Shown: positions 1-64,000 of the stretch, one piece after another | Numbering within the stretch: the first letter of the stretch is position 1 | How the letters are laid out: each line of letters opens with the position of its first letter | DNA from: Lachnospiraceae bacterium | GTDB taxonomy: Bacteria; Bacillota; Clostridia; Lachnospirales; Lachnospiraceae | Assembly (NCBI GenBank): GCA_024699325.1 | Contig: JAILPS010000006.1 | Coordinates: forward strand, 20,419 to 84,418 | Length of the DNA: 64,000 nt | Direction of reading: 5' to 3' | The notes under the pieces: model-generated | What the model was told of the DNA's origin: nothing | The model's input: only the letters and a program-made list of their open reading frames with translations | Databases searched by the model: none | Translations under genes and position numbers: made by a program

Positions 1-227
<227 letters not shown>

Positions 228-254
228 TTACTCTTAAACAGACGGTAAACAGTA

Positions 255-283
255 TTGACATTTTAGTAAACGAGATATATATT
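255..283 (+). promoter_or_regulatory. Sigma-A-like promoter TTGACA-N17-TATATT with operator-like site 2 (TTTTAGTAAAC, 261-271) in the spacer
   Basis: Consensus -35 at 255-260 and -10 at 278-283. The spacer contains a 10/11 match to the reverse complement of site 1. Confidence 0.45.
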
Positions 284-331
284 TGCTTTAAGATGGCTGC
301 GGCCAAATCATTTGATTATCGGAGGATTACT

Positions 332-1618
332 ATGAGCAACACAGTTGAACTTAAGGCGAAGCTTTTAAAGGGTGATTACAGGGATGTTCTGGCAGATATA
401 TATGTCGACGAGGCGATGATACCATACCAGACGAAGAGATATGTGGAGGCGATTGAGAAGTATGAGAGCCTCTACGGTGCGGACGATGTGGTGATACTTA
501 GCGCGCCCGGAAGAAGCGAGGTCTGCGGAAACCACACAGACCACCAGCACGGAGAGATACTTGCGGCGTCCATTAACCTTGACGCTATCGCCGTTGTGAA
601 AAAGTTAGACACAGGCGTGGTTAAGGTCGTCTCAGGAACCTATCCCATGATTACACTTGACGCGACTGACCTTTTGCACACTCCTAACGAGGAGGGCACA
701 ACATTTGCCATAATCAAGGGTGTTTTGGCAGGAGCGAAGGAGAGAGGCTACAAGGTTGGCGGTTTCCAGGCCTATATCACAAGCGATGTGTTAATCGGAG
801 CCGGGCTCTCATCGTCAGCTGCGTTTGAGACACTTATCGGCGCCATCATATCATACCTCTATAACGACGGAAAACTTGACGCTGTCACCAACGCAATCAT
901 CGGACAGTATTCTGAAAATGTTTATTTTGGCAAGCCATGCGGACTTATGGACCAGATGGCATGCTCAGTCGGAAGCCTGGTTCACGTGGATTTTGCTGAC
1001 CCTAAGAAACCTGTTGTGGAGAAGGTTTCCTTCGACATGAATAAGCACGGCTATTCACTGTGCATCACTGACACGAAGGGTTCACACGCAGATCTCACAC
1101 ACGAATACGCGGCAGTTCCACAGGAGATGAAGGCGGTTGCAGCTTGTTTTGGCAGGGAGGTTCTGCTCGGAATTAGCGAGAAGGATATCTTGGATAACAT
1201 CGCCATGCTTCGCGAGAAGACCTCTGACAGGGCAGTTTTAAGAGCCCTCCACTTCATCAGAGAGAACAGCCGTGTTCAAAATGCTGTATCTGCACTTAAG
1301 AGCGAGGACATCGAAGCATTTCTTGCAAATATCTGTGCAAGCGGCAACTCATCATATAAATTCCTGCAGAATGTCTACACAAGCTCAGACGTTGACCACC
1401 AGAACGTGTCACTTGCCCTGTGCGTGAGCGAGGGAGTTTTAGCGGGTGGCAGAGGAGTTTGTCGTGTTCACGGAGGCGGTTTTGCCGGAACCATCCAGGC
1501 ATTTGTAAAAAATGAGGCGGTTGCAGACTACAAGGCTGCCATGGAGAAGCTCTTCGGAGAGGGCACATGCCATATTTTAAAAATCCGCAAATACGGCGGC
1601 ATGAAGGTTATGGACTAA
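332..1618 (+). CDS. Galactokinase-family (GHMP) sugar kinase
   Basis: ORF 293-1618. GHMP motifs are PGRSEVCGNHTDHQHG (an atypical galactokinase signature) and GAGLSSSAA (ATP site). The preferred start is ATG 332 (MSNTVEL), preceded by GGAGG, because ATG 293 sits almost on the predicted promoter. Confidence 0.75.
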   Translation: MSNTVELKAKLLKGDYRDVLADIYVDEAMIPYQTKRYVEAIEKYESLYGADDVVILSAPGRSEVCGNHTDHQHGEILAASINLDAIAVVKKLDTGVVKVVSGTYPMITLDATDLLHTPNEEGTTFAIIKGVLAGAKERGYKVGGFQAYITSDVLIGAGLSSSAAFETLIGAIISYLYNDGKLDAVTNAIIGQYSENVYFGKPCGLMDQMACSVGSLVHVDFADPKKPVVEKVSFDMNKHGYSLCITDTKGSHADLTHEYAAVPQEMKAVAACFGREVLLGISEKDILDNIAMLREKTSDRAVLRALHFIRENSRVQNAVSALKSEDIEAFLANICASGNSSYKFLQNVYTSSDVDHQNVSLALCVSEGVLAGGRGVCRVHGGGFAGTIQAFVKNEAVADYKAAMEKLFGEGTCHILKIRKYGGMKVMD

Positions 1619-1628
1619 GAGGTTTGAG

Positions 1629-3656
1629 ATGGAGAAGAAGGCATTATTTCCACAGGTTGGAAGAATTATACACGGTGGGGATTACAACCCCGAGCAGTGG
1701 CTTGACAGGCCGGACATATTAGAGGAAGACATACGACTTATGAAGAAAGCGGGCATCAACGAGGCTACACTTGGCGTGTTTTCATGGTCAATGCTTGAGC
1801 CAAGGGAGGGAGAATTTGACTTCACATGGCTTAAGGAGATTGTGGATAAGCTCTACGAGAACGGAATCTACACGATTATGGCGACGCCCTCGGGGGCAAG
1901 GCCTGCATGGCTTGACGAGAAGTACCCGGAGGCCAGAAGAGTCAACAAAAACGGCGTGAGGGAGCTTCACGGCATCAGGCACAACCACTGCATGACATCG
2001 CCTAAGTACCGCGAACTTGTGAGAATCATGGACGAGAAGCTTGGGGAAATGTTTGGCAACCACCCGGGCGTCATCATGTGGCATATCTCCAACGAATTCG
2101 GCGGGGAGTGCTACTGCGACAAATGTGTGCAGAAGTTCAGGGATTACCTGAGACAGAAGTTTGACGGCGACATAGAGAAGCTAAACCACGCCTGGTGGAA
2201 CACCTTCTGGAGCCACAATTTCAACAATTTTGACCAGATTAATCCTCCGTTTAGCCACGGTGAGTTTTCCAGCATGGGGCTCTCCTTAGAGTGGAGGAGG
2301 TTTACGACCATAAACACGGCGGATTTTTGCAGGGCAGAGATTGAGACTCTTAAGAAGTATAACCCGGATAAGCCCGCCACAACCAACTTCATGACCATGT
2401 ACGACGGTCTGGACTACAGGGTTATGGAGAAGGATTTGGACGTTATCAGCTGGGACAGCTATCCCAGATACCACAACGACTACGAGAAGCTCTCAGACAC
2501 ATTTTATTTTAACGCCTTCTGCCACGCGCAGATGCGCTCCATGAAGAGGGATAAGCCCTTCATGCTCATGGAGAGCGTTCCAAGTCTCGTAAACTGGCAC
2601 GATGTGAATAAGCTTAAGAAGCCGGGGGTTCACAAGCTGACATGTTTGCAGGCGGTGGCCATGGGGTCCGACACCGTGCAGTATTTCCAGTGGAGAAAGG
2701 GGCGCGGAAGCTTCGAGCAGTATCACGGAGCGGTGATTGACCACCTTGGAAGCGACGACACCAGAGTTTTCAGGGAGGTGGCTGACGTAGGCGAGACACT
2801 TCTAAAGCTTAAGGATGTGTGCGGCACAACCCTTAAAAACAGGGCGGCCATAATATATGACTGGGACACCAGATGGGCCTTCTACGAGGTCAGAGCCTTC
2901 GCCCACGACACCATCAGATACGACGACACCTGCATAAGCTTCTACAAAACCATGGCAAAGCTTGGCATAGAGTGCGATATTGTGGCGAGCGATTCAGACC
3001 TCTCACAGTACGAGTTCGTGATTGCGCCACAGATGTACATGCTTAGGAATAAAACCTCTGCCAACCTTAAGAATTACGTAAAAAACGGCGGAGTGCTTCT
3101 TGCTACCTACATGTGCGGCTATGTGGACGAGGACCAGCTGTGCTACTTAGGAGGTTTCCCGGGCGATGGACTTAAGGACGTGTTTGGTGTTACAATAGAG
3201 GAGATTGACGCCTACTATCCGTCTGAGAGAAACACTGTCAAAACAGATGACGGAGAGGTTTATACGGTCAGGGACTACGCTGAGATACTTAGGGACTGTA
3301 AGGCACGAGTCCTGGCCACCTACGGCGGTGACTTCTACGAGGGAAGCCCTGCAATCACTGAGAACGCCTGCGGAAGCGGTCACGCCATCTACCTGGCGGC
3401 CCGCATTGACGAGACCTCACAGGAGAAGCTCATTAAGCACTGTCTGGGCCTCACCAAAACTCTGGCATCAGAGTGCGAGAGGGCGCTTCCTGAAGAGGTG
3501 GGCTACTTCGTTCGCTGTGGCGAAAACAACACATTTGAATTCTTTTTAAACTACAGCGAGGAGACTAAAAATATTGGAAATATCGGCACGGATATGCTGA
3601 CGGGCGAGGAGATTAGCGCCCTTAAGCCGTATCAGGTGGCGGTTGTAAAACATTGA
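1629..3656 (+). CDS. GH42 beta-galactosidase
   Basis: 675 aa. It has GGDYNPEQW at the N-terminus, the HISNEFGGECYCDKC acid/base Glu plus Cys cluster typical of GH42, and no signal peptide. Confidence 0.9.
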   Translation: MEKKALFPQVGRIIHGGDYNPEQWLDRPDILEEDIRLMKKAGINEATLGVFSWSMLEPREGEFDFTWLKEIVDKLYENGIYTIMATPSGARPAWLDEKYPEARRVNKNGVRELHGIRHNHCMTSPKYRELVRIMDEKLGEMFGNHPGVIMWHISNEFGGECYCDKCVQKFRDYLRQKFDGDIEKLNHAWWNTFWSHNFNNFDQINPPFSHGEFSSMGLSLEWRRFTTINTADFCRAEIETLKKYNPDKPATTNFMTMYDGLDYRVMEKDLDVISWDSYPRYHNDYEKLSDTFYFNAFCHAQMRSMKRDKPFMLMESVPSLVNWHDVNKLKKPGVHKLTCLQAVAMGSDTVQYFQWRKGRGSFEQYHGAVIDHLGSDDTRVFREVADVGETLLKLKDVCGTTLKNRAAIIYDWDTRWAFYEVRAFAHDTIRYDDTCISFYKTMAKLGIECDIVASDSDLSQYEFVIAPQMYMLRNKTSANLKNYVKNGGVLLATYMCGYVDEDQLCYLGGFPGDGLKDVFGVTIEEIDAYYPSERNTVKTDDGEVYTVRDYAEILRDCKARVLATYGGDFYEGSPAITENACGSGHAIYLAARIDETSQEKLIKHCLGLTKTLASECERALPEEVGYFVRCGENNTFEFFLNYSEETKNIGNIGTDMLTGEEISALKPYQVAVVKH

Positions 3657-3674
3657 CATAATAATGGGGGTACT

Positions 3675-5384
3675 ATGCTTTATCAGGCTGACTTATGTAA
3701 CGGACAATACAAAAATCCCGTGCTCTACGCGGACTACTCTGACCCGGACGCGATAAGAGTTGGTGATGACTACTTCATGGTGGCATCCAGTTTTTCAAAT
3801 GCTCCGGCCATTCCGCTGCTTCACTCCACGGACCTTGTAAACTGGAGGGTGGTAAACTATGTCTGCGACGCGCTTCCGGAGTACAGATATATCAATCCAC
3901 AGCACGGAAGCGGTGTGTGGGCGCCTGCCATCAGGCACCACGGCGGGGAGTTTTTTGTGTTCTTTCCCATGCCCGACGAGGGCATATATGTAAGCCGGAC
4001 GCGCGACCCCTACGGCAAATGGAGCGCCCCTGCGCTAATCCTGCACGAGGCGGGGGTGATTGATCCCTGTCCGTTCTGGGATGATGACGGGAAACTGTAT
4101 ATGGTCAGCGCGGTTTCGGGCGCGAGGAAGGGCTATAACAGCGTCCTTAGACTGACATGTCTTGACCCTGTAAGCCTGCTTCCGCTCTCAGACAACAAAA
4201 TAATATATGACGGCCGGGGCACCATCTATGAGACCATCGAGGGGCCGAAGGTTCACAAGCGCGGCGGAAGATATTATATTTTTGCCCCTGCGGGCGGCGT
4301 CAAGGGCGGTTTTCAGGCCGTGCTTCGCGCGGACAATATCGAGGGACCCTACGAGATACGCGTCTGTATGCGCCAGGGTGATGCCAAAACCAACGGACCC
4401 CACCAGGGAGCCTGGGTGGACACGGTCACAGGGCAGGACTTCTTCATACATTTTCAGGATGTCTACGCCTGCGGGCGCATCGCGCATCTGCAGCCCATGT
4501 GCTGGAGGGACGGCTGGCCTGTTATCGGAAGGCCTGTAGCGGGACAAACCTGGGGAGAGCCGGTTGACACCTATGATAAGCCTGACGTGAGGGTTAGGCC
4601 GGAGGAACCGTGCGAGCCTGAAAACAGCGATGATTTTGAGGGCGAGAGACTAAGCTATATGTGGCAGTGGAATGCAAACCCTGATGATGGCTGGTATGAG
4701 CTTGAGCCGGAAAAGAGCGCCATAAGATTAAATGCCGTTAGGGCTAATGCCCTCAGGCAGCTTAGCGATATCAGGAATCTTATGCTGACCAAGTGGGCAG
4801 CGCCACAGTTTTGCGCGTCCATGAAGATGAATGTCGAAAATCTTAAGGCGGGGGATGTGGCCGGAATGGTTTCCCTTGGCATGATATTTGGCGGGATTGG
4901 TCTCAGGAAAAATGTTTACGGCGATTTCGAAGTGGTCTTAATATCGGGCAGCCAGGAGTTTGACTGCCAGGAAGCATTTACTAAAAGCGAGGAGACACTC
5001 TGGCCGGTTGACGAACAGAAACTCTTAGAGGCGCATTATAATATTTTGTTTGAATATAACGTGGAAGTGACCTCAAGGGTTGATGTTTTAGAGAGAAAAA
5101 ACTGTCTAGGAGTAGAGGTCTGGGTCAAGAATAGCCCGAGAGAGACCATAACGATGAGAGCGTACTATCTGACAGACGGTGTTAAGTCAGAGATTGACGG
5201 GGCAGTTCTTACATTTCCCGCAAGGGCAGGCAGATGGGTTGGCGTGAAATACGGGCCGTTCTGTTACAATAAGCCGCTTGCAGGGACCGAGACGGCGGAT
5301 GCCTCAGCGCCTGTAAAGCCTGATGAGGCTCAGAGAGGATATGTGACTGTTGACTATGTACACGTGACAGGGGGTAGGGCATGA
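3675..5384 (+). CDS. GH43 glycoside hydrolase (beta-xylosidase/alpha-L-arabinofuranosidase type) with C-terminal beta-sandwich domain
   Basis: 569 aa. NPVLYADYSDPDAIRVGDDYFMVASSF and the later WAPAI and EGPK blocks are typical of the GH43 five-bladed propeller. Confidence 0.85.
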   Translation: MLYQADLCNGQYKNPVLYADYSDPDAIRVGDDYFMVASSFSNAPAIPLLHSTDLVNWRVVNYVCDALPEYRYINPQHGSGVWAPAIRHHGGEFFVFFPMPDEGIYVSRTRDPYGKWSAPALILHEAGVIDPCPFWDDDGKLYMVSAVSGARKGYNSVLRLTCLDPVSLLPLSDNKIIYDGRGTIYETIEGPKVHKRGGRYYIFAPAGGVKGGFQAVLRADNIEGPYEIRVCMRQGDAKTNGPHQGAWVDTVTGQDFFIHFQDVYACGRIAHLQPMCWRDGWPVIGRPVAGQTWGEPVDTYDKPDVRVRPEEPCEPENSDDFEGERLSYMWQWNANPDDGWYELEPEKSAIRLNAVRANALRQLSDIRNLMLTKWAAPQFCASMKMNVENLKAGDVAGMVSLGMIFGGIGLRKNVYGDFEVVLISGSQEFDCQEAFTKSEETLWPVDEQKLLEAHYNILFEYNVEVTSRVDVLERKNCLGVEVWVKNSPRETITMRAYYLTDGVKSEIDGAVLTFPARAGRWVGVKYGPFCYNKPLAGTETADASAPVKPDEAQRGYVTVDYVHVTGGRA

Positions 5385-7282
5385 GCTTGGAATTAGAGAA
5401 GGCGATTAAGAGCGCGGATCTTGAACATGTAAAACTCCTTCTAAGTCTGGACCCAGCCTGCATAGACGATGTAGACAGCGAGGGCGTGGCCATGAGTTTT
5501 CTCGCGGCAAGGACAGGAGACTTGGCGCTTCTCAGATACATCGTGGAGTATTCAAGAGCCAGCATGAACATCCGTGACCCTAAGTACAGGAGCATGCTTC
5601 ACTACGGCGTTATGAGCGGCAGTGTTGATGTTTCTAAATACCTGACTGAGAAGGTTGGGCTAAGCCCCGTGGACGGCGACAGTGATCTCGTGACACCATA
5701 TGAGCTGTCTGAGAGCCTGGGCTTTAAGGATATAGAGAAATATTTTGAGCAGGTGGTTGGCGCGCCTCTTGAAAAAATGTACAAAAACCCTGTGAGGAGA
5801 GGTTTCTTCCCGGACCCTTCCATAGTGCGCGTCGGGGAGGATTACTACATGGTAAACTCCTCCTTCGTGTATTTTCCGTGCATTCCGATATCGCACTCTA
5901 AGGATTTGATTCACTGGCAGGTGATAGGACACGCCATAACAAACCCTGACTGGAGTAAGCTGGGAGATCTGGAGGGCGGAAGAGGATACTGGGCGCCAGA
6001 CATATCATATTACAGGGGGCGTTTTTATATAACGGCAACCTACCGCCTGAACGAGAACCCGGAAATGCTTCGCCGACAGATCATCGTGTCCTCCGAGAGG
6101 GCTGAGGGACCGTACTCTGAGCCTGTATACATCGACGAGGACGGAATAGATCCGTCACTTTTTGCGGATGATGACGGCCGCCGCTACATGCTTTTAAACC
6201 GCGGCGCGAGAATTCTGGAATTAAATGAGGACGCGACACGCCAGATATCTGAGGCGGAGCTTCTCTACTACGGAGACCAGAAGAGGGCGCCGGAGGGACC
6301 ACATTTGCTTAAGAAGGACGGTTACTACTATCTGTTTGAGGCAGAGGGCGGAACCGGCCCCGGACACCGCATAAGCGTGGCGAGGAGCAGAACCCTTAAG
6401 GGCAACTACGAGCCCTGCCCGTATAATCCTATCATGATACAGAGAGACCACGAGGCACCGATATGGCGCTGTGGCCACGGCAAGCCTGTGAGCACCCCTG
6501 ACGGCAGGTGGTATATGGTCTATCTGTGCGCCAGAAAACTTATAGGAAAAAACGGCGAGAAGTTAAGCATTTTAGGCCGTGAGACCGCCATCGATCCCAT
6601 AACGTGGACAGTGGACGGCTGGCCTGTTGTCAACAATCTCAAGGGTCCGAGCTGCCTGCAGGTTAAGCCTGTAATCAGCGGTGACACAGATGATGTGGAC
6701 AGCGATTACATGTTTGCAGACTGGATGTGCGTGAGGGAGCCTCAGGAGAATATGTTCAGAATGTCCGGGAAGGACCACATTTTCATGCGCTCAGGAAGCA
6801 GGGATTTGTGCGAGATTGGAAGTGTGAGCGCTCTGCTTAGAAGGCAGACGGCGTTTGATTTTAGCGCAGGTGTGACACTTCAGGTTCCTGCTCTTAGAAC
6901 CGGGCAGAACGCCGGAATGGTCTGCTACTACGACGAGAATTCCTATGTGAAATTTGGCCTTTTTATGGAAAATGATGGCCTGTATGTGGGCGTTCTGGAG
7001 CATGTGGGAAGAGAGAACCGCGCAGACAGGACCAGACTCTCTTCACAGTGCACAAAACTTAGGCTTGACATAAAAACTGTGGGCAATGCCAGAACATTTG
7101 CATATGAGACATGCTCGGACGCTAAAGAGAGTGGAGAATTTGTGCTCGACAGCGTGGAGTATCTGTGTGACGAAGGCCTGAGAATGGGCAAACGCTTCAC
7201 GGGCGCCATGGTGGGCATATATGCCTACAGCGGTGGAGGCGAAGCGTTCACATGCGAGTTTACAGATTTTATCATAGCATAA
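5381..7282 (+). CDS. Ankyrin-repeat / GH43 fusion protein
   Basis: 633 aa. The first ~130 aa show 3-4 ankyrin-like repeats (VKLLLSLDPACIDDVDSEG; FLAARTGDLALLRYIVE...NIRD; MLHYGVMSGSVDVSKYL). These are followed by a GH43 core (NPVRRGFFPDPSIVRVGEDYYMVNSSF, YWAPDI, EGPH). The start overlaps the upstream stop (ATGA). Confidence 0.8.
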   Translation: MSLELEKAIKSADLEHVKLLLSLDPACIDDVDSEGVAMSFLAARTGDLALLRYIVEYSRASMNIRDPKYRSMLHYGVMSGSVDVSKYLTEKVGLSPVDGDSDLVTPYELSESLGFKDIEKYFEQVVGAPLEKMYKNPVRRGFFPDPSIVRVGEDYYMVNSSFVYFPCIPISHSKDLIHWQVIGHAITNPDWSKLGDLEGGRGYWAPDISYYRGRFYITATYRLNENPEMLRRQIIVSSERAEGPYSEPVYIDEDGIDPSLFADDDGRRYMLLNRGARILELNEDATRQISEAELLYYGDQKRAPEGPHLLKKDGYYYLFEAEGGTGPGHRISVARSRTLKGNYEPCPYNPIMIQRDHEAPIWRCGHGKPVSTPDGRWYMVYLCARKLIGKNGEKLSILGRETAIDPITWTVDGWPVVNNLKGPSCLQVKPVISGDTDDVDSDYMFADWMCVREPQENMFRMSGKDHIFMRSGSRDLCEIGSVSALLRRQTAFDFSAGVTLQVPALRTGQNAGMVCYYDENSYVKFGLFMENDGLYVGVLEHVGRENRADRTRLSSQCTKLRLDIKTVGNARTFAYETCSDAKESGEFVLDSVEYLCDEGLRMGKRFTGAMVGIYAYSGGGEAFTCEFTDFIIA

Positions 7283-7283
7283 C

Positions 7284-7309
7284 AAACGCCGGGCGGCTGC
7301 CCGGCGTTT
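7284..7309. terminator. Bidirectional rho-independent terminator between convergent genes
   Basis: AAACGCCGGG-cggctg-CCCGGCGTTT is a perfect 10-bp GC-rich stem flanked by A and T runs. Confidence 0.8.
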
Positions 7310-7311
7310 GT

Positions 7312-8919
7312 CTATCTTACAAAACTTACTATGTCGATGATCGGCTTATCCGTGTTTTCGTGTGTGACGGTGAGCTTGTCGCCCTCGCCGATAAGGATTA
7401 ACTCCTCGTTGTCTGCAAAAGCCATCTTGAAGCATTTGCCGTCGGTGGATTTGATATAGACTGTCGTGTCGCCTGAGACAGCGATAAATTCTATGGACTC
7501 AACCGTTATGGAAGTCTCTGTGAGATTGTCAGAGGCGGTGTTGCTCTTCAGACCGTTGGCCTGAAGTATCTGCTGATATGACTTGAGAGCGTCAGTTGGA
7601 GTCTGGCCTGTGCCGACTAGGTTGTACTGCGTGACATTTACAAGGGCGTACATCTTAACCAGCCCTGAGCCATCCTTCAGGCAGCAGATATATGTGGGCT
7701 GACCTGCGATGTTTATGATGCTTGGAAATGCTGCGGTGTAGCCCAGATCCTGAACCATACCCTCGGCGGCTGACATGGCTGAGTACTCCTCAGCGCCTGC
7801 GCACAGGAAGTATTTTGCCTCCCTGGTTCTCTCGTTGATGAGAAGGAAGCCTAAGTTTGATTCGTCGCTTGCAACACTTGTGACACCTGTGTAGAGCCAC
7901 ACGTCGTCGTCGATAATCTTGTAGCCGTAATCGTCAGTTGTAACTGTACAGCCGCGGTTTCCAAAAACAGAGTTCCAGAAGCCTGACTGGAGTGTGCCGT
8001 AGCTGTCGTAGTAATCGCACAGGAGATCGCCGTCATATACGCGGTCGACCCACTGCGGAACATTGGCGACAGTTACCTTCTCCATGGAGCCGTCGCATGC
8101 GTTCACAATGATGACATCTGTGATCTCTTCAGCGCCAAACGGCCACGCCATGTGCTTCACAACAGGGCAGATCCAGTATGGATTGCCGCTGTCGTCAATC
8201 TCGAAATACATGTCATAGATGATTTCTGAGAGATATTTGCTTCTGATATGTCTGTAGAGGTCCTTGCTGAAGATAGCGCTCTCCACATACTGTATGGGCT
8301 TGTCAGTTTTTACAAACTCTGCTGTGTTCTTCACAGGGTCAACCTGGATGTAGCCCGGAACACCTGTGGAGGAGTTGTTTAAATATTTGATAAGTCCGCC
8401 GTACTCAAGACATGAAACCTTCATGGGCCTGTTGTTTAATGAGATGGTGCTGTAGTTTTCGCCAACCTCATACTGGCTCACAAGCTCTGTTAAGGAGCCC
8501 ATGGCGCGCTTGCCTATAATCTCTGCGGTTTCAGTGTCCATAATTGCAATGTCTGAAACTGAGGCGCTCTCAGGGATGACGTCTGCAAATTCAACATTTT
8601 CAACACTTATCTGGCTGCGGTATGTATTCACATGGAAGATCTTGGTGGAAATTATTCCGCCGATAATCATAATCAGAATTATGAGACAGCCAAGCGCAAA
8701 GAAAATATTGACCACGCGCTCTTCCTTGAGATTCTCCTGCCCGCGCTTTTTCTCGCGGATAGCAGTTACAAGCGCGGTAAACACCAGCGCGATGACCATG
8801 GAAACCAGAATGGAAATCCAGAATCCAAGGGATGTTGGATTGATGGGCGGCAGCGCAATAAAATACACTGCAAAATAGCTCACAATCATGGAGACAATAA
8901 GACAAATAAATGTAAACAT
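7312..8919 (-). CDS. Membrane-anchored protein of unknown function (N-terminal TM helices, large extracytoplasmic domain)
   Basis: 535-aa ORF. It has three hydrophobic segments in the first ~95 aa, and I recognise no catalytic motif. Confidence 0.6.
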   Translation of the reverse strand: MFTFICLIVSMIVSYFAVYFIALPPINPTSLGFWISILVSMVIALVFTALVTAIREKKRGQENLKEERVVNIFFALGCLIILIMIIGGIISTKIFHVNTYRSQISVENVEFADVIPESASVSDIAIMDTETAEIIGKRAMGSLTELVSQYEVGENYSTISLNNRPMKVSCLEYGGLIKYLNNSSTGVPGYIQVDPVKNTAEFVKTDKPIQYVESAIFSKDLYRHIRSKYLSEIIYDMYFEIDDSGNPYWICPVVKHMAWPFGAEEITDVIIVNACDGSMEKVTVANVPQWVDRVYDGDLLCDYYDSYGTLQSGFWNSVFGNRGCTVTTDDYGYKIIDDDVWLYTGVTSVASDESNLGFLLINERTREAKYFLCAGAEEYSAMSAAEGMVQDLGYTAAFPSIINIAGQPTYICCLKDGSGLVKMYALVNVTQYNLVGTGQTPTDALKSYQQILQANGLKSNTASDNLTETSITVESIEFIAVSGDTTVYIKSTDGKCFKMAFADNEELILIGEGDKLTVTHENTDKPIIDIVSFVR

Positions 8920-9123
8920 GTTAATCCTTTCTGCCCGAAGGGCTGGCCTTAAGCCGCGATTATTGTATCATATAACAAAAAAACAAAACAATGGACAAAT
9001 GCTTAAGAATACCTTAAGGGCCTAATTATAAACATAGTATAAAAATTTTTCCTATTTTAAGATGACAAAGCCATAAAAATGTGCTAGCATAAAGAGTACG
9101 GCTATAGGCCAGGGAGGAATATA

Positions 9124-10713
9124 ATGGGAAGCAATAGTAAGAAGGCAAGAAGAAAAAAGCAGGCCAGACTTATTATGCTGATGAGCGTTGCGGGAATACT
9201 TATCGTCACGGTCATCGCGGTTTGCCTGATAATTCTTGTCGTGAAGACAACAGGATTAGCGCCTGTGAATAAGCAGGAGAATGAGACAACAACTAACGCA
9301 GTGGCTTCGATAACCACCACGGCTGAGAGTGTGGAGGACACACAGGCATCTGTCACGGAGGACACCACTGCAGAGACTATAGAGATAACGAAGCCGGAGG
9401 AGCCGACAACCGCTGAGTCTACAGCGCCTGCTCTCACAGGCGACGCGCTTCTTGATGCGGCCAACCTGAAGGCTGCCATGTATGACTATGACACGGCAAT
9501 CTCCATGCTCACAGGCTCATCAGAGTATGCCACTAACACATCATACCAGCAGGCTGTCACAGACTATGAGGCGGCTAAGGCAGGGCTTGTAAAGTGGGCT
9601 GACAACGGTCAGATCACACATATTTTCTTCCACTCGCTGATTTTTGACCCTAACCTGTCATTTGGAAGCGAGGGAGATATAGCTAAGTATAACAAGGTTA
9701 TGACCACAATCCCGGAGTTTAACGAGATCATGCAGGAGATGTATGACAGGGGATATGTAATCGTAAGCCTTCAGGATATCGCGAGGATGGAGCTTCAGGC
9801 GGACGGAAGCTACAAGATGGTCAGCCAGGCTATCTATCTGCCGCCGGGCAAGCAGCCATTCGTAATCAGCCAGGATGACGTCTGCTACTACGAATACATG
9901 ACGGGCAAGGGATTTGCCAACAGACTTGTAGTGGACACTGATGGAACAGTCACCTGCGAGATGGAGCTTATAGACGGAACAGTCGTAAGAGGCTCATTTG
10001 ACATGATACCAATTCTGGACGATTTCATCGACCTCCACCCTGATTTCTCTTATCACGGTGCGAAGGGAATAATCGCCCTCACAGGATACAACGGAGTTTT
10101 CGGCTACAGAACATCCCACTACAACTACGGCCCTGAAAATGAAGGCCGTGCCGGAAGTGGATATCTGTATCCAAACTACAATATCGACGCCGACACAGAG
10201 ACTGCAAAACAGGTTGCAGCTGCTCTTAAGGCAGACGGCTGGACATTTGCAACACACAGCTGGGGTCACAGAGCCATGGGTTCTGCGGCGTATGAAAACT
10301 TCGTGGCAGATTTGAACCGCTGGATGGAAGAGGTTATTCCAATCATCGGGGAGTGCGACACAGTTATCTATCCGTTCGGCGACGACATCGGATATTTCTG
10401 GGGTTACACAAACACAGAGAAGCAGAAGGCAGACACGCTCGACAAATACACCTACATGAAGAATTTGGGCTTCAACTACTTCTGTAATGTGGACAGCAAC
10501 CAGTACTGGGTTCAGATAACTGACCAGTACATGCGTCAGGGCCGTAGAAATGTTGACGGACAGCGTCTGTATGAGGCAATCTGTGGTTACAGAAATCTGC
10601 TCTCAGACATCATAGATGTCGAGAAGGTCTGGGATTGGGAGAGACCTGAGCCGGTTGAAGGAGTGCCGGTTCCGGAAGGATATGTGATAGGCTCACATTC
10701 CAACAGAACGTAG
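9124..10713 (+). CDS. Membrane-anchored polysaccharide deacetylase-like protein (NodB-type, tentative)
   Basis: 529 aa. It has a basic N-terminus plus one TM helix, a Thr/Glu-rich linker, then ISQDD and THSWGH motifs resembling NodB motifs 1 and 2. Confidence 0.5.
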   Translation: MGSNSKKARRKKQARLIMLMSVAGILIVTVIAVCLIILVVKTTGLAPVNKQENETTTNAVASITTTAESVEDTQASVTEDTTAETIEITKPEEPTTAESTAPALTGDALLDAANLKAAMYDYDTAISMLTGSSEYATNTSYQQAVTDYEAAKAGLVKWADNGQITHIFFHSLIFDPNLSFGSEGDIAKYNKVMTTIPEFNEIMQEMYDRGYVIVSLQDIARMELQADGSYKMVSQAIYLPPGKQPFVISQDDVCYYEYMTGKGFANRLVVDTDGTVTCEMELIDGTVVRGSFDMIPILDDFIDLHPDFSYHGAKGIIALTGYNGVFGYRTSHYNYGPENEGRAGSGYLYPNYNIDADTETAKQVAAALKADGWTFATHSWGHRAMGSAAYENFVADLNRWMEEVIPIIGECDTVIYPFGDDIGYFWGYTNTEKQKADTLDKYTYMKNLGFNYFCNVDSNQYWVQITDQYMRQGRRNVDGQRLYEAICGYRNLLSDIIDVEKVWDWERPEPVEGVPVPEGYVIGSHSNRT

Positions 10714-10753
10714 GGGAGAGAACCATAAAACTAAGGAAGGATGTAGGAGAAGT

Positions 10754-12592
10754 ATGTGTGGAATAGTAGGATTTACAGGAAGACATGAGGCAGCGCCGAT
10801 ACTCCTCGAGGGATTATCTAAACTTGAGTACAGAGGATACGACTCGGCAGGTATCGCCGTAAGGAAGGGCGACACCCCTGTAAGAATTGTCAAGGCTAAG
10901 GGCAGACTTAAGGGATTATATGAGAAGACCGACAGCGGTAAGGCAATGGAGGGAACATGCGGTATCGGTCATACAAGATGGGCGACTCACGGAGAGCCAT
11001 CAGAGAACAACGCACACCCTCACTGCAGCGACGACATGAATGTTGTTGCCGTTCACAACGGAATCATCGAGAATTATCAGGAGCTTCGCGACAAGCTTTC
11101 AAGAAAGGGTTACACATTTTACTCTCAGACAGACACTGAGATTGTGACCAAGCTGGTAGATTATTATTACAAGAAGTACAACATCGGACCAATCGATGCC
11201 ATCGCTAAGACCATGGTTCGTGTCCGCGGTTCTTACGCTTTAGCCATCATGTTCAAGGATTACCCAGGACACATCTGGGTTGCGAGAAAAGACAGCCCGA
11301 TGGTTATCGGCGTCACAGACGGAGAGTGCTATGTGGCAAGTGATGTTCCCGCCATGCTCTCTTACACAAGAAATGTTTACTACATTGACAACCTCGAGAT
11401 GGCAGACCTTGGAAACGGAGAGGTTCACTTCTACAACCTCGACGGCGACGAGGTGAAGAAGGAGCTCACAGAGATTACATGGGACGCTGAGGCAGCTGAG
11501 AAGGGCGGCTTCGAGCACTTCATGATGAAGGAGATACATGAGCAGCCCAAGGCCATCAGAGATACATTTAATTCTGTTGTGAAGGACGGACGCATTGATC
11601 TGTCAAGCGTGGGCCTCACAGACGACATCATTAAGGACATCTCACAGGTCATCATCGTTGCCTGCGGAAGTGCATATCACACGGGAATGGTTGACCAGTA
11701 TGTCATGGAGGAGTTTGCGAGAATTCCTGTAAGAGTTGAGCTTGCCAGCGAGTTCAGATACAGGAATCCTATCTTAAACCCTAACGATCTGGTTGTTATC
11801 GTAAGCCAGTCAGGAGAGACGGCGGACAGCCTGGCGGCTCTCAGAGAGGCGAAGGCCCAGGGCATCAGAACCCTCGGCATCGTCAATGTTGTGGGAAGCT
11901 CAATCGCCAGAGAGGCTGACAATGTGTTCTACACACTTGCAGGTCCTGAGATTGCGGTTGCAACAACGAAGGCTTACAGCACACAGCTAATCTGCGGATA
12001 CCTCTTAGCTCTTCAGTTTGCGTATGTTCGCGGAACCATGGACGAGGAGCGCTATCTGTCACTTATTGCAGAGGTCGCATCAATCCCTGAGAAGATTGAG
12101 AAGATTATAGAGGATAAGGAGAGACTGCAGTTTATCGCTGCCAGACTCGCCAACAGCCAGGATGTATTCTTCATCGGACGAGGCATCGACTACGCCATCT
12201 CCATGGAGGGATCTCTCAAGATGAAGGAGATCAGCTACATCCACTCTGAGGCATATGCTGCCGGCGAATTAAAGCACGGCACAATCAGCCTTATCGAGGA
12301 TGGAACCATAGTTATAAGCGTTGCCACACAGGATGACCTCTATGAGAAGACCAAGTCAAACATGGTTGAGGTTAAGTCAAGAGGCGCATTCATCGTTGGC
12401 ATAACACATTACGGAAACTTCGAGATAGAAAACACTGCAAACTATTCTATCTACGTTCCTAAGCTCGACACACATTTTATGGCAAGCCTTGCGGTAGTTC
12501 CGCTTCAGCTTCTCGGATACTATGTATCAATCGGAAGAGGCTTAGACGTGGATAAGCCAAGAAACTTAGCTAAGTCTGTTACAGTTGAATAA
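10754..12592 (+). CDS. glmS: Glutamine--fructose-6-phosphate aminotransferase
   Basis: 612 aa. It has an MCGIVGF N-terminal nucleophile Cys, two SIS domains, and a C-terminal ...KSVTVE. Confidence 0.97.
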   Translation: MCGIVGFTGRHEAAPILLEGLSKLEYRGYDSAGIAVRKGDTPVRIVKAKGRLKGLYEKTDSGKAMEGTCGIGHTRWATHGEPSENNAHPHCSDDMNVVAVHNGIIENYQELRDKLSRKGYTFYSQTDTEIVTKLVDYYYKKYNIGPIDAIAKTMVRVRGSYALAIMFKDYPGHIWVARKDSPMVIGVTDGECYVASDVPAMLSYTRNVYYIDNLEMADLGNGEVHFYNLDGDEVKKELTEITWDAEAAEKGGFEHFMMKEIHEQPKAIRDTFNSVVKDGRIDLSSVGLTDDIIKDISQVIIVACGSAYHTGMVDQYVMEEFARIPVRVELASEFRYRNPILNPNDLVVIVSQSGETADSLAALREAKAQGIRTLGIVNVVGSSIAREADNVFYTLAGPEIAVATTKAYSTQLICGYLLALQFAYVRGTMDEERYLSLIAEVASIPEKIEKIIEDKERLQFIAARLANSQDVFFIGRGIDYAISMEGSLKMKEISYIHSEAYAAGELKHGTISLIEDGTIVISVATQDDLYEKTKSNMVEVKSRGAFIVGITHYGNFEIENTANYSIYVPKLDTHFMASLAVVPLQLLGYYVSIGRGLDVDKPRNLAKSVTVE

Positions 12593-12600
12593 TTAATTCA

Positions 12601-12626
12601 GGGCAGTCCTTCGGGGCTGCCTTTTT
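12601..12626 (+). terminator. Rho-independent terminator after glmS
   Basis: GGCAGTCC-ttcg-GGGCTGCC stem followed by TTTTT. Confidence 0.75.
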
Positions 12627-12630
12627 GGTG

Positions 12631-12659
12631 TTTACATTTTTTCCCTCAGGGAGTAGAAT
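12631..12659 (+). promoter_or_regulatory. Promoter TTTACA-N17-TAGAAT
   Basis: -35 at 12631-12636 and -10 at 12654-12659, immediately upstream of the SOS box. Confidence 0.5.
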
Positions 12660-12663
12660 ATAT

Positions 12664-12677
12664 AGAACAATAGTTCG
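12664..12677. promoter_or_regulatory. LexA (Cheo/SOS) box aGAACaataGTTCg
   Basis: GAAC-N4-GTTC palindrome matching the Firmicute LexA consensus CGAACnnnnGTTCG. It sits between the -10 and the RBS of the Y-family polymerase gene. Confidence 0.65.
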
Positions 12678-12692
12678 CTTAAGGAGGAAGAG

Positions 12693-14063
12693 ATGGCAAG
12701 AACATATGTGGCGATAGACCTTAAATCATTCTATGCGTCCGTGGAGTGCGTCGAGCGCGGCCTGGACCCGCTGAAGGCCAAGCTTGTGGTTGCAGATGTC
12801 AGCAGAACAGAGAAGACCATATGCCTTGCGGTCTCCCCTGCGCTTAAGGCCTACGGCGTGCCCGGTAGACCAAGACTGTTCGAGGTTGAGCAGATATTGT
12901 CGGACGTTAAGAAGCGCACAGGTGAGGTGGTGGAGTATATCGCCGCGCCTCCCCAGATGGCCAAATACATGCAGGTTTCGTCGGACATTTTCTCCATATA
13001 TATGAAGTATGTATCCCCGGACGACATACATGTGTACTCCGTGGACGAATGCTTCATGGACGTGACGGACTATCTGCCGCTATATAAAATGACTGCCCAC
13101 GAGCTTACCATGACCATGATAAGGGATGTGCTAAGCCAGACAGGCATAACCGCCACGGCCGGCATCGGCACGAACCTCTATCTGTGCAAGATTGCCATGG
13201 ATATCGTGGCGAAGCACTCTGCCCCCGACAAGGACGGCGTGAGGATTGCAGAGCTTGACGAGGTCTCCTACAGAAGGCTTCTCTGGGACCATATTCCCAT
13301 GACGGACTTCTGGCGCATGGGTGGCGGAACGGTAAGAAAACTTGAAAACTGCGGCATCAATACCATGGGCGAGCTGGCCAGGTTCAGCCTGTACAATGAG
13401 GACCTCCTGTTTAAAATGTTTGGCGTGGACGCGGAGATCCTAATAGACCACGCCTGGGGATATGAGCCCTGCACCATGCAGGATATCAAGAACTACAAGA
13501 CCAGCACGAAGAGCCTCACGCAGGGCCAGGTTTTGCAGAGCCCCTACACATTTGACAAGGCTAGGATCGTCGTGAGGGAGATGGTTGAGCTTCTGGTTCT
13601 CGACATGGTGGACAAGGGCTTCCAGACTGACAGCGTGACTCTCCACGTTGGATTTGACCACGAGAGCATCCCAAAGGGCGGCAAATACTTAGGCCCCGTG
13701 GAGGTGGACCACTACGGACGACTTCTGCCCAAATCCGCCCACGGCACTGCCAACATGGGAGGCTACACCTCCTCAACCATGAAGATTACGGACGGCGTGA
13801 TGAAACTTTTTGACCAGATAATCGACAGGAATCTTCTGGTCAGACGCATAAATGTGAGCGCCAACTCCCTTCGAAGCGACGCATTTGAGCAGTATGATTT
13901 GTTCACAGACCCGGTGGCTCTCGAAAAGGAGAGAAGCATGCAAAAAGCCATGCTCTCCATCAAGAAGAAGTTTGGCAAGAACGCCATACTTAAGGGCACG
14001 GATCTTGAGGAGGGGGCGACCATGATGGAGCGAAACGCCCAGATAGGAGGTCACAAGGCATGA
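12693..14063 (+). CDS. Y-family (translesion) DNA polymerase, UvrX/YqjW-like
   Basis: 456 aa. The N-terminal block is YVAIDLKSFYASVECVERGLDP, with SVDECFMDVT catalytic acidic residues. Confidence 0.88.
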   Translation: MARTYVAIDLKSFYASVECVERGLDPLKAKLVVADVSRTEKTICLAVSPALKAYGVPGRPRLFEVEQILSDVKKRTGEVVEYIAAPPQMAKYMQVSSDIFSIYMKYVSPDDIHVYSVDECFMDVTDYLPLYKMTAHELTMTMIRDVLSQTGITATAGIGTNLYLCKIAMDIVAKHSAPDKDGVRIAELDEVSYRRLLWDHIPMTDFWRMGGGTVRKLENCGINTMGELARFSLYNEDLLFKMFGVDAEILIDHAWGYEPCTMQDIKNYKTSTKSLTQGQVLQSPYTFDKARIVVREMVELLVLDMVDKGFQTDSVTLHVGFDHESIPKGGKYLGPVEVDHYGRLLPKSAHGTANMGGYTSSTMKITDGVMKLFDQIIDRNLLVRRINVSANSLRSDAFEQYDLFTDPVALEKERSMQKAMLSIKKKFGKNAILKGTDLEEGATMMERNAQIGGHKA

Positions 14064-14449
14064 AATATGACGATATAATCGGCCTTCCTCACTACGAACC
14101 GAAACACCACCGCCGTCAGGACCGCCTAAACCGCGCCAAAATATTTGCGCCGTTTCAGGCGCTCAAGGGCTACGAGGAATCCATAGAGGAGAGGAAGCTC
14201 ATAAGGGTGGCCCACTCCGACATGACCGAGAATATGCTAGAGGAGCTAAACAACACCCTGAATACGCTTATGGATATGCTCGCAAGAGATGAGCACCCCA
14301 TAATAAGGGTCATATATAAGAATCCCGCAACCGACGAATACATAAGCTTCGAGGGCAAGCTTGCAAGGATAACTGTAACCAGTCAGACCATACAGGTTGT
14401 AGACAGGAAGATTCTGTTTGAGAATCTAAGAAGCATAGGCTTTGATTAG
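14060..14449 (+). CDS. YolD-like protein (accessory partner of Y-family polymerases)
   Basis: 129 aa with a start that overlaps the polymerase stop (ATGA). Size and position match the yolD-uvrX / yqjX-yqjW arrangement. The motif-level match is weak. Confidence 0.6.
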   Translation: MKYDDIIGLPHYEPKHHRRQDRLNRAKIFAPFQALKGYEESIEERKLIRVAHSDMTENMLEELNNTLNTLMDMLARDEHPIIRVIYKNPATDEYISFEGKLARITVTSQTIQVVDRKILFENLRSIGFD

Positions 14450-14512
14450 GGATAAAGATTATCGATAATGTAATTTAATGTTGAAAACTTAGAAAATATG
14501 TGATATAAGGTT

Positions 14513-14546
14513 GAGGGTTAGTTATAACTAACTCTCATTTTTTTTT
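14513..14546 (+). terminator. Rho-independent terminator
   Basis: GAGGGTTAGT-tata-ACTAACTCTC stem (one G-U pair) followed by ATTTTTTTTT. Confidence 0.6.
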
Positions 14547-14562
14547 CAGGAGGAGATTTTTT

Positions 14563-15153
14563 ATGAGTGAAGTGAACAACAAAAAGCTTAGGACTAAGGA
14601 TCTGATATATGCGGGTGCCTTCGGGGCATTGTACATCGTTTTAATGCTAATTCTGGTCATGAGTTCCGGAATGGTTCCTATTCTCTACATTCTGGCGCCA
14701 ATCACAGTCGGAGTGTTCTGCGGAACAGTCTATGAGCTCTGTGTTTTGAAGGTCAGAAAGTTTGGCCCTGCATTAATTATGGGACTTCTGTTCGCTCTTG
14801 TCGCCTGCAACGGTGCATGGTACTGTTTTGTGACGGCTACGGCCTGCGCACTTCTGGCAGAGCTTATCATTTTCCTTGGCAAATACAAGTCCAAGTTCAT
14901 GTATCTCTTATCATTTGTGGTGTTTAACATTAACATGTCATGCCCATATATGATAATGACATTTAACAGAGACGGCTTCATGACAAGGGCCAGAGACTAC
15001 TACGGCGAGGAGTATGCAAATGGTCTTAGCAAGCTTATGACACCATGGATTTGGTATGCGCTTGTCGGATTTGCAATCATCGGCGGTATTTTGGGAGCGC
15101 TTATCGCTTCTAAGCTTATCAAAAAACATTTTACAAAGGCGGGTATTGTCTAA
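14563..15153 (+). CDS. MptD/Trep_Strep-family putative ECF-transporter S component
   Basis: 196 aa with about 6 TM segments. The N-terminal LRTKDLIYAGAFGALYIVLM pattern and the adjacency to EcfT-like and EcfA-like genes support the call. Confidence 0.65.
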   Translation: MSEVNNKKLRTKDLIYAGAFGALYIVLMLILVMSSGMVPILYILAPITVGVFCGTVYELCVLKVRKFGPALIMGLLFALVACNGAWYCFVTATACALLAELIIFLGKYKSKFMYLLSFVVFNINMSCPYMIMTFNRDGFMTRARDYYGEEYANGLSKLMTPWIWYALVGFAIIGGILGALIASKLIKKHFTKAGIV

Positions 15154-15891
15154 GTGGATTTCGATATTTGTGTTGACGATTCAGGGGCGATACTTAAATT
15201 AGATCCAAGAACGAAGCTGGTCATGTTTTTGACCAGCTCCGTTGCGTCATTGACCTGTTACAGCATGGAAAATCTTCTCATCTACGGAATCGTTTTGTGT
15301 GTGATAACCATTCTGTGCGGCAAGAAATGGCTTGGAGTTAAATCCCTGTTAATCTTTCTTTTTTTAATATTTTTCAGATACGAGATCGTTACCTCTGGGA
15401 AGGGCTCTGCCGCAATCGGCGGACTGCTCACCAGCCTGATAACGATATTTCTTTTTTTCTTCCCTGTGTTCATGTCTTTGATGCTTATAACACAGACCAC
15501 AAGAATCAACCAGTTCCTCGCGGCTTTCGATGCCATGCATATGCCAAATATTGTGGTGATTCCAATCGCCGTAATGTTTCGCTTTATTCCGACGGTTGCG
15601 CAGGAGTGGGACGGCATCAGGAAGGCCATGGCTTTCAGGGGGATTTCTCTTGAGCCCTGGGCCATCATACGCTCACCGCTAAAGACCATAGAATATATTC
15701 TTATTCCGCTGCTGTTTTCGTCCATCTCGATTATGGAGGAGCTCGCGGCCGCTGCGCTTGCGAGAGGCCTTGATTCCGGCAACAACAGAACCTCCTACGA
15801 GACGGTCAAATTCAGAGCGGTGGACTATCTGGTCACATTTATGTTTATAGGGCTTGCGGCGTTTTTCATAATTGGCAGAAAAGGGTTGTAA
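15154..15891 (+). CDS. ECF transporter T component (EcfT/CbiQ-like)
   Basis: 245 aa, polytopic, with a GTG start abutting the upstream stop. A conserved Arg-containing coupling-helix region (...AMAFRGISL... ALARGLD) is present. Confidence 0.7.
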   Translation: MDFDICVDDSGAILKLDPRTKLVMFLTSSVASLTCYSMENLLIYGIVLCVITILCGKKWLGVKSLLIFLFLIFFRYEIVTSGKGSAAIGGLLTSLITIFLFFFPVFMSLMLITQTTRINQFLAAFDAMHMPNIVVIPIAVMFRFIPTVAQEWDGIRKAMAFRGISLEPWAIIRSPLKTIEYILIPLLFSSISIMEELAAAALARGLDSGNNRTSYETVKFRAVDYLVTFMFIGLAAFFIIGRKGL

Positions 15892-15918
15892 ATGTTTAGA
15901 TTGGAATAATAGACTGAT

Positions 15919-18900
15919 ATGATAGAGATTAAAAATGTGAATTTTAAATACGGCGGTGAGGAAGGCCCAGGCGACGGCGTCGAGGACATCAACCTGACCA
16001 TAAAAACCGGGGAGGTGGTTGTGCTGTGCGGCGAGAGCGGCTGCGGCAAAACCACCATCTCCAGAATGATTAACGGCCTGATACCACATTTTTACGAGGG
16101 TGAATTTGAGGGGGAGGTCCTAATCGACGATTATAATGTCAGCAAACACGAGCTCTGTGAGACGGCGGCGTTAGTTGGTAGCGTGTTTCAAAACCCCAAG
16201 AGCCAGTTCTTCAATGTGGACACAACGGGAGAGCTGACTTTTGGCTGCGAGAATCTGGGCATGAGCCGGGAGGAGATTGGTAAGAGATTTGCTAAGACCG
16301 TCACGGATATGAAGCTTGAGGCACTCCTAAACCGCAATATTTTCGAGCTCTCAGGCGGAGAGAAGCAGCAGATTGCCTGCGGAAGCGTCTACGCCACAGA
16401 GCCCCAGGTGTTTGTCATGGACGAGCCATCGTCAAACCTTGACAGGAAGGCGATAAGAAGGCTGTCCGACATCCTTAAGAAGATGAAGGCTTTGGGCAAA
16501 ACCATCGTCATCTCAGAGCACAGGCTCTACTATCTCATGGACATAGCCGACAGGTTCGTGTATGTGAAAAACGGCCGCATCGACAGAGAGTTTACCTGCG
16601 AGGAGCTTAGGAATATCCCCGAGGAGGAGCTCTTCGCTCTGGGGCTTAGAAGCACCGCCATAGAAAACCTTAAGCCTCGCACGGAAAATGATTACTCTGA
16701 GAAGACGCCAAGCGTCGAGGTCATAGACCTCACATGCTCAAGGCAGAATGCAAGAATAATAGATATAGACAGAATAGTTCTGCCAAAACACAGCGTCGTG
16801 GCTGTCATAGGAGACAACGGCTGCGGCAAGAGCACCATGGCGGAGGCGCTGTGCGGTCTGATACCCTCAAGCGGAAGCGTTGCATTTAACGGCGCATATC
16901 TAAATGACAAGCAGAGAAGAAAAAAATGCTTCATGGTCATGCAGGATGTAAACCGCCAGCTGTTTTCTGACAGCTGCCTCGAGGAGGTCATGTTAAATGC
17001 GACACAGGATGAAGAGGAGGCTAAGAAAACCCTTGAAAAACTGGGGCTTTTGGAGTACGCCGACAGACATCCTGCGTCGCTGTCAGGAGGACAGAAGCAG
17101 AGGACTGCCATAGCGGCGGCTGTTCTGGCTGACAAGGATATTCTCTTCTACGACGAGCCCACGAGCGGTCTGGACAGACTGGGAATGGAGAGGTTTGGAA
17201 ATATCCTGAGAGATATGAAGAACGATGTGGCGGTTTCCGTGATTATCACACATGACCCGGAGCTGATAACGCACTGCTGCACACATGTTTTGCACCTTGA
17301 GAGGGGCAGAGTGATCGGTTTCTATCCCCTTGACGAGGAGGGTGTGGAGAGAATTAAGGGGTATTTTCTGTCCCCAAGCGATGACAACACCAGCAAAAAA
17401 AGAGACAAGAGAAGCAGTGTGGGCAAGATTCTCGGATATGCCGGAAAACACAAGCTCAGCATATTTTTTGCATTTCTTCTTATGACCATAGGAGCGATGG
17501 CAAGCATTGTGCCGTACGTGGGAATAGGAGAGCTTATAAGGCGCGTGATTGAAGCGAAGAGTGTCACTCTTGACAACTCCCTGACCATTGTGGCTGGAGT
17601 TGTCATAGCGGAGGTCATCTACGCGATATTCTACATGCTAGGTCTCATAGTTTCACACCACGCGGCATACGGAACGCTTGAAAACATACGAAAAACTCTT
17701 CAGGAGAAGATGGAAAAGCTTCCCCTGGGCTTTGTCATGAACAAGGGAAGCGGAGAGATCAAGAAGTTATTCACGGACGATGTGGAGTCGATTGAGGCGC
17801 TTTTAGCCCACATGATTCCTGAGGGACTTGCAAACCTGTGCGTCCCCGTGATTGCCCTTGTGATACTTGTGGCCATAGACTGGAAGCTGGCTCTTCTGAC
17901 CATGCTCATGGTATTCATTGGCATAAGCGTCTCAAGGCAGATGTACACCGTCGGAATGAACAAGATGGGAAGCTATTTCGCGGCAGGCAAGAGGATGAAC
18001 AACGCAATCGTGGAATATGTAAATGGAATGGAGGTCGTGAGAGTTTTCAACCGCCAGAAGGATTCCGACTACAAATACGAGAAGGCTGTAAACGAATACA
18101 GGGATTATGCCCTGGAGTGGTACCGCGTCAGCTGGCCGTGGATGGCGCTCTACAAGAGCGTTTTTGCAAATATTGTGCTCTACTCGCTGCCATTTGGCGC
18201 GCTGTTCGTACTTTTAGGTCAGATGAGCATTTCAAACTATATCTTAGCGCTCATGATTTCTTTTGGAACGGGGCCGATGCTCCTTCACTGTATGAGCTTT
18301 ATCGGGGCGGTGCCGCAGGTCAGCTACAAAATCGAGGCGCTTGAGAGCGCCATGGATTCAGTTCCGCTTAAGACCATGGAGGAGGAGTTTGCGGGAAGTG
18401 ACAACACTGTGGAGTTCAGGGATGTTCACTTCTCATACAAGGATGCCGAGGTTATCAAGGGCGTAAGCTTTACAGCCGCTGAGGGCGAGACCACAGCGCT
18501 TGTGGGCATGAGCGGAAGCGGCAAGAGCACTCTGGCCAAGCTCCTGGTTCACTACTATGAGATTAGCGGCGGAGAGATAACGATAGGCGGTCAGGACATC
18601 AGAAGCATGTCGCTTGACGCACTGAATGAGCGCATATCCTTCGTGTCCCAGAGCGTGTTTCTGTTCAACAAAACCATCATGGAAAATATCAGGATGGGGC
18701 GCCCTGATGCAAGCGACGAGGAGGTTATCGCTGCCGCCAGGCTGGCAGAGTGCGATGATTTTATAATGGAGCTTAGGGACGGCTATCAGACCATGGCGGG
18801 AAGCGCAGGCGGCGCTCTCTCAGGCGGTCAGAGGCAGAGAATATCATTTGCCAGAGCCATACTCAAGGATGCCCCCATTATAGTTTTTGATGAGGCGACC

Positions 18901-19158
18901 GCGTATGTTGACGCCGAGAACGAAAAAAAGATGAAGAGGGCAATCTCTGAGATTACCAGAGACAAGACGGTCATAGTGATAGCCCACAAGCTTAAATCCA
19001 TAGAAAATGCTGACCGCATAGTTGTCATCGACAACGGCAGAATAGTTGGATGTGGCAAAAACGATGAGCTCCTGGGAAACTGCGAGGAGTACAGGAGGCT
19101 GTGGAACCTCAACGAGGCCACACAGGACTGGCAGCTTAAGAAGGAGGCGCAGATATGA
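15919..19158 (+). CDS. Fusion: duplicated ECF-type ATPase (EcfA-EcfA') + ABC exporter (TMD-NBD); three NBDs in one ORF
   Basis: 1079 aa. Walker A/signature pairs are GESGCGKTT/LSGGEKQQ, GDNGCGKST/LSGGQKQR and GMSGSGKST/LSGGQRQR. An exporter-type TMD lies between NBD2 and NBD3. Confidence 0.8.
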   Translation: MIEIKNVNFKYGGEEGPGDGVEDINLTIKTGEVVVLCGESGCGKTTISRMINGLIPHFYEGEFEGEVLIDDYNVSKHELCETAALVGSVFQNPKSQFFNVDTTGELTFGCENLGMSREEIGKRFAKTVTDMKLEALLNRNIFELSGGEKQQIACGSVYATEPQVFVMDEPSSNLDRKAIRRLSDILKKMKALGKTIVISEHRLYYLMDIADRFVYVKNGRIDREFTCEELRNIPEEELFALGLRSTAIENLKPRTENDYSEKTPSVEVIDLTCSRQNARIIDIDRIVLPKHSVVAVIGDNGCGKSTMAEALCGLIPSSGSVAFNGAYLNDKQRRKKCFMVMQDVNRQLFSDSCLEEVMLNATQDEEEAKKTLEKLGLLEYADRHPASLSGGQKQRTAIAAAVLADKDILFYDEPTSGLDRLGMERFGNILRDMKNDVAVSVIITHDPELITHCCTHVLHLERGRVIGFYPLDEEGVERIKGYFLSPSDDNTSKKRDKRSSVGKILGYAGKHKLSIFFAFLLMTIGAMASIVPYVGIGELIRRVIEAKSVTLDNSLTIVAGVVIAEVIYAIFYMLGLIVSHHAAYGTLENIRKTLQEKMEKLPLGFVMNKGSGEIKKLFTDDVESIEALLAHMIPEGLANLCVPVIALVILVAIDWKLALLTMLMVFIGISVSRQMYTVGMNKMGSYFAAGKRMNNAIVEYVNGMEVVRVFNRQKDSDYKYEKAVNEYRDYALEWYRVSWPWMALYKSVFANIVLYSLPFGALFVLLGQMSISNYILALMISFGTGPMLLHCMSFIGAVPQVSYKIEALESAMDSVPLKTMEEEFAGSDNTVEFRDVHFSYKDAEVIKGVSFTAAEGETTALVGMSGSGKSTLAKLLVHYYEISGGEITIGGQDIRSMSLDALNERISFVSQSVFLFNKTIMENIRMGRPDASDEEVIAAARLAECDDFIMELRDGYQTMAGSAGGALSGGQRQRISFARAILKDAPIIVFDEATAYVDAENEKKMKRAISEITRDKTVIVIAHKLKSIENADRIVVIDNGRIVGCGKNDELLGNCEEYRRLWNLNEATQDWQLKKEAQI

Positions 19159-20876
19159 TAAAAATGCTTCATTCAATCCTGCGTTTCACAGGAAAATACG
19201 CCCGGAGAATAAGGCTTGCCTACATCGTCTCGTTTTTTAAGAGTATCTGCACCAACTTCCCGATCATGATGGCGGTTTTTGTGGTGGATGCCTTCATAAG
19301 GGGCGAGGCAGGAATAGGGGAGTGCGTTTTGGCAGCCGTAGCCATAATGGCTGTATTTGGAATTCACAGCGCTCTTCAGGTCGTGTCCGACAGACTGCAG
19401 TCCGGCACCGGATACATGGTTTTTGCAGACAAGAGAAAAGAATTTGGAGAACATTTAAAGCGCCTTCCCATGGGATTTTTTACGGAGGGCAATGTCGGAA
19501 AGATAAGCACTATTTTGTCACAGGACATGGTTTACATAGAGGAGCAGTCCATGACCATAATCGCCGACGCGGTTATGGATATGTGCACACAGGCGCTCAT
19601 GATAATCTTCCTGGCGGTGATCAATCCGCTTCTTGGGGCGATTGCGTTGGCGTTTGTAACTATAATCGTCATAGTGGCTCAGTTTATGATTGTGCAGTCG
19701 AAAAAGGGCGCCGAGGGCAGAAATATAGCCATAGAGGATCTGACCAGCGCGGTTTTGGAGTACACGGAGGGAATGCCCATAATCAAGAGCTTCTGCCTCA
19801 CGGGAAGGAGCGCTAAGGATGTCAGGGAATCGTTTGCTAAAATGAAGGATTCAAGCCTGGAGTTTGAAAACAGGCTGGTTCCTTTCGAGATAGTTATGGC
19901 GCTTCTGTACGGTCTTGGAAGATGCGCGCTGCTTGTCGGGACCATCTGGCTGTTTCAGAAAGGGGAGCTTACGCCAACATTTTTTGTGGCGACATGTTTT
20001 TTGATATTCACGGCATTTACCGCCATCAAGCATCTCTACCAACAGACCACAAGGCTTACGCTTATGACGGACAGTCTCTCTAGAATCAAGGCTGTGTTTG
20101 ACATGGCGCAGATAGAGGAGAAGAAGAACGATGAGCCCGCATTTGACGATGTAAAGCCCGAGGTCGAGTTTGAAAATGTCTCGTTTGCATACACGGACGA
20201 GGAGGTCTTAAACGACGTATCGTTTAAGGCGGACAGGGGAAGCATGACCGCTTTAGTCGGCGCCTCAGGTGGCGGCAAATCGACGGTCGCAAACCTTCTT
20301 GCCAGATTCTGGGATGTGAAGAGCGGCAGCATCAAAATAAGAGGTGTGGACATAAGGGATATGTCCCTTGAGGCCCTCATGAACATGATAAGCATGGTTT
20401 TCCAGAGGGTTTATCTGTTTAACGACACTATCTACAACAATATCGCCATGGCAAAACCGCAGGCCACCAGAGAGGAAGTCTTCGAGGCTGCCAGACGAGC
20501 ATGCTGCTACGATTTTATAATGAAGCTGCCATTTGGTTTCGACACCATAATTGGCGAGGGTGGCTCGAGCCTGTCAGGCGGAGAGGCACAGAGAATATCC
20601 ATCGCCAGATGCATACTTAAGGACGCCCCGATCATAATTCTTGACGAGGCGACGGCGAGCATTGACGCCGACAACGAAAAAAATATAAGAGAGGCCATGA
20701 CTGAGCTGTGCAGGGGCAAGACTACTATTGTAATCGCCCACAGACTCTACACCATCAGGGAGGCTGACAACATTATTGTTATCGACAGAGGACGCATCGC
20801 ACAGAGCGGAAGAAGAGATGAGCTTCTTCGCGTGGGCGGCGCTTACAGAAGACTTGAGGAGGCTGCAGATGACTGA
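19155..20876 (+). CDS. ABC exporter half-transporter (TMD-NBD), partner of the preceding exporter module
   Basis: 573 aa. It has an N-terminal 6-TM domain, Walker A GASGGGKST, signature LSGGEAQR and Walker B IIILDEATA. The start overlaps the upstream stop (ATGA). Confidence 0.9.
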   Translation: MIKMLHSILRFTGKYARRIRLAYIVSFFKSICTNFPIMMAVFVVDAFIRGEAGIGECVLAAVAIMAVFGIHSALQVVSDRLQSGTGYMVFADKRKEFGEHLKRLPMGFFTEGNVGKISTILSQDMVYIEEQSMTIIADAVMDMCTQALMIIFLAVINPLLGAIALAFVTIIVIVAQFMIVQSKKGAEGRNIAIEDLTSAVLEYTEGMPIIKSFCLTGRSAKDVRESFAKMKDSSLEFENRLVPFEIVMALLYGLGRCALLVGTIWLFQKGELTPTFFVATCFLIFTAFTAIKHLYQQTTRLTLMTDSLSRIKAVFDMAQIEEKKNDEPAFDDVKPEVEFENVSFAYTDEEVLNDVSFKADRGSMTALVGASGGGKSTVANLLARFWDVKSGSIKIRGVDIRDMSLEALMNMISMVFQRVYLFNDTIYNNIAMAKPQATREEVFEAARRACCYDFIMKLPFGFDTIIGEGGSSLSGGEAQRISIARCILKDAPIIILDEATASIDADNEKNIREAMTELCRGKTTIVIAHRLYTIREADNIIVIDRGRIAQSGRRDELLRVGGAYRRLEEAADD

Positions 20877-21048
20877 CGCATTTAGGAAAATAACGGGTCT
20901 GATTCTCATGATGATTGGCGCATTTTTCCTGCTTTTTGGAGTGTTCCTGGTGGATTTATCATTCAGGGCGCTTCTGATACTTGCGGGAATTGCGCTCATA
21001 GTTGTGGGATTTGTCATGTACAGACTCATGAAGGATTCGGACGAATAA
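20869..21048 (+). CDS. Small two-TM membrane protein (59 aa)
   Basis: ATG 20869 overlaps the exporter stop (cagATGACTGA). The sequence MTDAFRKITGLILMMIGAFFLLFGVFLVDLSFRALLILAGIALIVVGFVMYRLMKDSDE has two clear hydrophobic helices. The longer track ORF from 20776 would overlap the NBD. Confidence 0.55.
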   Translation: MTDAFRKITGLILMMIGAFFLLFGVFLVDLSFRALLILAGIALIVVGFVMYRLMKDSDE

Positions 21049-21070
21049 CATAAATATTGTGAAAACTGTA

Positions 21071-21105
21071 AAACAGCTCATGCATTGGCATGAGCTGTTT
21101 TGTTG
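21071..21105 (+). terminator. Rho-independent terminator ending the transporter operon
   Basis: AAACAGCTCATGC-attg-GCATGAGCTGTTT is a perfect 13-bp stem followed by a T-rich tail. Confidence 0.8.
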
Positions 21106-21245
21106 TCAAGTGTCGCGCGGACTGACTGTCAAATTCCTTATGGAACTTGACAATTGAAAACATCTTCACGAGAATGTATAATGATTCAAATATATTTTGA
21201 TTTTCGAGCCGCCAGGTTTTAACAGGCGGCATAAGGAAGGAAAAC

Positions 21246-22160
21246 ATGAAGAAAACAGCTTGGTTTGGCAATCTGCTCTTGGTTTTTGTCGCAGCTATCT
21301 GGGGAACGGCATTTGTTTTTCAGAGAGTCGGCATGGACAAGATAGAGCCCATAACATTTAACGCGAGCCGCATGACGCTCTCGGCGATTGTGGTTGGAAT
21401 AGTGGTTTTAGTCAGGGGAAGGTCATCTGACAGGGCGGCAGAGGAGGGCATATCCCTTAAAAGAGATATAATCGGAGGCGTATGTTGCGGCGTGTTTTTA
21501 GCGTCCGCCAGCATTTTCCAGCAGATGGGGCTTGTGTTTACCTCTGCCGGCAAGGCGGGCTTTATCACAGCCATGTACATGCTCCTAGTCCCCGTGATAG
21601 GGTTTTTGTTTTTTAAGAAGCGCAATCCTCTCATCGTGTGGCTTGCGGTGGCATTAGGCGTTGTGGGAATGTATATGCTTTGCATAACAGACGGCTTCAG
21701 CCTGGAATACGGCGACAGCTTGGTCTGCGTGTGCGCGCTTCTTTTTAGCGGACATATACTGTGCTGCGACCACTTTGCGGGAAGGGGAGACCCCATAAGA
21801 ATATCCGCCATACAGTTTCTGACCACGGCGGTCATATCCTGGACGGCGGCTTTTATTGTGGAGAGCCCGACATGGGCGGCCATATGGGAAGCATTTCTTC
21901 CGATAGCATACTGTGGAATAGTGTCAGGAGGTGTGGGCTACACGCTGCAGATGGTTGCGCAAAAACACACCGACCCGACGGTGGCATCGCTACTCATGAG
22001 CTTAGAATCCGTGTTTGCGGTGATTGCGGGCGCGCTGATCCTTGAGGAAATGATGAGCAGGCGCGAGATAACCGGCTGCGCTATCATGTTTGCGGCTATT
22101 GTTATCGTGCAGATTGGCCCGTATTTTGTCAATAAAAAGTCTGATGTGACGCATGTGTAA
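21246..22160 (+). CDS. EamA/DMT-family transporter
   Basis: 304 aa with about 10 TM helices and a duplicated EamA-like architecture. Confidence 0.8.
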   Translation: MKKTAWFGNLLLVFVAAIWGTAFVFQRVGMDKIEPITFNASRMTLSAIVVGIVVLVRGRSSDRAAEEGISLKRDIIGGVCCGVFLASASIFQQMGLVFTSAGKAGFITAMYMLLVPVIGFLFFKKRNPLIVWLAVALGVVGMYMLCITDGFSLEYGDSLVCVCALLFSGHILCCDHFAGRGDPIRISAIQFLTTAVISWTAAFIVESPTWAAIWEAFLPIAYCGIVSGGVGYTLQMVAQKHTDPTVASLLMSLESVFAVIAGALILEEMMSRREITGCAIMFAAIVIVQIGPYFVNKKSDVTHV

Positions 22161-22170
22161 AGTGTTAAAT

Positions 22171-22196
22171 ATGGCATTTGATTAATGCCATGTTTT
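22171..22196 (+). terminator. Possible rho-independent terminator
   Basis: ATGGCATT-tgatt-AATGCCAT stem followed by GTTTT. The stem is AT-rich. Confidence 0.45.
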
Positions 22197-22257
22197 GTGC
22201 TAGTATTAGTATAGTATATTTAAACATCATTACCTGTTCAATAAGCGAGGTATTCCT

Positions 22258-22770
22258 ATGAAGTCGATTATGGTGCTTGACAGCGGTGACTATATGTCCA
22301 CAACAAAAATCGTCAAGAAGGTGACGGTGAGAGCCGTCATCGTGAAGGATGGCAGGCTTCTCTTGCAGCGCGACGGCGCGGGCGTGTATAAGCTGCCGGG
22401 AGGTGGTGTAGAGGTGGGCGAGGATTTTATCGACACGCTAAGGCGCGAGGTCTTAGAGGAGGTTGGCCGCGATATTGTGAGCGAGACCATCGAGGAGATA
22501 GGTATGATAAGCGAGGTCAGAAGGGATGTGTTTGATCCGCAGGTCAAGTTCATCAGGGATACGTATTTTTATAAATGTGACATAACAGATGAGGAGCACG
22601 AGCTGAAGCTTACACAGAGCGAAGAAAAAGCGGGCTTTTACGCCACGTGGGCAGACATTGACGAGATTATAGAGGTCAATTCGCGCCACGGGCTTAAGGA
22701 CTGCATGAAGAGAGATACATTTTTCTTAAAGTGGTATAAGGAGGAAACAGAGGTTGGGAACAATAAGTGA
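22258..22770 (+). CDS. NUDIX hydrolase
   Basis: 170 aa with the Nudix box GGGVEVGEDFIDTLRREVLEEVG. Confidence 0.85.
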   Translation: MKSIMVLDSGDYMSTTKIVKKVTVRAVIVKDGRLLLQRDGAGVYKLPGGGVEVGEDFIDTLRREVLEEVGRDIVSETIEEIGMISEVRRDVFDPQVKFIRDTYFYKCDITDEEHELKLTQSEEKAGFYATWADIDEIIEVNSRHGLKDCMKRDTFFLKWYKEETEVGNNK

Positions 22771-23683
22771 ATTCACTGTCAGCTCTTTGCAGGACGGACT
22801 TGAGCTTAGCGCCATGACAGTGATGCCTGAGGGAGAAGTCAAGGGAATAGTACAGTTTGTCCACGGAATGTGCGAGCACAAGGAGCGCTATATTCCTATC
22901 ATGGAATATCTGTCCGGCCACGGCTATGCCTGCATCATTCACGACCACAGAGGCCATGGCAAGAGCGTCAAGGAGCCGGAGGATTTAGGCTTCTTCTATG
23001 AAAACGGCGCAGAGGCATTAGTTGAGGACATCCACCAGATGACAGTCTATGCCAAGGAAACGTTTGGGGATATTCACCCCTTCGTGCTTTTGGGACACAG
23101 CATGGGCTCGTTTGCCGTCAGATGCTATGCGAAGAAGTATGACAGGGAGATTGACAAACTTATCGTCATGGGAAGTCCGTCATACAATCCTGCAGCAGGG
23201 GTCGGCGAGACGCTTGTCAAGATTCTTAAGAAGTTTAAGGGCGAGCGCGCCCACAGTAAGCTTCTCGACTACATGGCTATAGATTCGGGCTACGAGAAGA
23301 GGTTTGCCGCTGAGAAGACGAAGCACGCCTGGGTGTGCTCGGACCCGGAGGTGGTTGCCGCATATAACGCGGATCCCCTGTGCAACTACACATTTACAAT
23401 AAACGGTTATGAGAATCTCATGAAGCTCATGGCAGAGGCATACAGCACGAAGGGCTGGGACGATGTAAATGCTTCGCTTCCCGTCATATTCATGTCGGGC
23501 AAGGAGGATCCCTGCGCCGTGAACGATAAGGGCTTCTCAGAGGCCATCAGGAATTTCAAGAGCCACGGTTACACATGTGTCTCAGGCAAATTCTACAAAA
23601 ACATGCGCCACGAGATACTAAACGAGAAGCGCAAAATGGTTGTCTACAAGGATATTTTGGATTTCATAGAGGATAATAACTGA
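22754..23683 (+). CDS. Alpha/beta hydrolase (lysophospholipase/monoacylglycerol-lipase-like)
   Basis: 309 aa with a TTG start, the nucleophile elbow GHSMGS and an HG oxyanion motif (FVHGMCEH). Confidence 0.8.
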
Positions 23684-23696
23684 TAGAGGTGCAGAT

Positions 23697-25181
<1,485 letters not shown>

Positions 25182-25364
25182 ATCTTCAAATCAGGCGCAG
25201 TCTTCCGAAAAATGATAAAGAGGGCTCAAGCATGGACGAAGGTGATGAGATATATTACTGCGCCGATGAGGACTGCATATATGTACACCGTGTCCTGATT
25301 TCGGATTATCCGTGGATGAGACTAACACGATGGGGGTCGTGACATTTCGCTGATTAAACGCAGG

Positions 25365-25407
25365 CCATACAGGAGCACAAAACTCCTGTGTGGCTTGCTT
25401 TGTTTTT
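25365..25407 (+). terminator. Rho-independent terminator ~185 nt downstream of glpK
   Basis: CCATACAGGAG-cacaaaa-CTCCTGTGTGG (11 bp, one G-U pair) followed by CTTGCTTTGTTTTT. Confidence 0.7.
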
Positions 25408-25502
25408 ACACAAGTTATGATATGAACATCAGATATTACTTTTAATTATATCTAAAATTCCAAAAATGTATGAGTTTTGTTTAACTAACGAATCATTTGG
25501 AC

Positions 25503-25531
25503 TTGAAAAATAATCGCAAGTTGGTTACACT
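25503..25531 (+). promoter_or_regulatory. Promoter TTGAAA-N17-TACACT for the leuB-ilvD-ilvB unit
   Basis: -35 at 25503-25508 and -10 at 25526-25531, followed by an ~85-nt leader before the GTG start. Confidence 0.4.
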
Positions 25532-25618
25532 AGGGGGAGTATTTTCGAAAACTATATGCTTTTTTAGTTTTCGGTGCTTCGCCTAAGGGCGATGCATACT
25601 AGGTTAGGAGGTATTTAG

Positions 25619-26707
25619 GTGAAATTTAACGTAACATTAATACCTGGTGACGGTATCGGACCAGAGATTGTCACTGAGGCAGTCAAGGTGCTTGACCGAG
25701 TCGGCAGCAGATTCGGCGTGGAATTTAATTATACAAAAATCCTCATGGGCGGTTGTTCAATCGACGCCACAGGCGTTCCGCTCACGGATGAGGCATTATC
25801 GATAGCGAAGGCAAGCGACAGCGTGCTCCTCGGAGCCGTCGGTGGCAATGTTGGAGAGAGCAGCTGGTATAAGCTTCCGCCAAACCTTCGCCCTGAGGCA
25901 GCGCTTCTTCGAATTCGCAAGGAGCTGGGACTGTTTGCAAATATAAGACCTGCATATCTCTATGATGAGCTGAAGGCGGCATGTCCTTTAAGCCCAGACG
26001 TTATCGGCGACGGTTTCGATATGGTCATCATGAGAGAGCTCACAGGCGGTATTTATTTCGGCGTTCACACAACTGAGGAGGTTGACGGCGTTAAGAAGGC
26101 GACCGACATTTGCTCATATGATGAGAACGAGATTAGAAGAATAGCCATCAAGGGCTTCGAGATTGCGAGAAAGAGAAGAAAGAACGTGATCTCAGTCGAC
26201 AAGGCTAACGTGCTCGACACTTCGAGACTCTGGAGAAAGGTTGTTGAGGAGGTGGCTAAGGATTACCCTGACGTCACACTTTCACATATGCTTGTTGACA
26301 ACTGTGCAATGCAGTTGGTCAAGGATCCTAAGCAGTTCGACGTTATTCTTACGGAGAACATGTTTGGCGATATCTTATCGGACGAGGCCAGCATGGTCAC
26401 AGGCTCCATCGGAATGCTCTCAAGCGCATCCCTCTCAGAGGGCAAGCTTGGACTCTACGAGCCAAGCCATGGTTCAGCGCCTGATATCGCTGGCAAGAAC
26501 ATTGCAAATCCTATCGCGACAATCCTCTCAGCAGCGATGATGCTCAGATATTCATTCGACCTTGATGAGGCTGCGGATGTTATCGAGGCGGCAGTTAAGA
26601 GAGCCTTAAGCGAGGGCTACAGAACAGTGGACATCATGAGCGAGGGCTGCAAACAGGTTTCCACAACACAGATGGGCGATATAATCGCCGGTTTCTGTGA
26701 GGCATAA
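25619..26707 (+). CDS. leuB: 3-isopropylmalate dehydrogenase
   Basis: 362 aa with a GTG start. It has the [12 protein letters not shown]-terminus and the [13 protein letters not shown] signature. Confidence 0.95.
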
Positions 26708-26743
26708 TCACAGTTTTCTGACATATGTATAGGAGAATAGAAT

Positions 26744-28408
26744 ATGAAGAGTGATGCAGCAAGACAGGGTCTGCAGGCGGCTCCTGCAAGATCATTATTT
26801 AACGCACTTGGACAGACCGAGGAGGAAATGAAGCGACCAATGGTCGGCATCGTAAGCTCCTACAACGAGATAGTTCCAGGTCATATGAACATCGATAAGA
26901 TCGTCGAGGCAGTTAAGCTCGGCGTAGCCATGGCGGGCGGTACACCTGTTGTGTTCCCGGCTATCGCAGTCTGCGACGGTATCGCCATGGGACATATAGG
27001 AATGAAGTACTCTCTTGTGACGAGAGACTTAATCTGCGACTCCACAGAGTGTATGGCTACAGCTCACCAGTTTGACGCACTTGTAATGGTGCCTAACTGT
27101 GACAAAAACGTTCCAGGACTTCTGATGGCAGCGGCAAGACTTAACATTCCTACAATATTCGTCAGCGGCGGCCCAATGCTCGCCGGACATGTGAAGGGCA
27201 AGAAGACAAGCCTCTCATCCATGTTCGAGGCAGTAGGCGCTTACTCAGCGGGCAAGATCAGCGAGGATGAGCTCTACGAATACGAATGCAAGACATGTCC
27301 TACATGTGGTTCATGCTCAGGTATGTACACAGCCAACTCTATGAACTGTCTGACAGAGGCCATCGGTATGGGACTTCGCGGCAACGGAACCATCCCTGCC
27401 GTATATTCAGAGAGACTTAAGCTTGCAAAACATGCAGGTATGAAGATTATGGAGCTTCTTGAGAAGAATATCAGACCTAGAGATATTCTCACGAAGGAGG
27501 CCTTCGAGAACGCGCTCACAGTTGATATGGCTCTCGGATGCTCTACCAACACCATGCTTCACCTCCCTGCAATCGCACACGAGGCAGGCATCGAGCTTAA
27601 CCTCGACATTGCCAACGAGATCTCTAACCGCACACCAAACCTGTGCCACTTAGCTCCAGCCGGAAGACATTACATGGAGGAGTTAGAGGAGGCAGGCGGT
27701 GTCTATGCAGTTATGAAGGAACTGGCAGACATCGGTTTATTACACACAGACCTCATCACAGCCACAGGCAAAACTGTAGGCGAGAATATAGCAAATGCTT
27801 ACAATAAGGATCCTGAGATCATCAGACCTGTCGACAACCCTTACAGAAAGGACGGCGGTATCGCAGTTCTCAAGGGCAACATTGCCCCTGACAGCGGTGT
27901 TGTCAAGAGAAGTGCTGTTGTTCCTGAGATGATGGTTCACTCAGGCCCTGCAAGAGTATTTGACTGTGAGGACGATGCAATCGCAGCCATCCTTGGCGGC
28001 AAGATCGTTGCCGGTGACGTTGTGGTCATCAGATATGAGGGACCTAAGGGCGGTCCTGGTATGAGAGAGATGCTTAATCCTACATCTGCTATCGCAGGTA
28101 TGGGACTTGGAAGCAGCGTAGCGCTCATCACAGACGGACGTTTCTCAGGCGCAAGCCGTGGAGCTTCCATCGGACATGTGAGCCCTGAGGCAGCTGTAGG
28201 CGGCCCTATCGCTTTGATCGAGGAGGGCGACATCATTGACATTGATATCGAGGCAAACACTCTGAACGTGAGACTCTCAGACGAGGAGCTCGCAGCCAGA
28301 AGAGCCAAGTGGCAGCCTCGCGAGCCTAAGGTCACAACAGGCTATCTCGCAAGATATGCGAAGATGGTTACCAGTGCCAACAGGGGAGCAATACTTGAAA
28401 TCAAGTAG
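26744..28408 (+). CDS. ilvD: Dihydroxy-acid dehydratase
   Basis: 554 aa with [15 protein letters not shown] and [10 protein letters not shown] motifs. Confidence 0.96.
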
Positions 28409-28423
28409 GAATAGGAGAAGAAA

Positions 28424-30112
28424 ATGCAGTTAACAGGATCAGAAATCATAATCGAATGTCTCAAAGAGCAGGGCGTTGACACCGTATTCGGATATCCGGG
28501 CGGAACGATCCTTAACGTCTATGACGCTCTTTACAAGCATTCAGGAGAGATTACACATATACTTACCTCGCATGAGCAGGGCGCCAGCCACGCAGCTGAC
28601 GGCTATGCAAGAGCCACAGGTAAGGTTGGCGTATGTATGGCAACATCAGGCCCAGGAGCCACAAACCTTGTAACAGGTATCGCTACAGCGTACATGGACT
28701 CCATCCCGGTAGTGGCTATCACAGCCAATGTAGGTGTCAGCCTCTTAGGTAAGGACTCCTTCCAGGAGATTGACATCACAGGCGTTACAACACCTATCAC
28801 CAAGCACAACTTCATGGTTAAGGATGTCAGAGATTTGGCTGACACCATCCGCCGCGCATTTGAGATTGCCCAGAGCGGAAGACCAGGCCCTGTGCTTGTA
28901 GATATCACGAAGGACGTTACTGCTAACAAGTGTGACTACACACCTGTCAAGCCGGCAACAATCCTTCCTATCACAAACACAATCGAGGAGAGCGATATCG
29001 AGGCAGCTGTTGAGGCCATCAGAGCATCTAAGAAGCCGTATGTTTTAGTTGGCGGCGGCGCTGTCATGAGCGGTGCCAGCGAGCAGGTTCGCGAGTTTGT
29101 CCACAAGATTAACGCTCCTGTTGCAGACACACTTATGGGCAAGGGCGTAATCGCCGGCAACGACGAGCTCTACTCAGGAATGCTCGGAATGCACGGAACG
29201 AAGGCTTCAAACCTTGGAGTTTCAGGCTGCGACCTCTTAATCATCTTAGGTTCAAGACTCTCAGACAGAGTTTTGGGAAGCGCCAGAACATTTGCTTCAA
29301 GTGCTAAGATCCTTCACATCGACATTGACCCTGCGGAGATCAACAAGAACAAGAAGGCAGACTATCAGGTTGTGGGAGATCTCGCAGAGATCCTTAAGTT
29401 ATTAAATGAGAGACTTGAGCCACAGGATCACGAGGAGTGGATTAAGAAGATTGCTGATTACAAGAAGCAGTTCCCTCTCACATTTAATGAGAGCATTCTC
29501 TCAGGTCCATACATCGTTAAGAAGCTCAACGAAATCACAGGCGGCGATGCAATCATCACCACTGAGGTTGGTCAGCATCAGATGTGGGCAGCTCAGTACT
29601 ACAGCTACTTAGAGCCAAGAACACTTCTCACATCAGGCGGCTGCGGCACCATGGGCTACGGTCTTGGCGCCTCAATCGGAGCTAAGATGGCTAAGAAGGA
29701 CAAGTTGGTATTCAACATTGCAGGTGACGGCTGTTTCCGTATGAACATGAACGAGATTGCAACTGCCACAAGATACAACATCCCGATCATCGAGATCGTA
29801 ATCAACAACCACGTTCTCGGTATGGTTCGCCAGTGGCAGACACTGTTCTACGGACAGAGATATTCAAACACAGTCTTAAATGACCAGGTTGATTTCTGCG
29901 GTATCTGCGACGCCATGGGAGCTAAGACCTTCAAGGTAACCAAAAAGGAGGAATTCGAGCCTGCAGTAAGAGAGGCTATCAAGCTCAACATTCCATGTGT
30001 TATCGAGTGTGTTATCGATCCCGATGATAAGGTATTCCCTATGGTTGCGCCAGGCGCGCCTATCGCAGACGCTTTTGACGAGGATGACCTTAAGAAGAAG
30101 GATTTTGGCTGA
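28424..30112 (+). CDS. ilvB: Acetolactate synthase large (catalytic) subunit
   Basis: 562 aa. It has the ThDP-enzyme blocks VFGYPGG and GGCGTMGYGLGASIGAK...GDGCFRMN. No small-subunit gene follows. Confidence 0.93.
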   Translation: MQLTGSEIIIECLKEQGVDTVFGYPGGTILNVYDALYKHSGEITHILTSHEQGASHAADGYARATGKVGVCMATSGPGATNLVTGIATAYMDSIPVVAITANVGVSLLGKDSFQEIDITGVTTPITKHNFMVKDVRDLADTIRRAFEIAQSGRPGPVLVDITKDVTANKCDYTPVKPATILPITNTIEESDIEAAVEAIRASKKPYVLVGGGAVMSGASEQVREFVHKINAPVADTLMGKGVIAGNDELYSGMLGMHGTKASNLGVSGCDLLIILGSRLSDRVLGSARTFASSAKILHIDIDPAEINKNKKADYQVVGDLAEILKLLNERLEPQDHEEWIKKIADYKKQFPLTFNESILSGPYIVKKLNEITGGDAIITTEVGQHQMWAAQYYSYLEPRTLLTSGGCGTMGYGLGASIGAKMAKKDKLVFNIAGDGCFRMNMNEIATATRYNIPIIEIVINNHVLGMVRQWQTLFYGQRYSNTVLNDQVDFCGICDAMGAKTFKVTKKEEFEPAVREAIKLNIPCVIECVIDPDDKVFPMVAPGAPIADAFDEDDLKKKDFG

Positions 30113-30125
30113 TTTAAATTAAACA

Positions 30126-30154
30126 TTTACAATTCAGACCAATAGTGCTATAGT
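30126..30154 (+). promoter_or_regulatory. Promoter TTTACA-N17-TATAGT upstream of serC
   Basis: -35 at 30126-30131 and -10 at 30149-30154. Confidence 0.4.
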
Positions 30155-30216
30155 TTAGTTTAATGCGGTCCCCGACCGACAATATATTATTATAAGTATA
30201 GAAAGAGGATATAAAG

Positions 30217-31298
<1,082 letters not shown>

Positions 31299-31299
<1 letters not shown>

Positions 31300-32465
31300 T
31301 GGCTAAGATTAACTGCTTAAATCCTATCGCTCAGGTTGGTCTTGATAACCTTCCTGCAAACTACGAGCTCACAGATGATTTTGCAGCAGCACAGGGCGTT
31401 TTAGTCAGAAGTGCCAAGATGCATGATATGGAGCTGTCTGACAACCTTCTTGCAATCGCAAGAGCAGGTGCAGGCGTTAACAATATTCCTCTTGACAAGT
31501 GTGCACAGAAGGGTATCGTCGTATTCAACACACCAGGCGCTAACGCTAACGGTGTTAAGGAGTTAGTTATCGCTGGTATGCTCATGGCAGCCAGAGATAT
31601 CGTAGGCGGTATCGAGTGGGTTCAGGCTAACAAGGATGACGCTGATATTGCGAAGGATATGGAGAAGGCTAAGAAGGCTTTCGCTGGCTACGAGCTCAAG
31701 GGCAAGAAGTTAGGTATCATCGGTCTTGGCGCCATCGGTATCTTAGTTGCCAACACAGCAAGACATTTCGGTATGGAAGTATATGGATGTGATCCATTCC
31801 TCTCAGTTAACAACGCACTTAAGCTCTCTAGAGACGTTAAGGTTGTTGGCAGCAACGACGAGATCTTCCAGACCTGCGATTACATCACAGTTCACGTTCC
31901 GCTTATGGATTCAACCAAGGGCCTCATCAACAAGGCTGCCATCGACCAGATGAAGGATGGCGTTGTTATCCTCAACTTTGCACGTGACATCCTCTGCGAC
32001 GAGGAGGCAGTTCTTGCAGGCATCGAGTCAGGCAAGATCCGCAAGTACGTTTCAGATTTCCCTAACGCTACAACAGCAGGTAAGAAGGGTGTTATCCTTA
32101 CACCTCACCTTGGAGCTTCAACAGAGGAGTCTGAGGACAACTGTGCAGTTATGGCTGTTGACGAGATCGTTGATTTCATCGACAACGGCAACATCAGAAA
32201 TTCTGTAAACTATCCTGCAGTTAACTTAGGACCTGCTACAATGCCAGCTCGTGTTTGCGTAGCTCACAAGAACATTCCTAATGTTATCAGCGGTTTCACA
32301 TCTCTTGCAGGCGCTAACGGCGTCAACATCGAGAACATGGTTTCAGCAAGCCGCGGCGAGTACTCTTATGCAATCTTCGACCTTACAAGTAAGGTTACAG
32401 AGGACTTTGTCGAGAAGGCAGAGGCACTCGAAGGCGTACTTAAGGTTCGCGTTATTGAGAAATAA
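31299..32465 (+). CDS. serA: D-3-phosphoglycerate dehydrogenase (2-hydroxyacid dehydrogenase with C-terminal ACT-like domain)
   Basis: 388 aa with the NAD-binding motif GIIGLGAIG. It is coupled to serC by an overlapping stop and start (TAATG). Confidence 0.85.
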
Positions 32466-32476
32466 CCAGATTTTTG

Positions 32477-32506
32477 AGCCTCCGGCCAGCCCGGAGGCTT
32501 TTTTTA
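32477..32506 (+). terminator. Rho-independent terminator after serA
   Basis: AGCCTCCGG-ccagc-CCGGAGGCT stem followed by TTTTTTT. Confidence 0.85.
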
Positions 32507-32515
32507 GGTGATTAC

Positions 32516-33322
32516 ATGAAGAAGAATCTAAGAGGTGTTCACACATTTGTGGTGTGCGCATACAAGGAGAGCCCGTATTTAAGGGAGTGCATACAGTCGC
32601 TCCTTAACCAGAGCAGCATAAGCGACATAATAATCGCAACCTCCACGCCTAACGAGCACATAAGCAGTATAGCGAAGGAGTTTGACATCCCTGTATATGT
32701 GAATACGGGGGAGAGCGGTATCACGCAGGATTGGAACTTCGGCCTGTCGTGCGCGAAGACACAGTTTGTGACTATCGCTCATCAGGACGATCTGTATTTT
32801 GAGCACTACGCCCGCACTGTGGTGGGAAGACTTAAGGCTGTGTCAGACTCCCAGATATGCTTCACGGACTACTGTGAGAGGCGGGGAGACGACTACGAGG
32901 ATGCAAATACTTTGCTATACATCAAGAGACTGCTCTTGCTTCCGATAAGGTTTCCTGGAGCTAAGAACAGAAGATTTGCCAAGAGGCTGATCCTCTCAAT
33001 CGGCTCGTCCATATGCTGCCCTTCGGTCACATTTAACATGGCTAATATCGAGGGACCTGTGTTTGAGAACGGACTTAAGAGCAACGGGGACTGGCAGGCG
33101 TGGGAGAGGCTTTCAAACCAGGCCGGCAGTTTTGTCTACTGTCCATATGTGCTCATGAGTCACAGAATCCACGAGGGAAGCGAGACCAGCGCCATAATTA
33201 ATTCCGGCAGGCGCTCCGACGAGGACCTTGTAATGTTCAGGAAATTCTGGTGTGAGCCCATCGCCAGAGGTCTTGCAAAGGTATACTCCCTGGGAGAAAA
33301 GTCTAACTCTGTCGAGAAGTAG
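32516..33322 (+). CDS. Family-2 glycosyltransferase
   Basis: The track ORF 32474-33322 would read through the terminator. ATG 32516 (MKKNLRGVHTFVVCAYKESPYLRECIQSLLNQ...) gives a typical GT2 N-terminus, with a DD motif in AHQDDLY. Confidence 0.75.
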   Translation: MKKNLRGVHTFVVCAYKESPYLRECIQSLLNQSSISDIIIATSTPNEHISSIAKEFDIPVYVNTGESGITQDWNFGLSCAKTQFVTIAHQDDLYFEHYARTVVGRLKAVSDSQICFTDYCERRGDDYEDANTLLYIKRLLLLPIRFPGAKNRRFAKRLILSIGSSICCPSVTFNMANIEGPVFENGLKSNGDWQAWERLSNQAGSFVYCPYVLMSHRIHEGSETSAIINSGRRSDEDLVMFRKFWCEPIARGLAKVYSLGEKSNSVEK

Positions 33323-33506
33323 CCAAGACTCCCACTCTTTTGTGGAAAACTACTAAAAGAATTACGAAAATACGAAAAAACAGCTCAAAACGGTGAGCGA
33401 AAACGTTTAAAACAGCATTTTGCCTGCGCGTAAATTACAGCACATTTCAAGAAATGTGCACAAAAAAAACACATTTTTGTGTATAATTACATTATAAAAC
33501 TGTGGT

Positions 33507-33518
33507 TTTTGTACAAAA
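33507..33518. promoter_or_regulatory. Perfect 12-bp palindrome TTTTGTACAAAA (copy 1)
   Basis: Self-complementary, with an identical copy 42 bp downstream. Both lie in the AT-rich region upstream of the LacI-family gene. Confidence 0.35.
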
Positions 33519-33548
33519 TAATTTCAGAGATTGATTTATTATTGCATT

Positions 33549-33560
33549 TTTTGTACAAAA
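33549..33560. promoter_or_regulatory. Perfect 12-bp palindrome TTTTGTACAAAA (copy 2) inside the spacer of a TTGCAT-N17-TATATT promoter (33542-33570)
   Basis: Identical to copy 1. The centre-to-centre spacing is 42 bp, about 4 helical turns. Confidence 0.35.
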
Positions 33561-33609
33561 GGGGTATATTATTAACAACGAAAACGATTAAGGAACGCGG
33601 AGGACACAG

Positions 33610-34620
33610 ATGGTTTCACTCAAAGATGTTGCTGGGGCCTGTGGAGTATCAGTTGCCACGGTCAGCAAAGCGTTAAACGGCCATTCAGATGTAGGAGCTG
33701 ACACGGCCAAGCGTATCAAAGAGACTGCCAAGATCATGGGTTATCTGCCCAACACTGCGGCGAGAGCTCTTAAGACCAACAAGACAAACAACCTCGGTGT
33801 GTTATTCTGTGATGACGCACAGAGCGGTTTGACACATACATATTTCTCAAGCGTGCTCGAGGGCTTCAGGAAGGCTGCTGAGGATAAGGATTACGATATA
33901 ACATTTATAAGCAACAACCAGACCACCCACAATCTCTCATACTATGAGCGATGCAGGAGCCGTGGTGTTGACGGAATTGTTATAGCCTGCGTGTCATTTG
34001 ACACACCTCAGATACAGGAGATATTAAACGGAAATATTCCTGTTGTCACGATTGACCGCGTGTTTGACACATGCACATCCATAGTTTCAGACAACGCCAG
34101 GGGTATGCACGATTTGGTTGAGTATGCCATAAGCATGGGACATAGGAAGATCGCCTATGTACACGGTAAGCCGTCAGCGGTTACCGAGACCAGACTTGAG
34201 AGCTATTACGGATGTCTGAAGGCGCACGGCATCGAGGCCAGGGCGGAGTACGTTGTTGAGGGAGATTACCTCGACTATAAGGCATGCTACGACAGGACAA
34301 TCGAGCTTCTAAACCTTAAGGATCGCCCTACATGCATCATCTATCCTGATGATCTGGCATGCATCGGCGGAACCAACGCCATCAGAAGCATGGGACTTAG
34401 CATCCCGGACGACATATCAGTCATGGGATACGACGGAGCTCAGATCGGACAGGTTGTAAGCCCAAGATTCACAACCCTTAAGCAGGACACGAAGCTCATC
34501 GGCGGAACAGCTGCCGACAAGCTCATCAATATTATCGAGCATCCTGAGACCGAGAAGGTGGAGCAGGTTGTTATCGAGGGTCAGCTCCTAGAGGGCGCCT
34601 CAGTCAAAAAACTTAACTGA
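33610..34620 (+). CDS. LacI-family transcriptional regulator
   Basis: 336 aa with the HTH sequence VSLKDVAGACGVSVATVSKALNG and a periplasmic-binding-protein-like effector domain. Confidence 0.92.
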   Translation: MVSLKDVAGACGVSVATVSKALNGHSDVGADTAKRIKETAKIMGYLPNTAARALKTNKTNNLGVLFCDDAQSGLTHTYFSSVLEGFRKAAEDKDYDITFISNNQTTHNLSYYERCRSRGVDGIVIACVSFDTPQIQEILNGNIPVVTIDRVFDTCTSIVSDNARGMHDLVEYAISMGHRKIAYVHGKPSAVTETRLESYYGCLKAHGIEARAEYVVEGDYLDYKACYDRTIELLNLKDRPTCIIYPDDLACIGGTNAIRSMGLSIPDDISVMGYDGAQIGQVVSPRFTTLKQDTKLIGGTAADKLINIIEHPETEKVEQVVIEGQLLEGASVKKLN

Positions 34621-34629
34621 TGAATGATT

Positions 34630-34655
34630 AATGCCGGACCAGGAGGTCCGGCATT
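34630..34655. terminator. Bidirectional terminator between convergent genes
   Basis: AATGCCGGACC-agga-GGTCCGGCATT is a perfect 11-bp stem. Confidence 0.8.
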
Positions 34656-34665
34656 ATTATTGTCA

Positions 34666-36306
34666 TTATAACTTCTTATCTAACTCCTCGCGGCTCATAG
34701 GCTTATAGAAGAGATAACCCTGTGCTGTAAGGCAGCCTGCGTCCTTATAGAACTGCTCCTGCTCCTCGGTCTCGACGCCCTCGGCTATAACCTCCATCTC
34801 CCTGTCGGAGGCGATGTCCATGAGAGTCTTAATCATAAGCTCGATATTCTTATCTCCTATGTGCTCTGTGAGGCTTTGGTCAATCTTTAAAACATTGGCG
34901 CCAAGCTCTGTGAGAGATGTGATGGCGCTGCTGCCGTTGCCAAAATCGTCTAGGGACACTGTGAGGTCGTAGGACTGCATTTTCTCTATGAATTCCTTAA
35001 ACCTTGGATAGTCCTTCACAGGCGGGAGAGAGGTGAACTCTATCTCTATGTAGCTTGGGTCTATTCCGTAGCGGTCTATTATGTTCATGATGCGCTCCAC
35101 GAAACCGTCATCTGAGAGATGTCTGATGCTAAAGTTTACGCTTACGAGCGGTGCGTTGCCATCGTTAAGCCAGTCGAAGAGATCCTGACACACCAGGTCT
35201 AAAACATAGTAGTCTAGTAGGCAGATGCGCTCGTCCTCGTTAAGCTCTGGGAGAAACTCCTCTGGAAGCAAGATCTCGTCGCCGTCAATCCTTCGAACCA
35301 GAGCCTCAGCTCCAAGTATCGAGCGGTCTTCAAGAGACACCTTGGGCTGATAGTGGACTGTGAAGCAGTCGCTTTTTAGAAGCTTGTTAAACTCCTCAAG
35401 TCTGGCGACGGTCTCGTCAACCTTCTCGGTCTTGTCATTAACCGCCTCCCTGCCAATGCGCTCCTGTATGCGCTTGGACAACTCCATAAGGCAGGTCGAA
35501 AAATCCATGGTGCCCTCAGGAATGTCATAGCTGGTCACGTCGGCCTCGATGGTAAGAGGTATCTCCGATGCGTCTGAGGCGATGGCGGTAATGTTGGTTT
35601 TAGAAACCTTCTCGACTATGTCAGCGGCTCTGTCCTTCTTGACCAACATGACGAAGCTGTCGCCGCCGTGTCTGGCAACTGTCTCCTCCGGAAGCATTCC
35701 CGTCTGTAAAAATGCTCCGTATTTCCTGAGAACCTGGTCGCCCATGACGAAGCCGTGGTTAAAATTAATGTCGTTAAATCCCCTGATGTTTATGAGAACA
35801 GCTGTGTATCTTCCGATGCTTCCAACTGTGCAGTGGGCACGTCCCGTGGTGCAGAAGGACACGTAGTTGGGAAGTCCGGTCAGCGTGTCAGTCATGGCAT
35901 TTGACTGTGCGATGTCAGCCAGGCGCAGCCTGCTGGCAAACACATATGTGGTCTCCGCAATCGTTGCGAGACTGGCGATGGCCTTCATGGACCACTGGTC
36001 GCACGACGTGGTCGCAAATATGGTGATCTCGACTATGATCTCGTCCTGCATGATGAACTGGTAGGTCTGGTTAACCTCAGAATTGAAGCTTCGCTTGGAT
36101 TCAAACACAACCATGTTTATGTTTGCGTTCTTCGCGCCTGAGACGAACCCGGGGCGGCGAGGCCTGAAGGATACGTTAACCTTGCCAATGTGAAGCGGAT
36201 GCTCAAGCAATTCAAAAGCCTTCTGAAATCCGTCATTTAGCGAAGTCGGCTGTTCCATCTCATGAAAGAAATTCTGAAAAAGATCCGGATATAATTCTAC
36301 TGCCAT
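34666..36306 (-). CDS. Signalling protein: N-terminal unknown domain + degenerate GGDEF (GGDSF) + EAL phosphodiesterase domain
   Basis: 546 aa. The GGDEF-site sequence is RHGGDSF. EAL-domain motifs are present: EALVR, VNFS, EIEFTS, DDFGNG, KIDQS, EGVETEEQ and QGYLFYKP. Confidence 0.88.
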   Translation of the reverse strand: MAVELYPDLFQNFFHEMEQPTSLNDGFQKAFELLEHPLHIGKVNVSFRPRRPGFVSGAKNANINMVVFESKRSFNSEVNQTYQFIMQDEIIVEITIFATTSCDQWSMKAIASLATIAETTYVFASRLRLADIAQSNAMTDTLTGLPNYVSFCTTGRAHCTVGSIGRYTAVLINIRGFNDINFNHGFVMGDQVLRKYGAFLQTGMLPEETVARHGGDSFVMLVKKDRAADIVEKVSKTNITAIASDASEIPLTIEADVTSYDIPEGTMDFSTCLMELSKRIQERIGREAVNDKTEKVDETVARLEEFNKLLKSDCFTVHYQPKVSLEDRSILGAEALVRRIDGDEILLPEEFLPELNEDERICLLDYYVLDLVCQDLFDWLNDGNAPLVSVNFSIRHLSDDGFVERIMNIIDRYGIDPSYIEIEFTSLPPVKDYPRFKEFIEKMQSYDLTVSLDDFGNGSSAITSLTELGANVLKIDQSLTEHIGDKNIELMIKTLMDIASDREMEVIAEGVETEEQEQFYKDAGCLTAQGYLFYKPMSREELDKKL

Positions 36307-36393
36307 GTTTCCCCTCTCATTTTGTCGTGTTTTCTTACATTTGGCTATATAATAACATATATTTATTTTTTTGTAAATGCAGATATGAGTTTG

Positions 36394-36422
36394 TTGACAT
36401 CCATCTTAAGCTCTGATAAAAT
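36394..36422 (+). promoter_or_regulatory. Promoter TTGACA-N17-TAAAAT upstream of lepA
   Basis: Consensus -35 at 36394-36399 and -10 at 36417-36422. Confidence 0.5.
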
Positions 36423-36479
36423 ACAATGGATTATGGGTAAGTGTCGGCATATTCTACCGTCTGCCCACGGAGGTTAAGT

Positions 36480-38288
36480 TTGGATCAGAGTAAAATCAGG
36501 AATTTTTGTATAATTGCGCACATTGATCACGGCAAATCAACACTTGCCGACAGAATTATAGAGAGCACGGGAACCTTAACTGCCCGCGAAATGCAGGACC
36601 AGGTCCTCGACAATATGGACCTTGAGAGGGAGAGAGGAATAACTATAAAGAGCCAGGCCGTGAGAGTAGTCTATAAGGCTAAGGACGGTCAGGAGTACAT
36701 ATTAAACCTTATCGACACCCCAGGACATGTGGATTTTAACTACGAGGTTTCGAGAAGTCTGGCAGCCTGCGACGGAGCGATACTTGTGGTTGACGCGGCA
36801 CAGGGCATAGAGGCTCAGACTCTTGCCAATGTTTACCTGGCACTTGACCACGACCTTGAGGTCATCCCTGTCATCAACAAAATCGACCTGCCAAGCGCAG
36901 AGCCTCAGCGCGTCATCAACGAGATAGAGGACGTGATTGGCTTAGAGGCACAGGATGCGCCCCTCATATCTGCCAAGCAGGGCTTAAACATTGACCAGGT
37001 CTTAGAGGCCGTTGTGGAGAAGATTCCAGCCCCGAAGGGGGATAAGAATGCTCCACTTAAGGCGCTCATATTCGATTCAGTCTACGATTCCTACAAGGGA
37101 GTTATAATATTCTGCCGCGTGATGGAGGGCACAGTCAGGAAGGGCACCATGATCCACATGATGGACACGAAGGCTGAGGAGCTGGTTGTGGAGGTTGGAT
37201 ATTTTGGCGCGGGCCAGTTCATCCCCTGCGATGAGCTTAGCGCCGGAATGGTTGGCTATATCACAGCGAGCATCAAAAATGTCCGCGACACCATGGTGGG
37301 CGATACCGTGACGGACGCTGACAATATGGCATCAGAGCCGCTTCCGGGCTACAAGAAGGTCAAGCCCATGGTTTACTGTGGACTCTACCCTGCAGACGGC
37401 AGCAAATACGGCGATTTGAGGGACGCCTTAGAGAAGCTTCAGCTAAACGACGCGTCGCTGTTTTTTGAGCCAGAGACTTCTGTCGCGCTAGGCTTCGGTT
37501 TCAGGTGCGGCTTCTTAGGACTCTTACACTTAGAGATTATTCAGGAGAGACTCGAAAGAGAGTACGATCTTGACTTGGTAACCACAGCGCCAGGCGTTGT
37601 GTATAAGGTTTATAAGACGGACGGCACCATGATTGAGCTCACCAACCCGTCAAACCTCCCGGATCCCTCTGAGATTGAGCACATGGAGGAGCCCATGGTC
37701 TCTGCTGAGATCATGGTAACCACGGACTATGTGGGCAATATCATGGATCTGTGCCAGCAGAGGCGAGGAATTTACATGGGCATGGAGTACATGGAGACCA
37801 CCAGAGCCCTTCTAAAATACGAGCTTCCGCTCAACGAGATCATCTATGACTTCTTCGACGCTCTCAAGTCCAGAAGCAAGGGCTACGCGTCTTTTGACTA
37901 CGAGATGAAGGAGTATGTTCCGGCGCCGCTTGTGAAGCTTGACATCCTCATAAACCGCGAGGAGGTGGATGCCTTAAGCTTCATCGTGCATGAGCAGAGC
38001 GCCTACGAGAGAGGCCGCAAGATGTGCGAGAAGCTTAAGGATGAGATACCGAGACACCTGTTTGAGATACCTATCCAGGCGGCTATCGGCAACAAGATCA
38101 TCGCCCGCGAGACCGTTAAGGCCATGAGAAAGGACGTTTTAGCTAAGTGCTACGGCGGCGATATCTCCAGAAAAAAGAAGCTTCTTGAGAAACAGAAGGA
38201 AGGCAAGAAGCGCATGCGCCAGATAGGCAATGTGGAGATTCCGCAGTCAGCCTTCATGAGCGTGTTAAAACTCGACGACGAGAAGTGA
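36480..38288 (+). CDS. lepA: Translation elongation factor 4 (LepA)
   Basis: The track ORF starts at GTG 36441. I prefer TTG 36480 because GGAGG sits 7 nt upstream and the promoter -10 ends at 36422. Motifs include [20 protein letters not shown] (G1), DTPGH and NKID, plus a C-terminal LepA domain. Confidence 0.95.
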
Positions 38289-38294
38289 TAATAT

Positions 38295-39434
38295 ATGAAA
38301 AACATTGGAATATATATACACATTCCATTCTGTGTGAAGAAATGTAACTACTGTGATTTTCTGTCGGCCCCGGCGGACAACACCGTGAAGGAGTTATACC
38401 TTCGCGCCCTGCAGGGCCAGATTGCCTCCTTCTACGAGGAGGATTACAACAGAAGTCACAAGGTCACAAGCATTTATTTTGGAGGCGGCACGCCATCGCT
38501 AGTGAGCGCGGAGTGGATTGGCAAACTCTTAGACACGGTGAAGAAGTTCTTCGTGGTGGATGACAATGCGGAGATAAGCATAGAGTGTAATCCGGGCACC
38601 GCCGACGAGGAGAAGTTAGAGGGATATCTTGCGGCCGGCATCAACAGGCTCAGCATCGGACTTCAGTCAACCAACGACGACATACTGTGCACTCTCGGAA
38701 GGGTGCATGACTTCTCACAGTTTCTGCAGGTTTACAAAACCGCCAGAAGAGTTGGATTTGACAACATAAACATTGACATTATGAGCGGTCTGCCGGACCA
38801 GACGCTGGAGGACTATTCCCAGACTCTTGACACAGTTTTGAGCCTGGCGCCCGAGCACATATCGGCCTACAGCCTGATTATCGAGCCCGGCACGCCGTTT
38901 GAACACATGGAGCTTAACCTTCCCGACGAGGACACAGAGAGGGAAATGTACTACTTGACGAAGAGGAGACTCGCTGAGTTTGGCTATGAGAGATACGAGA
39001 TATCTAACTACGCCAAGCCGCTTAAGCAGTGCAGGCACAACAATATCTACTGGACGGGCAGGGATTATCTGGGCTTCGGAATAGGGGCTGCATCCCTCGA
39101 CCGCGGTTTTCGCTACAGCGTTGTCAGGGATATCAACAAATACATGGACTTAGCGTTTAAGGAGAAGTGGAGCGACATGTTTGAAAATGTCGAGAAGCTC
39201 ACGGACGCTGACAAAATGTGTGAATACTGTATTTTAGGGCTTAGAAGGTGCGAGGGCGTGTCGCTTAGCCGTTTTGAGGTGAAGTTTGGAAGGAAGCTTC
39301 TGGGAGTTTACGGCGACGTGGTTATGAAGTATGCCCAGATGGGGCTTCTAAGAATCAGCGGCGACAATCTGAGGTTTACCGACAGGGGAATTGATGTGAG
39401 TAACACTGTCCTGGCGGATTTCATGCCGGACTGA
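38295..39434 (+). CDS. hemW: Radical SAM heme chaperone HemW (HemN-like, oxygen-independent coproporphyrinogen oxidase family)
   Basis: 379 aa with CVKKCNYCDF (CX3CX2C) and the conserved lepA-hemW synteny. Confidence 0.88.
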   Translation: MKNIGIYIHIPFCVKKCNYCDFLSAPADNTVKELYLRALQGQIASFYEEDYNRSHKVTSIYFGGGTPSLVSAEWIGKLLDTVKKFFVVDDNAEISIECNPGTADEEKLEGYLAAGINRLSIGLQSTNDDILCTLGRVHDFSQFLQVYKTARRVGFDNINIDIMSGLPDQTLEDYSQTLDTVLSLAPEHISAYSLIIEPGTPFEHMELNLPDEDTEREMYYLTKRRLAEFGYERYEISNYAKPLKQCRHNNIYWTGRDYLGFGIGAASLDRGFRYSVVRDINKYMDLAFKEKWSDMFENVEKLTDADKMCEYCILGLRRCEGVSLSRFEVKFGRKLLGVYGDVVMKYAQMGLLRISGDNLRFTDRGIDVSNTVLADFMPD

Positions 39435-39446
39435 TGAAAGGCAGAT

Positions 39447-40223
39447 ATGTACGAGGCATTTGCTTATTTATATGACGTATTTATGGACAACATTCCCTAT
39501 GAGGAGTGGTGTGAATATTTAAGAAGTATTCTCGTGGAAGAAGGGGTTAAAGAGGGGCTTTTGTGCGAGCTTGGCTGCGGCACGGGCAATATGACAGAAC
39601 TTCTCATGGAGGCAGGCTACGACATGATCGGAATAGACAATTCCGAGGACATGTTGGACGTCGCCAGAGAGAAGCTCTACGAGTTGGAGTTTGAAGGCGA
39701 ACCTCCTATTCTCTACCTGAACCAGGACATGAGAAGCTTCGAGCTGTATGGCACGGTGAGGGCGATAGTGAGCGTCTGCGACAGCTTAAACTATCTGACA
39801 GACAGCAAGGATGTTCTGAAGGTGTTAAAGCTTGCGGCCAACTATTTAGACCCCGGCGGCGTGTTCATATTTGACATGAAGACGGACTACTTCTACAGAA
39901 CGCGCATGGGCGACAACACATTTACAGATGTGAGAGAAGACTGCGCCATGATCTGGGAGAACGAATACGACGAAGCTAACAGGATTAACAGCTACAACCT
40001 CACGCTGTTTGACAGGGATGAGGACGGCAGATATGTAAGAAGCGAGGAGTTTCACACGCAGAGAGCCTACTCCATAGAGGAAATGAGGGCTCTTATCGAG
40101 GAGGCGGGCTTAGAGTTTGTGGCCTCCTACAATGCATTTACGAGGGAGGCGGCAACAGAGACCTCCGAGCGCGTATACTATGTGGTTAGGGAAAAACACC
40201 ACGAGGGAAAGTTATATATTTGA
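39447..40223 (+). CDS. Class I SAM-dependent methyltransferase
   Basis: 258 aa with motif I ELGCGTGNMT. Confidence 0.8.
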   Translation: MYEAFAYLYDVFMDNIPYEEWCEYLRSILVEEGVKEGLLCELGCGTGNMTELLMEAGYDMIGIDNSEDMLDVAREKLYELEFEGEPPILYLNQDMRSFELYGTVRAIVSVCDSLNYLTDSKDVLKVLKLAANYLDPGGVFIFDMKTDYFYRTRMGDNTFTDVREDCAMIWENEYDEANRINSYNLTLFDRDEDGRYVRSEEFHTQRAYSIEEMRALIEEAGLEFVASYNAFTREAATETSERVYYVVREKHHEGKLYI

Positions 40224-40231
40224 GGTAAATT

Positions 40232-41113
40232 ATGAGCGATTATATAGTTAGGGCGACGGCGGCCGATCTTCGAATCAGGGCGTTTGCCGCGACCACAAGG
40301 GATATGGTTGAGTATGCGAGAGCTGCCCACGACACAAGCCCTGTTATGACGGCGGCCCTTGGAAGACTCCTCACAGCGGGAGCCATGATGGGCGTCACCA
40401 TGAAGGCGGACGACGATCTTCTGACTCTGAGAATAGAGGGCGACGGCCCGGCGGGCGGCGTGTGCGTGACAGCGGACAGCCACGGCAATGTCAAGGGCTA
40501 TGTGAATAATCCGAAGGTTTTGATACCTGCCAAGCCAAACCACAAGCTTGACGTTTCAGGCGCTATCGGAAGCGGAACGCTTCAGGTTATCAAGGACATA
40601 GGTCTTAAGGACCCGTATGTTGGACAGGTTAACTTAGTCAGCGGCGAGATTGCCGAGGACATAACATATTACTATGCAGTCAGCGAGCAGGTGCCATCCA
40701 CGGTTGCGCTGGGGGTCTTAATGGACCACGACAACACAGTCAAATGTGCCGGCGGCTTCATGATACAGCTCATGCCCGACGCGGGCGAGGAGGTTATAAG
40801 CGCTCTCGAGGAGAAGCTCAAGGGCTTTACAAGCATAACAGCGCTCCTCGAGGATGGCAAAACTCCTGAGGATATTCTCGCCATGTTTTTAGGCGACATG
40901 GGGCTTGAGATCACCGAGCGTGAGGAGTGCCGTTTTAAATGCAACTGCAGCAAGGACAGATTTGCAAGAGGCCTGATAAGCTTAGGAAGCAAGGAGCTTA
41001 ATTCGCTTATAGAAGAGAATGAACCAATAGAGGTCAACTGCCACTTCTGCTCTAAGAAATACACATATAGCGTGGAGGAACTGAGAGAACTGTTAAAAAA
41101 CGTCACACATTGA
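40232..41113 (+). CDS. hslO: Redox-regulated chaperone Hsp33
   Basis: 293 aa. The C-terminal zinc centre has CNC (FKCNCSKDR) and CHFC (NCHFCSKKY). Confidence 0.92.
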   Translation: MSDYIVRATAADLRIRAFAATTRDMVEYARAAHDTSPVMTAALGRLLTAGAMMGVTMKADDDLLTLRIEGDGPAGGVCVTADSHGNVKGYVNNPKVLIPAKPNHKLDVSGAIGSGTLQVIKDIGLKDPYVGQVNLVSGEIAEDITYYYAVSEQVPSTVALGVLMDHDNTVKCAGGFMIQLMPDAGEEVISALEEKLKGFTSITALLEDGKTPEDILAMFLGDMGLEITEREECRFKCNCSKDRFARGLISLGSKELNSLIEENEPIEVNCHFCSKKYTYSVEELRELLKNVTH

Positions 41114-41279
41114 CATGGTTTGTGGATATTGGGATGCAGTGAACTAATATATTAGAGTCACATACAGCGGCGTGCTGGCGTCTGTGACAGATGTGGAGTT
41201 AATATCTGTGCAGCCGGCTGAGACTGTTGTGGTTTTTTAGGTGCGATTATCATACGCCTATGCGGCGTAATTAGAAAAG

Positions 41280-41534
41280 GTGGATATGAACAAGAAGGTT
41301 AAGAGAGTGCTGGCGCTTATCGCGGTCGTTGCCATAATGGCAGTTTATGTTGTGGCGCTAATCTATGCTATTAAGGGCGGAAACATGGCGGTTCCTGTGG
41401 TCATGGCATGCCTTATGATATCTATGTATCTGGCGGTTTATTTTCACATTGGCAAGGTTCTGGCCGATGTGCTCAAAAAACACAGAGACAAAAAAATGCA
41501 ACAAAATAATAATTTTGAGGAAGAGGAACACTAA
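41280..41534 (+). CDS. Small two-TM membrane protein (84 aa), unknown function
   Basis: It has two hydrophobic helices and an acidic tail. Its stop overlaps the asnA start (TAATG). Confidence 0.5.
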   Translation: MDMNKKVKRVLALIAVVAIMAVYVVALIYAIKGGNMAVPVVMACLMISMYLAVYFHIGKVLADVLKKHRDKKMQQNNNFEEEEH

Positions 41535-42544
41535 TGGGAAAGACAATCATTCCAGAGGGTTACAGATCAGGACTTGATCTGCACGACACACAGATAGCCA
41601 TCAAGACTGTCAAAGATTATTTTCAGCTTCAGCTCTCACAGAGACTGAACCTTGCCAGAGTTTCAGCGCCGCTGTTCGTAGACCCGGCTTCGGGCCTTAA
41701 CGACAACCTAAACGGCGTGGAGAGACCTGTAGCATTCGATATTCTCGAGCAGAACGGTCGCATGGCAGAGGTTGTGCACTCTCTTGCGAAGTGGAAGAGA
41801 TACGCGCTGAGGAAGTACGGTTTCGGCTACGGCGAGGGAATCTACACAGATATGAACGCAATCAGACGCGACGAGGTGACAGACAACATCCACTCTATAT
41901 TTGTCGACCAGTGGGACTGGGAGAAGGTTATCGCTAAGGAGGAGAGAAACATTGAGACGCTTAAGAGCGTTGTGAGAAATGTTTACTCAGCCCTCAGAAA
42001 AACCGAGAAGTACATGTCCATACAGTACGATTACATCGAGGAGATACTGCCTCACGATATTTTCTTCATCACAACGGATGAGCTTGAGAGCATGTATCCT
42101 GACAAGACCCGCAAGGAGAGAGAGTATCTGATAGCTAAGGAGAAGGGCGCAGTGTGCCTGATGAAGATTGGCGATAAGCTCGCTGACGGCGAGCCACACG
42201 ACGGCAGAGCTCCTGACTATGACGACTGGGCTTTAAATGCTGACATTATAGTTTACTACCCTGTGCTTGACATATCGCTTGAGCTTTCCAGCATGGGCAT
42301 CAGAGTTGACGAGGTTTCTCTGGTGGAGCAGCTTAAGAAGGCCGGCTGCACAGAGAGAATGGAGCTTCCATTCCAGAGGGCAATCATCGAGAAGAAGCTT
42401 CCATACACCATCGGCGGCGGTATCGGTCAGTCCAGAATATGTATGTTCTTCCTCCGCAAAGCACACATCGGAGAGGTTCAGTCCTCCATGTGGCCTGAGG
42501 ACACAGTTAAGATTTGTGAGGAGAATAATATAGAGCTTCTCTAG
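41534..42544 (+). CDS. asnA: Aspartate--ammonia ligase (asparagine synthetase A)
   Basis: 336 aa with class-II aaRS-like AsnA blocks (RVSAPLFV, DQWDWE, GGGIGQSRICMFFL). Confidence 0.93.
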   Translation: MGKTIIPEGYRSGLDLHDTQIAIKTVKDYFQLQLSQRLNLARVSAPLFVDPASGLNDNLNGVERPVAFDILEQNGRMAEVVHSLAKWKRYALRKYGFGYGEGIYTDMNAIRRDEVTDNIHSIFVDQWDWEKVIAKEERNIETLKSVVRNVYSALRKTEKYMSIQYDYIEEILPHDIFFITTDELESMYPDKTRKEREYLIAKEKGAVCLMKIGDKLADGEPHDGRAPDYDDWALNADIIVYYPVLDISLELSSMGIRVDEVSLVEQLKKAGCTERMELPFQRAIIEKKLPYTIGGGIGQSRICMFFLRKAHIGEVQSSMWPEDTVKICEENNIELL

Positions 42545-42553
42545 GAGGGTGTC

Positions 42554-44164
42554 TTGGATAAGTCAGGTAAGAGAGATTTAATTGCTTATTTTTGTGCCCT
42601 GTTTATCTTGGCGATAAGCATTTTTACGATTTTTAATTTTATAGTGCAATCAGGGTGGGGCACGTACCACTCTGACTGCTCTGACAGCATGTACTGGGCG
42701 AAGGCGAGCGTGGATGCAGGAAAGCTGGTCAGCGATGATTTTAAATACGCGGCGCTGCTTCCGTTTGGCGGCAATCTTATATTTCAGCCCTTCGTGGCCA
42801 TGTTTGGCCTGTCCATGGCCACACAGATGGTGTCCATGTGCGTGTTCACGGTTCTTCTCATGGTGGGGTTGGTGCTGTTTTTTAAAAGCTTCGGCTACAG
42901 CATGAATTTTGCCTATATCGGCACCGCGCTGTTCTTCATATGCATGTCCGCAAGCGTCAAGCTTCGCGAGATTATGTGGCAGCACATCATCTACTATTCG
43001 CTTGGCATAATTCTGTTTTTGTATCTTACGGCTGCGGTTAACTATGCCCGCAAGGCGCTTGATGAGACGAAGGGCGTTAAGGATGTGAAAATGTGGGTGA
43101 TGATTATTCTCACATTTATAGTAGGATTTCTATGCGGCGGCAACGGCATGCAGATTATTCTGCTGTCAGTTTTCCCGGTGGTTATGGGAGTTGCCGGAAG
43201 GGTTTATCTTAAAAACACCTCCATGGGATTTAAGGAGAATAAGAGCTCATATATTATGATTGCGGTGTTGGGCTTAGCCACTGTGGCAGGTCTGATTGGC
43301 TTATATGTTGTAAGCCACGGCGTAAGCGCAGGATATCAGAACGCCTACTCAACCTACTCGGATATGGACAACTGGGCGGATAACCTCCTTAAGTTTCCCA
43401 ACCAGTGGTATTCGCTCTTAGGCGTGGATATAAGCGGCGGTGAGCCTCTGATAAGCCTCGACTCAATCATGGTAATGCTTAGAATCTTCTACGGTCTGGT
43501 GTTACTTATCATGCCTTTTGTGCTGCTCTTCAGGTATAAGCATCTGGAGAGTGACAGCCTTAAGTTCATGGTTATCGCGCATCTGGGCATGAGCGCATTT
43601 GTGCTGTTTGGATATATATTTGGCAAGCTCTCAGCAGCAAACTGGAGACTGACGCCTGTTTACGCCACAGCATTTTTGACATGCTTCATGTACGCGAAGG
43701 AGAGGATGGGAAGCCTGGCCAAGCTTGCATATCCGCTGTTTGCCATGATCATGGGCTTTAGTCTGGTGGTGCTTATAGATGTGTATTCCATCCCATCAAA
43801 CAGCATCGAGGACAATGTAAACTACAAGCTTGCGCAGACTCTTAAGGAGCATGAGCTTACGAGGGGGTATGCTACGTTCTGGCACGCGGGAAGCGTGACC
43901 GTGCTCTCGGACGGCTATACGCAGTCCGTATCTGTCACCATAGACGATAAGGGCGTGAGCCCCTATTACTATCAGAACGAGAGGGTATGGTTTGAGGATG
44001 TTAAGGGGCAGGATAATTACTACCTGATACTTTCTAAGGGCGAGCTCTCAACCATCGAGAAGTCCTCGACGAAATGGCCGGGTGTCCTGGCAGATGCCAC
44101 AGAGGTTATCGAGAGTGAAGGCTACTACATCTATGTTTTTGATGAGAATCTGCCGTTTAACTAG
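42554..44164 (+). CDS. Large polytopic membrane protein, possibly a GT-C-type glycosyltransferase
   Basis: 536 aa with a TTG start and about 12 hydrophobic segments. It has an early extracytoplasmic-loop acidic motif (DCSDSMYW) and a C-terminal soluble domain. I recognise no firm family. Confidence 0.55.
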   Translation: MDKSGKRDLIAYFCALFILAISIFTIFNFIVQSGWGTYHSDCSDSMYWAKASVDAGKLVSDDFKYAALLPFGGNLIFQPFVAMFGLSMATQMVSMCVFTVLLMVGLVLFFKSFGYSMNFAYIGTALFFICMSASVKLREIMWQHIIYYSLGIILFLYLTAAVNYARKALDETKGVKDVKMWVMIILTFIVGFLCGGNGMQIILLSVFPVVMGVAGRVYLKNTSMGFKENKSSYIMIAVLGLATVAGLIGLYVVSHGVSAGYQNAYSTYSDMDNWADNLLKFPNQWYSLLGVDISGGEPLISLDSIMVMLRIFYGLVLLIMPFVLLFRYKHLESDSLKFMVIAHLGMSAFVLFGYIFGKLSAANWRLTPVYATAFLTCFMYAKERMGSLAKLAYPLFAMIMGFSLVVLIDVYSIPSNSIEDNVNYKLAQTLKEHELTRGYATFWHAGSVTVLSDGYTQSVSVTIDDKGVSPYYYQNERVWFEDVKGQDNYYLILSKGELSTIEKSSTKWPGVLADATEVIESEGYYIYVFDENLPFN

Positions 44165-44175
44165 ATAATGAACTA

Positions 44176-44203
44176 AAAAGAAGGGGTCTAGGCCCCTTCT
44201 TTT
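44176..44203. terminator. Bidirectional terminator between convergent genes
   Basis: AAAAGAAGGGG-tctagg-CCCCTTCTTTT. Confidence 0.85.
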
Positions 44204-45002
44204 ATAGTTTATATGTGACTTCCCTTCTGTTTTCAAATCTTATATAGTTTGTAAAACCGCACTCCTTAAGAACCTTCGCCGTCTCTTTGAAACCGTATCC
44301 TATGTGCTCGGGAGCGTGTGCGTCTGAGCCGAGCGTTATGCGGCTTCCGCCAAGTTCGGCGTAGCGCTTCAGAATATCGGGGTGGGGGTGTGCATAGCCC
44401 AGGCCGTATTTAAGCCCTGCGGTGTTTATCTCTAAGCATTTGCCCCTCTCGATTATTATGCGAAGAATCTCGTCTATCTGGTCCTTAAAATCCAGCCAGG
44501 TGTAGTGGTTTTCTTCCTCAGGAACATATCTGAAAATATAGTCCAGGTGTCCAAATGTGTCGTAGAAGTCGTACATTTTCAGGCAGTCGATGGCCGACTG
44601 GAAGTATCTGTAGAGCCCCTCGTAGGCACCCTTATCCTGCCAGTACTCCTTATAGTAGGGGTCGTAGCCGTCCACCACGTGGATGGAGCCGATGATAAAA
44701 TCGAAGGGGTGGGATGAGGCGATGGAGTTTAAGAGCTCCTCCTGGTCAGTCCTCATGCCAAGCTCGAGTCCAATCTGCACGTCGATTTTGCCGGCGTATT
44801 CCTCGCGCACGGTGCGCATCTGCTTAAAGTAGTTTTCAAAGTCCAGGCTGAACATGTCAGGCTCTACCGGAAAGTCCGGGTCGCAGTGATCTGTAAATGT
44901 TATGCCGCCAAGTCCCTTCGATATGGCGGCCTCAATCTGGGCTCTTACAGGGGCATCGCTGTCCCCCGAAAAACATGTATGTGTGTGGTTGTCAGTTAAC
45001 AT
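44202..45002 (-). CDS. PHP-family histidinol-phosphatase (HisJ/HisK type)
   Basis: 266 aa. The N-terminal DNHTHTCFSGDS metal-binding motif and downstream His/Asp ligands are typical of PHP phosphoesterases. Confidence 0.85.
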   Translation of the reverse strand: MLTDNHTHTCFSGDSDAPVRAQIEAAISKGLGGITFTDHCDPDFPVEPDMFSLDFENYFKQMRTVREEYAGKIDVQIGLELGMRTDQEELLNSIASSHPFDFIIGSIHVVDGYDPYYKEYWQDKGAYEGLYRYFQSAIDCLKMYDFYDTFGHLDYIFRYVPEEENHYTWLDFKDQIDEILRIIIERGKCLEINTAGLKYGLGYAHPHPDILKRYAELGGSRITLGSDAHAPEHIGYGFKETAKVLKECGFTNYIRFENRREVTYKL

Positions 45003-45195
45003 AATTAACCTTCCTCCCTTATGTGTTAGTCTTAACCAACTTATAATAGCAGATTAAAAGTGGTGTTTCAACATTTATAGCGTTTTTTGTGCGATAACAG
45101 CATAAAAAAGTACTTGATTTAAACATTTTTTTGTAATAGACTAGAATTCGATTTTTTATAGAGATTTATACAGTAGTTACGTTTTAGGAGAAGAC

Positions 45196-45666
45196 ATGGG
45201 TTGGCTTTATGAACTTACACACAATGTTGTGTTGATGTCAGGCTGCAGCGCCTGGGTTGTGGCTCAGGTGATTAAGTTTTTTATTCACGCGGCTATATAT
45301 AAGACATTTAGAATGGAGAGACTGTTTGGCGACGGCGGAATGCCAAGCGCACACTCAGCAACAGTTACCTCCATGGCGGTTGCGACGGCTATCACAGAGG
45401 GCGTCGGAACATTTCAGTTTGCAATAGCTGCCATGCTCGCCATCATCGTCATGCACGATGCCATGGGAGTCAGACGCGAGACCGGCAAACAGTCGGTGGT
45501 TTTGAACGAAATCATCGAGATGTTCAACTCTATGCAGATTGACGGCAACTGGAGCGACGAGAAGCTGAAGGAGTTTGTGGGACACACACCACTTCAGGTT
45601 GCGGCAGGCTTTATTGTCGGCGCGATAGTTGGATGTGTCATGGGATTCGTAGTGTTTGCAGCATAA
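45196..45666 (+). CDS. Divergent PAP2-family membrane protein (DUF212/YuiD-like)
   Basis: 156 aa with the GGMPSAHSATV motif and 4 TM segments. Confidence 0.75.
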   Translation: MGWLYELTHNVVLMSGCSAWVVAQVIKFFIHAAIYKTFRMERLFGDGGMPSAHSATVTSMAVATAITEGVGTFQFAIAAMLAIIVMHDAMGVRRETGKQSVVLNEIIEMFNSMQIDGNWSDEKLKEFVGHTPLQVAAGFIVGAIVGCVMGFVVFAA

Positions 45667-45717
45667 TGTTGATACCTGTGGGGGATTGACAGATGTTTGG
45701 ATATTAGGAGGATGATT

Positions 45718-47037
45718 ATGAAGAAGGTAGTCAAGTTTGGCGGAAGCTCTTGCGCTTCAGCTGCACAGTTTAAGAAGGTTGGCGACATCATCAGAGGCGA
45801 GGACGCCAGAAGATATGTTGTAGTATCTGCGCCAGGTAAGCGTTACAATGCCGACACCAAGGTCACAGATATGCTCTATAAGGCATATGCCCTTGCAGAG
45901 AAGGATGAGGATTTCACTAAGGTTTTAGACGATATTAAGGCCCGCTATCAGGAGATTATTGACGGACTTGGCTTAAGCTTAAACTTAGACGACGAATTCA
46001 AGACTATTGCTGAGCAGTTTAAGGCTCACGCAGGAAGCGACTACGCAGCTTCAAGAGGAGAGTATTTAAACGGTTTAGTGGCTGCCAACTATCTGGGCTA
46101 CGAGTTTATCGACGCTGCCGACGTTATCTTCTTTGACAATGACGGAAACTTCCTTCCTGATGAGACCAACGATGTGTTATCTAAGCGTCTCGAGGGCGTG
46201 GACAGAGCAGTGGTTCCAGGCTTCTACGGCTCTAAGCTTGACGGAACAGTCAAGACATTTTCAAGAGGCGGTTCAGATGTCACAGGTTCAATCGTGGCTA
46301 AGGCTGTTCACGCAGACATTTACGAGAACTGGACAGATGTAAGTGGATTTTTGGTTGCCGACCCTAGAATTATCGACAGACCGAAGGCCATCACCATGAT
46401 CACATATAAGGAGCTTCGAGAGCTCGCATACATGGGTGCCGGAGTTTTACACGAGGACGCCATCTTCCCTGTCCGCAAGGAGGGCATCCCGATCAACATC
46501 AGAAACACCAACGCTCCTGACGATCCGGGAACAATGATCGTTGAGAGCACATGTGCCAAGTCAGAGTACACAATCACAGGTATCGCCGGCAAGAAGGGCT
46601 TCGTTGGCGTATACATTGAGAAGGATATGATGAACTCTGAGATAGGTTTCGGCCGCAAGGTTTTACAGGCCTTCGAGGATTACAACATCTCATTCGAGCA
46701 CATGCCATCAGGCATCGACACCATGACAATCGTCGTTCACCAGAGCGAGTTTGAGCAGAAGGAGCAGCAGGTTTTAGCTGCCATCCACAGATTGGCTCAG
46801 CCTGACACAGTTAACTTAGTCACAGACATGGCGCTCATCGCAGTCGTAGGTCGTGGCATGAAGGACAACCGCGGTACAGCAGGCCGTATCTTCTCAGCTC
46901 TCGCACATGCCCACATCAACATCATGATGATCGACCAGGGCTCATCAGAGCAGAACATCATCATCGGCGTTGACAATAAGGACTTCGAGATGGCCATCAG
47001 AGCTATCTATGATATATTTGTAACTACAAGATCATAA
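45718..47037 (+). CDS. Aspartate kinase
   Basis: The track ORF starts at 45697. ATG 45718 has AGGAGG 6 nt upstream. It has the MKKVVKFGGSS kinase N-terminus and two C-terminal ACT-like regions. Confidence 0.92.
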   Translation: MKKVVKFGGSSCASAAQFKKVGDIIRGEDARRYVVVSAPGKRYNADTKVTDMLYKAYALAEKDEDFTKVLDDIKARYQEIIDGLGLSLNLDDEFKTIAEQFKAHAGSDYAASRGEYLNGLVAANYLGYEFIDAADVIFFDNDGNFLPDETNDVLSKRLEGVDRAVVPGFYGSKLDGTVKTFSRGGSDVTGSIVAKAVHADIYENWTDVSGFLVADPRIIDRPKAITMITYKELRELAYMGAGVLHEDAIFPVRKEGIPINIRNTNAPDDPGTMIVESTCAKSEYTITGIAGKKGFVGVYIEKDMMNSEIGFGRKVLQAFEDYNISFEHMPSGIDTMTIVVHQSEFEQKEQQVLAAIHRLAQPDTVNLVTDMALIAVVGRGMKDNRGTAGRIFSALAHAHINIMMIDQGSSEQNIIIGVDNKDFEMAIRAIYDIFVTTRS

Positions 47038-47058
47038 TTAAACATGTTTTGTTCTTAC

Positions 47059-47098
47059 AAAAGACTCTGTCCACTTACCGGACAGAGTCTTTTATTTT
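47059..47098 (+). terminator. Rho-independent terminator after aspartate kinase
   Basis: AAAAGACTCTGTCC-acttac-cGGACAGAGTCTTTT followed by ATTTT. Confidence 0.85.
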
Positions 47099-47114
47099 AC
47101 AAATATTTATATCG

Positions 47115-47143
47115 TTGACATATTATTAACTCAATATTAAAAT
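47115..47143 (+). promoter_or_regulatory. Promoter TTGACA-N17-TAAAAT
   Basis: -35 at 47115-47120 and -10 at 47138-47143, at the start of the AT-rich islet. Confidence 0.45.
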
Positions 47144-47282
47144 TCAAGTTATAATTCAGGCTAACGTTTAACATTAGAAAATGAATTTACACGCAAAATT
47201 GGACTTGACTATAGTTGATGAGAGAGTATAACAATTAAAATGAATTGACGGAAATTTATATTGAGAAAGGAAGGTGAGTGGT

Positions 47283-47678
47283 ATGAAGAAAATAAGATAT
47301 CATCATATTTGCATCGCTTTTGAAGTGTTATGTATTGCATTGGCATTAAATCCTTATGCAAGATGTTTTAACTATGGAGGAGCCTCTTATCAGTATGCGA
47401 GTTATATAAAAGCATTTGGATTAAATACAATAGATGCAATATGTTTTGGCTTGATGGTCATCAACCTAATGGCATCCATTTTTTATGTTATACATCCTAA
47501 ACGTTTTATTACTGTAACAAAAAAAGAAGCGATAGGAGTTTCCGTTGTTTCGGAACTGGCTTTTGTTCTGTCGCTTATAATTCAAAAAGACGGAATAAAA
47601 ATAACTTTGACCCAGTTGATCATTGCTTTATTAATGCTGGCTGTTGTTATATTGCGTGCTATGGAGAAAACTGATTGA
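47283..47678 (+). CDS. Hypothetical 4-TM membrane protein
   Basis: The track ORF starts at GTG 47274. ATG 47283 follows AAGGAAGG. The gene is AT-rich with atypical composition. Confidence 0.5.
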   Translation: MKKIRYHHICIAFEVLCIALALNPYARCFNYGGASYQYASYIKAFGLNTIDAICFGLMVINLMASIFYVIHPKRFITVTKKEAIGVSVVSELAFVLSLIIQKDGIKITLTQLIIALLMLAVVILRAMEKTD

Positions 47679-47833
47679 TCTCTAAGACATTAGTCTCTTG
47701 TTTTTTCACACACTCATTTAAGAAAATCAAAGATAGTATCATACTGCGTGAGTGTATCTTTGTCCATCCTGTTCCAGAAACGGGATAATGTAGGCTGTGA
47801 AGCCAGAGCATCCCACCGCGTGACGGTGAATAA

Positions 47834-47941
47834 TTCAGGCTTACGGATGAGAAGAAAACTGTTATTGTGGTTACCCATGATGAACATGTGGCGGCTATGG
47901 CTGACTATATTATCAGAATCGAGGATGGAAGGATACTGTAG
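47834..47941 (+). pseudogene. Remnant of the C-terminal end of an ABC-transporter ATPase gene
   Basis: This frame reads FRLTDEKKTVIVVTHDEHVAAMADYIIRIEDGRIL*, the typical H-loop region and C-terminus of MacB/LolD-type ATPases. A stop lies immediately upstream, and no Walker motifs are present. Confidence 0.6.
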
Positions 47942-48156
47942 AACTTGTACAGGCGGTATGATTTGATTTGCGCAATATTTTGCACAAAAACCTTGTTAAA
48001 TTCCACAATGGTTAACTTGCGGTGGGTGTGCAAAGTGACGAAATTTAAAAAAATGCCTTCATTTTAATGACAATTGAACAAAAAAAGTGTTAGAATACTA
48101 ACAATGTTGGTTTGATTTAGTTGTTTTTGGCCGAAAGGTAGTTTGGAGGTATTAAA

Positions 48157-48516
48157 ATGTATGAAGGGATGACAGTTGTTCATGGTAAGTTCGGATCAGG
48201 CACAGTGGTAGCACTCGAAGATAACAGAATCCGTGTGCAGTTTGCCGCAGAGGGAGAGAAGGCTTTCCCGTATCCTGATTCATTTGAAAAGTTTTTAAAA
48301 TTTGTTGATGATAAGGCTCAGAGCGAGGTTATGGATGAACTCGAGGGCAAGAAAAATGCTGATGAGAAGGCTTTGAGAGAGAGAACTATCATGTTCAGAC
48401 AGAAGGATTTAGAGCGCAGGAAGGAGCGCAAGGAGAAGGCCAAGAAGGCTAAGAAGCTGGCTCAGGTCAAGTCACTTCCCGTGACTGAGGCGCAGGAACA
48501 GGCATCAGGAATATAG
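48157..48516 (+). CDS. Small protein with an N-terminal Tudor/SH3-like domain (UvrD/PcrA C-terminal-like) and a Lys/Glu-rich tail
   Basis: 119 aa. GMTVVHGKFGSGTVVALEDNRIRVQF resembles the DUF3553 / helicase C-terminal motif, and the tail is RRKERKEKAKKAKK. Confidence 0.55.
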   Translation: MYEGMTVVHGKFGSGTVVALEDNRIRVQFAAEGEKAFPYPDSFEKFLKFVDDKAQSEVMDELEGKKNADEKALRERTIMFRQKDLERRKERKEKAKKAKKLAQVKSLPVTEAQEQASGI

Positions 48517-48521
48517 TATTA

Positions 48522-48558
48522 ACGGCTTAAGAACATGGTTCTTAAGCCGTTTTGTTTT
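48522..48558. terminator. Bidirectional terminator between convergent genes
   Basis: ACGGCTTAAGAAC-atg-GTTCTTAAGCCGT followed by TTTGTTTT. Confidence 0.8.
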
Positions 48559-49201
48559 AGAAGAATCTTAAAATATCCGAGGGGGTGTCGGCAATCATTG
48601 TGGCGCCGTTATTCTCTAAGAATTCTCTGCCCCTGAACCCCCAGGCGCAACCTATGCAGGGGAGGGAGGCGTTCTTAGCGGTTGCGAGGTCCACATCCGA
48701 GTCGCCTATGTACACAGCATCCGCTCTGTCAAAGCCCAGTTTATGAAGTATAAGATTGACTGAATCCGGGGCTGGTTTTCGTCTCATGTCAGGTCTGTCG
48801 CCAGCGTATGCGTCAAACAAACCGTCAAAATATGTCTCGCACAGCTCGCCAACTGCCGCCTCAGCCTTGTTAGAGACCACCGCTGTGGCAATCCCCCTAC
48901 TTCTGAGCGTTTTGATAAGCTCGTTTATGCCCGCGTACGGGCCGGTCTTAACGGCGCAGTGCTCCTGATAGTAGGGAATAAATACGCCAAACAGCCTGTC
49001 AATCTCTGCGTCAGGCGCGCCCTCGGGAAGGGCTCTCTCTATAAGTTTTCTTATACCATTTCCAACAAACCATCTGATTTCCTCGAGAGTTCTGGCGGGG
49101 TAGCCGCACGCCTTAAGCGTGTAGTTGGTGGCATCCGCCAAATCCTCAAGCGTGTCAAGAATGGTTCCGTCCATGTCAAATATCGCTAATCTGTATTTCA
49201 T
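48557..49201 (-). CDS. HAD-family hydrolase (phosphoglycolate phosphatase-like)
   Basis: The track ORF extends to 49288. ATG 49201 (MKYRLAIFDMDGTILDT) is preceded by AAGGAG and carries HAD motif I, DMDGT. Confidence 0.85.
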   Translation of the reverse strand: MKYRLAIFDMDGTILDTLEDLADATNYTLKACGYPARTLEEIRWFVGNGIRKLIERALPEGAPDAEIDRLFGVFIPYYQEHCAVKTGPYAGINELIKTLRSRGIATAVVSNKAEAAVGELCETYFDGLFDAYAGDRPDMRRKPAPDSVNLILHKLGFDRADAVYIGDSDVDLATAKNASLPCIGCAWGFRGREFLENNGATMIADTPSDILRFF

Positions 49202-49362
49202 AAATAATCCACTCCTTGTGCATGGAAATACTAGCACAGTTTGGCAGGAGTTACAAGTTTGGGAAAATGTGTTTGCAAAATAGAGCATAAGACTTGATAA
49301 AACAGCCTTTAATGTGGTAAAGTAATTAAAGTTTTAACACGTTAAAGTGAATGGAGGCATTT

Positions 49363-50235
49363 ATGGAAGACAGAATTAGCGGACACACAGGCCTTATGGC
49401 TCTTATAGGCTCACCTGTAGGGCACTCAGGATCGCCTGCAATGTACAATTACAGCTTTAAGAAACTCGGACTAGACTATGTATATGTGGCACTTGATGTG
49501 AAGGAGGACGGCGTTAAGGATGCTATAAACGCTTTCAGACTGTTTAACATGAGGGGCGGCAATGTGACCATGCCGGATAAGACAGAGGCTGCTAAATACA
49601 TGGACGAATTATCTCCTGCTGCGAAGATTATCGGCGCCATCAACACGATAGTCAACGACAATGGCAAGCTCACAGGCCACATAACGGACGGCGTGGGCTT
49701 CGTAAACAATCTTAAGGATCACGGAATAGACATTAGGGGCAAGAAGATATGCGTTGCGGGCGGCGGCGGCGCTGCCACAGCCATTCAGGTGCAGTGCGCC
49801 CTCGACGGTGTCAGGGAGATAACCATATTTAACAAGAAGGACGCTTTTTTCGAGAGAACGCTCGCCACAGCCGACAAAATCAGGGCTGCGGTTCCTGGAA
49901 TTGTTGTGAATGTATATGACATAGATGACACAGCCAAGATGACCGAGGAGATTAAGGACAGCGATATATTTGTAAATGCTACTATAGTGGGCATGAAGCC
50001 AAACCTTGACAACCTAAGCGTTGTGAAGGATTTAAGCGCCTTCAGGCCGGGACTGGTGGTTGCGGACGCTGTTTACAACCCAGAGGAGACGAAGATGCTT
50101 AGAGAGGCGAAGGAGGCAGGCTGCATAACAGTAGGCGGCAAGGGCATGCTTTTGTGGCAGGGAGTTGAGGCGTTTAAGCTCTTCACAGGCGAGGACATGC
50201 CTGTTGAGGAGGTCAAGGAGAGATTCTTCTCATAG
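49363..50235 (+). CDS. aroE: Shikimate dehydrogenase
   Basis: LIGSPVGHSGSPAMYN, NVTMPDK and GGGGAATAI motifs. ATG 49363 follows GGAGG. Confidence 0.9.
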   Translation: MEDRISGHTGLMALIGSPVGHSGSPAMYNYSFKKLGLDYVYVALDVKEDGVKDAINAFRLFNMRGGNVTMPDKTEAAKYMDELSPAAKIIGAINTIVNDNGKLTGHITDGVGFVNNLKDHGIDIRGKKICVAGGGGAATAIQVQCALDGVREITIFNKKDAFFERTLATADKIRAAVPGIVVNVYDIDDTAKMTEEIKDSDIFVNATIVGMKPNLDNLSVVKDLSAFRPGLVVADAVYNPEETKMLREAKEAGCITVGGKGMLLWQGVEAFKLFTGEDMPVEEVKERFFS

Positions 50236-50264
50236 TCTGTATGAGATGTCTGAAGAGAGGTTTT

Positions 50265-50768
50265 ATGAAAAACATTTATTTAATAGGTTTTATGGGCGCC
50301 GGCAAGAGCACGGTCGCAGCGATACTTGGCAGCAGGCTTAACATGAAGGTTGTCGAGATGGACGAGAGGATAGTAAAAGAGCAGGGCATGAGCATCAACG
50401 AAATATTTGCCAGATACGGCGAGGCGCACTTCAGGGATGTGGAGAGCGAGCTGGTGGTAAATATTGGGCTTGAGGGCAACAGCGTTGTCTCCTGCGGAGG
50501 CGGCGTGGTTGTCAGAGAAGAGAACACGGGCAACATGAAGAAGAGCGGAACCATCGTTTTTCTGACTGCAACGCCTGAGACCATCTATGAGAGAGTTAAG
50601 GATTCGACCAACAGGCCCATTCTTAACGGCAACATGAACGTTGAATATATTGAGAGCCTTATGGAGAAGCGAAGAGCGCTCTATGAGGCGGCTGCGGACT
50701 ATAAGGTTAGCACGGACGCCAAGAGCGCCACAGAGATAGCCGACGAGATCGTGGCCACACTTTTCTAG
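50265..50768 (+). CDS. aroK: Shikimate kinase
   Basis: MKNIYLIGFMGAGKSTV P-loop and GGGVV motif. The track ORF starts at 50241. Confidence 0.9.
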   Translation: MKNIYLIGFMGAGKSTVAAILGSRLNMKVVEMDERIVKEQGMSINEIFARYGEAHFRDVESELVVNIGLEGNSVVSCGGGVVVREENTGNMKKSGTIVFLTATPETIYERVKDSTNRPILNGNMNVEYIESLMEKRRALYEAAADYKVSTDAKSATEIADEIVATLF

Positions 50769-50776
50769 GAGGGAAA

Positions 50777-52180
50777 ATGCTGACATACAATCTGTCCGGC
50801 GTGAAGGGACCCCTTTACGAATATATTTACAGATGTATAAGAGATGATATCGGCGAGGGAAGACTTGCGGCAGGGGAGAAGCTCCCCAGCAAGCGCACTC
50901 TCGCCTCAAACTTAGGCGTCAGCACCATAACAATTGAGAATTCTTACTTAAGACTTATGGACGAGGGCTTCATATATGCGCTTCCCAAGAAGGGCTATTA
51001 CGTGGCCGACGTCTCAGGTCTTATGCACGTAGGTAACAGCACAGAGAAGACAAACAGGGATATACGCTATCCGAACAGAGGGGATTATGTGACGGACCTG
51101 TCCTCAAACAGGATGGACTATGCGTATTTCCCTTTTTCTATTTGGGCGAAGCTTCTAAGACAGAGTATCACGCTCAATGAGGGGGAGCTTCTGACAAACT
51201 CCACATGTGCGGGGGTCAGACCCCTTCGGGAGGCGATTGCCCACCACATCGCGGCGTTTAGGGGCATCAGCGTGGACCCCGACCAGATTATAGTGGGAGC
51301 GGGAACGGAGTATCTCTACGGGCTTATCATCCAGCTTCTAGGCCGTGATAAGGTGTACTGTCTGGAGAACTTAGGCTACAGGAAGGTTTTGCAGGTCTAT
51401 GCAAGCTACGGCGTCAAAACCGTCTATGCGGACGTGGACGATAAGGGCATGAATGTGGACGGCGTGTCAGCCGATGTGCTGCATATAACTCCGACGCATC
51501 ATTTCCCCACGGGAATATCCATGCCAGCCACCAGAAGAACTGAGGTCTTAGGCTGGGCGCTTAAGAGAGAGGGAAGATATATAATAGAGGACGATTACGA
51601 CAGCGAATTTCGCGTGGACAAGAAACCTATGCCGGCTCTGTTTTCCATGGACAGCGCAGGCCGCACAATTTACATGAACACATTTTCCAAATCGCTGGCT
51701 CCGACCATAAGAATCAGCTACATGGTGCTGCCTGTTGAGCTTGCAAACATGTACTATGAGAGGCTGTCGTTTTACACCTGCACGGTGTCTAACTTCGAGC
51801 AGTACACGCTGGCCAACTTTATATCCGAGGGGTATTTTGAGAAGCATATAAACCGCATGAGGCACCTCTATGCAGATAAGAGAAAGCGTGTTTTAGAGAT
51901 TATCAGGGAAGAGTTTGACGAGAGCATGTGCAGGGTGATAGAGCGGGACCAGGGACTGCATTTCCTGCTTAAGTTTGCCATGCAAATGTCTGACAGGGAG
52001 TTTATAGAGAGACTAAGGCGCAAGAAAATCCACATGACAGCGCTCTCGGAGTGCTACATGAACGAAACTGCGAGGGATACCGGGGAATTCATACTAAACT
52101 ATTCAGGCCTTGATATAGGGGCTCTAAGGGGCGCACTTCAAAGCATCAGGGGCATACTGGAGGAGGACAATGAAAACTAA
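50777..52180 (+). CDS. MocR-family regulator (GntR-type wHTH fused to a fold-type I aminotransferase domain)
   Basis: 467 aa with the wHTH sequence LPSKRTLASNLGVSTITIENSYLRLMDEGFIYALPKKGYYV and a PLP-lysine region NTFSKSLAPTIR. Confidence 0.88.
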   Translation: MLTYNLSGVKGPLYEYIYRCIRDDIGEGRLAAGEKLPSKRTLASNLGVSTITIENSYLRLMDEGFIYALPKKGYYVADVSGLMHVGNSTEKTNRDIRYPNRGDYVTDLSSNRMDYAYFPFSIWAKLLRQSITLNEGELLTNSTCAGVRPLREAIAHHIAAFRGISVDPDQIIVGAGTEYLYGLIIQLLGRDKVYCLENLGYRKVLQVYASYGVKTVYADVDDKGMNVDGVSADVLHITPTHHFPTGISMPATRRTEVLGWALKREGRYIIEDDYDSEFRVDKKPMPALFSMDSAGRTIYMNTFSKSLAPTIRISYMVLPVELANMYYERLSFYTCTVSNFEQYTLANFISEGYFEKHINRMRHLYADKRKRVLEIIREEFDESMCRVIERDQGLHFLLKFAMQMSDREFIERLRRKKIHMTALSECYMNETARDTGEFILNYSGLDIGALRGALQSIRGILEEDNEN

Positions 52181-52949
52181 CATAAGAGTTATCCAGCCTG
52201 ACTTTTCGGGCTGTAAAAACATGGACGAGAGAAGGGAGCATGTCTACTCCCTGCTTGAGAGCCTGGCGGGGCAGAGCCTGGATCTGGTGACGCTCCCGGA
52301 GCTGTGGAGCGTGGGCTTTGGCAACTACGACGACTACGAGGACTGCGCCGAGAGGTTAAACGACAGCAAAACCCTGGACGAGCTTAAGAGATACGCGAGA
52401 GAATACAACACATACATATTTACGGGGAGCATGGTGGAGAAGCGCCACGGCAACCTGTACAACACCTCTGTCCTCCTGGACAGAAGGGGCGATATCGCCG
52501 CAAGATACAGAAAAATCCACCTGTTTGGATACGAATCCAGGGAGTCGAAGATACTCACAGCCGGCGAGGAGGCTGTTGTGGTGGAGACGGATTTTGGAAG
52601 GGTTGGAATAGCGACCTGCTATGACCTGCGCTTCCCTGAGCAGTTTCGCATAATGCTTCTTAAGGACGTGGAAATGTTTATAATAGCAGCCGACTGGCCG
52701 GCTCTGAGGGGCGAAGCCTTCAGGCTGTTTTGCAGGGCGAGAGCGCTTGAAAACCAGAGCTTTTTGGTTGCCACAAACTGCGCCGGAGGTGAGAGCGCAG
52801 GGCTCTCGTGCGTGATTAACCCTGAGGGGGAGGTTTTAGCCCAGGCAGGTGCTGCGCAGAGGATTATCCCCTGCGAGATAGATTTAAGCGATGCACAAAA
52901 ATACCGCAGGGAATTCCCTGCGGTCGTGGATATAGTTTCTGTGAAGTGA
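52170..52949 (+). CDS. Carbon-nitrogen hydrolase (nitrilase superfamily)
   Basis: 259 aa with the E-K-C triad contexts LPELW, YRKIHLF and ATCYDLRFPE. It overlaps the MocR gene by 11 nt. Confidence 0.85.
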   Translation: MKTNIRVIQPDFSGCKNMDERREHVYSLLESLAGQSLDLVTLPELWSVGFGNYDDYEDCAERLNDSKTLDELKRYAREYNTYIFTGSMVEKRHGNLYNTSVLLDRRGDIAARYRKIHLFGYESRESKILTAGEEAVVVETDFGRVGIATCYDLRFPEQFRIMLLKDVEMFIIAADWPALRGEAFRLFCRARALENQSFLVATNCAGGESAGLSCVINPEGEVLAQAGAAQRIIPCEIDLSDAQKYRREFPAVVDIVSVK

Positions 52950-53321
52950 TTAGCGGCTTAGGGCGTCGATATCTGAGGCGCTGCCCCTGGTGATCTCAAC
53001 AACCACCCTGTTTGGAAGACATATGATGGACTGGCCTGTGGCGTGGATATGTCCGGTTTTGACGCACAGCCCGTCAGGGCAGGTGGCCTCTGAAATATAG
53101 GCCTGACCGTCCTCTATGACCAGGGTGTTCGTGCCGCTTACACCTTCTATTATGTAGGTGCCGTTATCGCTTAGCTGGTACGAGGCGACAATCTTGCCGT
53201 CAACCTTAACGGTCACGGTGTCAGCCCCGGGGCGAAGAAGGCTCGCGCAAAGCATCACCGCGCCAATCACAGCCAGGACTATAATCATAATAAAATTAGG
53301 GTTTTTAATCAGCTTTTTCAT
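52950..53321 (-). CDS. NusG domain II-containing membrane-anchored protein (DUF1312-like)
   Basis: 123 aa with an N-terminal TM helix and the CPDGLCV...GQSIICLPNRVVVEI motif. Confidence 0.7.
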   Translation of the reverse strand: MKKLIKNPNFIMIIVLAVIGAVMLCASLLRPGADTVTVKVDGKIVASYQLSDNGTYIIEGVSGTNTLVIEDGQAYISEATCPDGLCVKTGHIHATGQSIICLPNRVVVEITRGSASDIDALSR

Positions 53322-53365
53322 GTGTTCATATTAGCACTAAAACATTTGGTTTTAAAGAGGTAAAC

Positions 53366-54022
53366 ATGGTTAGAACAGTACTTTTTGATTTGGACGGAAC
53401 ACTTATCGACACGGAGAAATACTACAGACGCTGCTGGCCCATGGCGCTTAAGCATTTTGGCTATGACATGAGCGATGAGCAGGCGCTGTCCATGAGGAGT
53501 CTCGGAAGGCCGTTTGCGCCTAAGCATCTTAAGGAAATGTTTGGCGAGGATATCGACTACATAAGCGTTCGCGACTACAGAAAAATCCTCATGAACGAAA
53601 TGCTTGAAAACGACGGAATAGAGCTTAAAAGCGGGGCGCTTAAGCTTCTCACATGGCTTAGGGATAACGGCTACAGGGCGGGAGTTGCCACCGCGACGGA
53701 CCTTATAAGGACAGAGAAATACCTTCGTGAGGTTGAAATATTTGACTATTTCACGGACATAATAAGCGCCACACAGGTGGCAGAGGGCAAGCCAAGCCCT
53801 GACATATATCTGTATGCCTGTGAAAAACTTGGCGTCACTCCTGGGGAAGTGATCGCCGTGGAGGATTCTCCAAACGGCGTGCTAAGCGCCTACAGGGCGG
53901 GCTGCAAGGTCGTCATGGTGCCTGACCAGACGGAGCCTGACGAGGAGCTCAAAAAACTGCTGTTTGCAAGGCTTGAAACCCTGGACGAGTTGATAACACT
54001 TCTTGCAAATCAAAATATATAA
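53366..54022 (+). CDS. HAD-family phosphatase (beta-phosphoglucomutase-like subfamily)
   Basis: 218 aa with VLFDLDGTLIDTE motif I and the EDSPNG motif. Confidence 0.85.
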   Translation: MVRTVLFDLDGTLIDTEKYYRRCWPMALKHFGYDMSDEQALSMRSLGRPFAPKHLKEMFGEDIDYISVRDYRKILMNEMLENDGIELKSGALKLLTWLRDNGYRAGVATATDLIRTEKYLREVEIFDYFTDIISATQVAEGKPSPDIYLYACEKLGVTPGEVIAVEDSPNGVLSAYRAGCKVVMVPDQTEPDEELKKLLFARLETLDELITLLANQNI

Positions 54023-54061
54023 GAGTATAATATAACGGAATATAACTTTCGTGAGGCGGAT

Positions 54062-55147
54062 ATGGAGACAATTGTCGTTAGAGAGAGTGAACTGGATGAC
54101 TATTATGAGGAGGCCGGAAGGATACTGAGAGAGGGAGGTTTAGTGGCATTCCCCACAGAGACCGTGTACGGGCTTGGCGGCAACGCTCTTGACCCGGAGG
54201 CCTCAGCTAAAATATACGCAGCCAAGGGTCGTCCAAGCGACAACCCTCTGATTGTCCATGTGGCGGATTTTGCTGATGTGGCGCCCCTTGTCAGGGAGAT
54301 TACCCCTGTGGCGGATAAGCTCATGAAGAAGTTCTGGCCGGGCCCTCTTACCATAATCATGAATAAGAGCGACATAGTGCCCACGGCGACCACAGGAGGC
54401 CTTCAGAGCGTGGCAGTCAGAATGCCCGTGCACCCCGTGGCCATGAAGCTTATCAGGTGCGCAGGAGTTCCCATAGCAGCGCCAAGCGCCAACACATCCG
54501 GAAGACCAAGCCCCACGAAGGCTGAGCACGTCATCGAGGATCTGTTTGGCAGAGTGGACATGATAATGGACGGCGGAAGCGTCGGGATAGGAGTTGAATC
54601 CACCATCGTGGACGTGACGGGTGAGGTTCCAATGATTCTTCGCCCGGGCTACATCACGAAGGAAATGCTCACCGAGGCCATAGGCGATGTGACAATCGAT
54701 AAGGCGGTCGCTAAGATTAACGAGGGTCAGCTGATCACAAGCAAGGAGCCGCCGAAGGCTCCAGGCATGAAGTATCGCCACTACGCCCCGAAGGCTCCGC
54801 TTAATCTAATCTGCGGAGACGAGGAGGAGGTCGAGGCAGAGCTTAGAAAGCTCGCCGCACAGGGCAAGAGCGACGGGCTGAGAGTTGGAATCATATGCTC
54901 TGACGGGGCAGACCTTGACGGATGCGCCGACAGAGTCTATCACATAGGAAGGCGCGGGGACACAGAGACCATCGCGCACAATATTTACGATTGCTTAAGG
55001 CAGTGCGACGCCGACAAGCTCGACGTCATATACAGTGACGATTTCGGGCTTGAGAACGACGAGGCGCTGGGGTATGCTGTGCAGAACAGAATTATGAAGG
55101 CTGCGGGGGGACATGTGCTCAACCTGAAGCAGAAGGGCGATCTATGA
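54062..55147 (+). CDS. tsaC: L-threonylcarbamoyladenylate synthase, long Sua5/YwlC type
   Basis: 361 aa with FPTETVYGLGGNA, KGRPSDNPLIVH and SANTSGRPSPT motifs plus a C-terminal Sua5 domain. Confidence 0.92.
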   Translation: METIVVRESELDDYYEEAGRILREGGLVAFPTETVYGLGGNALDPEASAKIYAAKGRPSDNPLIVHVADFADVAPLVREITPVADKLMKKFWPGPLTIIMNKSDIVPTATTGGLQSVAVRMPVHPVAMKLIRCAGVPIAAPSANTSGRPSPTKAEHVIEDLFGRVDMIMDGGSVGIGVESTIVDVTGEVPMILRPGYITKEMLTEAIGDVTIDKAVAKINEGQLITSKEPPKAPGMKYRHYAPKAPLNLICGDEEEVEAELRKLAAQGKSDGLRVGIICSDGADLDGCADRVYHIGRRGDTETIAHNIYDCLRQCDADKLDVIYSDDFGLENDEALGYAVQNRIMKAAGGHVLNLKQKGDL

Positions 55148-55626
55148 GTCATTATAAGCGGATTTTGTTTATATGTAACGACAACACTTGCAGGAGCATT
55201 ATGGCTGAGGCCATTATGAAGAGCATCGAGAACAGCATAAGCGAGGAAAACAGGCCCAGGGTGCACTCCAGGGGCCTTGTAGTGCTGTTTAGCGAGCCGA
55301 TAAACCCCAAGGCGGTCATGGTTATGAGAAAAAACCACCTAGAGCCCGCCAAGGAGACAAGCCAGCAGTTTACGGACGCTGACTGCAAGGAGGGAACGCT
55401 GTATCTCACCATGACCGAGAGGGAGAAGAGAATGGTTGAGGAGATGGTTCCGCATCTGTCAAACCTCTACACCCTGAGGGAGTTCGTGGGCGAGGTGGGG
55501 GACATCAACGAGCCCTACGGCGGAACCGAGGAAGACTATGAGATGGTATATGAGCACATCGACCTGATGGTCAAGATGGTTGCTCAGAAAATTATAAGAT
55601 TTGGGGAACAGAAGGAGGATGTGTAA
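55144..55626 (+). CDS. Low-molecular-weight protein phosphatase (YwlE-like arginine/tyrosine phosphatase)
   Basis: 160 aa with the CX5R(S) P-loop ICNDNTCRS. The position after tsaC matches ywlC-ywlE synteny. Confidence 0.85.
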   Translation: MSHYKRILFICNDNTCRSIMAEAIMKSIENSISEENRPRVHSRGLVVLFSEPINPKAVMVMRKNHLEPAKETSQQFTDADCKEGTLYLTMTEREKRMVEEMVPHLSNLYTLREFVGEVGDINEPYGGTEEDYEMVYEHIDLMVKMVAQKIIRFGEQKEDV

Positions 55627-56066
55627 TGATAGCGATAGGAAGTGACCACGGCGGATTCGCACTTAAGGAGGTTGTGGCGAAGCATTTGAAGGAGTTGGGA
55701 CTTGACTATGTGGACTGCGGCTGCTACGACATTTCAAGCGTGGATTATCCTGTGTACGCACAGGCGGTTGCAAGAGAGATACAGTCAGGCAAATGTGACA
55801 GAGGAATACTGGTGTGCAGCACGGGAATAGGAATCTCCATGGCTGCCAACAAGTGCACAGGCATAAGAGCTGCTCTTTGCTCAGAGCCATACAGTGCCAA
55901 GATGACCAGACTTCACAACGATGCCAATGTTTTGTGCATGGGCGGACTGGTTGTGGGGGACAACTTAGCGCTCGAGATAGTTGACACATTTTTAAACACA
56001 GAGTTTTCAGGCGAGGCCAGACATCAGAGAAGAATTGATCTGATCGAGTCAGGCAAGCTTGTGTAA
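55626..56066 (+). CDS. rpiB: Ribose-5-phosphate isomerase B
   Basis: 146 aa with IAIGSDHGG and the CSTGIGISMAANK motif. Confidence 0.93.
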   Translation: MIAIGSDHGGFALKEVVAKHLKELGLDYVDCGCYDISSVDYPVYAQAVAREIQSGKCDRGILVCSTGIGISMAANKCTGIRAALCSEPYSAKMTRLHNDANVLCMGGLVVGDNLALEIVDTFLNTEFSGEARHQRRIDLIESGKLV

Positions 56067-56089
56067 GATGTTTTATGGGGGATAAAACT

Positions 56090-56278
56090 ATGAGCAGGGG
56101 TACAGGATTTGGAATACTTGGCGTGATAGTTTTGATTATCATGCTGGCGCTGGGGTCATGCGGCGTTAACACCGACAGGGGAATAGACAGGACAGGTGCA
56201 GGCGACTATGTTGACTACTACGGCTGCCCGAACTCCAGGAGAGTCAAGAAGCTCAACCTGGCAAAAAAGAAGAGATAA
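56090..56278 (+). CDS. Small lipobox peptide A (62 aa), candidate precursor/substrate of the adjacent radical SAM enzyme
   Basis: The track ORF starts at 56075. ATG 56090 follows GGGGGAT. The sequence is MSRGTGFGILGVIVLIIMLALGSCGVNTDRGIDRTGAGDYVDYYGCPNSRRVKKLNLAKKKR. It has a signal peptide with an LGSC lipobox and a C-terminal module shared with peptide B. Confidence 0.65.
   Translation: MSRGTGFGILGVIVLIIMLALGSCGVNTDRGIDRTGAGDYVDYYGCPNSRRVKKLNLAKKKR
56215..56278 (+). repeat. Direct repeat copy 1 (3' end of peptide A gene)
   Basis: It shares an identical 21-mer, CTACTACGGCTGCCCGAACTC, with 57974-57994. The remainder is about 75 percent identical. Confidence 0.8.
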
Positions 56279-56281
56279 TCT

Positions 56282-57859
56282 ATGGTTAGAGAAGTGACAC
56301 CAGATCTTAGAATTCTGCTCGTGGAGGTCACGCAGAAGTGCAATGCATCCTGCGACCACTGCGGAAGCAGATGTGATATCCATAGCGCGGAGGTTTTGAC
56401 AGCCGAGGATATTTTGGGAGTTTTTCGAGATGTCAGGGACAATATAGGGACCGATGTCATGATTAATATCACAGGCGGCGAGCCCCTTATGAGGCGTGAC
56501 CTGTTTGATATTATGGGCCAGGCCCACGACATGGGATTTGACTGGGGGATGGTCACCAACGGCTCCATGATTGACGACAACATCATAGAGAAGATGCGTA
56601 GTGCCGGCATGAGGACCATAACGATTAGTCTTGACGGTCTGGCGCACACACACGAGACCATCAGACATCTTCCGGGGTCTTTTGAGCGCATTATGAAGTC
56701 CCTTAAGAAGCTTAAGGATGCGGCGTTTTTAGACTGTGTGCAGGTGACATTTACATCAAACAGGAAGAATTACAGGGAGTTTCCTAAGCTCTACGAGAGG
56801 CTTGAGCAGATCGGAATAGATTCTGTGAGGACCAGCATCATAGACCCTATCGGAAGGGCTTGCGATCACAGTGAGCTACTCATGGGGCGCGAGGAGATAC
56901 GCTTCATGATGGATTTCGCCAACCGTGTGAACGCGGCTGGAAGGATGCCTGTCATCTGGGGCTGTCCGCATTTTCTGGGAGATAAGCTTGAAAACAGGCA
57001 CTTCTTCTGCTTTGCGGGGATATATGCGGCGAGCATTCTCTATAACGGAGACATATTTGTGTGTCCGAATGTCCCCAGAAGACCTGAGCTTATTCAGGGC
57101 AATATTAAGACCGAGCGCTTCAGCGAGGTCTGGAAAAACGGCTATGATTACTTTAGACACAGAGTGCTTCCCGAGAAATGTGAGACTTGTAAATACCGCG
57201 ACGACTGCGCGGGCGACAGCCTCCACACATTTGACTTTGACAGGAAAGCGCCAAACTTCTGCTATAAGGAAATATTTGACGTGAATATAGGAAAATACGA
57301 AAACTGGCTCAAAAAACACTACGGAAGTGTTGAGATAACAGAGATTTCGCCGGATGAGCCGGCGCCAGCCATCTACATAGAGCCTGGCGCCTATGAGGAG
57401 ATTAAGTCATACTTTCACATGGGGGTCAGACATCCCCTGAGCATGTTTGAGCAGCAGATGGGGCTTGTTGGATTTAAGGTTGACGGCGACTACATAGTCC
57501 GCTATGCATTTCCATCTGTGATTGAGGCGAAGGCGGCGGACCTTGCGGTGTTTACGCCTGGGACGCTATCGCACGCGAGGAAGCAGACGGCCATCATTAA
57601 GCGCAATGTCATGCACTCTGACTGGGCCGACATGCCTGGCAATGACAGGCTTCGCTTTTTGGGCTTCATACATTCACATCCCATGCAGGAGGAGTTGTGC
57701 TACAGCGTGGGAGACGAGATAATTCACAAAAGTCTGTATAAGAAGTTTGGGGATTATATAGGACTGTTAGTTAATCCTGAACACGATTTGATTGGCGCCT
57801 ATGTGGGCGGCGATGACATCGTTCAGGGAAATCTCAAGATTGTAAATGTGGGGGATTAA
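56282..57859 (+). CDS. Radical SAM / SPASM-like enzyme with a C-terminal JAMM/MPN-like domain
   Basis: 525 aa. The radical SAM motif is CNASCDHC (C20, C24, C27). The auxiliary-cluster Cys pattern is CX12GX4C (CFAGIYAASILYNGDIFVC) followed by CETCKYRDDC (CX2CX5C). The C-terminal ~165 aa carry FIHSHPMQEELCYSVGDE (HxH-x8-S-xx-D) and an upstream EPGAYEE Glu. Confidence 0.8.
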   Translation: MVREVTPDLRILLVEVTQKCNASCDHCGSRCDIHSAEVLTAEDILGVFRDVRDNIGTDVMINITGGEPLMRRDLFDIMGQAHDMGFDWGMVTNGSMIDDNIIEKMRSAGMRTITISLDGLAHTHETIRHLPGSFERIMKSLKKLKDAAFLDCVQVTFTSNRKNYREFPKLYERLEQIGIDSVRTSIIDPIGRACDHSELLMGREEIRFMMDFANRVNAAGRMPVIWGCPHFLGDKLENRHFFCFAGIYAASILYNGDIFVCPNVPRRPELIQGNIKTERFSEVWKNGYDYFRHRVLPEKCETCKYRDDCAGDSLHTFDFDRKAPNFCYKEIFDVNIGKYENWLKKHYGSVEITEISPDEPAPAIYIEPGAYEEIKSYFHMGVRHPLSMFEQQMGLVGFKVDGDYIVRYAFPSVIEAKAADLAVFTPGTLSHARKQTAIIKRNVMHSDWADMPGNDRLRFLGFIHSHPMQEELCYSVGDEIIHKSLYKKFGDYIGLLVNPEHDLIGAYVGGDDIVQGNLKIVNVGD

Positions 57860-57860
57860 T

Positions 57861-58037
57861 ATGAAGAGACATAAGGGGATTATTCTTGCGGTTATGCTGT
57901 TGCTTGCAAGCCTTGCGCTTGGAGCATGTAATTTCACAAGTGTATTTGACGGAGGGGGAGGCGAGTATATGAGCTACTACGGCTGCCCGAACTCTAAGAA
58001 GGTTAAGAAGCTTAACCTTAAGAAGAATAAGAGATAG
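57861..58037 (+). CDS. Small lipobox peptide B (58 aa), paralog of peptide A
   Basis: The track ORF starts at 57846. ATG 57861 follows GGGGGAT and lies 1 nt after the enzyme's stop. The sequence is [58 protein letters not shown]. Confidence 0.65.
57974..58037 (+). repeat. Direct repeat copy 2 (3' end of peptide B gene)
   Basis: See copy 1. The differences are mostly synonymous or R/K exchanges. Confidence 0.8.
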
Positions 58038-58048
58038 AGAGGTGTGCG

Positions 58049-58534
58049 ATGGCTAAGAGAAAGGATTATATCAGCTGGGATGAATATTTTATGGGGGTTG
58101 CTGAGCTGTCCGCGAGGAGAAGCAAGGACCCTGGAACACAGGTGGGAGCCTGTATTGTGAGCCCGTCTAACAAGATTATATCCATGGGCTACAACGGTTT
58201 TCCGATGGGCTGCTCTGACGATGAATTCCCCTGGGAGAGGGACGGAGAGGATCCGTTTGACACGAAGTACACATATGTGACTCACGCTGAGATGAACGCA
58301 ATCCTTAACAACCGCACCTCCAGCCTTGAGGGCTGCAGGCTGTATGTGACGCTGTTTCCATGTAACGAATGTGCGAAGGCTGTCATCCAGTCAGGCATCA
58401 AGGAGGTAATCTACGCCTCCGACAAATACGCCCAGACAAGCGCCGTGAAGGCGAGCAAGAGAATGTTTGACGCCGCGGGCGTTAAATACACGCCATACGA
58501 GGGCAGCAACAAGGAAATACTGCTTGTTCTCTAA
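58049..58534 (+). CDS. comEB: dCMP deaminase (ComEB-type)
   Basis: 161 aa with the zinc motifs HAEMNA and PCNECAK. Confidence 0.9.
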
Positions 58535-58550
58535 TTTTTGGCTGTTTTGC

Positions 58551-58579
58551 TTGACTGCGGTTTTAATAACTGATATTAT
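58551..58579 (+). promoter_or_regulatory. Promoter TTGACT-N17-TATTAT upstream of the malic enzyme gene
   Basis: -35 at 58551-58556 and -10 at 58574-58579. Confidence 0.45.
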
Positions 58580-58648
58580 TTAGAACGCTACTCGCAGGAT
58601 TTGGGGGAGGAATCGGCGGGCAAGTATATAGATGAGAAGGAGATAATC

Positions 58649-59800
58649 ATGACCATCAACGAGAGAGCATTAGAGCTTCATGAGCAGTGGAACGGCAAGC
58701 TTGAGACCGTTTCTAAGACTAAGGTTAATACAAGAGAGGATCTCTCCCTTGCGTACACACCGGGCGTTGCTGAGCCTTGTAAGGTAATCGCGAAGGATCC
58801 GGAAGCAGCATACAAGTACACAATCAAGTCCAACACCGTGGCTGTAGTTTCAGACGGAAGTGCGGTTTTGGGACTTGGCAATATAGGGGCTCTCGCCGCC
58901 ATGCCTGTCATGGAGGGCAAGGCCGTTTTGTTTAAGGAGTTTGGCGGTGTCAATGCATTTCCAATCTGCTTAGACACACAGGACACAGAGGAGATTATCG
59001 AGACAGTCGTAAGGATTGCGCCCGCATTTGGCGGTATCAACCTTGAGGACATCGCGGCTCCAAGATGTTTCGAGATAGAGGAGAGGCTTAAGAAGCTTCT
59101 CGACATCCCGGTTATGCACGATGACCAGCACGGCACGGCAATCGTGGTGCTCGCAGGTATCATTAACGCCCTGAAGGTCACCGGCAAGAAGAAGGAGGAC
59201 TGCAAGGTCGTAGTAAACGGCGCGGGAAGCGCGGGCGTTGCCATCACCAAGCTCCTCTTAAACTATGGTTTTCCAAACATCACCATGGTTGACAAGGTGG
59301 GAATTCTGTGTAAGGGCATGGAGGGTCTCAACTGGATGCAGGAGAAGATGGTGGAGGTGACCAACCTTTCACATGCCACAGGTTCTCTCGCAGACGCTCT
59401 TAGGGGTGCTGACATCTTCGTCGGCGTCTCAGCTCCAAACATTGTGAGCCCTGAGATGGTTAAGAGCATGAATAAGGATTCCATACTGTTTGCCATGGCA
59501 AACCCTGTTCCTGAGATTATGCCTGACGTGGCGAAGGCAGCAGGCGCAAGAGTTGTGGGCACAGGAAGAAGCGATTTCCCTAACCAGGTGAACAATGTAT
59601 TGATCTTCCCTGGAATATTTAAGGGAGCCCTCGAGGGAAGAGCAACAGCCATCACAGAGGAAATGAAGCTCGCAGCCGCAGAGGCTATCGCGGCATTAGT
59701 TCCGGAGGATGAGCTCAGTGATGTCAACATTCTTCCTGAGGCATTTGACCCTAGAGTTGCCAACACGGTTGCAGCCAAGGTTAAGGAGTTTATCCGCTAA
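58649..59800 (+). CDS. NAD(P)-dependent malic enzyme (short bacterial type)
   Basis: The track ORF starts at TTG 58601. ATG 58649 follows GAAGGAG. It has LAYTPGVAEPC, VVSDGSAVLGLGNIG and NGAGSAGVA motifs. Confidence 0.92.
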   Translation: MTINERALELHEQWNGKLETVSKTKVNTREDLSLAYTPGVAEPCKVIAKDPEAAYKYTIKSNTVAVVSDGSAVLGLGNIGALAAMPVMEGKAVLFKEFGGVNAFPICLDTQDTEEIIETVVRIAPAFGGINLEDIAAPRCFEIEERLKKLLDIPVMHDDQHGTAIVVLAGIINALKVTGKKKEDCKVVVNGAGSAGVAITKLLLNYGFPNITMVDKVGILCKGMEGLNWMQEKMVEVTNLSHATGSLADALRGADIFVGVSAPNIVSPEMVKSMNKDSILFAMANPVPEIMPDVAKAAGARVVGTGRSDFPNQVNNVLIFPGIFKGALEGRATAITEEMKLAAAEAIAALVPEDELSDVNILPEAFDPRVANTVAAKVKEFIR

Positions 59801-59834
59801 TATTTAAAGAATCTTACAGAGAGGAGGTGACCGC

Positions 59835-60350
59835 ATGGTTTCGGAACCTACAACTCTTTACAAGCTTATGATTCTTCATATGCTTAAGAAGGTTAATTTT
59901 CCCCTCACGAACAGTCAGCTTACTGACTTCTTCAACAGCAGGGATTACGCGAATTATTTTACGCTTCAGCAGGTTATAAGTGAGCTCTTAGATGCCAACC
60001 TTATCCATGCGGAAACCATCAGAAATTCTACAAGATATGAGCTTACCAAGGAGGGGGAGGACGTACTCTACTTTTTTGGCAAGCAGATTTCCCCGACCAT
60101 CGTGGAGGACATGGACAAGTTCCTGACAGAGAACAAGTTCCAGCTCAGAAGCGAGGTGGGCGTGACCGCTGACTACTATAAGGGGGCAGCGGGAAGCTAC
60201 ATCGTGGACTGCCGCATCAGGGAGGGCAAGGAGAACCTGATAGAGCTTAAGATAAGCGTTCCGAGCGAGGAGCAGGCCATATCAGTCTGCGACAAGTGGG
60301 AGAAGGAGAACCAGGATATCTACACTCTGGTTATGCAAAAGTTACTTTAA
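59835..60350 (+). CDS. DUF4364-like putative transcriptional regulator (PadR-like wHTH)
   Basis: 171 aa. The N-terminal YKLMILHMLKKVNFPLTNSQLTDFF is typical of this clostridial family. The call is from recall only. Confidence 0.5.
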   Translation: MVSEPTTLYKLMILHMLKKVNFPLTNSQLTDFFNSRDYANYFTLQQVISELLDANLIHAETIRNSTRYELTKEGEDVLYFFGKQISPTIVEDMDKFLTENKFQLRSEVGVTADYYKGAAGSYIVDCRIREGKENLIELKISVPSEEQAISVCDKWEKENQDIYTLVMQKLL

Positions 60351-60356
60351 CATCAC

Positions 60357-60383
60357 GGCGCGGCATCTGCCGCGCCTATTTTT
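60357..60383 (+). terminator. Rho-independent terminator
   Basis: GGCGCGGC-atct-GCCGCGCC followed by TATTTTT. Confidence 0.8.
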
Positions 60384-60501
60384 AAACATGTCTTGAATTA
60401 TCCCGACATCTAGTGTATAATATTTTACGTCTTAATTATACTTTTAACCCTTGTCAGACATATTTGCCTGACAAATCCCAGAACAGTAAAGAGAGTTTAT
60501 A

Positions 60502-61977
60502 ATGGAATATGCAAAGTTTAAGGTGGATAAGCTTAGAGAGCTTGCCGCCAGTCTTATGATTCCTGAGCCTAACAAGCTAAAAAAACAGGAACTTTTGGAA
60601 AAAATAGAGGCCATAATAGGGCCTTCAGTTGCAGCAGAGCCGGAGCCCAAGCGTGAGCCAAAGCGCGAGCCCAAGCGTGAGCCAAAGAGCGAGCCTAAGA
60701 GCGAGCCCAAGCCGGAGCCTGTCAAAATCCCCATCCCTGAGAGGGTGCTTCGCATCATGAGGGAGGACGAAATCGATGAGCTCGCGGCAGACGCGTGGGA
60801 GCCGCAGGCGCCGTTTGGCATGAGCCGTGAGAGGTTTTTTGAGTCCGTCTCAGGAGATATCGTCACAGGTCTGTTTGACATTCAGCCTGACAACAACTAC
60901 GGCTTCATCAGAAGCGACGGCAACGGAACCATCGACGAGGACGTGTACGTAGGCGCGGGTCAGGTCAGACGTTTTAATCTAAAATGCGGCGACTATATTG
61001 TCTGCGGCACGAGAAACAAGCTGCCCGCTGACAAAAGCCCTGGACTTCTGTTTGTGAAGAGCATCAACTCCCACAGCGTGGAGGAGAGCAAAAAACGCAA
61101 AGATTTTGATAAGATGACCCCTATTTATCCCATGGAGAGGCTTAAAATGGAGCACATGGGATGCCCCATGAGCATGAGGGTGGTGGATCTTCTAAGCCCG
61201 ATAGGCAAGGGCCAGAGAGGAATGATCGTGTCGCCCCCTAAGGCCGGCAAGACTACTCTTATCAAACAGATTGCCAGATCTATCGCCAAATCAAACCCTG
61301 ACGTGAACTTAATCGTCCTGCTTATAGATGAGAGACCTGAGGAGGTTACGGACATAACAGAGGCGATTGCAGGACCCAATGTATCGGTTGTGGCGTCAAC
61401 ATTTGACGAGCAGCCTGAGCACCACAAGTCTGTCAGCGAGAAGGTTATAGAGAAGGCCAAGAGAATGGTTGAATACGGCGATGACGTGGTGATACTTTTA
61501 GATTCGCTCACCAGACTCTCAAGAGCCTACAACCTTACAGTAAACCCAAGCGGCAGAACGCTCTCAGGAGGTTTAGACCCCACGGCGCTCTACTTCCCGA
61601 AGAAGTTTTTTGGAGCGGCCAGAAACATGCGTGAGGGCGGAAGCCTGACCATACTTGCGACAGCGCTTATAGACACCGGAAGCCGCATGGACGATGTCAT
61701 CTTCGAGGAGTTTAAGGGCACGGGCAATATGGAGCTTGTGCTTGACAGGAAGCTCTCCGAGAGAAGGTTCTTCCCTGCGATAGATGTGGCGGGCTCAGGC
61801 ACGAGAAATGAGGAGCTGCTACTTAGCCGCGAGGAGTTTGAGGCCACGGGAATAGTGAGACGCGCTTTGGCGGGAAGCAAGAGCGAGGAGGTTGCCGAGC
61901 GTTTGCTTGATCTGTTTAACAAGAGCAGGACAAACGCGGAGCTTGTTGATTACATTAGAAAGACAAGATATATTTGA
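60502..61977 (+). CDS. rho: Transcription termination factor Rho with a short charged N-terminal insertion
   Basis: 491 aa. It has an N-terminal Rho_N (LRELAASLMIPEPNKLKKQELLEKI), an EPKR repeat insert, an OB/CSD region, the P-loop PPKAGKTT and a RecA-type core. Confidence 0.95.
   Translation: MEYAKFKVDKLRELAASLMIPEPNKLKKQELLEKIEAIIGPSVAAEPEPKREPKREPKREPKSEPKSEPKPEPVKIPIPERVLRIMREDEIDELAADAWEPQAPFGMSRERFFESVSGDIVTGLFDIQPDNNYGFIRSDGNGTIDEDVYVGAGQVRRFNLKCGDYIVCGTRNKLPADKSPGLLFVKSINSHSVEESKKRKDFDKMTPIYPMERLKMEHMGCPMSMRVVDLLSPIGKGQRGMIVSPPKAGKTTLIKQIARSIAKSNPDVNLIVLLIDERPEEVTDITEAIAGPNVSVVASTFDEQPEHHKSVSEKVIEKAKRMVEYGDDVVILLDSLTRLSRAYNLTVNPSGRTLSGGLDPTALYFPKKFFGAARNMREGGSLTILATALIDTGSRMDDVIFEEFKGTGNMELVLDRKLSERRFFPAIDVAGSGTRNEELLLSREEFEATGIVRRALAGSKSEEVAERLLDLFNKSRTNAELVDYIRKTRYI
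60637..60720 (+). repeat. In-frame 12-nt tandem repeat (about 7 units, GAGCCNAAGNGN) encoding (EPKR/EPKS)n within rho
   Basis: GAGCCG GAGCCCAAGCGT GAGCCAAAGCGC GAGCCCAAGCGT GAGCCAAAGAGC GAGCCTAAGAGC GAGCCCAAGCCG GAGCCT. Confidence 0.85.
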
Positions 61978-61979
61978 CT

Positions 61980-63014
61980 ATGAGATACCCTAAATTTTTA
62001 AAAGACGGCGGAACAATCGGCTTCATCGCGCCAAGCTTTGGCTGCGCGACCGAGCCCTATAAGACAGCATTTGAGAGTGCTCTTGAGACATTTAAGCAGG
62101 CGGGCTACAAAACCATCCTGGGCCCCAATGTATATAAGAGCGACGGAGTTGGAATAAGCACTGACCCTGTGGAGTGCGCGAGAGAGGTTAATATCGCCCT
62201 CACGGCTGACAGCCTCGACGCGGTTATATCCTGCGGCGGCGGTGAGCTTATGTGCGAAATCCTGCCATATGTGGATTTTGAGGCGATTAAGGCAGCCCCT
62301 GCCAAGCTGTTTCAGGGCTATTCTGACAACACAAACCTCACATTTTTGTTAAACACCATATGTGACACAGCGGCCATATACGGCCCCTGCGCCTCAGAGT
62401 TTGGCATGAAGCCATGGCATAAGGCCATAGGCGATTCGTACGCGCTTCTAAGGGGCGAGAAGCTTTTGATGGACGGCTATGACAACTGGGAGAAGGATGC
62501 GCTTAAGAGCGAGGAGAATCCTCTCGCCTCATACCATGTGACGGAGCCCACGAAGTATTTCCCATATAACGGCAAAATGCCTGTTCAGAAGATGTACGCA
62601 GAGGGAAGATTAATCGGCGGCTGCATGGACTGTCTGGTCAACTTAGTCGGCACGAAATACGACCGCGTTAAGGAGTTTGTTAACAGATATAATGACGAGG
62701 GCATTCTGTGGTTTTTGGAGGCCTGTGACTTAGGAGTTATGGACATGAGACGCGCCCTGTGGCACATGAGGGAGGCGGGATGGTTTGAGCACGCTTCGGG
62801 CTTCTTAATCGGTCGCCCCATGAGGTTTTATGACGAGGCCTTCGGGCAGGACCACCTAAGCGCAGTGCTTGGAATCTTAGGAGAATTTGGCGTTCCTGTG
62901 ATTATGGATCTGGATATTGGCCATCTATCGCCACAGATTCCAATCCTTAGCGGCTCATACGCCCACGCCATGGCAACAGATAAGACATTTAGTCTTGAGA
63001 TGGAACTGAAATAG
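61980..63014 (+). CDS. LD-carboxypeptidase (peptidase S66, MccF/LdcA-like)
   Basis: The track ORF starts at TTG 61974, and an ATG follows at 61980. It has the nucleophile motif GYSDNTNL and a C-terminal DIGH His motif. Confidence 0.8.
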   Translation: MRYPKFLKDGGTIGFIAPSFGCATEPYKTAFESALETFKQAGYKTILGPNVYKSDGVGISTDPVECAREVNIALTADSLDAVISCGGGELMCEILPYVDFEAIKAAPAKLFQGYSDNTNLTFLLNTICDTAAIYGPCASEFGMKPWHKAIGDSYALLRGEKLLMDGYDNWEKDALKSEENPLASYHVTEPTKYFPYNGKMPVQKMYAEGRLIGGCMDCLVNLVGTKYDRVKEFVNRYNDEGILWFLEACDLGVMDMRRALWHMREAGWFEHASGFLIGRPMRFYDEAFGQDHLSAVLGILGEFGVPVIMDLDIGHLSPQIPILSGSYAHAMATDKTFSLEMELK

Positions 63015-63023
63015 GAGTATAAT

Positions 63024-63320
63024 ATGCTTACAAGAAAAGATGTGATGCCTCTTAACTATTACAAGAAGGAGAGTTTTACGGGGAGTTTTATGGGCATGCG
63101 CTTCATGCTCGGCAAGAGTGAGGTGGAGGACCAGAAGTTTTTGCACGTGTCGGTCTGGCCACAGCCGTTTTGTTTTGAGGTAACCCCCGAGGAGAAGAAG
63201 ATATATAAGGATTTTTCCTTCGACGAGGCAGGAATTGTTGAGGCGGTAGAATGGCTCAACGCGACATACGAAGAGAGAAGAGAGGAGTTTGAGGAGGCTT
63301 CAAGACAAAACGGCATGTGA
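63024..63320 (+). CDS. Hypothetical protein (98 aa)
   Basis: ORF only. It is tightly spaced between neighbours, and I recognise no motif. Confidence 0.4.
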   Translation: MLTRKDVMPLNYYKKESFTGSFMGMRFMLGKSEVEDQKFLHVSVWPQPFCFEVTPEEKKIYKDFSFDEAGIVEAVEWLNATYEERREEFEEASRQNGM

Positions 63321-63341
63321 GCCAACTCATGAGGGGTAAAT

Positions 63342-64000
63342 ATGGAACTGGCGCAGGAATATGTTGCCGATGATTTGAAGAAGGCGATGTTTTTGTACGA
63401 CTCTGCACTTAAGCAGGTCAGCACCAAGATAGAGATACTTAGCGAAGAATTTGTAAATGTTCACAACTATAATCCTATAGAGCATGTGAAGACCAGAATT
63501 AAGACGAGCGAGAGCATAACCCACAAGTTAGAGAAGCAGGGCTATGACACCACCATCGAGAATATGATGCACTACCTCCACGACGTCGCGGGAGTTCGCA
63601 TCATATGCTCTTTTGAGAAGGATATCTACAGTATTGCGGATATGATATGCAACCAGGATGACGTGAAGGTTTTAATTATCAAAAACTACATCGCCAATCC
63701 TAAGCCCAACGGCTATAAGAGCTACCACTTAGTGGTTTCAGTGCCCATATATCTGTCCGAGGGACCTGTGGAGACGAAGGTTGAGATACAGATTAGAACC
63801 GTCGCCATGGATTTCTGGGCAAGCCTTGAGCACAAGATTAAGTATAAGTTCGAGGGCAATGCGCCCGATAGAATTCAGCTTGATCTGAAGGAGTGTGCCG
63901 ACATCGTAGACATGCTCGACAAGAAGATGTTCTCCCTCAATGAGGAGATTAAGGCGTTTGCAGGCGGACTTCCCATGGCGCCAAGCGAGAGAGACTGGAA
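63342..64000 (+). CDS. Small alarmone synthetase (RelQ/RelP-type GTP pyrophosphokinase), 3' end beyond the window
   Basis: My own translation from ATG 63342 reads MELAQEYVADDLKKAMFLYDSALKQV...DVAGVRIICSF...NGYKSYHLVVSVP...VEIQIRTVAMDFWASLEHKIKYKFEG, which are RelA/SpoT synthetase-domain motifs. It is absent from the track because there is no stop in the window. Confidence 0.85.
   Translation, partial: MELAQEYVADDLKKAMFLYDSALKQVSTKIEILSEEFVNVHNYNPIEHVKTRIKTSESITHKLEKQGYDTTIENMMHYLHDVAGVRIICSFEKDIYSIADMICNQDDVKVLIIKNYIANPKPNGYKSYHLVVSVPIYLSEGPVETKVEIQIRTVAMDFWASLEHKIKYKFEGNAPDRIQLDLKECADIVDMLDKKMFSLNEEIKAFAGGLPMAPSERDW

What the first reader, a model, noticed from the sequence alone, without database searches (positions are those of the whole stretch)
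56075..58037. Candidate undescribed peptide-modification (RiPP-like) cassette: two paralogous small ORFs flanking a radical-SAM/SPASM-JAMM fusion enzyme
Seen directly in the sequence:
- A 525-aa ORF has a canonical radical SAM CX3CX2C motif (CNASCDHC) and a SPASM-like auxiliary Cys pattern (CX12GX4C ... CX2CX5C).
- It is bracketed by two roughly 60-aa ORFs with the same architecture and a nearly identical C-terminal module, YYGCPNS[RK][RK]VKKLNL.K..KR.
- Spacing is minimal: peptide A stop, 3 nt, enzyme ATG; enzyme stop, 1 nt, peptide B ATG. Both peptide genes carry the same GGGGGAT Shine-Dalgarno-like element.
Established knowledge: SPASM/twitch radical SAM enzymes encoded next to short ORFs are the hallmark of sactipeptide, ranthipeptide, streptide, QhpC and anSME-type peptide or protein maturation.
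Inference:
- The small ORFs are substrates of the enzyme.
- The invariant Cys in the YYGCPNS motif, or the adjacent Tyr or Asn, is the modification site. This could be a thioether or C-C crosslink.
- Alternatively the change could be Cys to formylglycine, because CPNS[RK] loosely resembles the sulfatase C-x-P-x-R motif handled by the SPASM enzyme anSME.
I do not recognise the peptide motif from any named RiPP family, but I could not search databases.
Basis: partly seen in the sequence, partly recalled or inferred. Interest (0 to 1): 0.92.

Follow-up and report, generated by a model that had tools for sequence, protein, structure and literature searches.

The report
Radical-SAM/JAMM enzyme with Tyr-Gly-motif lipopeptide precursors
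Two small lipoprotein-like genes flank a fused radical-SAM/metalloprotease gene; this peptide-plus-enzyme module recurs in hundreds of gut and rumen Clostridia and looks like an undescribed peptide and protein maturation system, probably acting at a Tyr-Gly site.

Summary
pepA (56090-56278, 62 aa) and pepB (57861-58037, 58 aa) flank a 525-aa radical SAM/SPASM enzyme whose C-terminal third is a JAMM/MPN+ metalloprotease domain.

Sixty of 61 related JAMM-bearing genomic loci carry 1-6 same-strand neighbouring ORFs. Each ORF has an invariant Y-G-C-P (Y-G-A-P in one locus) 13-45 residues from its C-terminus.

The parts N-terminal of the motif are unrelated to one another: lipoprotein signals (as here), amphipathic or transmembrane helices, a zinc ribbon, or a ubiquitin-like domain. 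The tail after the motif is clade-specific.

JAMM-less relatives of the enzyme sit next to proteins with repeated VYG[IVT]P[DN] motifs. The shared determinant is therefore X-Y-G-x-P, not the Cys. This matches the LYGLP splice tag of the tyramine-excising splicease PlpXY.

Best reading: the radical SAM domain remodels the Tyr-Gly site, with splicease-type chemistry the leading candidate. The fused JAMM domain then removes the C-terminal tail. Its nearest unfused relatives lie in E1/E2/JAB operons.

No curated family or searchable paper describes this system. All chemistry is inferred.

The parts
56077..56082 (+). Shine-Dalgarno-like GGGGGA, 7 nt before the pepA ATG
   Evidence: Sequence. The same element precedes pepB.
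56090..56278 (+). pepA: 62-aa precursor, MSRGTGFGILGVIVLIIMLALGSC | GVNTDRGIDRTGAGDYVD-YYGCPNS-RRVKKLNLAKKKR
   Evidence: Annotated as hypothetical protein MCR5742385.1. The family has 451 cluster representatives, none named.
56090..56161 (+). pepA lipoprotein-type signal peptide ending in the lipobox Cys24 (LALGSC)
   Evidence: Read directly from the sequence. The closest relatives have canonical lipoboxes (LSAC, LAGC, LSGC, IASC). No dedicated signal-peptide predictor was run.
56216..56236 (+). pepA invariant motif YYGCPNS (residues 43-49); predicted modification and cleavage site
   Evidence: Y, G, C, P, N and S are invariant in the 25-peptide alignment A4. YGCP is found in 85 ORFs next to the enzyme.
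56237..56275 (+). pepA basic C-terminal tail RRVKKLNLAKKKR; predicted recognition sequence removed by the JAMM domain
   Evidence: The tail type changes with the enzyme clade. Its role is inferred.
56282..57859 (+). Fusion enzyme, 525 aa: radical SAM core, SPASM domain and JAMM/MPN+ domain
56339..56362 (+). CX3CX2C radical SAM cluster motif CNASCDHC (C20, C24, C27); C31 is also invariant
   Evidence: Invariant in all 80 loci.
56957..57271 (+). SPASM auxiliary-cluster domain (about aa 226-330) with seven invariant Cys: 228, 243, 261, 300, 303, 309, 327
   Evidence: Pfam PF13186 at 34 bits, aa 243-304. Invariance.
57323..57856 (+). JAMM/MPN+ (JAB) metalloprotease domain, about aa 348-525
   Evidence: Secondary structure from the AF2 model.
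57449..57451 (+). Glu390 (EQQ), the predicted JAMM catalytic glutamate
   Evidence: Invariant in all 61 JAMM-bearing enzymes.
57671..57715 (+). JAMM zinc motif H464-S-H466-x8-S475-x2-D478 (HSHPMQEELCYSVGD)
   Evidence: Invariant in all 61 JAMM-bearing enzymes. It aligns with the HxH...S..D motif of AMSH-family JAMM proteases.
57850..57855 (+). Shine-Dalgarno-like GGGGGA for pepB, lying inside the 3' end of the enzyme gene
   Evidence: Sequence.
57861..58037 (+). pepB: 58-aa precursor, [23 protein letters not shown] | [35 protein letters not shown] (lipobox Cys23 at 57927-57929)
   Evidence: Annotated as hypothetical protein MCR5742387.1.
57975..57995 (+). pepB invariant motif YYGCPNS (residues 39-45)

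Best explanation
This is a self-contained post-translational maturation module made of precursor(s) plus one bifunctional enzyme.

pepA and pepB are pre-lipoprotein-like precursors. Each has a signal peptide with a lipobox Cys, a 15-20 aa linker, the invariant YYGCPNS motif and a basic 13-aa tail.

Step 1 (inferred): in the cytoplasm, the three-cluster radical SAM/SPASM domain acts on the X-Y-G-x-P site.
- The most likely chemistry is splicease-type excision of a tyramine equivalent from the Tyr before Gly.

Step 2 (inferred): the fused JAMM metalloprotease cuts at or next to the Gly-Cys bond. This removes the clade-specific C-terminal tail, which serves as the recognition (follower) sequence.

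Step 3 (inferred): the remaining N-terminal part is exported and lipidated. The product would be a roughly 20-residue membrane-anchored lipopeptide with a modified C-terminal region.

Shown here:
- The anatomy of the cassette.
- Conservation of all catalytic residues in both domains.
- The obligatory peptide-enzyme adjacency.
- The motif shared with validated splicease substrates.

My estimates:
- Enzyme-substrate pairing: about 0.9.
- JAMM removal of the tail: about 0.5.
- Tyramine splicing as the radical SAM chemistry: about 0.4.
For: Pairing of enzyme and peptides:
- 60 of 61 JAMM-bearing loci have 1-6 same-strand adjacent ORFs with YG[C/A]P near the C-terminus.
- No other gene is conserved around them.
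- Synteny with the window exists only in L001, so the module moves as a unit.
- The peptides are under protein-level selection.

Both domains look active:
- 11 Cys and E390/H464/H466/S475/D478 are invariant down to 35% identity.
- The whole-protein fold search is led by peptide-modifying SPASM/twitch enzymes: SkfB, SuiB, CteB, anSME, PqqE.

JAMM identity:
- The only PDB sequence hits of the domain profile are AMSH/STAMBP JAMM proteases, aligned on the zinc motif.
- Proteins matched by the profile at E = 7e-20 to 5e-5 pass Pfam's JAB cut-off.
- Two of those proteins lie in ThiF(E1)+UQ_con(E2) operons.

Tail removal:
- The motif is always single and 13-45 residues from the C-terminus in JAMM-bearing systems. 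It is internal and repeated in JAMM-less ones.
- The tail co-varies with the enzyme clade.
- One clade's substrate has a ubiquitin-like domain upstream of LYGCP. Its top fold matches are almost all ubiquitin-like or ubiquitin-superfold domains, TM 0.70-0.80. This mirrors JAB processing of ubiquitin-like precursors after Gly.
- The position after Gly is small (Cys or Ala) only where the JAMM domain is present.

Splicing chemistry:
- Only X-Y-G-x-P is common to the substrates of the whole enzyme superfamily.
- Spliceases are SPASM radical SAM enzymes that act at X-Y-G (PMC11414181, PMC11002830).
- The validated PlpXY splice tag is PIRPLYGLPI, that is LYGLP (PMC10533398).
Against: - There are no experimental data of any kind.
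- The enzyme is not in the PlpX family model: TIGR04103 scores 110 bits against a cut-off of 725 and aligns to the N-terminal half only. The splicing idea therefore rests on the substrate motif alone.
- Pfam's JAB models do not hit the window's own domain, and the His-to-Ser spacer is one residue longer than canonical.
- The cleavage site and the order of the two steps are guesses.
- A peptide-enzyme structural model could not be made.
- The window's lipoboxes have Gly at position -2, and no signal-peptide predictor was available.
- It is unclear why a cytoplasmic modification should be put on an exported lipopeptide.
- One JAMM-bearing locus (L036) has no recognisable precursor within 4 kb.
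Confidence: 0.5

Rival explanations
1. Classical Cys-centred RiPP. The radical SAM enzyme makes a sacti- or ranthipeptide-type thioether, or a Tyr-Cys or C-C crosslink, using the Cys of YYGCP. The JAMM domain acts as the leader or follower peptidase, and the product is a secreted bioactive peptide.
For: - The closest structural matches include the thioether-forming SkfB and CteB and the crosslinking SuiB.
- Cys is present in 85 of 87 precursors of JAMM-bearing enzymes.
- Tandem precursor copies, up to 6 in L016, are typical of RiPPs.
Against: - Both precursors in L049 have Ala in place of Cys although the enzyme is fully intact.
- Relatives with about 45% identical radical SAM domains pair with YG[IVTP]P substrates that have no Cys.
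- There is only one Cys in the mature region.
- There is no RiPP recognition element: no PqqD hit, and the radical SAM core starts at about residue 10.
- No transporter or immunity gene is conserved nearby.
- Some substrates are 145-200 aa proteins.
Confidence: 0.15
2. Peptide-derived small molecule or cofactor, following PQQ or mycofactocin logic. The variable N-terminal parts are mere scaffolds. A product built from the Tyr-Gly-(Cys) residues is excised, with the JAMM domain making one of the cuts.
For: - Only four residues are invariant, on otherwise unrelated scaffolds.
- MftC and PqqE family models are among the matches, and PqqE is among the fold matches.
- The cassette sits among housekeeping genes and appears co-transcribed with them: it starts 23 nt after rpiB with no terminator-like site in between.
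Against: - One endopeptidase domain cannot release an internal di- or tripeptide on its own, and no second protease, tailoring enzyme or user enzyme is conserved nearby.
- Membrane-targeting N-termini and multiple tandem precursors are hard to explain for a scaffold.
- JAMM-less relatives modify repeated internal sites in large proteins.
Confidence: 0.12
3. anSME-like oxidation of the Cys to formylglycine.
For: - anSME is among the structural matches.
- CPNS[KR] loosely resembles the sulfatase motif.
Against: - The register is wrong: C-P-x-x-K/R rather than C-x-P-x-R.
- Sister clades have CPMAQS, CPVSSE, CPNPSE or CPTAKD, with no basic residue at that position.
- Cys is replaced by Ala in L049.
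- The sulfatase maturase model is not among the 25 best NCBIfam matches of the window enzyme.
- No sulfatase domain is present in the substrates.
Confidence: 0.03
4. The small ORFs are not substrates. They would be membrane-anchored partners, regulators or localisation factors of an enzyme that acts on something else.
For: - The N-termini are mostly membrane-targeting.
- No chemistry has been demonstrated.
Against: - An invariant four-residue motif inside otherwise unrelated proteins is the signature of a modification site, not of a binding partner.
- The copy number varies from 1 to 6.
- The motif equals a known splicease recognition sequence.
Confidence: 0.05

Closest known systems
Spliceotide systems (tyramine spliceases PlpX/PlpXY, RhaX; TIGR04103 / IPR026482)
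   Same: - The enzyme is a SPASM-type radical SAM protein encoded next to its precursors.
- The substrate determinant is X-Y-G. The validated PlpA2 splice tag PIRPLYGLPI even shares the Y-G-x-P spacing with YYGCP and VYGIP (PMC10533398).
- Motifs can be repeated, and whole proteins can be substrates (PMC11414181).
   Different: - The enzyme is not a member of the PlpX model: 110 bits against a cut-off of 725, with partial alignment.
- There is no PlpY partner and no Nif11/NHLP leader.
- The conserved recognition sequence lies C-terminal of the site.
- A JAMM protease is fused to the enzyme.
- The precursors carry lipoprotein signals or a ubiquitin-like domain.
- The chemistry is untested here.
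- I could not read Scott et al. 2022 (Chem 8:2659), which lists 939 predicted spliceases, so prior listing of this family cannot be excluded.
TIGR04133 'rSAM_w_lipo' radical SAM/SPASM family (a hypothetical equivalog that, from my own knowledge of TIGRFAMs, was defined by its neighbourhood with small lipoproteins of TIGR04134)
   Same: - It is the best-scoring curated model for the radical SAM/SPASM part: 243 bits, aligned over aa 8-328.
- The window enzyme is also flanked by small lipoprotein-like ORFs.
   Different: - The score is well below the curated cut-off of 425.
- The peptides do not hit TIGR04134 even at E <= 1.
- TIGR04133 has no JAMM domain.
- The family has no known function, so it explains nothing mechanistically.
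Bacterial ubiquitin-like (E1/E2/JAB) operons, and JAB processing of ubiquitin-like or sulfur-carrier proteins
   Same: - The nearest unfused relatives of the C-terminal domain are JAB proteins next to ThiF and UQ_con genes.
- A sister clade's substrate has a ubiquitin-like fold followed by ...LYG-CP....
- From my own knowledge, JAMM enzymes such as QbsD and Mec+ cut after a C-terminal Gly, including Gly-Cys junctions.
   Different: - No E1 or E2 accompanies the cassette.
- The window's substrates have no ubiquitin-like domain.
- The protease is fused to a radical SAM enzyme.
Sactipeptide, ranthipeptide and streptide maturases (SkfB, CteB, SuiB)
   Same: - They are the best structural matches of the radical SAM/SPASM part.
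- Their precursors are encoded next to the enzyme.
   Different: - There is no N-terminal RiPP recognition element.
- There is no multi-Cys or Lys-Trp core.
- The Cys is dispensable in relatives.

Membership tests
Radical SAM superfamily with SPASM domain | CX3CX2C cluster motif and a Radical_SAM Pfam match | tested here: met
   CNASCDHC at aa 20-27. PF04055 scores 82.6 bits against a cut-off of 29.5. The motif is invariant in 80 loci.
Radical SAM superfamily with SPASM domain | C-terminal seven-Cys SPASM motif (CX9-15GX4C ... CX2CX5C ... C) | tested here: met
   PF13186 scores 34 bits against a cut-off of 21.5. C228, C243-x12-G-x4-C261, C300-x2-C303-x5-C309 and C327 are all invariant.
JAMM/MPN+ (JAB) metalloprotease | Catalytic Glu plus the H-x-H-x7-S-x2-D zinc motif | tested here: met
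   E390, H464, H466, S475 and D478 are invariant in 61 enzymes. The spacer is 8 residues rather than 7.
JAMM/MPN+ (JAB) metalloprotease | Sequence homology to JAB families (PF01398 / PF14464) | tested here: met
   - Direct Pfam scan of the window's domain: no hit.
- Relatives: weak hits in 6 and 5 of 16.
- The domain profile hits only JAMM proteases in the PDB, E = 0.15-0.7.
- Transitive link: P0263, P0275, P0285 and P0305 are matched at 7e-20 to 5e-5 and pass the PF01398 cut-off.
JAMM/MPN+ (JAB) metalloprotease | MPN fold | tested here: inconclusive
   The AF2 model is confident over most of this region (10-residue block means of pLDDT 66-94). A strand leads to HxH and a helix carries S..D. 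The whole-protein fold search was dominated by the radical SAM part, and no domain-only search was run.
TIGR04133 rSAM_w_lipo | Score at or above the curated cut-off (425 bits) | tested here: not met
   243.2 bits. JAMM-less relatives score 285-319 bits, also below the cut-off.
TIGR04133 rSAM_w_lipo | Adjacent TIGR04134-type lipoprotein | tested here: not met
   pepA and pepB do not match TIGR04134 at E <= 1. They are nevertheless lipoprotein-like.
Spliceotide / splicease | X-Y-G motif in the adjacent precursor | tested here: met
   YYG in both peptides. Y-G is invariant in 87 precursors and in the repeats of relatives. It matches the PlpA2 tag LYGLP.
Spliceotide / splicease | Enzyme belongs to the PlpX class (TIGR04103 / IPR026482) | tested here: not met
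   110.6 bits against a cut-off of 725, aa 13-216 only.
Spliceotide / splicease | Loss of C8H9NO (-135.07 Da) with ketoamide formation | not testable with these tools
   This needs co-expression and MS/MS.
Sactipeptide / ranthipeptide | Cys donor residues essential in the core, and an N-terminal RiPP recognition element in the maturase | tested here: not met
   Cys is replaced by Ala in L049 and by I/V/T/P in relatives. There is no PqqD-like match, and the radical SAM core starts at about residue 10.
anSME / sulfatase maturation | C/S-x-P-x-R motif in the substrate | tested here: not met
   The motif is C-P-N-S-[KR]. Sister clades lack the basic residue.
Bacterial lipoprotein precursors (signal peptidase II substrates) | Basic n-region, hydrophobic core and lipobox ending in Cys at positions 15-35 | tested here: inconclusive
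   The pattern is present by eye and by regular expression: LALGSC (Cys24) and LALGAC (Cys23). Relatives have LSAC, LAGC and LSGC. No dedicated predictor was available.
Known anti-phage defence systems (PADLOC) | Match to a defence-system protein model | tested here: not met
   Only generic viperin-type radical SAM core matches were found. There was nothing for the JAMM domain or the peptide.

The most novel reading that the evidence does not exclude
The fusion enzyme is the first natural maturation machine for ketoamide (spliceotide-type) products. It splices the Tyr-Gly site and then uses a deubiquitinase-like JAMM domain to cut the Gly-Cys bond.

This would create membrane-anchored lipopeptides and, in a sister clade, ubiquitin-like proteins. 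These would carry a radical-SAM-remodelled, possibly reactive C-terminus.

That would be an E1-independent way of activating or arming a ubiquitin-like tail, and a new class of cell-surface protease-inhibitor lipopeptides in gut and rumen Clostridia.
Probability: 0.2. Interest if true: 0.9.

Novelty: new variant of a known kind. Interest (0 to 1): 0.78.

Why it matters
Scale:
- There are more than 100 full-length enzyme clusters among 1566 homologues.
- There are at least 451 precursor clusters.
- The organisms are uncultured rumen and gut Clostridia. Every gene is labelled only 'radical SAM protein' or 'hypothetical protein'.

New combination: the system joins three things not previously linked in the literature I could search.
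- A SPASM radical SAM enzyme.
- A deubiquitinase-type JAMM protease.
- Substrates that range from lipopeptides to a ubiquitin-like protein.

[quoted passage not shown] If the chemistry here is tyramine splicing, this would be a splicease with a built-in protease. It would offer a direct handle on that question and a compact two-gene tool for installing and exposing ketoamides.

Wider pattern: the X-Y-G-x-P rule also ties in a broader, uncharacterised TIGR04133-like enzyme superfamily.

Tried and rejected
- **Peptide-enzyme structure model.** No docking evidence exists.
- **Direct Pfam scan of the C-terminal domain.** It found nothing. JAMM identity had to be reached through profile and transitive searches.
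- **Profile comparison of the 145-aa substrates with ubiquitin.** It was not significant (probability 0.75%), and the PDB sequence search gave nothing. Only the AF2 model plus fold search showed the ubiquitin-like fold.
- **Family scans of substrates from all clades.** Pfam and NCBIfam gave no family; one clade shows an N-terminal zinc ribbon.
- **PADLOC.** No defence-system membership.
- **Rfam on the whole window.** Nothing.
- **Literature.**
  - No paper holds YGCP-type motifs in this sense.
  - TIGR04133 is not mentioned in any paper in the library.
  - No radical SAM plus JAMM RiPP is described.
  - Scott et al. 2022 is not held.
- **Metagenome scan aimed at true TIGR04133 members.** It returned only more sub-threshold relatives.
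- **Formylglycine and Cys-thioether readings.** Rejected on motif comparison.
Full report
**1. Observation**

The region holds three tightly packed, co-directional genes.
- The central ORF (56282-57859, 525 aa) carries CNASCDHC and passes the Pfam Radical_SAM and SPASM cut-offs.
- Each flanking small ORF is preceded by GGGGGA 5-7 nt upstream of an ATG (56090 and 57861). The products are therefore 62 and 58 aa. GenBank calls exactly these genes as hypothetical proteins.
- Both peptides start with a lipoprotein-type signal (LALGSC and LALGAC). Both end in YYGCPNS[RK][RK]VKKLNL.K..KR.
- The 84-nt 3' modules are 77% identical.
- The cassette lies between rpiB and a dCMP-deaminase gene, 23 nt after rpiB. 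No terminator-like site separates them.
- GC content is 0.489 for the cassette and 0.517 and 0.502 for the flanks.

**2. The enzyme**

NCBIfam's best model is TIGR04133 'rSAM_w_lipo', at 243 bits against a cut-off of 425.
- An AF2 model has mean pLDDT 87.
- Its radical SAM/SPASM part is closest to SkfB, SuiB, BlsE, CteB, anSME and PqqE.

The last roughly 180 residues give no direct Pfam hit. Several lines still identify the domain as JAMM.
- A profile of this domain hits only AMSH/STAMBP JAMM proteases in the PDB, aligned on HxH...S..D.
- Prok-JAB and JAB are the commonest weak Pfam hits among homologues.
- A profile search of 1.84 billion representatives found 77 proteins. Unfused members among them pass Pfam's JAB cut-off.
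- Two of these unfused proteins lie in ThiF(E1)+UQ_con(E2) operons.

All eleven Cys and E390/H464/H466/S475/D478 are invariant in every JAMM-bearing homologue, down to 35% identity. Both halves are therefore probably catalytic.

**3. The peptides are the conserved partners**

A species-level genome collection gave 80 loci; 61 of them have the JAMM fusion.
- 59 loci have one to six same-strand adjacent ORFs with YGCP 13-45 residues from the C-terminus.
- The Oribacterium locus L049 has two ORFs with YYGAP.
- Only L036 has none.
- No other gene is conserved around the module. Synteny with the window is limited to the closest relative, L001.

Codon statistics show selection on the protein. Positional entropy is 0.50/0.46/1.25 bits, and the invariant Ser uses both codon families. 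The peptide family has at least 451 cluster representatives, all unnamed.

**4. Anatomy of the substrates**

Upstream of the motif the proteins are unrelated to one another.
- Lipoprotein signals (the window and other Lachnospiraceae).
- An amphipathic helix of the type MRAFFRRIALWFKNLFH (most rumen Clostridia).
- Transmembrane helices.
- A roughly 190-aa zinc-ribbon protein.
- A roughly 145-aa protein. Its N-terminal 90 residues fold as a ubiquitin-like beta-grasp domain (pLDDT 80-88). Its top fold matches are almost all ubiquitin-like or ubiquitin-superfold domains, including TBCE, ubiquitin, SUMO, ISG15 and UBX, at TM 0.70-0.80.

Downstream of the motif the tail is clade-specific:
- [12 protein letters not shown]..
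- NSKKAQKLQL.KKLYR
- MA.SVEEAINQAEKYS..DS
- VSSEIEK.Y.G..QTAEII

**5. What is truly invariant**

JAMM-less relatives of the enzyme are about 45% identical and also score best, below the cut-off, against TIGR04133.
- They sit next to proteins with one to four repeats of KYDI.PE.N.PQ.VYG[IVT]P[DN].
- Others sit next to small membrane proteins with AVYGPP, ALYGVP or LYGP motifs.

The determinant common to the whole superfamily is therefore hydrophobic-Y-G-x-P. Cys, or Ala, at position x is specific to the JAMM-bearing branch.

This argues against Cys as the radical SAM target and against a sulfatase-type motif. It suggests instead that a small residue after Gly is a requirement of the protease.

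**6. Mechanism**

X-Y-G is the defining site of tyramine spliceases. [quoted passage not shown] The validated PlpXY splice tag PIRPLYGLPI has the same Y-G-x-P spacing (PMC10533398).

I therefore rank splicing as the leading candidate for the radical SAM step. The enzyme is not in the PlpX model, so this rests on the substrate motif only.

Four observations point to removal of the C-terminal tail by the JAMM domain at or near Gly-Cys:
- The kinship of the domain with JAB proteins of E1/E2 operons.
- The ubiquitin-like substrate in a sister clade.
- The single motif placed near the C-terminus.
- The tail that co-varies with the enzyme clade.

In the window, the N-terminal remainder would then be exported and lipidated. 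All of these steps are inferred.

**7. Comparison and novelty**

The system works like a RiPP or spliceotide cassette. It fails the membership tests for TIGR04133/TIGR04134, for the PlpX class, for sacti- and ranthipeptide maturases and for anSME.

No curated model or searchable paper describes the fusion or the motif. Scott et al. 2022, which lists 939 predicted spliceases, could not be read.

I rate it a new variant of a known kind, with high interest.

Noticed in passing
L059-L080 (e.g. L071:5033-5647, L073:5012-8710) and L084-L163: A JAMM-less sister system occurs in Bacilli, RF39-type and Acholeplasma-like gut MAGs. A 365-aa TIGR04133-like radical SAM/SPASM gene is followed by a 200-1200 aa protein with 1-4 repeats of KYDI.PE.N.PQ.VYG[IVT]P[DN]. 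In other clades it is followed by roughly 100-aa signal-plus-TM proteins with AVYGPP or ALYGVP motifs. A P-loop NTPase-like 445-aa gene is conserved upstream in 10 loci.
   Followed up: partly
L031-L046 and L054 (e.g. L032:3530-3970); proteins P0316-P0435: About 145-aa proteins combine a ubiquitin-like beta-grasp domain with a C-terminal ...RCLYGCPMA.SVEEA... extension. They are always directly upstream of a radical SAM/SPASM-JAMM gene and have no E1 or E2 nearby. One cluster (P0333) is seen on 184 contigs.
   Followed up: yes
L081:1937-9260, L082, L083: The closest unfused JAB relatives lie in operons of a small ORF, ThiF (E1), a UQ_con-like E2, JAB, a Ser/Thr kinase, a small Fer4_12/radical-SAM-like protein and a ClpB-like AAA ATPase. 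Two of the three loci (L081, L083) also hold a transglutaminase-core gene. This looks like an uncharacterised ubiquitin-like conjugation system.
   Followed up: no
L049:3959-6001 (P0038, 670 aa): The Oribacterium homologue carries two large low-complexity insertions, one of them repeats of the RDAQISQIE type, inside the radical SAM and SPASM regions. All catalytic residues are kept. Its two precursors have YYGAP instead of YYGCP.
   Followed up: partly
L056 and L063: Two contigs binned as Methanocorpusculum (archaeal) MAGs carry the full module, each with two CLYGCP precursors. This is either horizontal transfer into a methanogen or a binning error.
   Followed up: no
window 53366-61977: The cassette is inserted in a co-directional run of housekeeping genes: HAD phosphatase, Sua5/TsaC, a low-molecular-weight phosphatase, RpiB, then the cassette, then dCMP deaminase, malic enzyme, a 171-aa ORF and Rho. 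Only the 67%-identical relative L001 shares this position, so the module has been placed independently in different genomes.
   Followed up: partly
window 56282-57859, aa 226-230: The enzyme itself contains W-G-C-P-H at the first SPASM cysteine (C228, invariant), a faint echo of the substrate's Y-G-C-P. It is probably a coincidence.
   Followed up: no

Follow-up and report, generated by a model that had tools for sequence, protein, structure and literature searches.

How two small peptides with lipoprotein-type signals, encoded on either side of a radical SAM enzyme gene and next to no exporter gene, could be modified, and where their products would go, is the question raised by a short cassette in the genome of a Lachnospiraceae bacterium (GenBank assembly GCA_024699325.1, contig JAILPS010000006.1, positions 20,419 to 84,418). 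The whole stretch of 64,000 nucleotides, read on the forward strand, is referred to here as the window. The cassette is composed of three tightly packed ORFs on the plus strand, with the enzyme gene sitting between pepA and pepB, spacers of 3 and 1 nt, and Shine-Dalgarno sites shared by the three ORFs (Table 1). Both pepA and pepB are real ORFs, and a GGGGGA site lies 5-7 nt 5' of each. The neighbours have housekeeping functions and share the strand of the cassette; they are tsaC/Sua5, a low-molecular-weight phosphatase gene and rpiB on the 5' side and a dCMP-type deaminase and malic enzyme on the 3' side. A search for a dedicated promoter or terminator around the cassette, or between it and these flanking genes, gave none. 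In the closest genomic relative, an uncultured rumen Lachnospiraceae (locus L001), the enzyme is 67% identical and the synteny is the same as in the window. The preliminary description of the locus was placed at 56090-56278, a span that takes in pepA alone.

Table 1. Features of the cassette, with positions counted from the first nucleotide of the window.
Feature	Position	Strand	Description
pepA Shine-Dalgarno GGGGGA	56078-56083	+	
pepA	56090..56278	+	62 aa, pre-lipoprotein-type substrate peptide; adjoins the enzyme gene in related loci
pepA signal peptide (residues 1-23) and lipobox Cys24	56090..56161	+	Cys24 codon 56159-56161; lipobox L-G-S-C
pepA YYGCPNS (residues 43-49)	56216..56236	+	invariant core YGCP, all clades
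pepA basic tail RRVKKLNLAKKKR	56237..56275	+	proposed enzyme-recognition or 'follower' segment (inferred role)
Radical SAM / SPASM / MPN+(JAMM) fusion enzyme	56282..57859	+	525 aa; Pfam PF04055 and PF13186
Radical SAM cluster motif C20-x3-C24-x2-C27	56339..56362	+	invariant in the alignment of homologues
SPASM auxiliary-cluster domain	57008..57193	+	Pfam residues 243-304
MPN+/JAMM metalloprotease-like domain (residues 335-525)	57284..57856	+	predicted fold
General-base Glu390	57449-57451	+	
JAMM zinc-site motif H464-S-H466-x8-S475-x2-D478	57671..57715	+	invariant in 73 sequences
pepB Shine-Dalgarno GGGGGA	57850-57855	+	
pepB	57861..58037	+	58 aa, second pre-lipoprotein-type substrate
pepB lipobox L-G-A-C23 (codon)	57927-57929	+	
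pepB YYGCPNS	57975-57995	+	

The N-termini of both peptides have the n-region, h-region and lipobox of a type II signal, defined here as an n-region with K/R, an uncharged h-region of ~7-22 residues and a lipobox of the form [LVI][ASTVIG][GAS]-C with its Cys at 15-35. The n-region carries one K/R in pepA (R3) and three in pepB (K2, R3 and K5), members of the same clade having 1-4; the uncharged h-region spans 20 and 17 residues, and the maximum 15-residue Kyte-Doolittle mean reaches 3.15 and 2.81, respectively. A PROSITE PS51257-type rule and the G+LPP lipoprotein pattern are both matched by each peptide, which bears out the basic n-region, hydrophobic core and lipobox that the preliminary description had assigned to the pair. 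At -1 the window peptides and most clade members have a small residue, and the stretch after their Cys is acidic or neutral. The predicted cut before the Cys would leave products of 39 aa (pepA) and 36 aa (pepB); the Gly/Asp-rich middle (a linker of net charge -2 in pepA and pepB alike), the YYGCPNS motif and the very basic tail of these Cys-started products were likewise recovered by computation, the last 15 residues, which follow YGCP and in pepA comprise NS and the 13-residue tail, holding 8 K/R in each peptide. Such signals are rare by chance: among 1033 ATG-started ORF variants from the six frames of the window, both patterns were matched by just two unrelated antisense ORFs, and shuffled versions of pepA and pepB match in 0.16% of trials, a chance rate of ~0.2%. 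Pfam and NCBIfam scans of the two peptides at E up to 10 assigned them to no family, and no curated family was found for the system as a whole. The pepB scans at this threshold did return weak lipoprotein-signal-like matches and nothing else. Signature motifs of lgt and lspA were absent from the window, and the lipoprotein machinery of the host is an assumption throughout.

Pfam accounts for part of the enzyme encoded between the peptides, Radical_SAM (PF04055, E 4.9e-23) and SPASM (PF13186, E 3.5e-8) covering residues 14-304 only. Homologues number 1710 at E<=1e-10, with alignments that run over the full 525 residues, and the SPASM region has invariant Cys at positions 228, 243, 261, 300, 303, 309 and 327, of which C228 and C327 lie just beyond the Pfam span. 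In Pfam and NCBIfam scans at E up to 10, residues 335-525 had no match. Modelled with AlphaFold2 from 73 sequences, they reached a pLDDT of 95.7, and the best PDB matches of the model in Foldseek were Rpn11, a Caldiarchaeum Rpn11 homologue, BRCC36, CSN5 and AMSH (E ~5e-8, probability 1.0, TM-scores up to 0.75). The residues E390, H464, H466, S475 and D478 are all invariant in the alignments of homologues. A sequence profile aligned HSHP...S..D with HTHPTQ...S.D of AMSH/sst2, a match that is weak (E 0.1) but retrieved JAMM proteins only; the spacer from the second His to the Ser is 8 residues here as against 7 in the motif E-x(n)-H-[ST]-H-x7-S-x2-D. On the strength of the structural model, the enzyme is confidently predicted to be a radical SAM/SPASM-MPN+(JAMM) fusion with a putative protease domain. 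The statement in the preliminary description that the cassette has no leader peptidase gene thus has to be revised, since there is no separate gene but a predicted JAMM domain is fused to the radical SAM protein itself. An RRE/PqqD-type domain was not detected in the enzyme by NCBIfam and Pfam scans; the CxxxCxxC motif starts at residue 20 and the core at about residue 10.

To place the cassette among its relatives, 160 related loci from genomes and metagenomes were examined; a single-protein scan of metagenome contigs for relatives had returned nothing, and it was an alignment-based scan that gave loci. An ORF with [Y/L/M/H]YGCP is found near JAMM-bearing enzymes in 66 of 68 loci and near JAMM-less relatives in none of 54. 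The C-terminal [Y/L]YGCP is the sole invariant element of the substrates, and it extends across bacteria and an archaeon. The tail after it has a pattern that is kept within each clade, with a charge that flips between basic and acidic from clade to clade. Clustering of the neighbours of 47 loci with a full-length enzyme showed conservation of the enzyme and peptide genes only: ABC transporters, second proteases, immunity genes, regulators and E1-like or E2-like genes are not conserved across these loci, so that the earlier remark on the missing ABC exporter holds well beyond the window. Together, these searches describe a previously undescribed radical SAM/SPASM-JAMM fusion family of more than 1000 members, in which the C-terminal YGCP tag goes strictly with the JAMM domain and the substrates of some lineages are ubiquitin-like.

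The same loci bear on the possibility that the small ORFs are unexpressed and their lipobox-like strings coincidental. Short ORFs are easily over-called, and the two unrelated antisense ORFs of the window match the lipoprotein patterns too, yet such an artefact is hardly conceivable given the YGCP peptide ORFs beside the JAMM enzyme in nearly every locus, 453 relatives at E<=1 in the protein database search described below, the Shine-Dalgarno sites and a motif that is invariant from bacteria to an archaeon; conservation effectively refutes it.

The N-terminal types of the substrates follow the enzyme tree. In the clade of the window (Lachnospiraceae) the N-termini are lipoprotein signals. The sister clade, from rumen Clostridia, has N-termini of ~20 residues that are rich in Trp, Phe and Arg and strongly amphipathic (mean hydrophobic moment 0.55 vs 0.34±0.12 for shuffled sequences), and often three to five tandem precursors 3' of the enzyme whose N-termini differ and whose core is the same. 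Substrates of Ruminococcus and Acutalibacteraceae loci are ~190 aa long with a zinc ribbon at the start, and Methanocorpusculum loci encode one TM-anchored and one soluble form. In a human-gut clade the substrates reach ~140 aa; residues 1-90 are predicted with a pLDDT of 80-89 and a ββαββ(α)β topology, the best PDB matches of this domain being ubiquitin and ubiquitin-like domains (E 3e-5, target-normalised TM-scores 0.7-0.8), and a proline-rich linker, LYGCP and an acidic tail come after it. The ubiquitin-like domain was found in distant clades only, and in none of the substrates of the window.

The lipobox belongs to one branch of this diversity. Across the loci of the window's clade, the lipobox Cys stands at positions 20-28 in 20 of the 22 tabulated peptides despite diverged signal sequences; a simple lipobox pattern fits 19 of these 22, and the peptide of locus L033 (A-Y-S-C) passes PS51257. 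These lipobox peptides go with one monophyletic enzyme clade, and the NCBI product name of one orthologue (P0256) is 'lipoprotein'. An unbiased sample was obtained from a protein database search with a profile made from the region after the lipobox Cys only, so that signal peptides were not favoured; it returned the 453 relatives, of which the best 120 were examined. Among these best 120, 98 have the tail type of the window (NSxx[V/I]xxL), and a canonical lipobox is present in 69 of the 98 (~70%), a non-canonical Cys context (G-M-R-M-C, V-M-C or Y-R-C) in ~8, an N-terminal hydrophobic helix without Cys in ~13 and an amphipathic or hydrophilic N-terminus in ~7. Another 21 of the best 120 have a different tail type (NSxx[A/T]xxL), with a lipobox in 1 of 21, and one further relative fits neither tail pattern and does have a lipobox. 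In the sister and outgroup clades the lipobox is essentially absent. To judge from these sequences, the lipobox appears clearly to be under selection in the lineage of the window, yet it is neither invariant nor family-defining. The preliminary description had made its reading depend on whether the Cys is invariant among homologues: it is widely kept within the clade, and about 30% of the closest peptide relatives are without the canonical form, so that lipidation would not be essential to the system.

These exceptions give some room to the view that the N-terminus is a generic membrane tether, either an anchor or an in-plane helix, in which the Cys is frequent but dispensable, many members are never cut by signal peptidase II, and the modified C-terminal motif acts at the membrane, possibly on its cytoplasmic side. 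The helices without Cys and the non-canonical Cys contexts among close relatives are what this view would predict, as are the strongly amphipathic, Trp-, Phe- and Arg-rich N-termini of the sister clade, and a tail with 8 K/R would, by the positive-inside rule, favour cytoplasmic retention. In the window peptides and most clade members, nevertheless, the lipobox is fully canonical and so is its distance; Lgt and Lsp need an outward-facing Cys, so a lipobox that is kept implies that the C-terminal side is translocated; and in those clades where the N-termini are ubiquitin-like or hydrophilic, the substrates lack any membrane element. A tether of this general kind is therefore regarded as unlikely.

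The reading preferred here is that pepA and pepB are substrates of a bifunctional enzyme, in which the C-terminal tag is recognised and modified, the JAMM domain trims the tail and the N-terminal signal exports the product. It is plausible, if still short of probable, and within it we infer the order of the steps, the cut site, the chemistry, and the actual export and lipidation. The enzyme would read the C-terminal [Y/L]-Y-G-C-P together with the clade-specific tail, basic in the window, and not an N-terminal leader. Recognition is placed there because the N-termini are swapped freely, YGCP and the clade tail are kept, and the enzyme is without an RRE-type N-terminal domain. The preliminary description had the lipoprotein-type signals stand in for classical RiPP leaders; as a signal type, and as one kept in the enzyme clade of the window, they are well founded, but they would not replace a leader in recognition, which would have to lie in YGCP and the tail. 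In the cytoplasm, the radical SAM/SPASM half would first modify the YGCP motif, the best guess at the chemistry being a Cys- or Tyr-centred cross-link or oxidation. The JAMM half would then remove the tail, most likely at or beside the Gly-Cys bond. JAMM enzymes characteristically act on ubiquitin-like proteins, their classical type of substrate, by cutting behind the C-terminal Gly, and both Mec+ (on CysO-Cys) and QbsD (on QbsE-GG-CF) cut Gly-Cys bonds; a cut at or near Gly-Cys is proposed here because of this specificity and because some clades bear a ubiquitin-like domain before the tag.

In the last step of this preferred route, the N-terminal part would serve as an interchangeable address label, a type II signal in the Lachnospiraceae clade of the window. 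For pepA or pepB, this label would take the trimmed product through Sec, after which Lgt would attach lipid to Cys24 or Cys23 and signal peptidase II would make its cut; what remains, on the outward side of the membrane, would be a small acidic lipopeptide of ~20-25 residues with a modified YYG end. As no exporter was found in any related locus, Sec/Lgt/Lsp export after cytoplasmic modification is the simplest reading, in agreement with the Sec/Lsp layout put forward earlier. The conservation of the lipobox argues that the exported part would be the peptide attached to it and not the tail, and if the tail with its 8 K/R is lost before export, translocation should become easier as well. Points against this route include the following: the amphipathic N-termini of the sister clade, which have no export signal, fit poorly with extracytoplasmic action across the whole family, and the strongly conserved tail could be the product itself rather than a discarded recognition element. 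If the model is true, the cassette would be a minimal two-component route to a modified lipopeptide that relies on the general secretion machinery only, in abundant rumen and gut Clostridia. The system lends itself to testing: it is made up of two genes, the peptides are short and the active-site mutants to make are clear.

The idea that the tail region is the product leads to a classical RiPP logic, according to which the hydrophobic N-terminus and linker amount to a leader or carrier that is thrown away, JAMM cleavage frees the modified cationic C-terminal ~25 residues, and the lipobox is irrelevant to the product or merely keeps the precursor at the membrane. Conservation is by far the strongest in the C-terminal ~25 residues and the N-termini are variable, the up to five tandem precursors of the sister clade resemble multi-precursor RiPP loci, and the maturase has a protease domain fused to it. 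It makes little sense, however, to keep a lipobox in ~70% of peptides if the part attached to it is cut off before export, and the 'leader' is elsewhere a folded ubiquitin-like domain or zinc ribbon, unlike a disposable leader. The switch of the tail from basic to acidic looks more like co-evolving recognition than a bioactive core, and exporter and immunity genes are absent. This logic is considered improbable. The cassette is instead taken to represent a radical SAM/SPASM peptide maturation system of an uncharacterised kind, distinguished by a fused JAMM domain, proposed recognition at the C-terminus and modular N-terminal addresses, of which the lipoprotein signal of the window would be one. 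Overall, what had been observed at the locus was upheld except for the peptidase, and its interpretation was supported in part.

The cassette can be compared with known radical SAM systems. QhpD is a cytoplasmic radical SAM/SPASM enzyme that modifies Cys residues of the small polypeptide QhpC, which later works outside the cytoplasm; QhpC has a 28-residue leader that is needed for QhpD binding and is removed by the subtilisin-like QhpE, and the ABC exporter QhpF translocates the product (PMC7876137). Cytoplasmic radical SAM modification before export is thus common to QhpC/QhpD and the route preferred here, whereas the window has no such leader, no Sec or lipoprotein signal of the kind of QhpC to set against it, and no separate protease or exporter gene. 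With its leader, QhpE and the QhpF ABC exporter, the QhpC/QhpD pair was rejected as a Sec/Lsp precedent, and it makes a poor choice for the closest analogy, as which it had been offered in the preliminary description. A more suitable case is provided by anSME, a cytoplasmic radical SAM/SPASM enzyme that modifies the short Cys motif C/S-x-P-x-R in unfolded sulfatase pre-proteins before their export, its substrates carrying Sec signals that include lipoprotein signals in Bacteroides. By analogy, anSME would be the clearest precedent for the pre-export radical SAM logic, better than QhpC/QhpD. The two systems differ in the motif (C-x-P-x-R as against G-C-P-N-S-K/R here) and in the enzyme subfamily; the substrates of anSME are enzymes and it has no fused protease, whereas 36-39-residue peptides and a JAMM fusion are found here. 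The sulfatase_rSAM model (TIGR03942) lies outside the top 25 NCBIfam matches of the window enzyme, and assignment to the sulfatase-type motif was rejected, as C-P-N-S-K does not fit C-x-P-x-R.

Mycofactocin (MftC) and PQQ (PqqE) biosynthesis each involve a peptidase step and a radical SAM/SPASM enzyme whose target is an invariant Tyr motif located C-terminally in a small peptide. The peptides of MftC and PqqE have no signal peptide, however, the peptidases are separate, and RRE-type chaperones (MftB and PqqD) are used that are absent here. Measured against radical SAM/SPASM peptide maturases in general, the cassette has the CxxxCxxC motif with a Cys-rich SPASM and the adjacent small peptides and lacks the RRE-read leader.

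The JAMM half invites comparison with a different set of systems, namely Rpn11, AMSH, HvJAMM1/SAMP, DRJAMM/MoaD-MoaE, QbsD/QbsE and Mec+/CysO, with which the domain of the window has in common the predicted fold and the E-HxH-S-D zinc site. According to two reports, the prokaryotic JAMM enzymes of the HvJAMM1/SAMP and DRJAMM/MoaD-MoaE pairs cleave after the C-terminal Gly of ubiquitin-like proteins (PMC4443979, PMC8832034). The likeness extends to the YGCP tag, which in some clades follows a ubiquitin-like beta-grasp domain; the window domain differs from the known JAMM systems in its fusion to radical SAM/SPASM, in having no E1-like or E2-like gene conserved nearby and in substrates that have no ubiquitin-like domain. 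A prokaryotic ubiquitin-like conjugation or sulfur-carrier system was rejected as an assignment, there being no beta-grasp protein in the window and no conserved E1-like gene. A bolder idea, to which only a small probability is given, is that YGCP is a portable C-terminal tag: the radical SAM half would activate or cross-link Tyr-Gly-Cys-Pro and the JAMM half would lay bare a modified Gly at the C-terminus, in a radical-SAM-driven, E1-independent relative of ubiquitin-like processing. The cargo of such a system would range from a ubiquitin-like domain, zinc ribbon or amphipathic helix to the lipoprotein signal of the window, by which the modified end would be brought to the cell surface. The family links radical SAM peptide chemistry with ubiquitin-like/JAMM processing, two fields not known to have been connected earlier.

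Searches of the literature for a radical SAM-JAMM fusion, YGCP peptides, TIGR04133, SPASM with lipoprotein, and anSME with lipoprotein retrieved nothing relevant. Among curated families, the nearest to the radical SAM/SPASM part is TIGR04133 'rSAM_w_lipo' (NCBIfam; E 3.6e-72, residues 8-328), in which membership of the window enzyme was rejected at 243.2 bits against a cutoff of 425 bits. This model has 350 positions and no JAMM domain, and the JAMM-less relatives too score just 307-318 bits against it. The best-scoring characterised families after it in NCBIfam are AhbD, WgkB, NirJ, nif11-class maturase 3, MftC and PqqE, and they do not settle the chemistry. The short name of TIGR04133 suggests a radical SAM enzyme that was noticed beside a lipoprotein; a partner lipoprotein model, which may accompany it, is given no weight here. 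A literature match to TIGR04134 concerned a T9SS C-terminal domain and is unrelated.

The cassette of radical SAM/SPASM-JAMM enzyme and two putative substrate peptides is surrounded at window positions 54003-58579 by a co-directional housekeeping run, in the order tsaC, LMW phosphatase, rpiB, cassette and dCMP-type deaminase. The only promoter-like sites within this run lie at 54003 and 58551, and no terminator was found between the two; the synteny around the cassette is identical in the related locus L001. Together, it is suggested that the cassette is constitutively co-expressed rather than being a regulated antibiotic cluster.

The N-terminal portions of the substrates vary by enzyme clade (see table). 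In the human-gut clade, the YGCP-tagged substrate is ~140 aa in size, and its first 90 residues are predicted by modelling to form a ubiquitin-like beta-grasp domain, followed by a Pro-rich linker and, beyond it, by the invariant LYGCP with an acidic tail. Zinc-ribbon substrates of about 150-200 aa are composed, from N- to C-terminus, of a CxxC...CxxC zinc-ribbon, a middle domain which may also have a ubiquitin-like fold, and CLYGCP with an acidic tail. The sister clade encodes 2-5 precursors in tandem, with strongly amphipathic, divergent, Trp/Phe/Arg-rich N-termini and near-identical [C/D]YYGCPNS-KKAxKLQL cores.

JAMM-less radical SAM/SPASM relatives from six loci are 42-47% identical to the enzyme of the window and score 307-318 bits against TIGR04133, the nearest NCBIfam family. 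Downstream of these enzymes lie proteins of ~105-125 aa that start with a signal peptide, contain repeats of a 'YG' motif (e.g. DYGIQTAYG, LYGPPQEQELYGPP) and, as judged by eye, have apparent hydrophobic (TM-like) segments at the C-terminus; these proteins may be secreted substrates of a second, Tyr-Gly-containing family.

Methanocorpusculum MAGs harbour the enzyme together with two YGCP proteins, one TM-anchored and one soluble, which suggests transfer between the methanogen and gut bacteria, mis-binning being a possible alternative source of the cassette in these MAGs. The Oribacterium enzyme P0038 exceeds the usual length by ~150 residues, with only 58% of the query aligned, and no YGCP ORF was found nearby; it may be an enzyme with an insertion or a decaying copy. 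Among close relatives of the peptides, a subgroup conserves ...LAGAxGMRMC-G behind the hydrophobic helix, a non-canonical Cys context with Arg at -2.

Table. Substrates, enzymes and peptides in related loci (L) and database proteins (P); coordinates are within each locus.
Feature	Location	Remarks
Human-gut clade YGCP-tagged substrates	L103-L113, L116, L126, L143, L149 (e.g. L109 1026-1451)	P0121-P0240
Zinc-ribbon substrates	L034-L041 (e.g. L037 2935-3522), L114 713-1168, L115 897-1511	
Sister clade tandem precursors	L013, L014, L017, L018, L021, L040, L069	downstream of enzyme
Small proteins after JAMM-less enzymes	L056 5020-5337, L057 5013-5321, L059 5062-5406, L061 5040-5363, L066 5022-5363, L073 2171-2545	
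Enzyme and YGCP proteins, Methanocorpusculum MAGs	L042 3465-3993, L046 3483-3993	
Long enzyme ORF	L036 4001-5965	Oribacterium MAG; P0038, 670 aa
Non-canonical Cys-context peptides		P0262, P0263, P0267, P0295, P0317, P0319

Follow-up and report, generated by a model that had tools for sequence, protein, structure and literature searches.

The question raised by this locus is why a radical SAM enzyme should carry a JAMM-like peptidase domain at its C terminus, and on what such a domain would act. The gene (56282..57859, + strand; 525 aa) lies in a 64,000-nucleotide stretch of Lachnospiraceae DNA, referred to here as the window; all features described below are on the + strand. The N-terminal part of the enzyme comprises a radical SAM core (aa 14 to 173; 56321..56800; PF04055, E 4.9e-23) and a SPASM region (56963..57262; PF13186, E 3.5e-8 at aa 243 to 304). 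The CX3CX2C motif of the radical SAM core begins at residue 20 (C20/C24/C27; 56339-56362), and its cysteines were invariant in the alignment, as were seven cysteines of the SPASM region (C228, C243, C261, C300, C303, C309, and C327) for auxiliary Fe-S clusters. In NCBIfam, the best match of the radical SAM-SPASM part was TIGR04133 "rSAM_w_lipo" (aa 8 to 328; E 3.6e-72), at 243.2 bits against a curated cut-off of 425 bits, which places the enzyme outside that family; the MftC and PqqE models also matched. Only generic viperin-type radical SAM similarity was obtained with the PADLOC defense models. Pfam and NCBIfam scans detected no RRE, PqqD-like, or other peptide-binding domain in the enzyme. 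The SPASM region is followed by a variable linker (aa 330 to 351; 57269..57334) with weakly conserved, indel-rich alignment columns, and then by the C-terminal domain (aa 352 to 525; 57335..57856).

Single-sequence searches gave no indication of what this domain is. The isolated domain had no match in Pfam or NCBIfam, even at an E value of ≤10, and neither the whole protein nor the isolated domain reached the gathering thresholds of Prok-JAB (PF14464) or JAB (PF01398). Likewise, a single-sequence phmmer search of the domain against the PDB returned only spurious antibody light chains and a TNF ligand (E > 0.5). These results would fit a chance HxH...SxxD string in a region that is not an MPN domain, but they are countered by fold prediction, profile matches, transitive Pfam matches, and ligand conservation. 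The AF2 model of the domain was of high confidence (pLDDT 93.4, pTM 0.89), and Foldseek found 206 matches in the PDB at an E value of ≤1e-3, of which the best 50 were MPN proteins without exception (E 1e-8 to 3e-7; TM 0.5 to 0.75). The structural matches include Rpn11, BRCC36, CSN5, AMSH, and the bacterial Ubl-DUB complex 8tyx (BilC). When a profile of the close family was searched against the PDB, the top 14 matches were AMSH. A wider profile (A4) matched the Caldiarchaeum Rpn11 homologue (1.1e-7) and AMSH-LP (7.8e-7), as well as BRCC36, Rpn11, and CSN5; all 60 matches listed were MPN proteins. Furthermore, distant family members exceed the Pfam Prok-JAB/JAB thresholds (P0149, with 27.5 versus 25 bits, and P0147, P0154, and P0168). 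As fold, profiles, and conservation all point to MPN, chance resemblance was rejected, its probability being practically negligible. Judged by sequence and structural model, the C-terminal domain is a genuine, previously unannotated MPN/JAMM domain of the active type, with predicted zinc binding and peptidase activity.

The initial annotation of this DNA, made from the letters alone, had proposed just such a JAMM/MPN-like domain fused to a radical SAM enzyme; the fold prediction and the PF04055, PF13186, and TIGR04133 matches bear out both the domain and the fusion. It had placed the domain at 57359-57859 (aa 360 to 525), which is the right location with a slightly short N-terminal edge, since structured elements start at approximately aa 353 (nt 57338). 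The H-x-H, eight-residue, S-x-x-D arrangement that it had read in the C-terminal region is present exactly so at H464 to D478. The motif segment FLGFIHSHPMQEELCYSVGDE (aa 459 to 479; nt 57656-57718) contains H464-S-H466-P-x7-S475-x2-D478 (57671..57715), in which conservation and profile alignment identify the predicted Zn ligands (His, His, and Asp; codons at 57671-73, 57677-79, and 57713-15) and the JAMM Ser (57704-06). As noted initially, the spacer is one residue longer than in canonical JAMMs. However, this is not peculiar to the protein: the 8-residue spacer (H-x-H-x8-S-x2-D, versus the canonical 7) is common to most of the JAB subfamily, including Pfam-positive members and unfused members in E1 operons. 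The HMMER alignment of the A4 profile accordingly has a one-residue gap in the canonical JAMMs.

The predicted catalytic Glu, the general base, is E390 (57449..57451). It lies within an invariant EQQ(M)GLVG motif, just ahead of the second long beta-strand, and occupies the position of the canonical JAB Glu in the family-wide alignment. The acidic segment EPGAYEE (aa 367 to 373; nt 57380-57400), which had been put forward as the source of this residue, was rejected: distant members have Thr at the position of E367 but always retain E390. Conservation of the ligands in homologues, which the initial annotation had suggested checking, was nearly complete. E390, H464, H466, S475, and D478 were invariant in an alignment of 46 sequences (51 to 67% identity) and were retained in 118 of 119 full-length homologues, with an 8-residue spacer every time. 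All five persist across clades at 22 to 30% identity, and of 89 family representatives whose sequences span the motif, nearly all keep the JAMM set. This near-universal retention suggests purifying selection on residues that are needed only for catalysis. Ligands have been lost in a few family members (HSPP in P0110 and HSRP in P0130), and therefore the domain can persist without the full catalytic set.

Candidate substrates are encoded directly beside the enzyme gene. Precursor A (56090..56278; 62 aa) has a lipoprotein-type signal peptide with the lipobox LGSC, a short linker, and the C-terminal tag DYYGCPNSRRVKKLNLAKKKR. A ribosome-binding site (GGGGGA) lies 7 nt before its ATG at 56090; with an alternative ATG farther upstream, at 56075, the protein would have 67 aa. 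Precursor B (57861..58037; 58 aa) has a lipoprotein signal peptide with the lipobox LGAC, a GGGG linker, and a C-terminal tag of 21 protein letters. A start at 57846, as in the mechanical ORF, would place its beginning within the enzyme gene; NCBI lists the 58-aa form, as a hypothetical protein from a Lachnospiraceae MAG. Co-encoded precursors with a conserved motif are a hallmark of radical SAM/SPASM maturases, and the window has two. Across the family, one to six tagged small ORFs adjoin the enzyme gene on the same strand in 43 of 44 loci (73 precursors in all). The C-terminal tag has the consensus YYGCPNS-(K/R)(K/R)xxKL(N/Q)Lx(K/R)(K/R)xx(R/K), in which Y, G, P, S, and L are invariant across precursors. 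The basic tail is about 16 residues long; in 42 of 65 cases, exactly 16 residues follow YYGCP. In one locus, from an Oribacterium MAG (L005), both precursors read YYGAP, so the Cys is not obligatory; a thioether on the tag Cys as the obligatory product of the radical SAM step was downgraded on this ground. Precursors A and B and the ubiquitin-like precursors described below had no significant match in Pfam or NCBIfam. A homologue search with precursor B retrieved only the query itself, the peptide being too short for the size of the database.

The gene and its tagged small ORFs form a self-contained two-part cassette. In the window, its neighbors are housekeeping genes, and a scan for promoters and terminators around it gave signals at the level of shuffled sequence. 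Of 43 loci, at most 8 share any other gene family, which leaves no separate protease or transporter available. The enzyme family comprises 1,728 homologues (E ≤ 1e-5), occurs only in uncultured Clostridia of the rumen and gut, and carries no annotation beyond "radical SAM protein". The fused or adjacent arrangement of radical SAM and JAB is kept over more than 100 clusters. In a split form, a 343-aa radical SAM-SPASM gene overlaps a 200-aa JAB gene, and two membrane proteins encoded upstream carry the same tag. Among unfused JABs, the nearest relatives (E 1e-16 to 1e-20) adjoin ThiF-type E1 genes, and the ThiF neighbor of one of them (P0142) matches E1-E2 models in PADLOC. In a distant sister clade (L037-L044), the precursors have a ubiquitin-like beta-grasp N-domain. 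The stand-alone JABs P0125 and P0130 sit on contigs of approximately 1 kb.

The JAB domain is probably a cis-acting peptidase that cuts the radical SAM-modified precursor near Y-G↓C-P and removes the basic tail. Of the two roles offered in the initial annotation, trimming of the modified peptide and noncatalytic recognition, the context (a conserved C-terminal tag, a basic tail of fixed length, no RRE, and no other protease) favors the former, as trimming of a basic follower. From these features we infer the following course, including catalysis on the precursors, the sequence of steps, the site of cleavage, and the radical SAM chemistry. The enzyme would bind the conserved tag in the cytoplasm; because it has no RRE, the tag itself and the fixed-length basic tail would serve as the handle. 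The radical SAM/SPASM module would modify a residue within the invariant core, Y-G-(C)-P. Next, the JAB domain would hydrolyze a peptide bond in or beside the core, most plausibly after the invariant Gly, as JAB peptidases do on ubiquitin-like tails. This cleavage would free the basic follower of 17 residues. The N-terminal part, a lipoprotein in the window, would then undergo export and lipidation, its new C terminus being a modified ...YYG. The site Y-G↓C-P is itself a guess: a Pro at P2' would be unusual, and if the radical SAM step bridges both sides of the G-C bond, the cut would leave the fragments joined. By net charge, there was no electrostatic complementarity between the JAB domain and the basic or acidic tails of the precursors; the mean net charge of the domain was −3.7 in both the basic-tail and the acidic-tail clade.

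The main rival to trimming is that the JAB domain serves mainly in substrate recognition, as a surrogate for an RRE, with little or no hydrolysis. It would clamp the C-terminal tail, or the Ubl domain in the sister clade, and present the YGCP core to the radical SAM site. Indeed, the enzyme has neither an RRE nor any other binding domain, extended C-terminal tails are known ligands of MPN domains, and noncatalytic scaffolds are common among MPN proteins, with CSN6, Rpn8, and Prp8 among the structural and sequence matches obtained here. The fixed tail length suggests ruler-like docking, and the occasional loss of ligands (P0110 and P0130) also fits this role. However, noncatalytic MPN domains typically lose the catalytic residues, all five of which are present in 118 of 119 homologues and at 22 to 30% identity, and binding and cutting are compatible in one domain. 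We consider a role in recognition alone unlikely.

More improbable is a function as an isopeptidase or deconjugase. Like a deubiquitinase, the domain would then undo or edit a covalent bond formed via the tag (e.g., in a conjugate or cross-link) instead of shortening a linear precursor. JAB DUBs split peptide and isopeptide bonds alike (PMC10557695), ubiquitin-like operons with an E1 encode the nearest JAB relatives, and the sister clade has ubiquitin-fold precursors. In the 43 loci, however, E1, E2, or ligase-like genes are not conserved beside the radical SAM-JAB genes, and none lies near the cassette in the window, whose precursors, both lipoproteins of 58 to 62 aa, have no ubiquitin fold. 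It is highly improbable that the domain is a catalytically dead remnant or acts on an unrelated target (e.g., in autoprocessing or enzyme regulation). Its activity is a prediction and the window protein lacks a Pfam match in this region, but the catalytic set and the fusion or adjacency are strictly conserved over more than 100 clusters, and tagged precursors are paired with the enzyme in 43 of 44 loci.

The proposed trimming has partial counterparts in known systems. In the maturation of mycofactocin (MftC/MftE) and PQQ (PqqE/PqqF), a radical SAM-SPASM enzyme acts on a small precursor at a short invariant core close to its C terminus, and a dedicated peptidase then excises or trims the product. 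These systems have an RRE (PqqD or MftB), peptidases of unrelated families encoded by separate genes, and single small precursors without membrane-targeting N termini, whereas the peptidase of the window system is a fused JAB. The name of TIGR04133 (rSAM_w_lipo) points to pairing with lipoproteins, as in the window; however, the model has 350 positions without a JAB domain, and the window precursors match no NCBIfam family. Mec+ (acting on CysO-Cys) and QbsD (acting on QbsE-GG-CF) are small prokaryotic JABs that remove one or two residues, Cys first, past a C-terminal Gly. This cleavage resembles the proposed Y-G↓C-P cut, although these enzymes act on sulfur carriers of the ThiS/MoaD-like beta-grasp type, which end in GG and have no link to radical SAM peptide chemistry. 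The eukaryotic and archaeal JAMM isopeptidases AMSH, Rpn11, CSN5, and BRCC36 were the best structural and profile matches and share the E...HxH...SxxD arrangement. They have only 12 to 20% identity to the window domain, a spacer one residue shorter, and no attached Fe-S enzyme, and they act on ubiquitin or NEDD8 isopeptide bonds within large complexes.

A precedent for this reaction is BilC, which cleaves BilA between Gly97 and Ala98 and thus exemplifies a bacterial JAB cutting a peptide bond after Gly (PMC10557695). BilC-type JABs of Ubl-E1-E2-JAB operons (PDB 8tyx) have the MPN fold and the full JAMM set, as here, and trimming of a C-terminal extension after Gly is the reaction proposed for the window's enzyme (PMC10557695). 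In contrast to these systems, the JAB forms one polypeptide with a radical SAM/SPASM enzyme or is coupled to it in translation, the substrates in the window are YYGCPNS-tagged small lipoproteins and not Ubls, and the HxH-Ser spacer is 8 and not 7 residues. The window, with neither E1/E2 genes by the JAB nor a ubiquitin-fold substrate, does not have a Bil/Bub-type operon.

A literature search for radical SAM/SPASM fusions with JAMM, JAB, or MPN domains, for TIGR04133, and for the YYGCP tag found no relevant paper, in agreement with the initial annotation, which knew of no characterized radical SAM-JAMM fusion. The cassette is thus a variant of radical SAM-SPASM maturase systems for which we found no published description. 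Radical SAM/SPASM maturases are a main source of new peptide chemistry, and for many classes the proteolytic release of the product is obscure. If the maturase carries its own JAMM peptidase, precursor and enzyme would make up a self-contained, directly reconstitutable two-gene system; RiPP engineering would gain a new type of protease, and a C-terminal tag that is both defined and portable would become available. Through the E1-operon JABs and the ubiquitin-fold precursors, radical chemistry of the RiPP-like kind is tied to the prokaryotic origins of ubiquitin signaling, a link described by neither field as far as the searchable literature shows.

The cassette could even be an offshoot of a Ubl system, which we regard as distinctly unlikely. 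The portable YGCP tag, carried by lipoproteins, membrane proteins, and a ubiquitin-fold domain, would be radical-modified and cut after Gly, and the modified ...Y-G end (or a branched product) would serve envelope conjugation, anchoring, or signaling without E1/E2. If true, the "tail-processing" logic of ubiquitin-like proteins would have been recruited for radical chemistry on full-size proteins, as opposed to a classical leader-core RiPP.

The 525-aa enzyme encoded on the forward strand at 56282..57859 carries a radical SAM domain (aa 14-173; PF04055, E 4.9e-23; CX3CX2C at C20/C24/C27) and a SPASM domain (aa 243-304; PF13186, E 3.5e-8) in its N-terminal two thirds. Judged by modelled fold and by motif, its C-terminal domain is an MPN/JAMM domain. 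The PF04055 and SPASM matches in the same ORF bear out the fusion of a JAMM-like domain to a radical SAM enzyme proposed in the initial annotation, and the ORF translation has the H464-x-H466-x8-S475-x2-D478 spacing described there, within FLGFIHSHPMQEELCYSVGDE (aa 459-479; nt 57656-57718, forward strand). By score, the domain lies outside Pfam Prok-JAB/JAB. No Pfam or NCBIfam match at E<=10 was obtained for aa 330-525, the isolated domain included, and a PDB search with the single domain sequence returned only noise. The best NCBIfam match of the enzyme was TIGR04133 'rSAM_w_lipo' (aa 8-328), at 243 bits below the membership cut-off of 425 bits.

The identification of the domain is nevertheless solid. 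With a profile of close homologues, the top 14 PDB matches were AMSH-type JAMM proteases (E 0.009-0.1); with distant relatives included, an archaeal Rpn11 homologue (E 1.1e-7) and AMSH-LP (E 7.8e-7) were matched, and all 60 of the PDB matches listed were MPN proteins. Distant members of the domain family (P0149, P0147, P0154 and P0168) passed the Pfam JAB thresholds. An AlphaFold2 model of aa 352-525, computed from 30 sequences, had a mean pLDDT of 93.4 and a pTM of 0.89. Foldseek gave 206 PDB matches at E<=1e-3, the best 50 of which were all MPN/JAMM proteins (Rpn11, BRCC36, CSN5/6, AMSH/Sst2, the Caldiarchaeum Rpn11 homologue and the bacterial Ubl-deubiquitinase complex 8tyx). Fold prediction, suggested in the initial annotation as a check, thus yielded an MPN fold.

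Ligand conservation, another check suggested there, gave a similar answer. The enzyme family is large and unannotated: 1,728 homologues were found at E<=1e-5, and the best 120 of these, almost all 516-548 aa long and from metagenome-assembled genomes of Lachnospiraceae and other Clostridia, are annotated as radical SAM and SPASM only. EQQ and H-x-H-x8-S-x2-D were present in 118 of 119 full-length homologues, the remaining one reading HSPP. Invariant C-terminal residues in a 46-sequence alignment (members 51-67% identical to the window enzyme) include E390, Q391, Q392, G397, H464, H466, P467, Y474, S475, G477, D478 and H482. The spacer does contain eight residues, one more than the canonical seven, but this is not peculiar to the enzyme, as most of the JAB subfamily has eight and a minority seven; HMMER alignment places a one-residue gap at the spacer in canonical JAMM proteins. 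The EPGAYEE segment (aa 367-373, forward strand), earlier suggested as the source of the catalytic Glu, did not hold up: Thr at the position of E367 in distant members rules this residue out, whereas E390, directly preceding the long beta-strand QMGLVGFKV, does not vary anywhere in the family, canonical Pfam-positive JABs included.

The domain family is small, with 91 clusters found at E<=1e-3 in a set of 1.84 billion representatives. When one genome per species was scanned, 41 loci emerged, all of them in uncultured Clostridia that had mostly been sampled from the rumen; together with other fetched loci and the window, these gave 44 non-redundant loci. In 43 of the 44, one to six small same-strand ORFs (73 in total) adjoin the enzyme gene, and their products share a C-terminal tag with almost no variation, x-Y-Y-G-C-P-N-S-(K/N/R)-(K/R)-(A/V/I)-x-K-L-(Q/N)-L-x-(K/R)-(K/R)-x-(Y)-(R/K). 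Across 65 tags, Y, G, P, S and L never vary; 42 of these tags have exactly 16 residues after YYGCP. In the window, precursor A (56090-56278, forward strand; tag DYYGCPNSRRVKKLNLAKKKR; lipobox LGSC) lies 3 nt upstream of the enzyme gene and precursor B (57861-58037, forward strand; lipobox LGAC) 1 nt downstream. Each has a lipoprotein signal peptide and a good ribosome-binding site, and their tags of YYGCPNS plus basic tail are near-identical. Because the ATGs at 56090 and 57861 each follow a GGGGGA ribosome-binding site, the mechanical starts at 56075 and 57846 are probably too far upstream. Precursor N-termini differ by lineage: those of Lachnospiraceae are lipoprotein signals, whereas those of other Clostridia are amphipathic hydrophobic helices. 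At L005 (821-1740), an Oribacterium MAG locus, the two precursors are lipoproteins of greater length (123 and 149 aa), and both have YYGAP in place of YYGCP; the tag Cys is therefore not a universal requirement. The L005 enzyme (P0038) has 670 aa, about 140 residues extra.

When neighbouring ORFs were compared all against all, no further gene family recurred in over 8 of the 43 loci; the cassette therefore consists of precursors and one enzyme. At L047 (1425-4603) the two parts of the fusion are encoded by separate, overlapping genes, the rSAM-SPASM part by one of 343 aa and the JAB by one of 200 aa; this shows that the JAB is a module able to stand by itself yet linked to this radical SAM enzyme. 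The L047 tag, HYGCPNS(K/R)RINKLNLKRRK, is carried by 217-aa and 135-aa proteins with several long hydrophobic, transmembrane-like stretches, and the JAB motif reads HFHP rather than HSHP. Downstream lie genes for a Tn916-type excisionase and for a primase, which suggest a mobile element. In the window (54062-60350), the cassette is wedged into a same-strand gene run with intergenic gaps of 3-11 nt, among what are presumably housekeeping genes (Sua5/TsaC-like, low-molecular-weight phosphatase and RpiB, then dCMP deaminase and malic enzyme). Neighbours in other loci are entirely different, and thus the cassette moves as a unit.

The closest JAB relatives outside the radical SAM context (P0142, P0147, P0150 and P0154; E 1e-16 to 1e-20) share the EQQxGL and x8 motifs, with the JAB N-terminal. 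For the two examined, P0142 and P0150, the operons also encode small proteins (L046 1-6212 and L045). P0142 follows genes for a 1,528-aa multi-AAA protein, a 99-aa protein, a ThiF-type E1 and a 185-aa protein; such a combination of an E1 and a giant AAA protein is what bacterial ubiquitin-like conjugation systems encode. A DNA methylase, Vsr, a transposase and a Z1-domain protein also adjoin P0142, and the surroundings look like a defence or mobile island. The rSAM-SPASM-JAB enzymes of a sister clade (L037-L044), with ~30% identity across the JAB, always have a ~145-aa protein encoded upstream (e.g., L037 1944-2384); this protein has 105 homologues, none annotated. It comprises a predicted ubiquitin-like beta-grasp N-domain (first 90 residues, pLDDT about 87-90), a disordered linker, an invariant L-Y-G-C-P and an acidic C-terminal helix as its tail. 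Ubiquitin, Ubl or UBX domains made up all of the top 50 PDB matches of the beta-grasp domain (E 8e-5 to 1e-3); for single-domain targets, the target-normalised TM was 0.66-0.79. Comparison of the tags of both clades therefore gives (Y/L)-Y-G-C-P as the common element. With the E1 beside P0142 and the predicted ubiquitin-fold precursors of the sister clade, the JAB has a ubiquitin-system pedigree.

For function, we infer that the JAB is rather likely the peptidase that processes the cassette's precursors in cis. The radical SAM/SPASM part would modify the precursor first; the JAB would then cleave within or beside the YGCP core and remove the basic follower, after which the lipoprotein part would be exported. 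In line with this are the lack of an RRE in the enzyme (Pfam/NCBIfam scans), the lack of another conserved protease nearby, the fixed-length tag tail and the strictly conserved JAB catalytic residues. JAB peptidases hold an extended C-terminal tail and cleave behind a small residue. The bacterial JAB BilC trims its Ubl by cutting the peptide bond between Gly97 and Ala98 (PMC10557695). Cleavage specifically between G and C of Y-G-C-P is a weaker, low-confidence conjecture. A Cys thioether as obligatory radical SAM product is ruled out, because both L005 precursors read YYGAP.

The main rival, a JAB acting only or predominantly in recognition, is rather unlikely; it would fit an enzyme without an RRE and the occasional loss of ligands (P0110, P0130), and recognition could coexist with the peptidase role. 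A deconjugase is very improbable, as E1 and E2 are absent from the rSAM-JAB loci. As a processing peptidase, the enzyme would act like the rSAM-SPASM maturases of mycofactocin and PQQ, which are followed by a peptidase. In contrast to those systems, the peptidase is a fused JAB, the maturase lacks an RRE, and a C-terminal tag, borne by membrane-targeted or ubiquitin-fold carriers, would serve as the motif for both recognition and modification. The literature searched, which covers subscription papers only in part, describes neither a radical SAM-JAB fusion nor a YYGCPNS tag; an earlier bioinformatic mention is thus possible.

Elsewhere in the window, the product of a 491-aa ORF (60502-61977) resembles transcription terminator Rho; its N-terminal part contains a low-complexity insert in which EPKR/EPKS units are repeated in tandem (EPEPKREPKREPKREPKSEPKSEPKPEP; roughly nt 60630-60720). 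Across 1-64000, each 2-kb bin shows positive GC skew and the cumulative skew climbs steadily, and all long ORFs at 53-63 kb are on the forward strand, consistent with a leading-strand segment distant from origin and terminus.

Follow-up and report, generated by a model that had tools for sequence, protein, structure and literature searches.

Two open reading frames of about 60 codons, neither of them annotated, are here raised to firmly supported genes for small lipoprotein-type peptides. They lie on either side of a radical SAM/SPASM enzyme gene in the window (the whole stretch of 64,000 nt that was analysed), and the key part of each product is its end: a seven-residue tag followed by a tail of fixed length. 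The reading preferred here, to which we give a probability of about 0.87, is that the genes are real and that selection keeps the C-terminal tag, most likely because the neighboring fusion of a radical SAM enzyme with a protease acts on it.

Each peptide is built from the same kinds of parts: a lipoprotein-type signal peptide; a linker, short in peptide A and Gly-rich in peptide B; and at the C-terminus YYGCPNS and a basic tail (13 residues in A). In both, 17 residues follow the Gly of the tag. Both pass a lipobox rule of the PROSITE PS51257 type (N-terminal basic residue, uncharged hydrophobic stretch, Cys at positions 15-35). The sequence-only reading had credited the two genes with signal-peptide and lipobox features, and these hold up, as LALGSC in A and LALGAC in B; it had also called the genes essentially unalignable upstream of the repeat, which is slightly overstated, as the six lipobox codons share 13 of 18 bases and differ by four synonymous changes and one S/A change. 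Pfam and NCBIfam scans of both peptides returned only weak signal-peptide matches. The exact 62-aa and 67-aa products of gene A, and the exact 58-aa product of gene B, are present in public protein collections. A Shine-Dalgarno-like GGGGGA (56077-56082) lies 7 nt 5' of the peptide A ATG; the same hexamer (57850-57855) precedes the ATG of peptide B, there inside the enzyme's last codons (Val-Gly-Asp), and its distance to the ATG is 5-7 nt for the two peptides. The string TGGGGGAT, which lies within 57850-57863 at the start of peptide B, also precedes peptide A, at 56076-56083. The peptide A stop ends 3 nt before the enzyme ATG.

Table. Features of the peptide-enzyme cassette, in window coordinates
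Feature	Position	Strand	Remarks
Peptide gene A	56090..56278	+	62 aa from ATG 56090; alternative ATG 56075
Lipobox codons, peptide A	56144..56161	+	L-A-L-G-S-C
Repeat copy 1	56215-56278	+	last 20 codons and stop of peptide A; reads YYGCPNSRRVKKLNLAKKKR, then stop
Radical SAM/SPASM enzyme with C-terminal JAMM/MPN (predicted)	56282..57859	+	525 aa; PF04055 residues 14-173, PF13186 residues 243-304
JAMM/MPN metalloprotease domain (predicted)	57377..57856	+	about residues 366-525
JAMM catalytic motif	57449-57451, 57671-57715	+	E390 ... H464-x-H466-x8-S475-x2-D478
Peptide gene B	57861..58037	+	58 aa; ATG 1 nt after the enzyme's TAA stop
Lipobox codons, peptide B	57912..57929	+	L-A-L-G-A-C
Repeat copy 2	57974-58037	+	last 20 codons and stop of peptide B
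Antisense ORF through repeat copy 1	56218-56691	-	157 codons
Antisense ORF through repeat copy 2	57977-58285	-	102 codons

Each repeat forms the 3' end of a small protein gene, and the two genes are genuine and the product of an ancient duplication. The repeats are identical at 51 of 64 bases and share an exact 21-mer that is absent elsewhere in the window (shuffles matching: 0 of 100). Read in the sense frame, the 20 codons carry five synonymous differences (TCC/TCT, GTC/GTT, CTC/CTT, CTG/CTT and AAA/AAG), two R/K exchanges, one A/K and one K/N, and the stops are TAA and TAG; a recount reproduced every figure in the earlier codon tally, down to the one synonymous difference within YYGCPNS. 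By the Nei-Gojobori method (NG86), 7.0 synonymous differences over 11.8 sites and 5.0 non-synonymous differences over 48.2 sites give a pS of 0.59, a pN of 0.10 and a dN/dS of about 0.10, figures that rest on only about 12 synonymous sites. When 12 random base changes are placed in the repeat, four or fewer residues change in just 0.3% of trials (P = 0.003), and a stop codon arises in 48%. Contigs assembled from four DNA runs of one gut-metagenome study, which may be the source sample, are identical to this stretch except for single low-depth differences, and those runs yielded no usable population signal. None of the sequencing runs listed as containing the stretch is an RNA run, a result that carries no information on expression. 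One run X2 contig has T for C at window position 56148, giving Ala20Val in the signal peptide of peptide A; this variant (depth 3.6) may be an assembly error.

Homologous loci extend the comparison well beyond the pair. The 34 public loci compared, all from gut or rumen Lachnospiraceae or Clostridia MAGs, each encode a full-length 525-aa enzyme at 50-67% identity. In 33 of them, the enzyme gene has one to five tagged small ORFs directly next to it, all in its own orientation; every one closes with X-Y-G-C-P-N-S and a basic tail, with 17-19 residues after the Gly. The public loci contribute 55 such ORFs and the window two, making 57 copies. The X residue is mostly Y, with H in one locus (L021) and M or L in two (L028, L029), and Tyr-Gly is invariant in all 57 copies as well as in the 120 metagenomic proteins examined. 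In public metagenomic data, a profile search retrieved 474 small proteins with the tag; all are free of Pfam domains, and where a name is given it is 'hypothetical protein'. Among the best 120 of the 474 (P0121-P0240), 17-19 residues follow the invariant Gly in 119 and exactly 18 do so in 102; the distance from Tyr-Gly to the C-terminus appears to be measured.

Codon by codon, 50 copies tell the same story as the pair. Seven of the 17 positions hold a single residue throughout (Y, Y, G, C, P, S and one L); entropy summed over the 17 codons is 8.95, 7.92 and 21.5 bits at codon positions one, two and three, so that the third position has 2.4-2.7 times the entropy of the first two; the invariant Ser of the tag is encoded by AGC as well as by TCN codons; pN is below pS in 1224 of 1225 copy pairs; and in a six-frame check over the copies, the sense frame alone is open in all. 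Frameshifts or stops in the homologous ORFs, with the nucleotide repeat kept, had been named as the pattern that would point to a DNA- or RNA-level element. The reverse is seen: the ORFs are intact at 33 of 34 loci and the nucleotides vary. Purifying selection targets the encoded tag, X-Tyr-Gly-Cys-Pro-Asn-Ser, and the Lys/Arg-rich tail, without a DNA or RNA target; the original claim of selection on the peptide is borne out both by the low dN/dS of the pair and by third-position variation in homologues whose ORFs stay open.

The front halves behave differently. The N-terminal parts of the tagged peptides are variable and follow two unrelated architectures. Twelve of 52 family members (the two in the window and 10 relatives) pass the lipobox rule and the other 40 fail it; members without a lipobox start with an aromatic/basic amphipathic helix, then have an acidic, Pro-rich linker. 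The variable front half probably serves only as a targeting or anchoring module: in the window and in relatives labelled Lachnospiraceae it would be a lipoprotein signal peptide, where other rumen Clostridia have the amphipathic helix instead.

The enzyme itself has about 1700 homologues; among the matches listed, identity is 50-67% over the full length. Its best NCBIfam match is TIGR04133 ('rSAM_w_lipo'), at 243.2-246.9 bits, below the 425-bit cut-off. The radical SAM core (PF04055) begins at residue 14, which leaves no room for an N-terminal RRE. At the other end, the last 160 residues or so matched nothing in Pfam or PDB sequence searches; as these searches are blind to the domain, its fold was revealed only by predicted structure. 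In the AlphaFold2 model the domain has a mean pLDDT of 91.8, and Foldseek, given the predicted domain, returned Rpn11, BRCC36 and CSN5 (probability 1.0, E 6e-8, TM-scores up to 0.74). The C-terminal domain is, on this model, a predicted JAMM/MPN fold with a complete catalytic motif; E390, H464, H466, S475 and D478 are invariant in 31 sequences. At four loci (L040, L047, L052 and L053, about 2501-4765), tblastn matches to some 300 enzyme residues span about 2.26 kb, which suggests an insertion or a pair of neighboring paralogues.

One enzyme gene, and nothing else, accompanies the tag. Apart from cases that trace to near-identical pairs of loci or to spurious antisense ORFs, no third gene family recurs beside the enzyme, which leaves one fused enzyme and its peptide or peptides as the unit. 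We infer that the enzyme recognizes and modifies the peptides at the tag, so that they would be RiPP-like substrates. The neighbors in the window (tsaC, a phosphatase gene, rpiB and a dCMP deaminase gene) are common only to the congeneric genome. A consensus scan of 54003-58579 placed promoter-like sites only before tsaC (54003) and the malic-enzyme gene (58551); with the weak consensus used, it found no intergenic terminator between these sites, the interval from rpiB to the deaminase gene included, and the cassette may therefore share a transcript with the four neighbors named above. At L032, the fused enzyme gene (L032:2405-4069) is followed by a terminator-like hairpin.

Another way to understand the repeat is as an element of the DNA or RNA (a regulatory repeat, terminator, sRNA or recombination site) in which the open frames are incidental. 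It does sit at two gene junctions, and in both copies the purine-rich tail codons (AAGAAGAGA) stand directly 5' of the next start codon, where a contribution to ribosome binding is possible. Against this, the search for RNA structure that the sequence-only reading had proposed came back negative by all three routes taken: the repeat has no match in Rfam; neither copy, on either strand, folds more stably than its shuffles (z -1.2 to +0.4); and RNAalifold predicts 0 base pairs over 34 copies. Variation is concentrated at third codon positions, with the Ser codon switching between AGC and TCN, and most relatives carry their copies as a tandem array 3' of the enzyme gene, without junctions like those of the window. 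We regard such an element as extremely improbable. The opposite strand has a better superficial case. The antisense frame that shares wobble positions with the sense frame reads ...RLSFLT(L/F)LEFGQP, then stop, in both window copies; it is open in both, and differs at 3 of 19 residues against 4 of 20 in the sense frame. With the antisense frame so well kept, the codon pattern of the pair alone cannot identify the coding strand; it is comparison across homologues that settles it. Over 50 copies, the antisense frame has three invariant columns against seven in the sense frame, and a residue entropy of 17.6 against 13.4; in 28 of the 50 it stays open for no more than 17 codons upstream; the longest antisense start-to-stop ORF is six codons or shorter in more than half of the copies; and the antisense ORFs of the window overlap two other genes, that of the conserved enzyme and that of the deaminase. 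A conserved product encoded on that strand is, to all intents and purposes, ruled out by the frame closure in those 28 copies. The window's antisense ORFs are 'shadow' conservation, of a kind that could mislead gene callers.

Two further perspectives accept the peptides and dispute their history or their partner. If the 3' end had been duplicated or converted recently, the synonymous excess would be an accident of a small sample, and the sample is small: only about 12 synonymous sites are compared, and of the six pS values obtained for the window and the congeneric locus (L003, genome G023), the within-genome one (0.65, from 18 codons) is the smallest. A pS of 0.6-0.65 is nevertheless near saturation, and in the congeneric genome the enzyme gene is likewise flanked by one upstream and one downstream copy; the N-terminal parts share 21 of 47 and 18 of 43 residues with their positional counterparts, against 13-18 for the other pairings, and the same tag is retained throughout the 57 copies and the 474 metagenomic proteins. 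The shared layout and the slightly closer positional counterparts place the duplication before the split of the two species. The earlier description of the genes as old paralogues thus stands, with synonymous sites near saturation within and between genomes, and recent duplication or conversion is very unlikely. Alternatively, the peptides could be real and selected while the tag serves a partner not linked to them, as a sorting, anchoring or protein-binding signal. A basic C-terminal tail of fixed length does resemble a sorting signal, and one locus (L032) encodes the fused enzyme but has no tagged ORF in the 2.5 kb that flank it on each side. The tag adjoins the fused enzyme, however, in 33 of 34 public loci despite unrelated neighborhoods and with no other shared neighbor; the start and stop codons of the window peptides are tightly coupled to the enzyme gene; and related enzymes without a JAMM domain pair with related Y-G-x-P motifs. 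An unlinked partner is, on these grounds, improbable, and the argument returns to the fused enzyme as the likely agent that acts on the tag.

The relatives of that enzyme help to narrow what it might do. Among 151 genomes of the same bacterial family, two have the fused enzyme and five others have a JAMM-less enzyme, 35-40% identical. At the three JAMM-less loci where an adjacent lipoprotein was found, the motif is VYGPPE[WY]F, VYGPP or VYGxP, and Cys is absent from it: these are acidic lipoproteins with two to five such repeats, beside the JAMM-less homologues (L083:1102-1884; L085:3165-3548 and L086:3141-3677, both on the minus strand). Elsewhere, secreted proteins with repeated [TK]KYGV[YVF]FPDD or EKYGV motifs (L054:1778-2468, L061:2115-2465, L062:1940-2461 and L060:2167-2406) lie directly upstream of Melainabacteria-type and Endomicrobia radical SAM/SPASM genes, whose products are more distant from the enzyme. 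The best NCBIfam match of the L054 enzyme is TIGR04103, at 237 bits, below the cut-off, and intermediate relatives of the enzyme score 164-237 bits against that family. What the partner sets have in common is X-Tyr-Gly, in most cases with x-Pro after it.

Radical SAM spliceases excise a tyramine unit at X-Y-G sites, and working splice tags read ...P-L/G-Y-G-L-P-I (PMC11414181, PMC10533398, PMC11626197). As the VYGPP partners of the unfused relatives are free of Cys, the shared target would be Tyr/Gly and not Cys; as X-Y-G is common to these partners and to the published spliceases, Tyr-Gly-directed radical chemistry is taken as the most likely step. That is, the cytoplasmic radical SAM domain would act on the invariant Tyr-Gly, with splicease-like excision of tyramine as the best single candidate chemistry; the fused JAMM domain would trim the peptide, plausibly at or near Gly-Cys, shedding the basic tail; and the product would be exported and lipid-anchored by the Sec, Lgt, Lsp pathway. 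These steps do not stand equally firm. Splicing as the radical chemistry is put forward tentatively, by analogy with the published enzymes; a Tyr- or Cys-based crosslink in its place would be a doubtful but serious candidate. A Cys-based thioether, as in sactipeptides or ranthipeptides, is less likely as the shared chemistry, because the related YGPP partners have no Cys; for the JAMM-fused clade by itself it keeps some probability. Splicing alone is an insufficient explanation of the conserved Cys-Pro-Asn-Ser and the fixed-length tail. Trimming by the JAMM domain at or near Gly-Cys, again by analogy, seems quite possible, at somewhat less than even odds: JAMM enzymes that cut after Gly include Mec+ (CysO-Cys) and QbsD (QbsE-GGCF).

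A more specific and rather unlikely elaboration supposes that the tag is a portable C-terminal 'maturation tag': a splicease-like radical SAM domain would turn Tyr-Gly into an alpha-ketoamide or another Tyr-derived warhead; the JAMM domain would cut Gly-Cys and shed a 17-residue basic follower; and gut and rumen Firmicutes would display on their surface a membrane-anchored peptide (here lipidated) whose C-terminus is reactive, such as a tethered protease inhibitor. If true, this would be the first RiPP-type pathway with a deubiquitinase-type peptidase and with a follower peptide measured from the C-terminus.

No publication on the tag or on a radical SAM/JAMM fusion was found, in a search that did not cover the main splicease survey (Scott et al. 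2022). The nearest annotated system is the 'rSAM/lipoprotein system' of TIGR04133 and TIGR04134, which are hypothetical equivalogs of NCBIfam, defined computationally. As there, an enzyme whose best match is TIGR04133 adjoins small predicted lipoproteins, and both flanking ORFs pass the lipobox rule; the VYGPP lipoproteins of relatives in the same family share Y-G-x-P with the tag. Neither peptide matches TIGR04134 (lipo_with_rSAM, cut-off 39.8 bits) at E values up to 10, and the whole genome has no match to that model, which does match the Bacteroides thetaiotaomicron control. Unlike that system, moreover, the enzyme here falls below the 425-bit cut-off and has an extra JAMM/MPN domain; the motif is single, C-terminal and Cys-containing, followed by a basic tail of fixed length; and most members of the tag family are not lipoproteins.

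The spliceotides offer a chemical parallel: the radical SAM spliceases PlpX, PcpX and RhaX excise a tyramine unit at X-Y-G (PMC11414181, PMC11626197). The likenesses are an rSAM/SPASM enzyme with a substrate bearing an invariant X-Y-G, and a published splice tag, P-L-Y-G-L-P-I, that shares Y-G-x-P with the tag described here; some spliceotide systems also have two components, without a separate RRE protein, and accept protein-sized substrates. The differences are that the Nif11 or NHLP leader is absent here, and that a fused JAMM domain, Cys-Pro-Asn-Ser and a basic tail are not described in the spliceotide literature examined. The enzyme scores 110.6 bits against TIGR04103 (cut-off 725 bits), a comparison with the family model; presumably PlpX is a member of that family.

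The JAMM domain has relatives of a quite different kind. Rpn11, BRCC36, CSN5 and the bacterial Mec+/QbsD resemble the predicted domain in fold and in the complete Glu / His-x-His / Ser-x-x-Asp zinc site. JAMM/MPN+ peptidases of the ubiquitin-like and sulfur-carrier pathways cut directly after Gly near a C-terminus; Gly-Cys is the bond cleaved by Mec+ and QbsD, and a cut between Gly and Cys in Y-G-C-P would fit that pattern. In contrast to these peptidases, the domain here is fused to a radical SAM enzyme, its His-to-Ser spacer is eight residues rather than the seven of HxHx7Sx2D, and the peptides contain neither a ubiquitin-like fold nor Gly-Gly.

The mycofactocin (MftA/MftC/MftE) and PQQ (PqqA/PqqE) pathways are a further comparison. 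There, too, a small peptide has a strictly conserved Tyr motif at its C-terminus, the precursor genes adjoin the maturase, and it is the modified end, not a leader, that is conserved; modification by an rSAM/SPASM enzyme is followed by a peptidase cut, of which JAMM trimming would be the proposed counterpart here. The enzyme nonetheless scores only 95 and 83 bits against the mycofactocin and PQQ families (cut-offs 265 and 381 bits), and the RRE (PqqD or MftB) is absent; a signal peptide with a lipobox suggests that the product is exported and anchored rather than a soluble cofactor, and the precursor is present in as many as five copies, whose front ends vary. The variable front also sets the system apart from the classical RiPP precursor, in which a conserved, RRE-bound leader precedes a variable core: here the tag is conserved and the front is variable, a reversal that counts against the preferred reading.

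Set against these systems, the tag points to the likely substrate of a radical SAM/JAMM fusion enzyme, itself uncharacterised, that hundreds of Clostridia from gut and rumen encode; it also connects this enzyme with the Y-G-P-P 'rSAM/lipoprotein' systems, a far larger group. If tyramine splicing followed by JAMM trimming proves true, the family of protein-engineering tools founded on splicing would be extended, and the gut microbiome would hold a new kind of surface-anchored modified peptide.
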